From: Macrostomum lignano
Taxonomy: Eukaryota
Direction: 5' to 3'
Assembly: GCA_002269645.1 (NCBI GenBank)
Contig: NIVC01002660.1
Span: 1 to 64,000 of the forward strand
Length of the DNA stretch: 64,000 bases
Part shown: positions 1 to 64,000 of the stretch, one piece after another
How the letters are laid out: each line of letters begins with the position of its first letter
Numbering within the stretch: the stretch's first letter is position 1
Notes under the pieces: model-generated
Databases searched by the model: none
Told to the model about the DNA's origin: nothing
What the model saw: only the letters and a program-made list of their open reading frames with translations
Program-made: the position numbers and the translations under genes

Positions 1-832
1 TGTGTCTCTCAAGTAATTCAACTTTTGTAAGCTTTACGGAACCAGAAAAAATTAAGAGAATAATGGAAATAATATGAGGGATTGGGTATTTTTTCCTAAG
101 ATGTGCATTGCCCCTTCGTAGTTCAATGGTGCACTTTGTTCAACAGAACAGGTGTCCAGTTTGTTCCATTTAGGCTCACACAAACAGACCAACCAGGCCA
201 CACCTCTCCTTCCAACTTTATCTCTACAACTTTCCTAGCTCTTTTCAAAAATTGAAATCGTATCCACTTGTCTGAGTCATCTGCTGCACTGCTCCAATCT
301 GAAGCTGGGTTTGAATCTGCAACATGATATGCTGGCTGAAGAGTTATGAGAAGCGCGTCACTTTCATGTCAGAATGGGAAGCGTTTGAAGTCAGTAATGA
401 AAGAATATTGACTAATTTCGAACTCTCTGTACCTCCCGCAGTACCTTGCCATTCTGCTAACAAAGTGTCAATCTCAGTTTTAGAATACATCTTAGTGTCA
501 ATCTCAGTTTTAGAATACATCTTAGTGTCAATCTCAGTTTAGAATACATCTTAGTGTCAGTTTCGGTTTTTTGTGTAGACATTGTTTACGCGCGCCCATG
601 AGCATCGTCAATTAATTGTAGCATGGTGATATTCATTGGCGTCACTATCTTCCTTTGAATAAGAGTCTGAAACATTTCTCTTTGCTAACAATAAATTATC
701 TATTTCCTCTCTCTTATATCCTTCATTTTCATTGATGTAGCGATCATCAGCTAACGCTATTGTTATTCCAGGTGCTATATCATTTGAATTTGACGAGTAA
801 CCAAATTGATTGGCAGTATTCTTGTAACTCAT
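1..832 (-). pseudogene. Frameshifted fibre/receptor-binding-like gene (YxKxExD repeats plus discoidin-like C-terminal segment)
   Basis: ORF 608-832 has YKREEIDNLLLAKRNVSDSYSKEDSD. The next frame from 582 reads TETDTKMYSKTEIDTKMYSKTEIDTKMYSKTEIDTLL. Further frames give SDWSSAADDSDKWIRFQF, ARKVVEIKLEG...VSLNGTNWTPV and SVKLTKVELL. Several frameshifts are needed to join them. Confidence 0.55.
464..559. repeat. 30-bp tandem repeat, ~3 copies (encodes YSKTEIDTKM on the minus strand)
   Basis: Unit agtgtcaatctcagttttagaatacatctt is repeated directly. Confidence 0.9.
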
Positions 833-1260
833 TTTAATTGCTGCAAAATTTCGTTATAGCTATCTCCTTTATCGATTCGGTGTAAAAAGTACAGCGACAT
901 TTGACCACAATATTTCTTATCAAAAGTTTGAATTTGTTCTTCCATGTCTCCACATATTCTATTCTTTGTGTGATTAAACTTTTCCATAATTTCCAGTGTG
1001 GGCGGTAGTGCATAGGAATCAAAAAAATAAACCTTATCAGGAGCTGAAAATATAGCTGAATGATGTATACCCCGTTCTTTCGAAGTGTGAATATTTGTCA
1101 TAAAGTAACCATACTGTGGTAAATCAACAATTTCATCTCTCATGGCATAGCGAAATGGTTTTAACTTGAGATATTTTGCCCAATTCATCAGATCAATATT
1201 AGTCGTAGTGTCAGTCCCAAACTTTTGTTTAAATGCATTCCATGTCTCAGCTTCGCTCAT
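829..1260 (-). CDS. Adenain/Ulp1-like cysteine protease (Polinton maturation protease)
   Basis: RGIHHSAIF (His), YFFDSY (Asp) and QIQTFDKKYCG (Gln...Cys). The ATG at 1260 is preferred over the ORF-track start at 1269. Confidence 0.85.
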   Translation of the reverse strand: MSEAETWNAFKQKFGTDTTTNIDLMNWAKYLKLKPFRYAMRDEIVDLPQYGYFMTNIHTSKERGIHHSAIFSAPDKVYFFDSYALPPTLEIMEKFNHTKNRICGDMEEQIQTFDKKYCGQMSLYFLHRIDKGDSYNEILQQLK

Positions 1261-1269
1261 TTTTAACAC

Positions 1270-2061
1270 TCATATTTGTCGTATGTGAAGATTTATAAAT
1301 ATTTCCTCGCCATCAAAGTCGTATAGAACACCAGACTCATCTTCGATGACAAAGTCGAATGTGCTCAACATGTTTGTAGTTAGTGGTAGGTACACAGGAT
1401 TTGCGGGCTCTTGAATAATTTTACTTCCCATTGGGACAGAGAACGATGGAATTGAAAGAAGTATTTGCTTATCAATTAAATGATTTCCATTAGCTGGATC
1501 AGTGATAAACCCCCCTTTGGTATTTAGACAACGAACCATGATCGCACTTCTAGCTCCGTCTATCCGAGCTGGATTTGGAGCTCTCTCAAATGGTTTCAAA
1601 TACACTTCCGAATTGAATCCCAACAGTCTTCTAAAGTTATTGGAATGTGCATCCCTGAAATCAACTTGATAATCTGTGGCTAACCGTAACTCAACTCTAC
1701 GCGTGTCTAGGCTTGCACTGAAAACAATAGCCCCCTCTTTCCAATCATTTGCAGCTGTTAGCAATCTTTGAATCTCGCTTGACAGACTTTTAACTTCCCA
1801 AGATCCCGCTTGAATCTTTATTTTTTTCCATGTTCTACCACTATCCCTCGAGTATCGCAACTCATTATTGCCTCCTTCAATATTGTTAATAGCATCAAAG
1901 ACTGCAAACTTTTTTATACCAGCTTCGTATTCTCGATCTTCATACAAATTTATCGGAGTGCCTAGAGTTTGTCGAAATGGGTTTTTAATTGAAAAGAAGT
2001 CAAATGTGCGTTGAAACTTTTTACTCAAGAGGATGTTGACTTTTTCTATTTCTTTTTCCAT
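1270..2061 (-). CDS. Minor capsid protein (penton-like)
   Basis: 263 aa. PINLYEDREYEAG...INNIEGGNN...IKIQAGSWEV and C-terminal YLPL...IEDESG..YDFDGEEIFINLHIR match the pattern I recall for Polinton mCP. It lies next to the protease. Confidence 0.75.
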   Translation of the reverse strand: MEKEIEKVNILLSKKFQRTFDFFSIKNPFRQTLGTPINLYEDREYEAGIKKFAVFDAINNIEGGNNELRYSRDSGRTWKKIKIQAGSWEVKSLSSEIQRLLTAANDWKEGAIVFSASLDTRRVELRLATDYQVDFRDAHSNNFRRLLGFNSEVYLKPFERAPNPARIDGARSAIMVRCLNTKGGFITDPANGNHLIDKQILLSIPSFSVPMGSKIIQEPANPVYLPLTTNMLSTFDFVIEDESGVLYDFDGEEIFINLHIRQI

Positions 2062-2063
2062 TT

Positions 2064-2794
2064 TTAAGCAAGTAATTCTGCTAGCTCTTTATCAACATTA
2101 TTATGTCCTTCTGCTTGGCGGCTAATAAAGTTAACACTCTTTCACTGAGTCCAGATCCCGGTTTTACTCGATATCCTGGTGGATTATCTTTCAATATCCT
2201 TACTGCTTGCTTATAATTCCCACTTGATTTGGCCGCTGGATTTTTACAATGTTCAATGATGTTAACATAATCCTGCAATGTTTGCATCTTGAATTGCTTC
2301 AGCTCTTCACCATTTTCAGTTACTTTAGGCATTTTGAACAACTCTTCAAGATCTTCAGAAAATGGCATTCGAAATTCGTTGACAATGATGTCTCGACCTT
2401 GTTCATGGAATTCAACATCTATTACAGATGATCCAAATATATATCCAGCATCAGTTTTTTGAATCCGTATACTAGGCGCTGGTCTTTGAGTTATTTGAAT
2501 CTTTCCAATTTCTTCAATTATTTTGTCAAATACTTCTAGGGGTTCAAATCGGCCTTTTGGTGTACTTGATTGCGGAACTGGAACTTTTTGATTCTGAAGT
2601 TTATCAACAAGGTTGGCATTGACATCAATAAATTCATCGAGCTTTTCTGTGACAGGTTTTTGAGCTAATGGAGCCACTCTTGCATATAAACTCTCTTCTC
2701 CAATTTTCAAATAGCGTTGAGCATCATTTCTGGATTTGTACGTTTCTCGCTGCTTTGCTAAATTAATGAGTTCTCTTATATATTCATTAGTCAT
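2064..2794 (-). CDS. Conserved Polinton/adintovirus hypothetical protein; C-terminus probably frameshifted
   Basis: The ORF as given ends at 2081. Restoring one A near 2108 gives GSGLSERVLTLLAAKAEGHNNVDKELAELLA*, ending at the TAA 2 nt before the penton ATG. Confidence 0.6.
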
Positions 2795-2796
2795 TT

Positions 2797-3570
2797 TTAC
2801 AATGGGATTTTAGTTAGAACATCCTTATACAAATCTTGCTCATCCTCATCAGCTCTTGTATTTATATAGATATAGCCATACTTCTTTTTCCAAGCCTCTC
2901 TACATTTAGCCTTGAATATAGCGGGTTCATAATTCGTTTCTATATTTCTAGCAATGTGATTTAAGTTTGTATCTTTTTGTTTAAAGATTATGTAACATGT
3001 CGTATTCTCCCTGACAGTATTGCGATCTAGTTTGGTAAAATTTTGAGCTAGATAAAAACCACAACAGTTTCCATGCCTGCCTCTCTGAAACAGACTTTCC
3101 TGAAATGTTTGATTAGCCTCTCCCAAAACATCATCCAATATCACACATGTCTTTAGTCCATTATGAAAAATTTCTTCATTTGGAGTATGGGAAAGAGTGA
3201 CAGGAATTTTCTCTATTACTTCTGAATTTTCTGATGTGCTTTGCACTCGACCAGGGTTGGCTGCCTCTCGACAAATATGTCTAATATCTTCAGGAGATGC
3301 ATCCTCACTCACCTGGTAGACATGATAGAGTGAGTTGATAAGAGAAGGTGGGAGACCATTTTCAAAGCCATATTTTAGAAACTGATACTCTGGATCCATT
3401 TGAGATGCTCTGGGAACATATAAAACTAACTCATTAAAGTCAACTAGTTTTTCAGGACTTGTAAGAATATGGAATAGTAAATATGTTTTACCCGTATTTG
3501 TAGCGCCGATAATACAACATAAAAGAGGATTAGGGAAAATAGGATCATGCTGAAATTTTACTTTGGGCAT
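2797..3570 (-). CDS. A32/FtsK-like DNA packaging ATPase
   Basis: Walker A GATNTGKT, Walker B VILDD, RGRH motif, LAQN, RENTTCYIIFKQ. Confidence 0.92.
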   Translation of the reverse strand: MPKVKFQHDPIFPNPLLCCIIGATNTGKTYLLFHILTSPEKLVDFNELVLYVPRASQMDPEYQFLKYGFENGLPPSLINSLYHVYQVSEDASPEDIRHICREAANPGRVQSTSENSEVIEKIPVTLSHTPNEEIFHNGLKTCVILDDVLGEANQTFQESLFQRGRHGNCCGFYLAQNFTKLDRNTVRENTTCYIIFKQKDTNLNHIARNIETNYEPAIFKAKCREAWKKKYGYIYINTRADEDEQDLYKDVLTKIPL

Positions 3571-3591
3571 TTAAAAAAAGAAAAAATGACC

Positions 3592-4957
3592 TTATTCGAC
3601 GCGGGTCATTTGATATTCACTGGTAACTTTTATTACATTCTTTGTTTGTTCAAGAATTAGTGCAAAAGCAGTCAGCTCAACATTTGTTGACTTCTTGATA
3701 AATAATTGAATATTCACTCCACTCTTGACCAGAAACTCATCTTGAGCTGTTAGATCAAAGCAAAAGATTGGATAGATGGTTAGAAAGTCTTGTTTATTGA
3801 ATGGAGGAGTTACACCGAAACGGCTGCAGATGTCTTCGTACATTTCATACGCTCTGTGAATGTCTTGAGCTACTGGATCAATTTCAACATAATCATTCGG
3901 ATACATCACCTGATTTAATCTGACTTGAAGCTGGGTTATTTTCACTGCATTTGCTCCAGTTTTGTAAGACACATACTTGTGATCATTAACTATATATGAT
4001 GGGTTGTTTACGTCATATTTGAAAGCTACAAAGATTGCAAGTGGCATATTGGAGATGTTGGCTATGTTCCATGTATATGGACTTCCTTGAATGAGTTGTG
4101 GCGGAACCGTTACCCTCTCTGGAAATGATACTGTAATGTCCTTGTTGAGTGATTTTAGAAAAGCTGCTTCAGCACTGGGTGACAAAGTAATAGCAGGGAT
4201 CCAAATCTCAAAGCTATTAATAGTTAACTTAGCTTCCGTCCCGGCAGCTCCAAAGAAAATTTCAGCATCGTTAGTCTTTCTTGTCCATGTGAATTTATAT
4301 TTAATTCCTTTGCTAATCTTCTGCCAATCAAGGAACCCAATGAGGGGTGTTAATGATAGTTTGATTGTTCCACCTCTGTTTGGAGCATTAGTGACATTGT
4401 TATAATTTTCAAGCCTCCTAATGTATCCAGTATTCGAATCCTTCTTATTGAGTCTATTTTTCATAGCGATTGCTGCAGTTCTCACAGCTTCAGCATCTGC
4501 GTTGTTTGCTAGAGCTATATCAGAAACAGTCCCAGCATCTCCAGTGTCTGGAATCCATCCGTATGCTTCTCCAACTTCATTCATCAATTTTGAGTACATT
4601 ACGGACTTTAAGATTGTGTCATACTCTCCAGGATCATTATAGACTTTCTTTGTTCCTCCAATGTCAACTATGAGTTGAGAGAAAAGTCTCATAGGCCAAT
4701 TATGTTCTAGAGTAATGTTCGTATTCAAGTCGGTGTTTATCTCTTTGTGTTATTGAGTATTTTATACAACCGAATGCCTCTGACATGAGAATGTATGACT
4801 CTGTTGAATTGACTTCATGAACTATTTGACCTCCTGCAACATTGAGATTATTAGTGCTACCTGGTGTTGGAGAAATCTTAATATAGTCTTCTTTCTTTTT
4901 GAAAAAGCTAAAAGTTTTGTCCTCATATAGGTTCAGTATATCCTTTTTGTTCTCCAT
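3592..4957 (-). CDS. Major capsid protein (hexon-like), split by one frameshift around 4729-4765
   Basis: The 4700-4957 ORF (LNVAGGQIVHEVNSTESYILMSEAF) and the 3592-4728 ORF (ITLEHNWPMRLFSQLIVDIGG...NDPG; QVRLNQVMYP; YPIFCFDLT) overlap in different frames and join to about 455 aa. Confidence 0.85.
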
Positions 4958-4977
4958 TTTTATACGAGAAATTTCAA

Positions 4978-5430
4978 CTAAGCTTCGTGAGGTCTAAGAA
5001 TTATCCCATTACCCTGTTTCTCCTTTTCAACTTTAAAAGTCTTTAGCAGCCACTTGACTGCTTCGCTGGGTACTTGTTCGACTCTTTTAGCCGCATCAAC
5101 TAACACTCCACTCCCTTGAGCCTTTTTCAACTCTTCTAGTTTTTGTCGTTCAATGCTTTCTATTGTCTTATTATGCTTAGCATTGTTGGCTGTATTAACA
5201 CTTTTTGCAATCATTGTACCAACTCCGGAGGCTGCTCCGATACCACCCAATATTGCTGGTAGTAAGCCTAATAGAGGAATTATTCCACCTTCATGTTCTT
5301 TCTGTTTCTCTTGCAATTCTCGAATCTTCTCTTTAGAAAGATATTGCTTTTGCTTATTTACAGTAACATATCTTGGTTTTCCCTCTCGAACATATCGATT
5401 GAGTCTTGCTTCAGTGTTTTTCTCGCTCAT
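4978..5430 (-). CDS. Small virion-core protein with adenovirus pX-like hydrophobic segment
   Basis: Basic N-terminus, then EGGIIPLLGLLPAILGGIGAASGVG, resembling the adenoviral pX C-terminal GGILPLLIPLIAAAIGA pattern (from memory). Confidence 0.6.
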   Translation of the reverse strand: MSEKNTEARLNRYVREGKPRYVTVNKQKQYLSKEKIRELQEKQKEHEGGIIPLLGLLPAILGGIGAASGVGTMIAKSVNTANNAKHNKTIESIERQKLEELKKAQGSGVLVDAAKRVEQVPSEAVKWLLKTFKVEKEKQGNGIILRPHEA

Positions 5431-5438
5431 TTTTAAGG

Positions 5439-5861
5439 TCAGAATTTCTTCAAACCATTGCCTTGTCTCAAAGACACTTGAGACTGTTCTGCTGTTCCTA
5501 GAGCCTTTTTAACAATATCTTGAATAGCCTTATTTGATTGAGAAGCTATCTGTTGCTCTTCTTCCATTCTTTTCTTTGCTTCTTTATCTCTACGTTTCTT
5601 TTTAATATATTCCAGTTCCTCACCTGCTTTAGACATGTCACTGTATGATTTCTTCGCATCGAATATGTTCTTCGCTGTGGTAGCTGTTTTACCTATTGCA
5701 TCAGCTCCACTCACAATTTTACTTCCATGATTTGATAAAAAGTTTGTGACACCACTGATCATATCACCAATTCCTTCACCCTCTTTATCAGCTAGTAGTT
5801 GTGAATCAGACGTTTCAATCTGACCTTTCGCCCGTTTGCAGTTTGTTCGATAGGCGCTCAT
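5439..5861 (-). CDS. Small protein with amphipathic-helix segment (cupiennin-like class of adintovirus genes)
   Basis: Likely start MSAYRTN at 5861 (CTAAAAATG). Contains GEGIGDMISGVTNFLSNHGSKIVSGADAIGKTATTAKNIF, then a charged coiled coil. Confidence 0.55.
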   Translation of the reverse strand: MSAYRTNCKRAKGQIETSDSQLLADKEGEGIGDMISGVTNFLSNHGSKIVSGADAIGKTATTAKNIFDAKKSYSDMSKAGEELEYIKKKRRDKEAKKRMEEEQQIASQSNKAIQDIVKKALGTAEQSQVSLRQGNGLKKF

Positions 5862-7173
5862 TTTTAGTTGAAAAATTTGCTGGTAGAAGCTGGGATTTGT
5901 AAAATGATCCAATGATTTCTTCTCCATTCTCATCCTCAATAATGTAGGTTATGGGATTGGAGTAAACTATTTTCTTTATCCTAAACACTTCTGAAATTTT
6001 CCAATATCCTCTTCGACCCTTTTCAAAGTGCTCCTTATATCTATAGATATGAACTTTGTCACCTACTTTGAAGTTTGGTTTCTCATTTGAATACTCGAAA
6101 GTTGGCTTTGGTACTCGCTCAGGATGTTTAGATGCTTCTGAAGGAGTTATCAGAATCTCAGAATGGATTGTGTTGTTGTATTTTTCAACAATAGCTGGCA
6201 ATGTGTGGAGCCACTTCTGATTACCCTGTAGATCAAATTCAAACCAGAGTTTATTTGTGAGAGTACGATTGAACCTCTCAATCATTGCATTCTTGGACTC
6301 GCCATAAATTGAAAACATCTTGTTAATATATTCACCCCTTTCATCCTTCTTTCTAATGTTGTCTTTTGAAAACGAGTATAGCTTGTACATATGCTGATTA
6401 TAAAACTCCTTGCCTTCATCTACACAAAGTCTCTCTGATCGTCTTCCTGATTCCTTAAATACTTTTTGGAAAGCTTCTGCAACTTCCGCTCCCGTCTTTG
6501 TTTTCAAAGGAACTGCCCAGGCGTAACGTGTAAAACCATCTATGATAGTGAGAGCATATTTGTAACCTCTTTCGGGCGGTAGGATAATGATATCTGCATG
6601 CCAAATTGTGTCTTTTGCATAGTGAATCATTTTTCTAAATACTCTTGGCTTTCTGTATTCCCTATGCAATTTTACTGCATCTTCATAGCTAAGACCCTTA
6701 CCATAAATTGTTAGACAGTCTATACAATTGTTGGGGTTGTGAGTATGAATTCCTAATCCAAACCGAACTTTAGCATTGATAATACGCTTTATTAGATTTC
6801 TAATGAGTCTCTCCTTTACCGACAAGTCGCTGGTTGGAATAGCATCTAAATCAGCTATCATTTTTTCATCAGCAATATGCTTCTTTGCTAGGGCTTCCTC
6901 TGGAGTTGAAGACGTCTTTACAGCATCTCTATAGCTTTTGTCATGATAGTAAGCAGTCCAATCAATTGGATTAATTGGTAGACTATCATACCGAGGCCAG
7001 TCTGTAGTTGGATTGAGTCTCTTGTCTAAATTTGTACCTGGGCCAGTGAAAGAATACCCTGGAATATGAAATTCGCCAGGATATTTTCCAGTGGCGAAGA
7101 TGGGTGGTAGTTTTGTTATAGCTGACTGAATATCCAATGCAGAACCTAGAAATAATGGTTTACTGAAGGCCAT
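5815..7173 (-). CDS. Parvovirus-VP1u-type phospholipase A2 domain fused to retroviral-type DDE integrase
   Basis: N-terminal HIPGYSFTGPGTNLDKRL...PIDWTAYYHDKSY. Integrase core WHAD, LCVDEGKEF and IERFNRTL, then FKVGDKV. Confidence 0.9.
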   Translation of the reverse strand: MAFSKPLFLGSALDIQSAITKLPPIFATGKYPGEFHIPGYSFTGPGTNLDKRLNPTTDWPRYDSLPINPIDWTAYYHDKSYRDAVKTSSTPEEALAKKHIADEKMIADLDAIPTSDLSVKERLIRNLIKRIINAKVRFGLGIHTHNPNNCIDCLTIYGKGLSYEDAVKLHREYRKPRVFRKMIHYAKDTIWHADIIILPPERGYKYALTIIDGFTRYAWAVPLKTKTGAEVAEAFQKVFKESGRRSERLCVDEGKEFYNQHMYKLYSFSKDNIRKKDERGEYINKMFSIYGESKNAMIERFNRTLTNKLWFEFDLQGNQKWLHTLPAIVEKYNNTIHSEILITPSEASKHPERVPKPTFEYSNEKPNFKVGDKVHIYRYKEHFEKGRRGYWKISEVFRIKKIVYSNPITYIIEDENGEEIIGSFYKSQLLPANFSTKNERLSNKLQTGERSD

Positions 7174-7206
7174 TTTTATAAAAATAAATTTAAGTAATCT
7201 ACAGAC

Positions 7207-7405
7207 TTAGGCTGCGTTAACTGCTGTAGCAATAGAGCCTGCTGCTGCACCTGCCTGTTCTATGAAAGGTAGATTTGTCTTTTACTAAGTTGGATATGGT
7301 GCTTATAGTATCAAAAAAGACCTTCTCCATTATACTCTAGTGGTTCGCCTATTGTATAGTCTCTTATCTTGCATGATTCTGTAACGTGGTGCGCTTCGTG
7401 TCTTT
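7207..7405 (-). pseudogene. Cryptic indel-disrupted small ORF, apparent paralogue of the 5439-5861 amphipathic protein
   Basis: Four single-base corrections give MTRSAPRYRIMQDKRLYNRRTTRVYGEGLFDTISTISNLVKDNLPFIEQAGAAAGSIATAVNAA*. Confidence 0.5.
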
Positions 7406-7945
7406 TTAGAAAGGGGGGTGAACACAATAGACTAGCATGAGACGCTCCTATTGGTTGCCAAAACCAAAACTTTTTTGGCAGAAATTTTGGTCGCAAGATT
7501 TGGCAGAAATTTTGGCAGCCAATAGCAATGTTCAGTGCTGCGGTTATGTATAGTTAGTTTGGTGAGTTCCTGCGAGAGCCTATTTGACCATACGCTTCAC
7601 TCAGTGTGGGTTTCGCACGACGTTAAAGCTGAGTCACAATATAAAAATTGCTTTGAGGAGAATTTCTCCTGCTATTTGTTCCATTTTTAAGATACATAAT
7701 TTAGAAAAGGGTTAGTGAAATCGTCCGTAGGTAGGGTCGCGAGAGCATTGTTCGTTTGTAACTTGCGTGGCCCACTTCATGTCTTTTTTTACAGCTAGAT
7801 AGAGGGTGAACACAAAAGATTTGCACGAGCCACTCCTATTGGCTGCCAAAACCAAACACTTTTTGGCAGAAATTTTGGCAAAAATTTTGGTTTTGGCAGA
7901 AATTTTGGCAGCCAATAGAAATGTTGAGTGCTGCGGTTAGTGCTC
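7404..7945. repeat. Two diverged ~140-bp direct repeats, each containing a 16-bp inverted-repeat pair
   Basis: Copies at ~7410-7556 and ~7803-7940. Arms are ctattgg(t/c)tgccaaaa (7448-7463, 7836-7851) and ttttggcagccaatag (7510-7525, 7903-7918). Confidence 0.85.
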
Positions 7946-8486
7946 TAGTAGTCGAGTATGCATGCCACGAAAAATTTAAATTAGCGCTCCATGTTCTTGA
8001 ATGTCTTCTATTATCTTTAAGTACAAATCTAGAACAGCATTAAAGCCATTTCAAAGCCTCGGGACAAAGCGAATGTGCAGGAGCAAATTATTGACTTTTG
8101 TAAAAGCATTGAATGCCTCGAGTGGACAATTTTTATGCATAGATGGTAGCTGACTGATCGTTAAAAGCAAAGCTAGTAAGATTGGCTTATTGAAGGGCGT
8201 TATGCAATGGGAGAAAAGACTATTATTAAATTTGATGCTAGTTTTGAAATGATGAAACCTGAAAATAGGTTATTTTAACCCACGAATCAAAAATTTCTTG
8301 TGGTTTTACTCACGAAATCGCGCAAAAAGCAATTTTTCGAAACTTTTGAAAAATCACTAAAATCACTGTTTTCAGACAATTTTCACCTGTTTTTAGTCGA
8401 TTTTTATCTGTTTTTTGTGATTTTTCAAAATGGGTTGCGCTCAAACCTACTTTTCCTATACTACTAATCTTTCTGCCCGTTTCCAG

Positions 8487-11400
8487 CCGCAAGTCATTTG
8501 AAGCACCGTTTCTAGCGGCAAACTTGCGGGGCGACTTGCTTCAGTTCAGCCAACAAGCGGGGATCTTGAGTGAAATTTCACAAATAGTGGTTGTGTTTAT
8601 CGATGCGCAGAGCTTTGTTAATCCTGAGTGCTTTACGCTGCTACAAAAACTCGAAACAAGACTTACGCTTCTCCTTGTCTTGTACAAGACAGAAGCAACC
8701 ACAATTTCGAAGACTGAGTTTCGCACCGAGCATGAAGCTTTTCTGCAGCGCAACGGTAGTGTTTTTGCGTTCAGAAAAAAGGGCAGGAAGAGTGAAAGAG
8801 AGGTGTGCTCAGAAATAGAACTCATTCTGAACGCACAAATTTGCAAATGCGAGGGTTTTCAGATGGAAAAACTCGAAATTCGGCGCGCAAACTTGGATGA
8901 GAGCGAAAAAGTATCGCAAACAAAGCTTTTGTCTCGGAAAATAATGAAATATTTTGTCTCTGAGAAATCAGCTCAATTTAAACAGAAGCATCTGCCATTG
9001 CAAACCTTATGGCTGGAGGTCAGCAAGCTCTACAAGGTGGAGAACGCTGCAAAAACAGCTCAAACAGATCAACTCATTAGCCAAAAAATGAGAATGGAAA
9101 AGAGAAGTGCACAGCTTAAGTTTTGTGAAAGACTGAGCGAGTTCATCATCGTTTTTGTGAGATCCTTGTTAGATTTAATAAACAGCGAAGATGGTGAACT
9201 CGCAGTAAAACTTCTGCTGCAATGGATGAAACTAACGTTCGACAATAAGTCAAGGAAACTATTGCCTCAGCTGCAGAAGAAATGCAACGAGCTTCGGGAT
9301 CAAACGCAAAATAGACGAAAGCTGGATTCTGATCCTATAGTCACATTAGCCTCTGTGCAGAAAACTACTCTAGATGCTTCAGTCGGACTCGAAAATGTGT
9401 TTCGAGAAGTTGGCCAAATTTTTGAAGCCTGTAGTGGAAATCCAAACCGTGTTCCTCGAAGTCTTCTAAATTTTGTACAGCCGCTACCGAAATTGTTTGC
9501 TCAGTTGCTTCTTTGGGGAGTACCCTTGGAGATTTTGGATGGCGACGCTGGAAACATCCCGTCTGCCTGGATCTCTGCTATCCTCAAGAGCTGCCATGAG
9601 CTGGTCGGTGACAAGAAGATCTACGTGATCTCCGTGCTCGGTCTTCAGAGCTCAGGCAAGTCCACTCTGCTCAACACCATGTTCGGGCTGAAGTTCGCAG
9701 TGAGCGCAGGTCGCTGCACTCGAGGCGCATTTCTGCAGCTGGTTCCGGTGGAGTCGGGAATGCCGTTCGACTATGTCGCTGTGCTCGACACCGAGGGCCT
9801 GAGAGCTCCCGAGCTGGGTCTGGACAAGCATCACCATGACAACGAGCTGGCTACACTGGTCATCGGACTGGGCGACGTAACAATAATTAACATCAAGGGC
9901 GAAAACTCAGCCGAGATGAAGGATATCCTACAGATCGCGATTCATGCCTTTATCAGAATGAAGATGGCTAACAGGATGAGGGATTTACACAGACACTGCA
10001 TCTTCATCCACCAAAATGTTCCTGCAGTTGGAGCTAAAGAGCTGATGCAGGAGGCAGCATTCAAAATGCAGCAGACACTGGACACTATCACGAAAGAGGC
10101 AGCTGAGGGAGAAGGTTTGCGTGGTGTCTGCGGCTTCACTGACATTATTTCATTTGAAAAAGAGTCCGACATTTTTTACATGTCAGACCTTTGGCAGGGC
10201 GACCCTCCGATGGCTCCAGTGAACCCTGGATACGCACAGAAGGTGTCGGCTATCAAAGACTATTTGCTACATCTTCTTGAAGGGGAAAGAAAGCACTTTC
10301 TCAGCTTTCCCGAATTCTCCTGCCGTCTCGCCGATCTTTGGAAAGCAATCCTATCTGAGGATTTCGTCTTCAGTTTCAAGAACACCATACAGCTTAAAGC
10401 CTACAGCCAAATGGAGACAGAATTTTCCGAAGCAAAAAATCTCATGGAACAAGCTGCAGAAGAATGGCTTAACAGGGAGGCGTCAATTCAAATCAAAAAG
10501 TGCCGTGATGTTACCGAGCTTTGCAAAGTTAGGGAGCAAAATTTGAGTGAACTTCAAGGCCTCGTCAGTAAACACCTGGAAAGTAGCCGAAGCCGACTTG
10601 AGAAGTTTTTCGAGGAGGGCCAATACAGCGAGTATGCAATTGAGTGGAAGGAGCGAAAAATTATTGCTTTGCAAAACTTCTCCAAGGATCTGCAACAAGA
10701 AATGAAGAAAAAGCTTTTCATCATGACGGAGCGCCACAAAGCTGACACCGAGAGGGAGCCGAAAAAGGCAGAATTGGAGCGTCGAATACTCGCGAAAGCG
10801 AAGAATCTAGCAAAGCAGTTTCGAGATCAAAACTTAGATGTGCAGTTTTTGAAACGAGAGTTTGAAAATGAATGGAAAATCTTCATGGATGACCTGCCTG
10901 TTGAGTCAACCGACGAGACACAGAGCATCGAAACGCAAATCATTTCATTTTTGGAGGAAAGCTATGAAAAAGACATTAAGGTTTTGCGCTATTTTCTTGA
11001 AAAAAAACCAATAGGTGCTGCTGAAGCTAGAATTAATGTTTTGACGGAGTTTTTAAATGAAGAAGAGAATTCTTTTCAGTTGATTCAGGTCCAACCTTCA
11101 AGTGTTCAACGTTTCACTCAAGGAGTTAAAAATTTGTTATCTGGAGCTGAAAATCGTTTGGATGAAGCAGATGAAGCTACAAAACAGGAAGTTCAAAAGT
11201 CCTGCAACAATATTTTGACATCCATCGCTCCAATTATAGATGATATGAAGAAACAGACCACAGGGTTTCAGAGACAGTTCGTTGTAGCGATTCAGAAAGC
11301 CATTCGGCTAGGAGTCGAGGAGCAAGTAAATGGAAAACTAGACAAGCGCGGCATCAGCTCAACACCAGCCCTTGAAATCAAACTTGTGACTCACGCACTG

Positions 11401-12663
11401 AGATTCACTTATCCAATTTTCATCAAAATGGATGAAAAATTTCACGAGGGGCAAAGTCTCAAAGCCAAATTGGCGCTGTCAAAAGATCAGATGTGGAACT
11501 TGTTTCAAAACATTGTTCAGCAGCACAACCATTCTAAAATTGCAGCAGACTTTTGCCGAGATCATCTGGCCGTCGTTATCAAAGATGCTGTCAAAGCGCG
11601 AATGGAGAGAATCCTAAAAAGGCAAATAATTACCAATATCGGCACAACAAAATACCAATTAATCGTCACGGTGCTCACTGACAAGGCTCGGAATGATGAT
11701 TTCGATTCTATTATTCAGTACAGTCAGAATCCACACTCGTCAGCTCTTAAATGGGTAACGGATTTCGCAGAAAAGAGGCTATTTCACAAGAAGCGAACAG
11801 ACAAAGATTCATTATTCTGTCATCTTATTCTATCCGAACTGGTGGATCCAATCTTAGAATCAATTAAAACTGCCGCAGAACTTTCAGCCAGCAGTTCAAA
11901 GAATCTTTCATCGTGGATCGATGGATTTTGCAAGGCCGCAGGAAATGAGCTTGCAGTTCTGCCTCGAAACCTGCAAAACATGTTGCAGTTCAAATCGGCC
12001 ACCACTGGCGATATGAAAAGTTATTTGCTTGACGGTTTATTTAAGCTGAGATCGGATCTGCATTTGCACTACAATGCTGTCACTGAGAATTCTGTAGAGT
12101 GGCATGGAGAGAAAACTCTCTATGCAGACGTGATTCAGACTCTGTGGGGCTGCAAAGAGCAGTGCCCCTTCTGTAGAGAGCCGTGTCAGAAAGCTGACCC
12201 GAATCACTGCGAAACCGATGGAAGCCCTCATTGCTGCATTCAGCATCGACCTAAGGCTGTTTGTGGGACGTATAAAATCAGTAACGATGAATTAAGCTTT
12301 AAAATATGTGAAAATTCTGTTAAAGGTGGATCTAAATTCACTTGTAATGTGTGCAAACGAGAAGGGAAGACATCTGAATCATGTTCTTCCGACACAAGTC
12401 GCGCCGCACGTCGAGAAGTTCGGCATCCGTACAAGGAATACAAGAAGCAATTTCCAGATTGGGAGATCGTACCGGACGCAGCCAATGACTCGGCAAAATT
12501 CTGGATGTGGTTCTGCTGGACATATCAGCGGCAGCTACAGGAGAAGTGGCAGAAAGGACTCGGCCAGATCCCGCCCGCTTGGCAGGACGTCTCAAAGGAA
12601 GACGCCATCAACAGTCTTCGAAAGTCTTCTGTAAGGTTATCGCAGTTTTTAAAACTACTGTAA
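8487..12663 (+). CDS. GVIN1: Very large inducible GTPase (VLIG/GVIN1/URGCP-like); one long exon, 5' part missing
   Basis: G1 GLQSSGKS, G2 RCTRG, G3 DTEG, AANLRGD motif and Cys/His-rich C-terminus (GCKEQCPFCREPC...HRP...HPYKEYK...PDWEI). There is no upstream in-frame ATG. A branch-like ctactaat (8461) and acceptor ttccag (8481-8486) precede it. Confidence 0.9.
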
Positions 12664-15082
12664 AGTGTTAGCTACGAGTACAATGTTCTTTATGAAGGGA
12701 TACGAGCTATGAAATTTCACTAAGTTTTATTCAATGGAATCAGAATGCCTTCACATCAACATGACTTTTTGACAGATTATCCAGGTTTTGAACTGCTTAG
12801 CTGCCAGAAAAGATCTAAAATTTAGTTTAAGTATGAAATTTTAATTTTAATACTAATAATTGAATCTACCAGCTAGAAGACGTTTTCTTCAAATTGAATG
12901 TGCCTAAAAATTAATGGACGTGGAATTCTTACAGACTATCGGTCTGATCTTTGTTTCAAAGACTGTTGATAATTTGTGTTTGAGCTGGGCTCGGTGGTGT
13001 TCAGGTCTCTAAAACAGTTTTAAATAGCTACTAAAACCTAAAACGAAATAAAAAATTGTCGCTTTTTGTCTTACATGTACATCCGGTCGAACTATATTTT
13101 TATTAGCTATCTTGTTACGAGCTATTTTTCACTCTTAGTTAAAAAATCGGACATTGAATTACGAGTAACAATACCCAAAGTATAGCTAGCTAGTATTGGT
13201 TTAATGAAGTAAATGTACGACAAACATTTAAAATAGAGAAAAATTTGACCTTCAAATAAAATTATTTTCCATTTTCAACTCGTAGTTTTTAGCTTTTACA
13301 AGTTCATCCATGCAACCCCTTATAATGTACGATGTCCCAATCGATACTTACGAATGAACTACGTAGTTTATGTTGTAGCTAATTTTTGTCTTGCCGTGAT
13401 TTATGTGTTCATTAAAAAGTTTAATTGAGAATATTTTAATTATTGTAGTAGTCTTCAAGTCTGTCAGTATAGCACTACAGTAGATTTTATTTTTTAATTA
13501 GAATAGCTACATGTAAATCGCTCTATTCATCCACCAGCTTCCGCAAGTTACTTAAAAATACTAAAATATTTTCGTTACAGAAATCTTACATGCAATTAAA
13601 AGGGACGTGGTGGGATACCTAATTTGGAGACACGGGAAAAGTTGGAGACATGGAAAAAATCGTCTTAAAACCGGGAAATTCAGACTTAATGATTTCGAAA
13701 TTCATTTCTTAAGTTTTAAAAGTATTTGAAAACGATCGAAGGAAGTTCGGGCTTTTTAGCACCAACCTATAGACAAAAGACTTCAAGGATTTAGACAAAC
13801 TCTTACTAAAGAAATAAAGAAACTACAGTGCAAATAGCCCACTCTGACTTTTATTTAAAAAATCTATGGAAACCAGCGATGTAGCAAATAATACCCGAGC
13901 ACGAAAGATAAAAACAAACCCAAATTTAATTTTTTTTAGTTAAACTTGTTAATTTTTTCTTCTTTACATTCCTTTTTGGTGGAGAAGAGCGAGCTTTACA
14001 TGTATTTTTTGGACTAGCTACCACAGATACATGATCTCTCGAAAATTTTCCTGGAAATAAAGTGTGTTTAAATTGAGCCTCATTTTTAGCTTGTAAGCTA
14101 TTTTGTTTGTTTTTGCTTATTCCAGATTCCACTCCTTAACCAATTAAATATAGCTACTTTGTAACAATAGCTAACGGCGCCCAACCTATATATCTTACCT
14201 TGAGTCTAGTTATAATTTGTTATAAATAGCTAGCTACCTGTTTTTTTACATATTTACGCAAGGCTTTTTTATAAAAGCTGCTTTGTTCTGCTTTTAATCC
14301 TTTTAAAACGTTTTTTATCTAAATTAAAATCTTCAAACGAGCCATGTCTACCTATCGTCGGTAGCTAATAAAAATTTACGATATACCAATTCATGTTGAA
14401 GTTTTAAATACATACATGTACTTCGAAGTACTTTATTTAATCATTTCAATTATTTATCTATAGTAATAAGTGCCTACTGAATAGAAACCAAGAAAAGTGG
14501 TTTGAATGTTCGTTTTTTCTAAAAATCAGAGGGTTCAGAATCAGAATCAAAATCAGAATCAATCAAAATCAGAGGGTTTGGAGTAGAGACGCAAATTAAA
14601 GTGCTCCAATAAGCAGGACGCGGTCCTAACTTGCGAAGCTGCTTAAAAAGTGAATCATATATTCTAATTATTGCGCAAATATTGTCACCAATTAGCATTT
14701 GATTCACTGGTAGCATTTTGTCTTTTAATTTTGCTCCTATTTTGCGGTATCAATAAAGTTTAATTTCTTATACATTTTTTAAGTTTACCGATCAACAGAT
14801 GCGTCATTTTAGTTAGAGGCTGGGGGCTGTGTACATCCTGTTGCACTTTAAGCGACATTGTCACACAACCTGCGAGAGGCATTAGCTAGCTACTACCCAT
14901 TCCGCCAACTATGGCCTGAGCAGGCACACAAGCCGGCCGCGGATACATACGCAGTCTCCTTACCACGGACCACTAGAATTCTAGTGGTCCTTGCTACTTA
15001 CAGGCCCACACTCACACAGGTGTACGAGCCCTTACCATTGATTAAATTCACGTCTCTTTTAAAGCCATGTTGCACCTGCGAA

Positions 15083-15275
15083 GGGGCTGTAGCCCAGTGG
15101 TCCAGCCCGGCTCTCTTATGGGCCAGCGAACCAGGCTCGATTCCAAGTGCAGACTTAGTCACTTCAAGTCACAGTAATTTGGGGCTCTACAAGTTATTTG
15201 GAATCTCGGCTCGGGTCCGCTCGTGCGATTAACGCCCTTGAGGGCCAACCTCCAAGCTACAGTGAAGTGTAAATG
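15083..15275 (+). mobile_element. tRNA-derived SINE-like copy
   Basis: A-box-like TAGCCCAGTGG and B-box-like GGCTCGATTCC, then taatttggggct and agggccaacctccaagctacag shared with the 18945-19140 copy. Confidence 0.55.
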
Positions 15276-15917
15276 CCTAAAATCTGGAATATCCGTTGGT
15301 CTAGTTCTGTGATAAAAGCATTGAAAATTAAAATATCCTTTGGCTGGGGTCACAGGTGCGTCGATAAAGATGGAAGGAGATGCCCTCCCACGTTAAAGTT
15401 ATCCGGGCATGCTCGTATATCAGCTATATTTGCTTGTGCCACTTGTAAAAACTTCCAAAAAGCATAATCGACGTCTAAAGAAACAAAATTCTACATACAA
15501 ATATTGAACCAAGAATTCCTTACGGTAAATTAAACTTAGGCAAGCTGCATTAGAAATTTTAATTACTCTATGAAACATTGTAACAATTACAATTAGGTTC
15601 AGATTTTGTCAGTGATCAGATTCACAGACAACTGAACTACATGTAAAAGAACGCTGCACTTCACTTTCTTAGAAATGATCTGGAGGCCGGTAAGGAACTC
15701 ATGCTCATAACCGTAGAATTGCTACTGCCTTTAGTGTGATATAGAGAAATCGATATTTCGCAACCGAATTTGCTATGGCGTGACCTCATTGCGTTCTTAA
15801 GAGCATACTACAAATGAACTAGCGATACAAAAAAATACACGTTCCGTATCGGCTTCATTTCTAAGAAAGTCGACTGTAGCGTCCTACTGCTTCAGTTGTC
15901 CATGATCGGATTATGCA

Positions 15918-16463
15918 TCACTTCTTGCCACCGCGCCACCGCCTGCCAGTTCCCGGCGGCCAGTTCATGGTCTGCCCGGCAAACACGTGCATGTGCAAAT
16001 GTGGCACAGCCTGGAGTGCATCATCTCCATTATTCAGCACCATCCGGTATCCGTGCTCAACACCTCTCTGCTTAGCAACTCGCCTAGCAACCATGAACAG
16101 GTGGCCCAACAATTGTTCGTCGCAATCCTGAGCCTCTTCAAGCGTGGCGAGCTGCTTCTTCGGCACCACCAGAAACTGGATCGGCACCACCTGGTTGAGT
16201 CCCAGGAAAGCGATGGCCTGCTCGTCCTCGTACAGGATGGTGGCCGGCGCCTTGCGCTGGATGATTCGCGTAAAAATCGACGGTCGCCTGCTCGCCAGCT
16301 CGTTTGATAAGGCGCAACGATCGCCGCGTCGGTCGGTGTAGCGAGATGACGAGGCGCTGATGAAGGAGGCTGCAAGGCCGAGTAGAAGCAGCAGGCAGAG
16401 TCCCGCAGACAAACAGACGCTGTGCCGGTGTAGCACTCGGTAGTATATGTACGAGAACTGCAT
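15918..16463 (-). CDS. HINT: Histidine triad nucleotide-binding (HINT1/2-like) protein with hydrophobic N-terminal leader
   Basis: SIFTRII...ILYED...FLVVPKK...LLGHL...GYRMVLN...HLHMHV...WPPG. Intronless. Confidence 0.9.
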   Translation of the reverse strand: MQFSYIYYRVLHRHSVCLSAGLCLLLLLGLAASFISASSSRYTDRRGDRCALSNELASRRPSIFTRIIQRKAPATILYEDEQAIAFLGLNQVVPIQFLVVPKKQLATLEEAQDCDEQLLGHLFMVARRVAKQRGVEHGYRMVLNNGDDALQAVPHLHMHVFAGQTMNWPPGTGRRWRGGKK

Positions 16464-16959
16464 TCTGTTTATTCTTAAACTCTCCGGCTGAGGCAGCTTT
16501 GACTTGAGCTCGGTAGCAATTCTTACCGAATAAAGGCGTAGATATATTAAGCTATGGAGACATTATGAAGCACAGTGAGCAATCGATTTTGTTTGAGCTT
16601 GCCTGCACCAACTCTGCAGAGCTCAGTTGCACCGCTGTATAAGCAGCTGTTTGCCGTGTGCCCAGCGTGAGCACTTTGTGAGCCACGTCAAGTCTAGCTG
16701 CTGCCTATATGCTCGTATTGAGTTGCAATGCTCTGTGCATTTGCCAACAGTACGCTTGGCTTTCTATTTTTAGTTTTCAGTCTCGTAATTCATTCTGAGT
16801 AGTTGCTAATACTCTAGGGTCTATGGAGCATATACAATACGAGTAATATACTCGGTCAGTTTATACTCAGCAACAGTAAAACGTTCCACCTTCCAAGCGA
16901 GATGAATTTTTCTCTCTTTTTTTCTCTTGCAAGTGACGCAGCTTACGACACGCGCGAAG

Positions 16960-17430
16960 CTTATTGCCACTTGGGGGTTGTCCAGGAAGACAGCGCGCCG
17001 CCACACCAAGCCGATGCTGTTAGTCAACTGAAAGAACAGCTACAGCTGCGCACTCTGGGCTGGCCTTCTCGGTCCCCAGACATGAATCCCATCTAGCATG
17101 TCTGGGACTTCCTAAAACGCAGTATTCATTCGAAAAGAGAATCCACCACAGATTGTTGCGAAGCTGCGTCATGCCATTGAAAACGCTTGGCAGCAGCTTC
17201 CCCTGGATTTGTTGCGCCGCGTCATCCAGGATGCCACGCAGAGTCTCCACACTTCCGCGTGCGAGGGGTTCCTACATGTTTATTAGGCATCGCGATTCTA
17301 ACGGCATATTGCATAAAAATAAATGTCATGATTTTGTGCGACTGGCGTTTATTATTGATTCAATCAACTTTCCTTTCCTCGCGGCGGCCTAGTTGCGTAA
17401 CTTGAGGGTGGAATTGTTAGTGAGAAGTTG
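16960..17430 (+). mobile_element. Tc1/mariner transposase 3' remnant (nonsense codon plus frameshift)
   Basis: QEDSAPPH...WPSRSPDMNPI*HVWDFLKR, then shifted LRHAIENAWQQLPLDLLRRVI. The right end is approximate. Confidence 0.8.
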
Positions 17431-17769
17431 TCGCAATAATGCATCGGTTTGCGCGAGCCCGCGAGGACTAACCGCCTTTAGTGCAAGGGGGCTGTTTGGG
17501 TGTTGGCTGTCTGGTGGGGTGGTGGGTGCGTTGTACACGCCGTGTGCCTATTTGGGCCGCCACCTTTGTGGCTACTGGGGTTTGCTCGCGTTAGGAATTT
17601 TTTTCTCGCTAATCTATATATTTTTAAATCCTGTCTAATCAATTTGTTTCGACAATACACGAAAGAAATACTATCGACTGAATTGGGGTGCATCCCTAGC
17701 TTTTTGTTGCCTCGCCGTCGCCACACTCGGTTTGTCTTTGCCTCGCCTTCACTAAGTGAGAAAATTTTC

Positions 17770-18900
17770 ATCTCGATGGCACTAAGAATGAAGCTGCTTT
17801 TATCCAGCCACCGCTACCAAGACGAAAAGCAGGAGCTGGCCAGGATCTACGGAGAAAAGGAAAACACTTTTTGCCCCATGTCCACGTTCGAGAGCCGGAA
17901 GTGGCGCCAAGGAGAGGCGCTGAGGGAACTGTGTTAAGCGCTTATGCTTCTCTATAGAAAGGCACGCTCTGAGCACGACGAGACACTGAAAGGTGACTGT
18001 CGTGCTATCTGTGTGCAGCCGCTGTTCAGGCAAAGGACACCCCAGCTGAGCTTTGACCGACACCGGCTTCGGAAAACTTCTGAGGACTGGTGAGTGCGGG
18101 CCATCACCAGCCCTGTCTAGCAAGACCCAAACTGTCTCGATCTATCTGCCATCTTTCTGCCAGCATCGCTGACCGGTTCTGATGGTGGCTGTTCGACACG
18201 GCTTACAGGTAACGCTGGTATCAGGTGCACTGCTATGACTTCTGGGAGTCGCCAATCAGCTTCATCCACCGCTCAGCACACCAGTCGAAATCTATGATCG
18301 ACGTTTGGAGTCTCCAGCGAGCGCAACGCTGCCGCCCATGGAGCACCAGGTGACGCTGGTTTCTGGCATTCAGCCAGAATGCATGCTCAGCATGGATACT
18401 ATCGGAAAAGTGTGGTCAACTTTTTTAGTGTCAATTTCTAGCCGTCTTCTAGTCTTTTATTCAACTAGGGTCAACCAGGGTTGCAATCCTGCGGGATAGG
18501 AGCTCCACGTAGGTCTGCAGAGTAGTGCCCACCGTTGTGATCGCCCGAGTTGCCAGCACAGTGTCCATCCCAGCCCGCAGCCGCGTCATCATCCCAGTCA
18601 AGGGGCCATCGTATGTCGAGCAGAGTCTGTTCGAGCCCAACTCAGATTTCATCGACAACACTGGTCTGCTGCCACAACAGGGCTCTGGTGGACTCCAGCG
18701 CGGACGAAAACCTCTCAGTGGCAGTCTGCACCAAGGATCACTAGAAGTTACCTCTTCTTCTAGACTTCCAGTCTAGTGATCCTTGCGTCTAAAACCTGAG
18801 TACAGATCAAGTTTTGTTCTACCAGAACCAGGCGATCCGCAACTTTGACGTTGCCATAATAAATGAACCGAGCGGTGAATCTGCCGACGACGAGGCTAAG
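17770..18900 (+). mobile_element. Probable decayed LTR-retrotransposon gag/protease-region fragment
   Basis: Truncated zinc-knuckle CSRCSGKGH at 18014, and VARVASTVSIPARSRVIIPV...LFEP resembling post-protease regions of Gypsy elements. Many stops. Confidence 0.35.
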
Positions 18901-18944
18901 CCTCAACATGAACCCAGAGCTGAGCAAATAGCCACCCGAGCGCT

Positions 18945-19140
18945 AGGGTGTACAGCGGCCCTGACTTTCGAATCATGACATGTACACTCTCTGTACTTTG
19001 GGGGCTGACCCTTATGAATTCGAATCGGACGACAAGCCCACGGCCATTTTCGTGCTCACAAGCCCCAAATTAATGCGGCCACGCACGGGATCCAACCGGA
19101 GGTCGTGACGCGAGAGTCAGACGCGCCCCTTTACTACATA
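18945..19140 (-). mobile_element. tRNA-derived SINE-like copy
   Basis: Minus-strand B-box-like GGTTGGATCCC. The body cagcccccaa..cagagagtg..gaaagtcagggccgctgtac recurs at 49190-49256. Confidence 0.6.
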
Positions 19141-19735
19141 TGAAAAAGATAGAAATAATATTGTACTGGCTCTATATTCTTGTAGATCGAGCAATACTGC
19201 CAATCAATTCGTCGATACATAATTCCCGGCATAACTTCAGCATAATTTGTACCGAAAACAAGGATGCTATAAATTTACAGATCAAGGACATACATGTATT
19301 ATCACAATAGCCGCTTGGACATTATATGCTAATGAAATTTCTACGTGTGTAAATTAATTTACAAGAAAAAATGTGTGCTCTAACATCCAGTGGCTGGACT
19401 TCAAAAGGGGTTCGTACGCTTGAGTCAACCTATTAGCTACCATAGACTTGCGGCAAAAGTTAAAGACAGCCAACCTGCTTGCATAACCTCCTACAGCGCT
19501 CTTGGCCACAGACAGAAGGCCTGCAAGTTTAAGTGCATCAATTTGTCCTAATACTGGTAGAATTAACATAGGAATTCTCAAGGTACAGTCAGTAAAAATA
19601 ATAAAGAGCTGCTAATTCTGCTGACAACTTTCGCACTTGGCTCAGTGAACCCAGAGGATTTCGCATCGGTCTAAATAATTCAACAAGAGCGCCCCAGATT
19701 GCTGCACGGTATAAAATTCAAATTTACCGAATAAA

Positions 19736-21231
19736 ATGCGCGAAATTGTTCACATCCAAGCTGGGCAGTGCGGCAATCAAATCGGTGCCAAGGTAAGCCT
19801 TTTGTTGTGTATAAATATTCTATTTTTAGTGAATGTAGCCAATACAGCCAGATTTTCATCTGTTCCGACAGTTCTGGGAGGTGATCTCAGACGAGCACGG
19901 TATTGACCCAACCGGCACCTACCACGGAGACTCGGACCTGCAGCTGGAGCGAATCTCGGTCTACTACACCGAGGCAACGGGCGGCAAGTACGTGCCTCGG
20001 GCGGTTCTAGTCGACTTGGAGCCCGGCACCATGGAGAGCGTTCGTTCCAGCGCCTTTGGCATGCTGTTCCAGCCCGACAACTTCGTGTTTGGCAAGAGCG
20101 GCGCCGGCAACAACTGGGCCAAGGGTTACTACACCGAGGGCGCCGAGATCATCGAGAAGGTGATGGACGCGGTCAGGAAGGAATGCGAAGGCTGCGACTG
20201 TCTGCAGGGATTTCAGCTCGCCCACTCGCTAGGCGGCGGCACCGGCTCCGGGCTCGGGTCCCTGCTGCTGAGCAAGATCCGGGAGGAGTACCCCGACCGA
20301 ATCATGGCCTCGTTTTCTGTGGTTCCGTCGCCAAAGGTTCGTTGAGCTTTGCGTCTCATTCTTTTTAACTTTATTGCTCAGTCGATTGATAAGTTATTCG
20401 ACAATGCCTAAATTTCAGGTGTCAGACACCGTGGTGGAGCCCTACAACTGCATGCTGGCAATGCACCAGCTGGTTGAAAACACTGACGAGACCTTTTGTA
20501 TTGACAATGAGGCTTTGTACTACATCAGCTTTCACACGTTAAAACTGGCCACGCCAAGCTACAGCGACCTAAACCATCTAGTTAGCGCTGCAATGTCCGG
20601 CGTGACCACCTGTCTGCGATTCCCCGGCCAGTTGAACGCTGACCTCAGAAAGCTGGCCGTCAACATGGTGCCGTTCCCCCGCCTGCACTTCTTTATGCCC
20701 GGCTTCGCCCCGCTGACCGCTCGCGGCAGCAGCTCCTACCGACAGGTGAACGTCTCCGAGCTCACCTTGCAAATGTTCGACGCCAAGAACATGATGGCCG
20801 CCTGCGACCCCAAGCACGGACGCTACCTCACAGTGGCAGCCATCTTCCGCGGCCGAATGTCCACCAAAGAGGTGGAGGAACAGATGCTCAACCTGCAGAA
20901 CAAGAACAGCTCGTATTTTGTAGAGTGGATTCCCAATAACATCAAGACTGCCGTTTGCGACATCCCACCGCGTGGTTTGAAAATGTCGGTGACATTCATC
21001 GGCAACTCGACCTCGATCCAGGAGCTGTTCAAGAGAGTCTCTGAGCAGTTCAGCTCAATGTTCAAACGAAAGGCCTTCTTGCACTGGTACACTAACGAAG
21101 GCATGGACGATCACGAGTTCATGGAGGCCGAGTCCAACGTTAACGACCTGGTCTCCGAGCTGCAGCAGTACCAGGACGCCACGGCTGACGACGAGGGCGA
21201 ATACGAAGAGGAGGAGGAAGAGCTGGAGTAG
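19736..21231 (+). CDS. TUBB: Beta-tubulin, 3 exons (19736-19792, 19872-20336, 20419-21231), 444 aa
   Basis: [17 protein letters not shown] start, GGGTGSG motif and acidic tail. GT-AG introns of 79 and 82 nt. Exon sum is 1335 nt, in frame. Confidence 0.97.
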
Positions 21232-22046
21232 CGGGCCTTACTAAGTACTTCAAAATAGCATTTCATAAACATAAGCTTTTAATTACTTGATTCGCGTGCC
21301 AAATTCTCTATCAATTTCGCTGTCCCGATCGGCTACTATATGGGACCAAACAATCAGCACTTGAGCGCTTTTATTTTAGTCAATAATTGACGCCACACAA
21401 GAAAGCTTAAACTAGAAATATACATTATACAGGGCAGTAGGAAATGTTCCCACTGAAAGGTAGAGAGTGAGAGCATTTTAACAAGATTTTGCGTATACCA
21501 GCAGGTCTTTTATAAAAGCAAAGCACTTTTAACTAATACGAGTTCTTCTTAACTTCCTTTTTAACTGCCATAGGATTTCTCGTAAGCAGAAAAAAGTTCA
21601 AGTGTTCAATCTTGGCCAATAGTTTAAAAAAGCATTGGTAAAAGATTTAAGAGTCCGCGCAATAAATTATAGTATGATATCATAAATTGTATTGAAGATT
21701 GCTCATAAAAAATGAATAGGAAGGACCATTTTGGCCTCAGATTTCAAACGATATGGATGTTAGACAACTAAGGACTGTAATTTAAATAAATGTTTTTGCG
21801 ATAATAAATAGTGCATTAAAAACACATGTTGATGTCTATTTGATGCAGCTCACTTGCAGCTCTTAGAAAGCTTATGTTTTGTTTACATGAGCAGTTTTTA
21901 ACGATTAGTAACAAACAGGATTAAAATTTAGGTGCCAGTTTAGCAACGTAGAAAATAGAATAGATTGTCACACAAAACCCAATCCCATTCTTTCGGCAAG
22001 ATAGAGTTTGAGTTCCCGAACAGTAATTGTGCTCAATGTTCGTCGG

Positions 22047-23549
22047 TCACTTGGTCACCAGCTGGAAGTAGCCTCTCCCGAGACTGCCTCGGCTATTGTT
22101 AACAGGCTGCAGAGCGTAGTACTGATGGCGGTGATGCTGCGGCTGCTGCAGATATACGTGATGATGCTGTGGCATCCGGGAACGAACAGGTACCAGCTTC
22201 ACCAGCTGGCCTGACGGCTGCTGCGGCGGGCTATACTGCGGCTGCAGCACCTGGAAGTTGGAGTTGGACCTCTGCGAGTTTGTCACGTAGGTTACCTGAG
22301 GTCGCCTGCCATCAACACGGTCCACATCGTCGTAGCTGTTCGACGTCTGAACCCGAAGCGTACCTGGCCGGGCCGCGAATCCTCCGCTGCTGCGTCCGTT
22401 GATGACGCTGCGCTCGTTTAGCAGCGTCGGCGGCCCATTCTGCGACTCGAACACCGCGTAGGTGGCTCCGGCAGGCACGTCGTCGTAGTTGATGACGACC
22501 GAGTCGATGGTTCGTTCGGTTCTGCTGCCGCGCTCGTGAGCGGCGGCTTGGCGCTGATCGAAGAACCCATCGTCGGGCATCGATGTGGACACTGACGAGG
22601 CCCTGACGGTGACGCGGGCCTCCGGGGAGGCGGCTGATCGTCGAGGCTGAACCTGCGACGCCAGGGCCCGCTGGGAGTAGCCCCGTTCGAGCGGTCCGAA
22701 TCCCGGGAAACCGCTGTCCGCTGAGAATGACGACATTCGCGGCTCTGTCTGAGATTTCTGCTGTTGCTGTTGCTGCTGCTGAGTGGCCGCTGCCTGCATG
22801 GCCCAGTTGCTGGTGGCCGTCTGTCGCACAGGCGTGTCAGGCAGGTAGTTGGCCTCCTCAGCTGCCAGCCGGCGCTGCTTGTCGATGAGCCGGGTGGCCT
22901 CGGTCAGCGCAGCCGGATCCTTGAATTGCAGCACGGTGATGCATTTCTGATCGAAATCCCGGGTACAGAGCGTCAGCAGGCGCTGCGGTGTCGGCTGCCT
23001 GGGCGAGATGCAGGCCACAATGCGCTGGTACTTGATGTGCTCGAGAGGCATGGAAGCGAACAGGCCGTTCTCGCCCAGCCGCAGGCCAGTGTTGAACACC
23101 CTCAGGCAGGTCCGAACTCGAGCGTTGCTCTTGGCGACTCGCCGGACAAGCTCCTCGGCCTTCTCTGGCCCGAAGTCGTCCTCAGGCCCGAGCAGAAAGC
23201 GGCCGCAGACTTGAATTTTTACTTTGAGCAGCTTCTGCGCCTCAGTTGAAGCGAAGAGCTGCTTCTGACGAGGCTCCATTTGCAATCTTGCTTTCTCTCC
23301 TGCTTTCGGACTCGCTTTTGGTTTCTTATTTAATGTGTCCAGACTTAAGGCTTGAATGAGCAGAGGAGAAGCACCCCCGCTGCGAGGGGCCCGATGCCAT
23401 GCAGTCTCAGAATTGCAGACGGCCTCTGTATTAATGGTTTGGGTTTGGTCCACAATTCGAATAGCATGAGAATAAGAATGAACCAGGGAGAGAGCTGTCC
23501 TGACAGCGTTCTTCTCCACCACAAATTGAATAGCCTTGCCAGGAGGCAA
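22047..23549 (-). CDS. Orphan protein; possible PH/PTB-like domain followed by a low-complexity Q/S/P tail
   Basis: 500-codon ORF with GC3-rich codons from ~23279 (MEPRQK), where the real start or exon may lie. Alternating beta/alpha pattern over roughly residues 105-225. Confidence 0.6.
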   Translation of the reverse strand: MPPGKAIQFVVEKNAVRTALSLVHSYSHAIRIVDQTQTINTEAVCNSETAWHRAPRSGGASPLLIQALSLDTLNKKPKASPKAGEKARLQMEPRQKQLFASTEAQKLLKVKIQVCGRFLLGPEDDFGPEKAEELVRRVAKSNARVRTCLRVFNTGLRLGENGLFASMPLEHIKYQRIVACISPRQPTPQRLLTLCTRDFDQKCITVLQFKDPAALTEATRLIDKQRRLAAEEANYLPDTPVRQTATSNWAMQAAATQQQQQQQQKSQTEPRMSSFSADSGFPGFGPLERGYSQRALASQVQPRRSAASPEARVTVRASSVSTSMPDDGFFDQRQAAAHERGSRTERTIDSVVINYDDVPAGATYAVFESQNGPPTLLNERSVINGRSSGGFAARPGTLRVQTSNSYDDVDRVDGRRPQVTYVTNSQRSNSNFQVLQPQYSPPQQPSGQLVKLVPVRSRMPQHHHVYLQQPQHHRHQYYALQPVNNSRGSLGRGYFQLVTK

Positions 23550-24162
23550 AAAGAAACTATTTAATTACCTTTCTACTGCAACGCCCACCATTCTTGTCAT
23601 TTTGAGCACAATTGAAGATCTCTGCTCACACTCGCATTATGACTTGCATCTGTTTAGCATTTACACAACTAGCAACTATGAAGTGGCGTGTTTAGCAAGA
23701 TATTAAAAGTTTGTCGAGTCTCTAATATTCATTCAATTGGAGGAAATGTTTAGGTGGGGCAGAAATATGTTTGACATTAATTTCTTTCCTCTTCTTACAA
23801 ATATCTTGTCAATCAATGCTACTATAGGGAGATGCGGACTCCTTAACCCTTACTTTTCTGATTTAAATATGGTAAAGAATGCAGTTGAATCGCAACGAGG
23901 CACTGTGCAAGATGAATACAGATACGTATAGTACTTCCGGTTAACTGAAAGAACGCTTTCATTCTCCGTTTCTATCCCTGGAAGGACAACACTGCAAGGA
24001 CATCTGCTGTCTGGGTGCACCTCTAATCTGTTTTCAAATTTGCAGCGGAGAGAACTAAGGCTCTCAACTTCCTGTTCCCAGTGAAAGCAATTAGCAAGCA
24101 ATAAGTTGCTGTTGTATTTATTCGTATTTGTATTTTGGTGGTTTCTATGGCTTTTCTGTCTA

Positions 24163-24445
<283 letters not shown>

Positions 24446-24835
24446 GTTTGCTGCTCAGACAAAGGATCTGGGAGGTAGGCAGCTCAGATTGAGGATGTGG
24501 GAGGTTGGATATTTCGACCCCCTATGCGTTGTTGAGTTTTTTATTTACCCATAAATAAAGGCTTTTGACTCTCCCTTTTAACTGATACTGAAGTAGCATT
24601 TTATTTCAAGTACATGTATAGTTCGACATAATGCTATCATGTCAGTGATACGTTCGCATGTACACTGTATTGTCATGTATATAAAATAGCTTCGCAAGCA
24701 ATTTATTAGCCTTAGATATAATTAGCTGTATCGAATGCTGCATTTCCATAATCGCGGTATTGAAAATAAAAAGCTGTCAAACTCCAACCAAAGGGTTCTA
24801 GTAAGTGCAATTGTAAAATAAAGCGCGTGAAACAG

Positions 24836-25215
24836 ATGGGAAGCAGGATGTGGGAAGTGGGTGAGGGGAAGCAAGATATGGGAAGTGGGTGAGGGGAAGC
24901 AGGATGTGGGAAGTGGGTGATGGAAAGCAGGATATGGGATGTGGGTGAGGGGAAGCAGGATATGGGAAGTGGGTGATGGAAAGCAGGATATGGGAAGTGG
25001 GTGACGGTAAGCAGGATATGGGAAGTGGGTGATGGGAAGCAGGATATGGGAAGTGGGTGACGGTAAGCAGGATATGGGAAGTGGGTGAGGGGAAGCAGGA
25101 TACGGGAAGTGGGTGACGGTAAGCAGGATATGGGAAGTGGGTGAGGGGAAGCAGGATATGGGAAGTTAGTGAGGGGAAGCATAGGATGTGGGAAGTGGGG
25201 GAGGGGAAGCAGGAA
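24836..25215. repeat. 27-bp G-rich minisatellite (gggaagcaggatatgggaagtgggtga)
   Basis: About 14 copies. Confidence 0.92.
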
Positions 25216-25953
25216 ACATGAAGTTGTAACGCAAACGCGAGCGGTAACAACACAGGGAACAATTGCTCAAAAATCGGTCAACTCCATACAAGATGTGCTC
25301 GCAAAATAAGGTTAAAAATTTTACAACTATCTGAATTTGCCTCTATACATGTAATATTATTCGGTACAAACTATGGACCAGGTGAACAGTAAATTAGCGC
25401 TTCACCTTTTCCAGATTTTTTATCTGAAATCTCATATTCCATGATAATTTGGCCTGGGATTTACATGTGTCTTAAATGATTTATTACACAAAGCTGTCAG
25501 CAAATCTAAAAAAGTTGGGAACACAGCACGGATGTAATGACAGTTTCACAGAGTTTAAGATATACTTTGAGTAGCGCAATGCAAACAGCTGTAAGCTCAA
25601 TGATAGCCAGTCATAGGAGGTCCATAAACACTTGAAGACCCGGTTATAACTTTATAGCACTAAACAGACAATTTTTAGTCATCCGACACTACTTTGTAAG
25701 TAGAGAGTGTAGAATGTGACGCGAAAAGCTTGAATGGCGGGCAAAGAAATGTCGCAATTATTCAAGTTCTGTTCAGCCTAGCTGCTGAAGTCTACAAGGA
25801 CAGCATGGCTCTTCTAAATGATATTCGTAGGTACAGACGGCAAGAAATTGTCCATTTAACCAAAACCACGGCCTGTCTGTGACGTGTTCTGTCTTCTGTG
25901 CTACTACCGATGGTCATTGGAGTTTTGCGCGTTCGCCCGCTTTCTCGGCCATT

Positions 25954-57859
<31,906 letters not shown>

Positions 57860-58865
57860 TTCTGAGTCCCGTGCGATGAGGCGCAGAGGCTGCAGTCAAG
57901 CCTTTGGCGTGCGTCTAGACTGAAAAATGTGCCGGGGCCGGCTTGTATTCGACAACTTGATGAAGCCCCAATAGCAGCCTCCTAAACTAGCCGTTCAATA
58001 TTATTCTTCTCAAGCTGCTATTCAAACCCGACATTGTTGGCCGGAACTGACGACGAACTAAGGATGCTGACAGTGAGCATCGACATGGATTAGAGAGGCT
58101 GGGAGGTAAAAACGGCCCTGCACTAGAAGGCACTCGTGGAACCTGGGAGGGATTTGGAAATGGGCTGCAAAATTTTTTTTGAGGATTCTGGGGATTCCCT
58201 GGGAGCTCTTCTGCCGGCCCTGTCCCCTTCTTCCCCTGTCTGTTTGTTCCCACCTCTGCTTTAAGCCGGGCATTGCAGCCGCTGGCCGAAGCAAAACACG
58301 AGCTGCCCCCCTCCTCCCCCCCACCGTTCCAGTCGCTGCCCCCGTGCGGAATGAAGAAGCGCTCGGTCCCTGCATTCATGCTTCCACTCTCCCGCTCTCT
58401 CGCTTCACCCCCAGCCCCCTTGCCTGCCCCTCCAGCCCAGCTGCAGCTGCTGTTTGGCCCCCTGACAGGGCAGGCCGAGGCCACGGGGCTCTGATAAGTC
58501 CACAGCCTCCTGTACTGCAGCTCGTAGCCCAACCTGGCCTGGGTTTTTTTCTCCCCAATAGCCGGTCGTCCTGCCTCAGCCCCCGGGGCAGTCGGAGCAG
58601 GAGACTTTCGGTGCACCTTTATGTCAGCAGCACGTGCCAAGCGGCGCGAGCTTTTGGAAGATGAAGAATGCCTTGGAGGCTGGAAAGCATTTTCTTAGAC
58701 ATGGGAATTTGAGCGGTAGTTTATTATCTCTTCAGAAAGATTATTCTGAATCAAGAGTCGCTGAACTTTCACTTTCTAAACGATCATTAATATAAATTTG
58801 TTTGGGTCATTTGTTTTGCTCGACTTAAAGATAGGGCTTTACTATTTTACTATTGTGTAAAGTAT

Positions 58866-59148
58866 AGAGGAATTATAGAGGAGTTATAGAGGAATTATGG
58901 AGGAATTATATAGGAATTATAGAGGAATTATGGAGAAATTGTAAGGGAATTATAGGAGGAATTATGGAGGAATTATGGAGGAATTATAGGGGAATTATAG
59001 GGGAATTATAGAGGAATCATGGGGGAATTACAGAGGAATCATGGAGTAATTATGGGGGAATTATAGAGGAATTATAGGGGAATTATAAATGAATTATAGA
59101 GGAATCATGGGGGAATTACAGAGGAATTATGGAGGAATTATGGGGGAA
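58866..59148. repeat. ~11-12-bp gaggaattat(a/g)g repeat
   Basis: Direct reading. Confidence 0.85.
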
Positions 59149-60542
59149 ATAAGCGACCTCACCTGCCGAACTCAACGCAGCTCGATAAATAAGTGTATAT
59201 CGCAAAACAGCGAGGTTTTCGGGGTCACGGGGGGTGTTCGTTCTGCTTCACTTCGGAGACTTTGGTTTGGACAAAAATCGCCTCAACCTGGGAAGAATGA
59301 ATGAACTGCAGGCGAGTGCGGACTGTGGGAGGGAGACAGGGGATTGGGAATAATTACTTTTTATCAGAGCCCCGAGCCGAAGGGAAGAGAAAGGGAGACG
59401 GGAGCCGGCAGGGTTGAGCTGGGAGTCTCTCCCAGCCAATGGGGACGGCGGTGTTGAGAAGGAGAGGGAAAGGGATTTGGGAAATATGAGGAGCAGAACA
59501 GCCCGGCCATGTGGCTGCCAAAAATATTCCTCAATTGAATTTTTTTGGTAGACTATAATATGCTCTGGTCTGAGCATCCGTCTGTAGAAGTACTCTGCAA
59601 ACTCCTACATCAGGAAGCGCAAACTCACCTTGATAGGGAAGATCAACTTTGGGGATAATTCGCTGGACAAGAGCCTCTACCAGCAGTTGCAGCGATTTCT
59701 GTTCAGTTCGGGCCAACAATGCCGGCATTCGGCTCGGCTCGGATTTCACACTCCGCGCTGAGATAACGAGGGAGGGTTGGGGGAGCAGGGGCGGGGCTTG
59801 GGGTGTCCACCCGCCTTAGATTTCATGTTCACAGCTGGGCCACAATCGGCCGCTTCCCGACACAATCACACAGAACTGGCCCCTTCTTGCTTTTCCCAAT
59901 TTTTTTTTCCGGGTCATTTTTTTTCAGTACGAACTGAGGCAGTTGTGCCGCCGCTGCGGGGGGGGGGGTGGGGCGAGCTGCACAGATGAGGACACAGTGT
60001 TTACGGGGGAGAGAGGTACTACTGGGGGGAAGAGGGTGGAGGCAAGTCCCGGCTCACAATAATAGGATCTGCTCATGTGCCTTATGCATATAGCTGGTGG
60101 CCTCTAGAAGTCAGTCACACAAGCGCGCTCTCCCAGCCATTTCGTTTAAGCCTCCCTGCCCTCCCGGGTTACTACCACTGCTCAAAAGCATGCAGAAATG
60201 TGCGCGTGCGTTCCCTCTGATTCCAATGCACAAATCGAGCATTTTTTAGCTGAAAATGCGAATTCGAGGCTACAGCAGATAGTCAAATGTTTCAGCTGTA
60301 GTTGCCACATCAACAGTTAATGACATCAGGCCAAGCGACTGAGTGAGCACTTGCAAGTTAATGAGTTGGTCGATTCTCTCAGGCCCAGGCAGAAAATTTT
60401 TTTATGCGTTTGCTAACCGGGCGCAAATGAAAAAAGCACTTATTGATGAGGCTAATGGACTGTTGTATCCGCGTATGTTTATTTCTGTAACTTCTATTCT
60501 GCTATATTCTATTTATAGCATATATCTGCAACTGTTATATCC

Positions 60543-61430
60543 GTGATTATTATATCCGTGACTGTTATACCTGTGATTATTATATCTGTGACTGTTATAT
60601 CTGTGACTGTTATATCTGGGACATTTATATCTGTGACTGTTATATCTGTGACTGTTATATCTGTGATTATTATATCTGTGACTGTTATATCTGTGACTGC
60701 TATATCTGGGACATTTATATCTGTGACTGTTATATCTGTGACTGCTATATCTGGGACATTTATATCTGTGACTGTTATATCTGTGACTGTTATATCTGTG
60801 ACTGTTATATCTGAGACTGGTATATCTGTTACTGTTATATCTGTGACTGCTATATCTGGGACATTTATATCTGTGACTGTTATATCTGAGACTGGTATAT
60901 CTGTTACTGTTATATCTGTGACTGCTATATCTGAGACATTTATATCTGTGACTGTTATATCTGTGACTGTTATATCTGAGACTGGTATATCTGTGACTGT
61001 TATATCTGTGACTGCTATATCTGGGACATTTATATCTGTGACTGGTATATCTTTAACTGGTATATCTGTGACTGGTATATCTGTGACTGTTATATCTGTG
61101 ACTGGTATATCTGTGACTGTTATATCTGTGACTGGTATATCTGTGACTGGTATATCTGTAACTGGTATATCTGTGACTGTTATATCTGTGACTGTTAATC
61201 TGATTGTTACATGTATATCTGTGACTGGTATATCTGTGACATTTATATCTGTGACTGGTATATCTGTGACTGGTATATCTGTGACTGTTATATCTGTGAC
61301 TGTTATATCTGTGACTGTTATATTTGAGACTGGTATATCCGTTACTGTTATATCTGTGACTGTTATATTTGAGACTGGTATATCCGTTACTGTTATATCT
61401 GTGACTGGTATATCTGTGATTGTTATACCC
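60543..61430. repeat. 15-bp minisatellite (gtgactgttatatct)
   Basis: About 58 copies. Confidence 0.95.
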
Positions 61431-61899
61431 GTGGCTTGCAGAACCGTGACTGTTACAGCCTTAGCTACTTGTACTATCCTGGGTAAACAAAAACTGCAGA
61501 CTTAAAGCAAAAATCCCGGGACCTTTATCTTTTTGCAAGCCGTCAACACAGAGCATCCTCCAGCAGCCGACCTCCCCCAGCCCTTACTCGCTACCTTTTT
61601 GTCCTTTTTAGCGTTCAGCCTGTGAAGTTCGCTGCGCTTACTGCTATTGACTGTAGCAACAGGAACGGTAACTGAGACTGTGCCGAAGGAAGAGGTCGGA
61701 GCCTGGCTAAGAGGAACTGCTGCTTTCTGAAGCTCGGTTCAGCCTCTTAGCAACGGCACGAGGACTCGATTTACAAAGAGTCCATATCGGCTGGCTTGCT
61801 GCTTCAAAGCTCGCAAAGGGGGGGCGTCTTCGGCACAATTGACTGCCGCTTTGGGATGAGACAGAGGTTGAATTGAATTTGTTATTAGCCACTGCAGTG

Positions 61900-62240
<341 letters not shown>

Positions 62241-63035
62241 AGAGACACGGGAGCATTCTCTATTCTATTGTAATGCGCACAGAAGCTGCTGATTTCGGCT
62301 CTTTATCATCGCTGCAGAATCCCAAGGGTACCTGAGAGCTGATGAAGCATTGCGTGTTTCGGCTTGCTGAAATCGTTAAGAATTTTAATTGATCAGCTAA
62401 TTGGAAAAAATCGAAAAAACAAGTCAGAATATCTTCGCCATTCTACAAGCGTGTATCTTAAATCAAAAGTATCCAATACTGAGGTCACGTGACCAATCTT
62501 GCCATCTTGGCGATCTGCGAAGAAAAGCTACTTTATTTTTCCCCGCGAGAGCGGCCCCTCTCGGCCTCCCATTGATCCATGGCCGGAGGAGAAGTATTTC
62601 TGCCGCAAAAGAAGACGCAAAAGCGGGAGCACGAAGTGTTGCAAAAAGAGCCCCCCTTATCCGGCTCGAGAATTTTCGGATAGTCACTCCGCCTTGGGGG
62701 ATAAATGTTATGGCCTCGGAGGGAGCTGTGTTAATCCCCTAGTCTTGCAGTTAGCTGTGGGATCGATTTGAGCGGCTCTGCGCTCCGGTTCCAGGGAAAA
62801 TGAGTGCATTAGTATCTGCAGCATTTAGAGCTGCTGCCTCTGGACATTCAAAGATGGCTGCCAAACAATCAAAAAAAATCTTTGTGGCTTCCCGGTTCCG
62901 GTCGTAGCACTGCGGATGCGAGGGGACCGCGGATTCGCTGTTTAATTGTTCCCAAACAGTGGCTCACAGGCTGAGTGAAGCCTTGAGGGGTCGGGGCTGG
63001 AAGCCACTGAGGTCAGATCTGGAAGCACTATAGGA

Positions 63036-63470
63036 AGAAGCAAGAAGCAGAGCTGAAAGCAACAATAATCAGAGCTGAAGCAGCAAGAAGCAGAGCTGAA
63101 AGCAACAATAATCAGAGCTGGAAGCAGCAAGAAGCAGAGCTGAAAGCAACAATAATCAGAGCTGAAGCAGCAAGAAGCAGAGCTGAAAGCAACAATAATC
63201 AGAGCTGGAAGCAGCAAGCAGCAGAGCTGAAAGAAACAATAATCAGAGCTGGAAGCAGCAAGAAGCAGAGCTGAAAGCAACAATAATCAGAGCTGGAAGC
63301 AGCAAGAATCAGAGCTGAAAGCAACTGGGATCGGAGCTGGAAGCAACAATAATCAGAGCTGGAAGCAGCAAGAAGACGAGCTGAAAGCAACAATAATCGG
63401 AGCTGAAAGCAACAATAATCAGGGCTGGAAGCAGCAAGAAGCAGAGCTGAAAGCAACTGGGATCGGAGCT
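63036..63470. repeat. Alternating 21/22-bp repeat (agagctgaaagcaacaataatc / agagctggaagcagcaagaagc)
   Basis: About 20 units. Confidence 0.9.
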
Positions 63471-63762
63471 GGTCACAAGAATTTATGACGTTTGAGAAGC
63501 ACAGATGATTCCAAGAATTTGAGATCCTTAGACCAATCTCATTGAAATCATTTGCTTCCAGGAGAAATTTTACAAGAAACAAGAGCACGAGTCAGTTTTT
63601 GGATGCCGCAATTTCAATTCCCCTGCCGCATGCCGGTTTATCGCGAACAAACAGACGAGACTGATAGATCTCAATTCTGCCGTTATCTCAGTGCCGGCAG
63701 AACTACCAGAAACTCCTATTTAACAGCTCGCTAATCCTGGCTTTAACCCCGGCCGTCCGGAA

Positions 63763-64000
63763 ATGGCCGCCGAACCCGAGGAGAACTCGCAGACAGGCCA
63801 AAGCTCGGCCGGCTCCCAGCCAGGCGCGGTGACAAGCCTGCTCTTGGACTGCCTGATGAAAAGTTCGGTCAGCGGTTTGCCGAGAATTTTTAGCACTAAT
63901 TCAAAAGCGCTAAAATTGCTGTGGTCCTGCAGCGTGTTGGCCTTCTTCAGCCTGATGGTGTTCAACATCTACAGGATCGCGGTGGTGTACCGGCGGGGCG
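63763..64000 (+). CDS. DEG/ENaC (ASIC-like) channel N-terminus and TM1, truncated by the window end
   Basis: Open frame MAAEPEENSQTGQSSAGSQPGAVTSLLLDCLMKSSVSGLPRIFSTNSKALKLLWSCSVLAFFSLMVFNIYRIAVVYRRG matches the pre-TM1 xxHGxxRI....W + TM1 + Y pattern. Confidence 0.75.
   Translation, partial: MAAEPEENSQTGQSSAGSQPGAVTSLLLDCLMKSSVSGLPRIFSTNSKALKLLWSCSVLAFFSLMVFNIYRIAVVYRRG

Follow-up and report, generated by a model that had tools for sequence, protein, structure and literature searches.

The window analysed here is a 64,000-nucleotide stretch of Macrostomum lignano DNA, and its left end is occupied by a minus-strand element that reaches from the window's edge to a sharp terminus at position 8465. 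The element is very probably a defective Maverick/Polinton (adintovirus-type) provirus. It is a PLA2-bearing member of the Polintoviricetes with a group 2/Alpha-like virion module, the group 2 placement being based on the PLA2 and on likeness to unlabelled loci and not on the reference set of 10.64898/2026.06.19.733378. It sits as a clean insertion within the URGCP domain of a VLIG GTPase gene, an immunity-type GTPase gene of the animal genome. The 3′ part of this VLIG/URGCP-type gene, cut by the insertion, occupies 8467 to 12663 on the plus strand, where frame reading finds 1398 open codons. Its URGCP match (PF25496) starts at 8473 and only from position 137 of a 299-position profile; a PF25683 match with an E value of 3.3e-112 accompanies it.

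The element was initially drawn as ending at 7410; the sharp end at 8465 and the start of the host domain at 8473 make it about 1 kb longer. At 8460 to 8465 the minus strand reads AGTAGT, a typical Polinton end and the sole ACTACT within 7001-9200. GC content over 1-8465 is 37.1%; the host gene beside it has 44.6% and the remainder of the window 47.9%. The terminal region from 7411 to 8459 is non-coding (no minus-strand ATG ORF of at least 50 aa), probably contains a terminal inverted repeat, and holds 21-nt tandem units and a 22-nt inverted pair at 8344-8430. Self-comparison by blastn and a repeat finder also revealed two direct repeats of about 160 bp between 7385 and 7939 (7385-7546 and 7766-7939), 79% identical and each with an internal palindrome. 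Mavericks/Polintons are defined by terminal inverted repeats and a 5-8 bp target-site duplication (10.1101/2023.08.22.554363). One sharp end is in view here, abutting the cut host gene, and its partner lies beyond the window. No pPolB-sized ORF occurs in 1-8465, and the element continues past the left edge. A blastn comparison of 1-8500 with the window returned internal repeats only, and a whole-window repeat search, dominated by host microsatellites, found no second copy. Plasmid and phage collections gave no match, and an Rfam search of 1-9000 gave none.

Virion and core-type genes

The initial annotation described ten abutting, intronless, AT-rich genes on the minus strand. Tight packing (inter-unit gaps of -47 to +21 nt), strand and low GC content all hold, but only six of the ten units, a count that includes a decayed unit at about 7174-7400, are whole ORFs: the PLA2-integrase, ORF140, ORF150, the ATPase, the minor capsid protein (mCP) and the protease. 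The absence of introns is borne out by the major capsid protein (MCP), mCP, ORF150 and integrase, which align to relatives without any. A start motif, T-A(3-4)-ATG, opens all nine readable genes. Its exact form TAAAAATG occurs eight times on the minus strand, seven of them at gene starts, and never on the plus strand (300 shuffles: mean 0.68, maximum 3).

The integrase, MCP, A32 ATPase and adenain-type protease expected of a Polinton/adintovirus are supported by Pfam, Atlas clusters and structure matches, and an mCP is probable, although usable Pfam/PHROGs matches were absent for mCP, protease, ORF140, ORF150 and ORF237. The double-jelly-roll MCP (3592 to 4957, minus strand, as are all genes below) matches PF21738 (E 1.5e-13; 51.1 bits against a cut-off of 27) and has 273 relatives at E<=0.001, the best at 66%. 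It contains one frame switch between 4727 and 4745, with the N-terminal part in one frame and the remainder in another, as seen by two-frame tblastn with eight of nine full-length homologues. The A32/FtsK-HerA packaging ATPase (2797 to 3570; 257 aa) is whole, matches PF04665 (E 6.9e-6; 26.1 bits against a cut-off of 22.8) and carries Walker A, Walker B and RGRH motifs. The whole adenain-type (C5) cysteine protease (829 to 1260; 143 aa) was missed by a direct Pfam search. It falls into Atlas clusters with Peptidase_C5 at 0.97 (13% of members) and 0.95 (62%), shows the His, Asp, Gln and Cys motifs, and matches the proteases of eight related loci at E<=0.015.

The whole product of 1270 to 2061 (263 aa) has five homologues at 52-78% and matches the equivalent gene of related locus L002 at E 4.4e-26. 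Its model is weak (pLDDT 53.1, below 50 for residues 1-51 and most of 156-263) and leaves the jelly roll itself unmodelled. The confident insertion domain matches the EhV-201 capsid model (Z 8.3, rmsd 3.0, 97 aligned), PBCV-1 (Z 7.5, rmsd 2.5, 92 aligned) and the mavirus penton (Z 5.9, rmsd 3.2, 90 aligned). Capsid or penton chains fill four of the five top rows (Z 8.3-5.4), with flagellar FliD scoring 5.5 and the jelly roll at low confidence. Foldseek with this model against viral structures gave no match at E<=0.001, its top rows including putative minor capsid proteins, and PDB sequence searches gave no real match for the protease or mCP profile. Overall, this is a probable penton-like mCP (minor capsid protein/penton).

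ORF150 (4978 to 5430) is whole and encodes a candidate pX-like core protein, in which a hydrophobic Gly/Ala-rich segment comes after a GG motif. It has 11 homologues at 40-70%, and G48, G49, P52, L53 and L54 are invariant in the family. The pX-like gene named initially finds weak support in Adeno_PX matches of three of the 12 family members (best E 6.8e-5), the window's own protein not being among them; the top PDB match is pX at E 0.41. Profile-profile comparison of the family with GG-type ORFs of seven loci reached a probability of only 7.8%. ORF140 (5439 to 5861, start motif at 5861) is whole, carries two G-x-G motifs and is a candidate membrane-active core protein. It matched no Pfam or PHROG entry below E 0.01, nor a profile of pre-MCP ORFs from five related loci. 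The notion of two amphipathic proteins finds no support in shuffling tests: the best hydrophobic moment of ORF140 (0.48) was equalled by 13 of 200 shuffles and that of ORF150 by 33 of 200, neither being significant. The Beta adintovirus module has GasderminX and cupiennin genes; no ORF here gave a gasdermin Pfam match.

Three further units complete the set. ORF237 (2081 to 2794), lacking Pfam, PHROG or Atlas matches, is probably a conserved gene of what we take to be the PZ type. Its tail has possibly been lost to another frame, where 2067-2141 ranks best of 419 frames in a profile test that is not significant (E 2.5). The fibre-like gene (1 to 832, towards the window edge) is plausible as such, with YxKxEID-type repeats followed by an F5/8 (discoidin) domain (PF00754, E 5.6e-6 at 126-368, below the Pfam cut-off), but is broken into at least four pieces. 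It includes a 30-nt tandem repeat at 464-570, and related locus L024 likewise has a 367-aa gene with similar repeats downstream of its protease (phmmer E 0.076). The decayed small gene (7174 to 7400, limits approximate), in which three-frame reading finds stops and frame switches, probably encoded a second pX-like/core protein. Compared with the profile of the ORF150 family, two collinear pieces in different frames come second and fourth among 419 frames (E 0.69 and 1.5), which is no more than suggestive of kinship.

State of the provirus

Because its MCP and fibre-like genes are broken, this copy as assembled is not virion-competent, contrary to what was first suggested; its remaining potential would be limited to mobilisation in trans or to providing individual proteins. 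As to the recent origin also suggested, recent activity is plausible for the lineage, which has whole relatives, 64-79% identical, in public assemblies. A provirus that is itself whole and recent, with frame switches arising from long-read assembly errors in a multi-copy element, would accommodate the six whole genes with their catalytic residues kept, the MCP pieces (free of stops inside aligned stretches and matching a 477-aa relative at 61-63%), the interrupted host gene still open over its 1398 codons and a single 30-nt tandem repeat unit that differs at a homopolymer run. We nevertheless consider it unlikely. Whereas the adjacent host frame stays intact for 4.2 kb, the breaks are concentrated in three or four genes of the virus. 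Base runs where the breaks fall are mostly short, at 3-4 bases, and the terminal small gene contains multiple stops and frame switches within roughly 200 nt. In genomic Polintons, moreover, a split MCP is often seen (13 in a set of 72; PMC4028283). Less likely still is a dead remnant of great age, or a fragment domesticated by the host, unconnected to any active lineage. Such a remnant would fit the damage to three or more of the ten genes and the long branch (1.22) of the ATPase among the available loci, but the whole relatives at 64-79% cover integrase, mCP, MCP and ORF150, start motifs and gene order are uniform, and the terminus is sharp.

An in-frame PLA2-integrase fusion

The provirus itself is ordinary and damaged; the unusual point is that PLA2 and integrase form a single protein. 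A separate PLA2 gene had been listed initially. The parvovirus-type PLA2 is present, but fused in frame to the integrase in one whole 452-aa ORF at 5815 to 7173 (PF08398, E 8.9e-9; PF00665, E 7.1e-10, above cut-off). PLA2 occupies about residues 30-141, a linker begins from R-F-G-L-G (137-141), and the RVE integrase core and C-terminal domain follow. Across 52 aligned sequences H77, D78, Y81, D102, D194, D252 and E299 are invariant, D194, D252 and E299 being the integrase catalytic residues; K135 and G139 are also invariant and G141 nearly so. The fusion was modelled with a pLDDT of 82.9, falling below 50 in the linker (141-158), which opens at the basic-x-G-x-G motif. The model matches PFV integrase from residue 164 onwards (Z 19.9, rmsd 3.6, 247 aligned), and its residues 30-146 match rice PLA2 (Z 8.0, rmsd 4.0, 97 aligned).

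The query for homologues was the fusion itself and their length was restricted to 248-791 aa, which enriches the set for fusions. Of 408 found, 120 were listed; at least part of a PLA2 accompanies the integrase in 95 of these, PLA2 is nearly complete in 85, and 85 have the HDxxY motif. A K/R-hydrophobic-G-x-G/A motif before the integrase occurs in 84 of these 120 and is kept in 84 of the 95 fused proteins. An accident of this copy was rejected as the origin of the fusion, given the 85 of 120 listed homologues (408 found) with near-complete PLA2 and integrase. Linkers in relatives have a median length of 12.5 aa (range 3-129, n=76). The integrase tree was built with FastTree.

Known elements share most of this gene set. 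According to the available text of PMC8502044, the Alpha (Mayetiola-class) adintovirus virion module comprises hexon, penton, FtsK, adenain, rve integrase, parvovirus-type PLA2 and a pX-like hydrophobic segment, and a fibre gene is named in its reference map; the window's element has counterparts of these, the penton, pX-like and fibre genes as candidates. The analysis does not support an unusual entry toolkit, PLA2, pX-like and fibre genes having been described for adintoviruses already. In that same text, PLA2 carries a C-terminal pX-like domain (PLA2X) and the integrase is a distinct protein, whereas here integrase adjoins PLA2 in one ORF and the pX-like protein has its own gene. A C-terminal chromodomain on the integrase is distinctive for adintoviruses (PMC11071296; the Buck 2024 definition). 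The window's integrase has no Chromo match at E<=0.1, although some fused homologues carry PF00385. Group 2 Maverick-Polintons are animal-genome elements with MCP, mCP, A32 ATPase, protease and RVE integrase, in which phospholipase is common; unlike the window's element, none is described with a PLA2-integrase fusion in the available text of 10.64898/2026.06.19.733378.

PLA2 was found in nine of 55 related loci, directly upstream of the integrase in five and apart from it in four. The other 46, many of them short contigs, show none; integrases can thus do without PLA2, a point against the precursor reading set out below. The five are on GTDB MAG contigs: L002 (CBDDTI010000304.1), L024 and L044 (CBDDCI010000002.1), L001 (DAIRDV010000149.1) and L004 (JAKSCW010000126.1). 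L002 combines ATPase, mCP, a GG-hydrophobic pX-like ORF, a PZ-type ORF, MCP and a pPolB-like gene, and L024 places its repeat-bearing fibre-like gene after the protease, as in the window. All differ from the window in gene order and orientation, at 22-38% identity. Their ATPases and the window's form a set of six among 14 (support 100/99), in which the window's, at most 32% identical to those of the available loci and on its branch of 1.22, adds a divergent Polinton branch. PLA2 and integrase share one reading frame in L024 and L044, and their junction is shifted by -1 in L001 and L004 and by +1 in L002. In the three out-of-frame loci the integrase frame lacks a Met before the first catalytic Asp. 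One related locus has a -1 slippery site and hairpin between PLA2 and integrase; the L004 (z -0.31) and L002 (z +0.73) junctions show no stable structure. The window's junction, being in frame, needs no frameshift signal, and the search for one was negative (z -1.49, 16 of 200 shuffles).

Proposed packaging and processing of the fusion protein

Retroviral integrase is made in the Gag-Pol precursor together with virion protein and freed by the viral protease, and the parvovirus VP1u uses a PLA2 for endosomal escape. By analogy, the fusion may be a precursor that is packaged in the virion and cut by the viral adenain-type protease, a reading to which we give nearly an even chance. In a working virus the precursor would be packaged via its PLA2 part, along with the small core proteins ORF150 and ORF140, and, as the particle matures, the protease would cut at the recurring basic-x-G-x-G/GG motifs. 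The endosome would then be breached by the released PLA2 and the hydrophobic pX-like peptides, and freed integrase would arrive with the genome and integrate it without new gene expression, as in retroviruses. The likeness to Gag-Pol and VP1u would be functional only: the element has a double-jelly-roll capsid and neither reverse transcriptase nor Gag. G-x-G/GG motifs number three in ORF150, two in ORF140, one each in ORF237 and mCP, and none in ATPase or protease. Counting against cutting by adenain, the candidate motif has a basic P4, where the adenain consensus has a hydrophobic one. Polinton PLA2s were earlier proposed to be packaged entry enzymes (PMC4642659; available text of PMC8502044), and no description of a packaged, protease-processed PLA2-integrase polyprotein was found in searches of the literature.

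Alternatively, the fusion may reflect mere compaction or translational coupling, with PLA2 replacing the integrase N-terminal domain in a protein that acts uncleaved, or with two activities used at different times without co-packaging. The PFV match begins at residue 164, so PLA2 sits at the position of the N-terminal domain, and the short linkers of many relatives and the tight gene packing of the element also fit. Yet 84 of 95 fused proteins (within the 120 listed of 408) retain the G-x-G motif between the two domains, the motif recurs in small core-type proteins, and the PLA2 active-site residues are invariant, although a role in structure alone would not call for this. We regard this alternative as a real though lesser possibility than the packaged, processed precursor. 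Taken together, a defective Polinton in the host VLIG gene with an in-frame PLA2-integrase fusion is a probable account of the locus, packaging and processing of the precursor being its less certain part. It is doubtful that packaging and cleavage of such a polyprotein extend across a broad animal-Polinton lineage, with some members (e.g. L001) making integrase only by a programmed -1 ribosomal frameshift after PLA2.

If true, a double-jelly-roll DNA virus would be following a strategy akin to Gag-Pol, and this would offer a direct test of whether Polintons form infectious, integrase-carrying particles; no virion has been observed for Maverick-Polintons, according to the available text of 10.64898/2026.06.19.733378. 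A conserved fusion of entry enzyme and integrase with a candidate protease site yields the sharp prediction that integrase is virion cargo. Since the fusion and protease genes are both whole in this element, cleavage is testable in vitro.

Terminus and gene cluster

The provirus, a Maverick/Polinton of adintovirus type, lies on the minus strand and runs from beyond the left edge of the window to position 8465. ACTACT occurs once in 7001-9200, at 8460-8465, AGTAGT being presumably a usual Polinton end. A plus-strand frame right of 8465 encodes a URGCP domain, whose match starts at 8473 and enters the profile at position 137 of 299, followed in the same frame by a URGCP-like GTPase domain (E 3.3e-112). 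The lone ACTACT, directly beside a host domain that starts mid-profile, places the terminus at 8465, within a host gene of the VLIG type, and rules out the limit of 7410 proposed in the initial annotation. The opposite end of the element falls to the left of the window, as do the target-site duplication and any pPolB. The intronless 3′ part of the VLIG/URGCP GTPase gene (8467-12663, plus strand) was cut by the insertion and remains open for 1398 codons; an ATG at 8863 would give a 1266-aa product with the GTPase domain kept. The flanking host DNA, with introns, beta-tubulin, HIT and PLC genes and many minisatellites, is that of an animal genome. It includes a single-exon HIT-domain gene (15918-16463), a divergent beta-tubulin gene interrupted by a short intron (19839-21228) and a minus-strand ORF (22050-23564) with a trematode PH-like domain below cut-off (E 3.9e-4). 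The last of these hints at a flatworm host, perhaps one like Macrostomum.

Minus-strand reading frames run through positions 1-7173, with inter-gene gaps of -47 to +21 nt. The GC content is 37.1% in 1-8465; the adjacent gene has 44.6%, and the remaining window 47.9%. T-A(3-4)-ATG forms the start of all nine readable genes (832, 1260, 2061, 2794, 3570, 4957, 5430, 5861 and 7173; minus strand). Within 1-8465, exact TAAAAATG is found eight times on the minus strand, seven of them at gene starts, and never on the plus strand; 300 shuffles gave a mean of 0.68 and a maximum of 3. Uniform start motifs, packed frames and low GC together indicate that the gene cluster is real and co-directional. Of the ten abutting minus-strand genes described initially, the shared orientation and the count of ten units stand, but whole ORFs number only six. 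An AAATT-like motif lies approximately 15-20 nt upstream of most starts, and the two motifs could together form an element-specific promoter or initiator. Among related loci on metagenome-assembled genome (MAG) contigs, AAAATG is the gene start in 7 of 8 genes of L002, 2 of 2 of L001 and 1 of 7 of L024. The eighth TAAAAATG, at 7684 (minus), where the frame spans only 16 codons, possibly marks another decayed small gene. It falls between two direct repeats (7385-7546 and 7766-7939; 79% identical), each an imperfect palindrome of 12-nt units, which could be origin signals, packaging signals or a small inserted element.

Gene identities and damage

Identification as a Polinton/adintovirus holds, through Pfam matches above cut-off for integrase, ATPase and MCP and through Atlas clusters for the protease. 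PLA2 and integrase share one 452-aa ORF (PF08398 and PF00665, both above cut-off). The ATPase matches PF04665 and has its motifs, and the MCP matches PF21738; 273 relatives of it reach E<=0.001, the best at 66%. The protease falls in Atlas clusters with Peptidase_C5 scores of 0.97 and 0.95 and has His/Asp/Gln/Cys motifs; Pfam and PDB searches gave it no match. The mCP has five close homologues and a weak model from six sequences (pLDDT 53.1). The confident middle domain of this model matches a capsid model of EhV-201 (Z 8.3), PBCV-1 (7.5) and the mavirus penton (5.9), with 5.4 for an adenovirus-derived chain and 5.5 for the background protein FliD. These modelled matches fit the penton insertion described in PMC11071296, and cover the middle domain and not the jelly roll. 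ORF150 (4978-5430, minus) has 11 homologues. Of the 12 members of its family, 3 match Adeno_PX (best E 6.8e-5), but the window's own ORF150 does not; the top PDB match is pX (E 0.41). ORF140 (5439-5861, minus) drew no Pfam or PHROG match below E 0.01, and ORF237 (2081-2794, minus) none in Pfam, PHROG or the Atlas. The left-end gene carries YxKxEID-type repeats and an F5/8 domain below cut-off (E 5.6e-6), a composition consistent with a fibre. The idea that this entry kit is unusual finds no support. PMC8502044 describes PLA2X, gasderminX and cupiennin-like genes.

Several genes are broken. Nine full-length MCP relatives, taken from the top 20 among the 150 matches listed, were used as tblastn queries; eight place the N-terminal part in one frame and the remainder in a second one, the change of frame falling between 4727 and 4745, and the ninth aligned to the larger piece only. 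The fibre-like gene is split into four pieces or more. Stops and frame switches also interrupt a small gene at about 7174-7400. Scored with the ORF150 profile, two pieces of this small gene rank second and fourth among 419 frames, with E values of only 0.69 and 1.5. The tail of ORF237 may likewise sit in another frame, where a candidate is the best of 419 frames but has an E of 2.5. With these genes broken, MCP included, this copy in its assembled form is unable to build a capsid, and the earlier view of a near-complete, virion-competent virus is not sustained. An intact provirus, its breaks being assembly errors, is unlikely; the adjoining host frame runs for 4.2 kb without a break, which favours real damage. 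Genomic Polintons often carry a split MCP gene (13 cases in 72 elements; PMC4028283). That the element is an old relic is improbable.

The PLA2-integrase fusion

The point of interest in this element is its conserved PLA2-integrase fusion. With the 452-aa protein as query, 408 homologues came up, and among the best 120 of these, a set biased towards fusions by the fusion query and a 248-791 aa length window, 95 combine some PLA2 with integrase. Near-complete PLA2 is present in 85, HDxxY in 85, and a K/R-hydrophobic-G-x-G/A motif precedes the integrase in 84. When the window protein is aligned with 51 of these 120 homologues, picked as fused forms, every sequence shares H77, D78, Y81, D102, K135, G139, D194, D252 and E299. 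The predicted structure (pLDDT 82.9) consists of two folded modules, matching PFV integrase (Z 19.9) and rice PLA2 (Z 8.0, residues 30-146), and a low-confidence linker (141-158) that starts at R-F-G-L-G. Counts of G-x-G or GG motifs, made with MCP left out, are three in ORF150, two in ORF140, one each in ORF237 and mCP, and zero in ATPase and protease.

Most likely, a working virus would package a PLA2-integrase precursor, to be cut later by the protease. The precursor would enter the particle together with small core proteins, and the protease would cleave both at the Gly motifs during maturation. On entry, PLA2 and the hydrophobic pX-like segment would open the endosome, and the integrase would be delivered along with the genome for integration. 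Mere compaction of two genes into one is a somewhat less likely reading of the fusion than the packaged precursor.

Automatic annotation shows the fused architecture, one JGI name giving both domains. P0001 and P0280, close homologues of the fusion and of ORF150, cite one 4853-nt ENA contig, which suggests that the two genes are linked likewise in a near relative. Two integrase homologues (P0105 and P0117) have an N-terminus that looks protease-type by eye in place of PLA2, a possible protease-integrase fusion.

Related loci and a candidate frameshift

A scan of GTDB contigs reduced 157 pattern matches to 55 loci. The longer ones, in bacterial or archaeal MAGs, carry MCP, ATPase and pPolB-like genes besides a Polinton integrase; from this gene content we infer Polinton-type contigs binned with bacterial MAGs, probably through eukaryotic-virus contamination of bins. 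PLA2 is found in 9 of the 55 loci, directly upstream of integrase in five and elsewhere in four. The five adjoining junctions are in frame in L024 and L044, -1 in L001 and L004, and +1 in L002, and in all three out-of-frame loci the integrase frame has no Met ahead of the first catalytic Asp.

In L001 (DAIRDV010000149.1, 2085-2145) the PLA2 ORF ends and the integrase is carried on in the -1 frame. The junction has an A-AAA-AAC heptamer at 2091 and, roughly 5 nt further on, a hairpin of 12 bp (-21.7 kcal/mol, z -4.29, matched by 0 of 200 shuffles), which is a textbook layout for -1 frameshifting. This junction is one strong candidate for a programmed -1 frameshift. A-runs also occur at the junctions of L004 (1372-1440, -1) and L002 (10310-10380, +1), with no stable structure downstream of either (z -0.31 and +0.73), and these two may reflect decay or assembly error.

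Predictions of -1 frameshifting are given in PMC11071296 for penton and for hexon-adenain. Neither the fusion nor a frameshift at its junction is described in the literature searched, with subscription journals, Repbase and bioRxiv supplements outside its reach; this covers the accessible text of PMC4642659, PMC3671162, PMC5803895, PMC7805220, PMC11131425, PMC11071296, PMC12567637 and PMC4028283, and of 10.64898/2026.06.19.733378, 10.64898/2026.10.13.758929, 10.1101/2023.08.22.554363 and 10.64898/2026.07.28.741253. The fused gene was not found in the available text of PMC8502044, whose map text is fragmentary enough for a drawn fusion to escape notice.

A FastTree phylogeny took in 146 integrase domains covering >=215 profile positions, with shorter rows and the fragmented L044 set aside. 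In this tree the out-of-frame loci, three in number, each have a separate position among the in-frame fusions, and of the 31 loci without an adjacent PLA2, 28 fall in one 94% group. In a 14-row ATPase tree the window's sequence has a long branch and groups at 100/99 with L002, L004, L005, L024 and L044.
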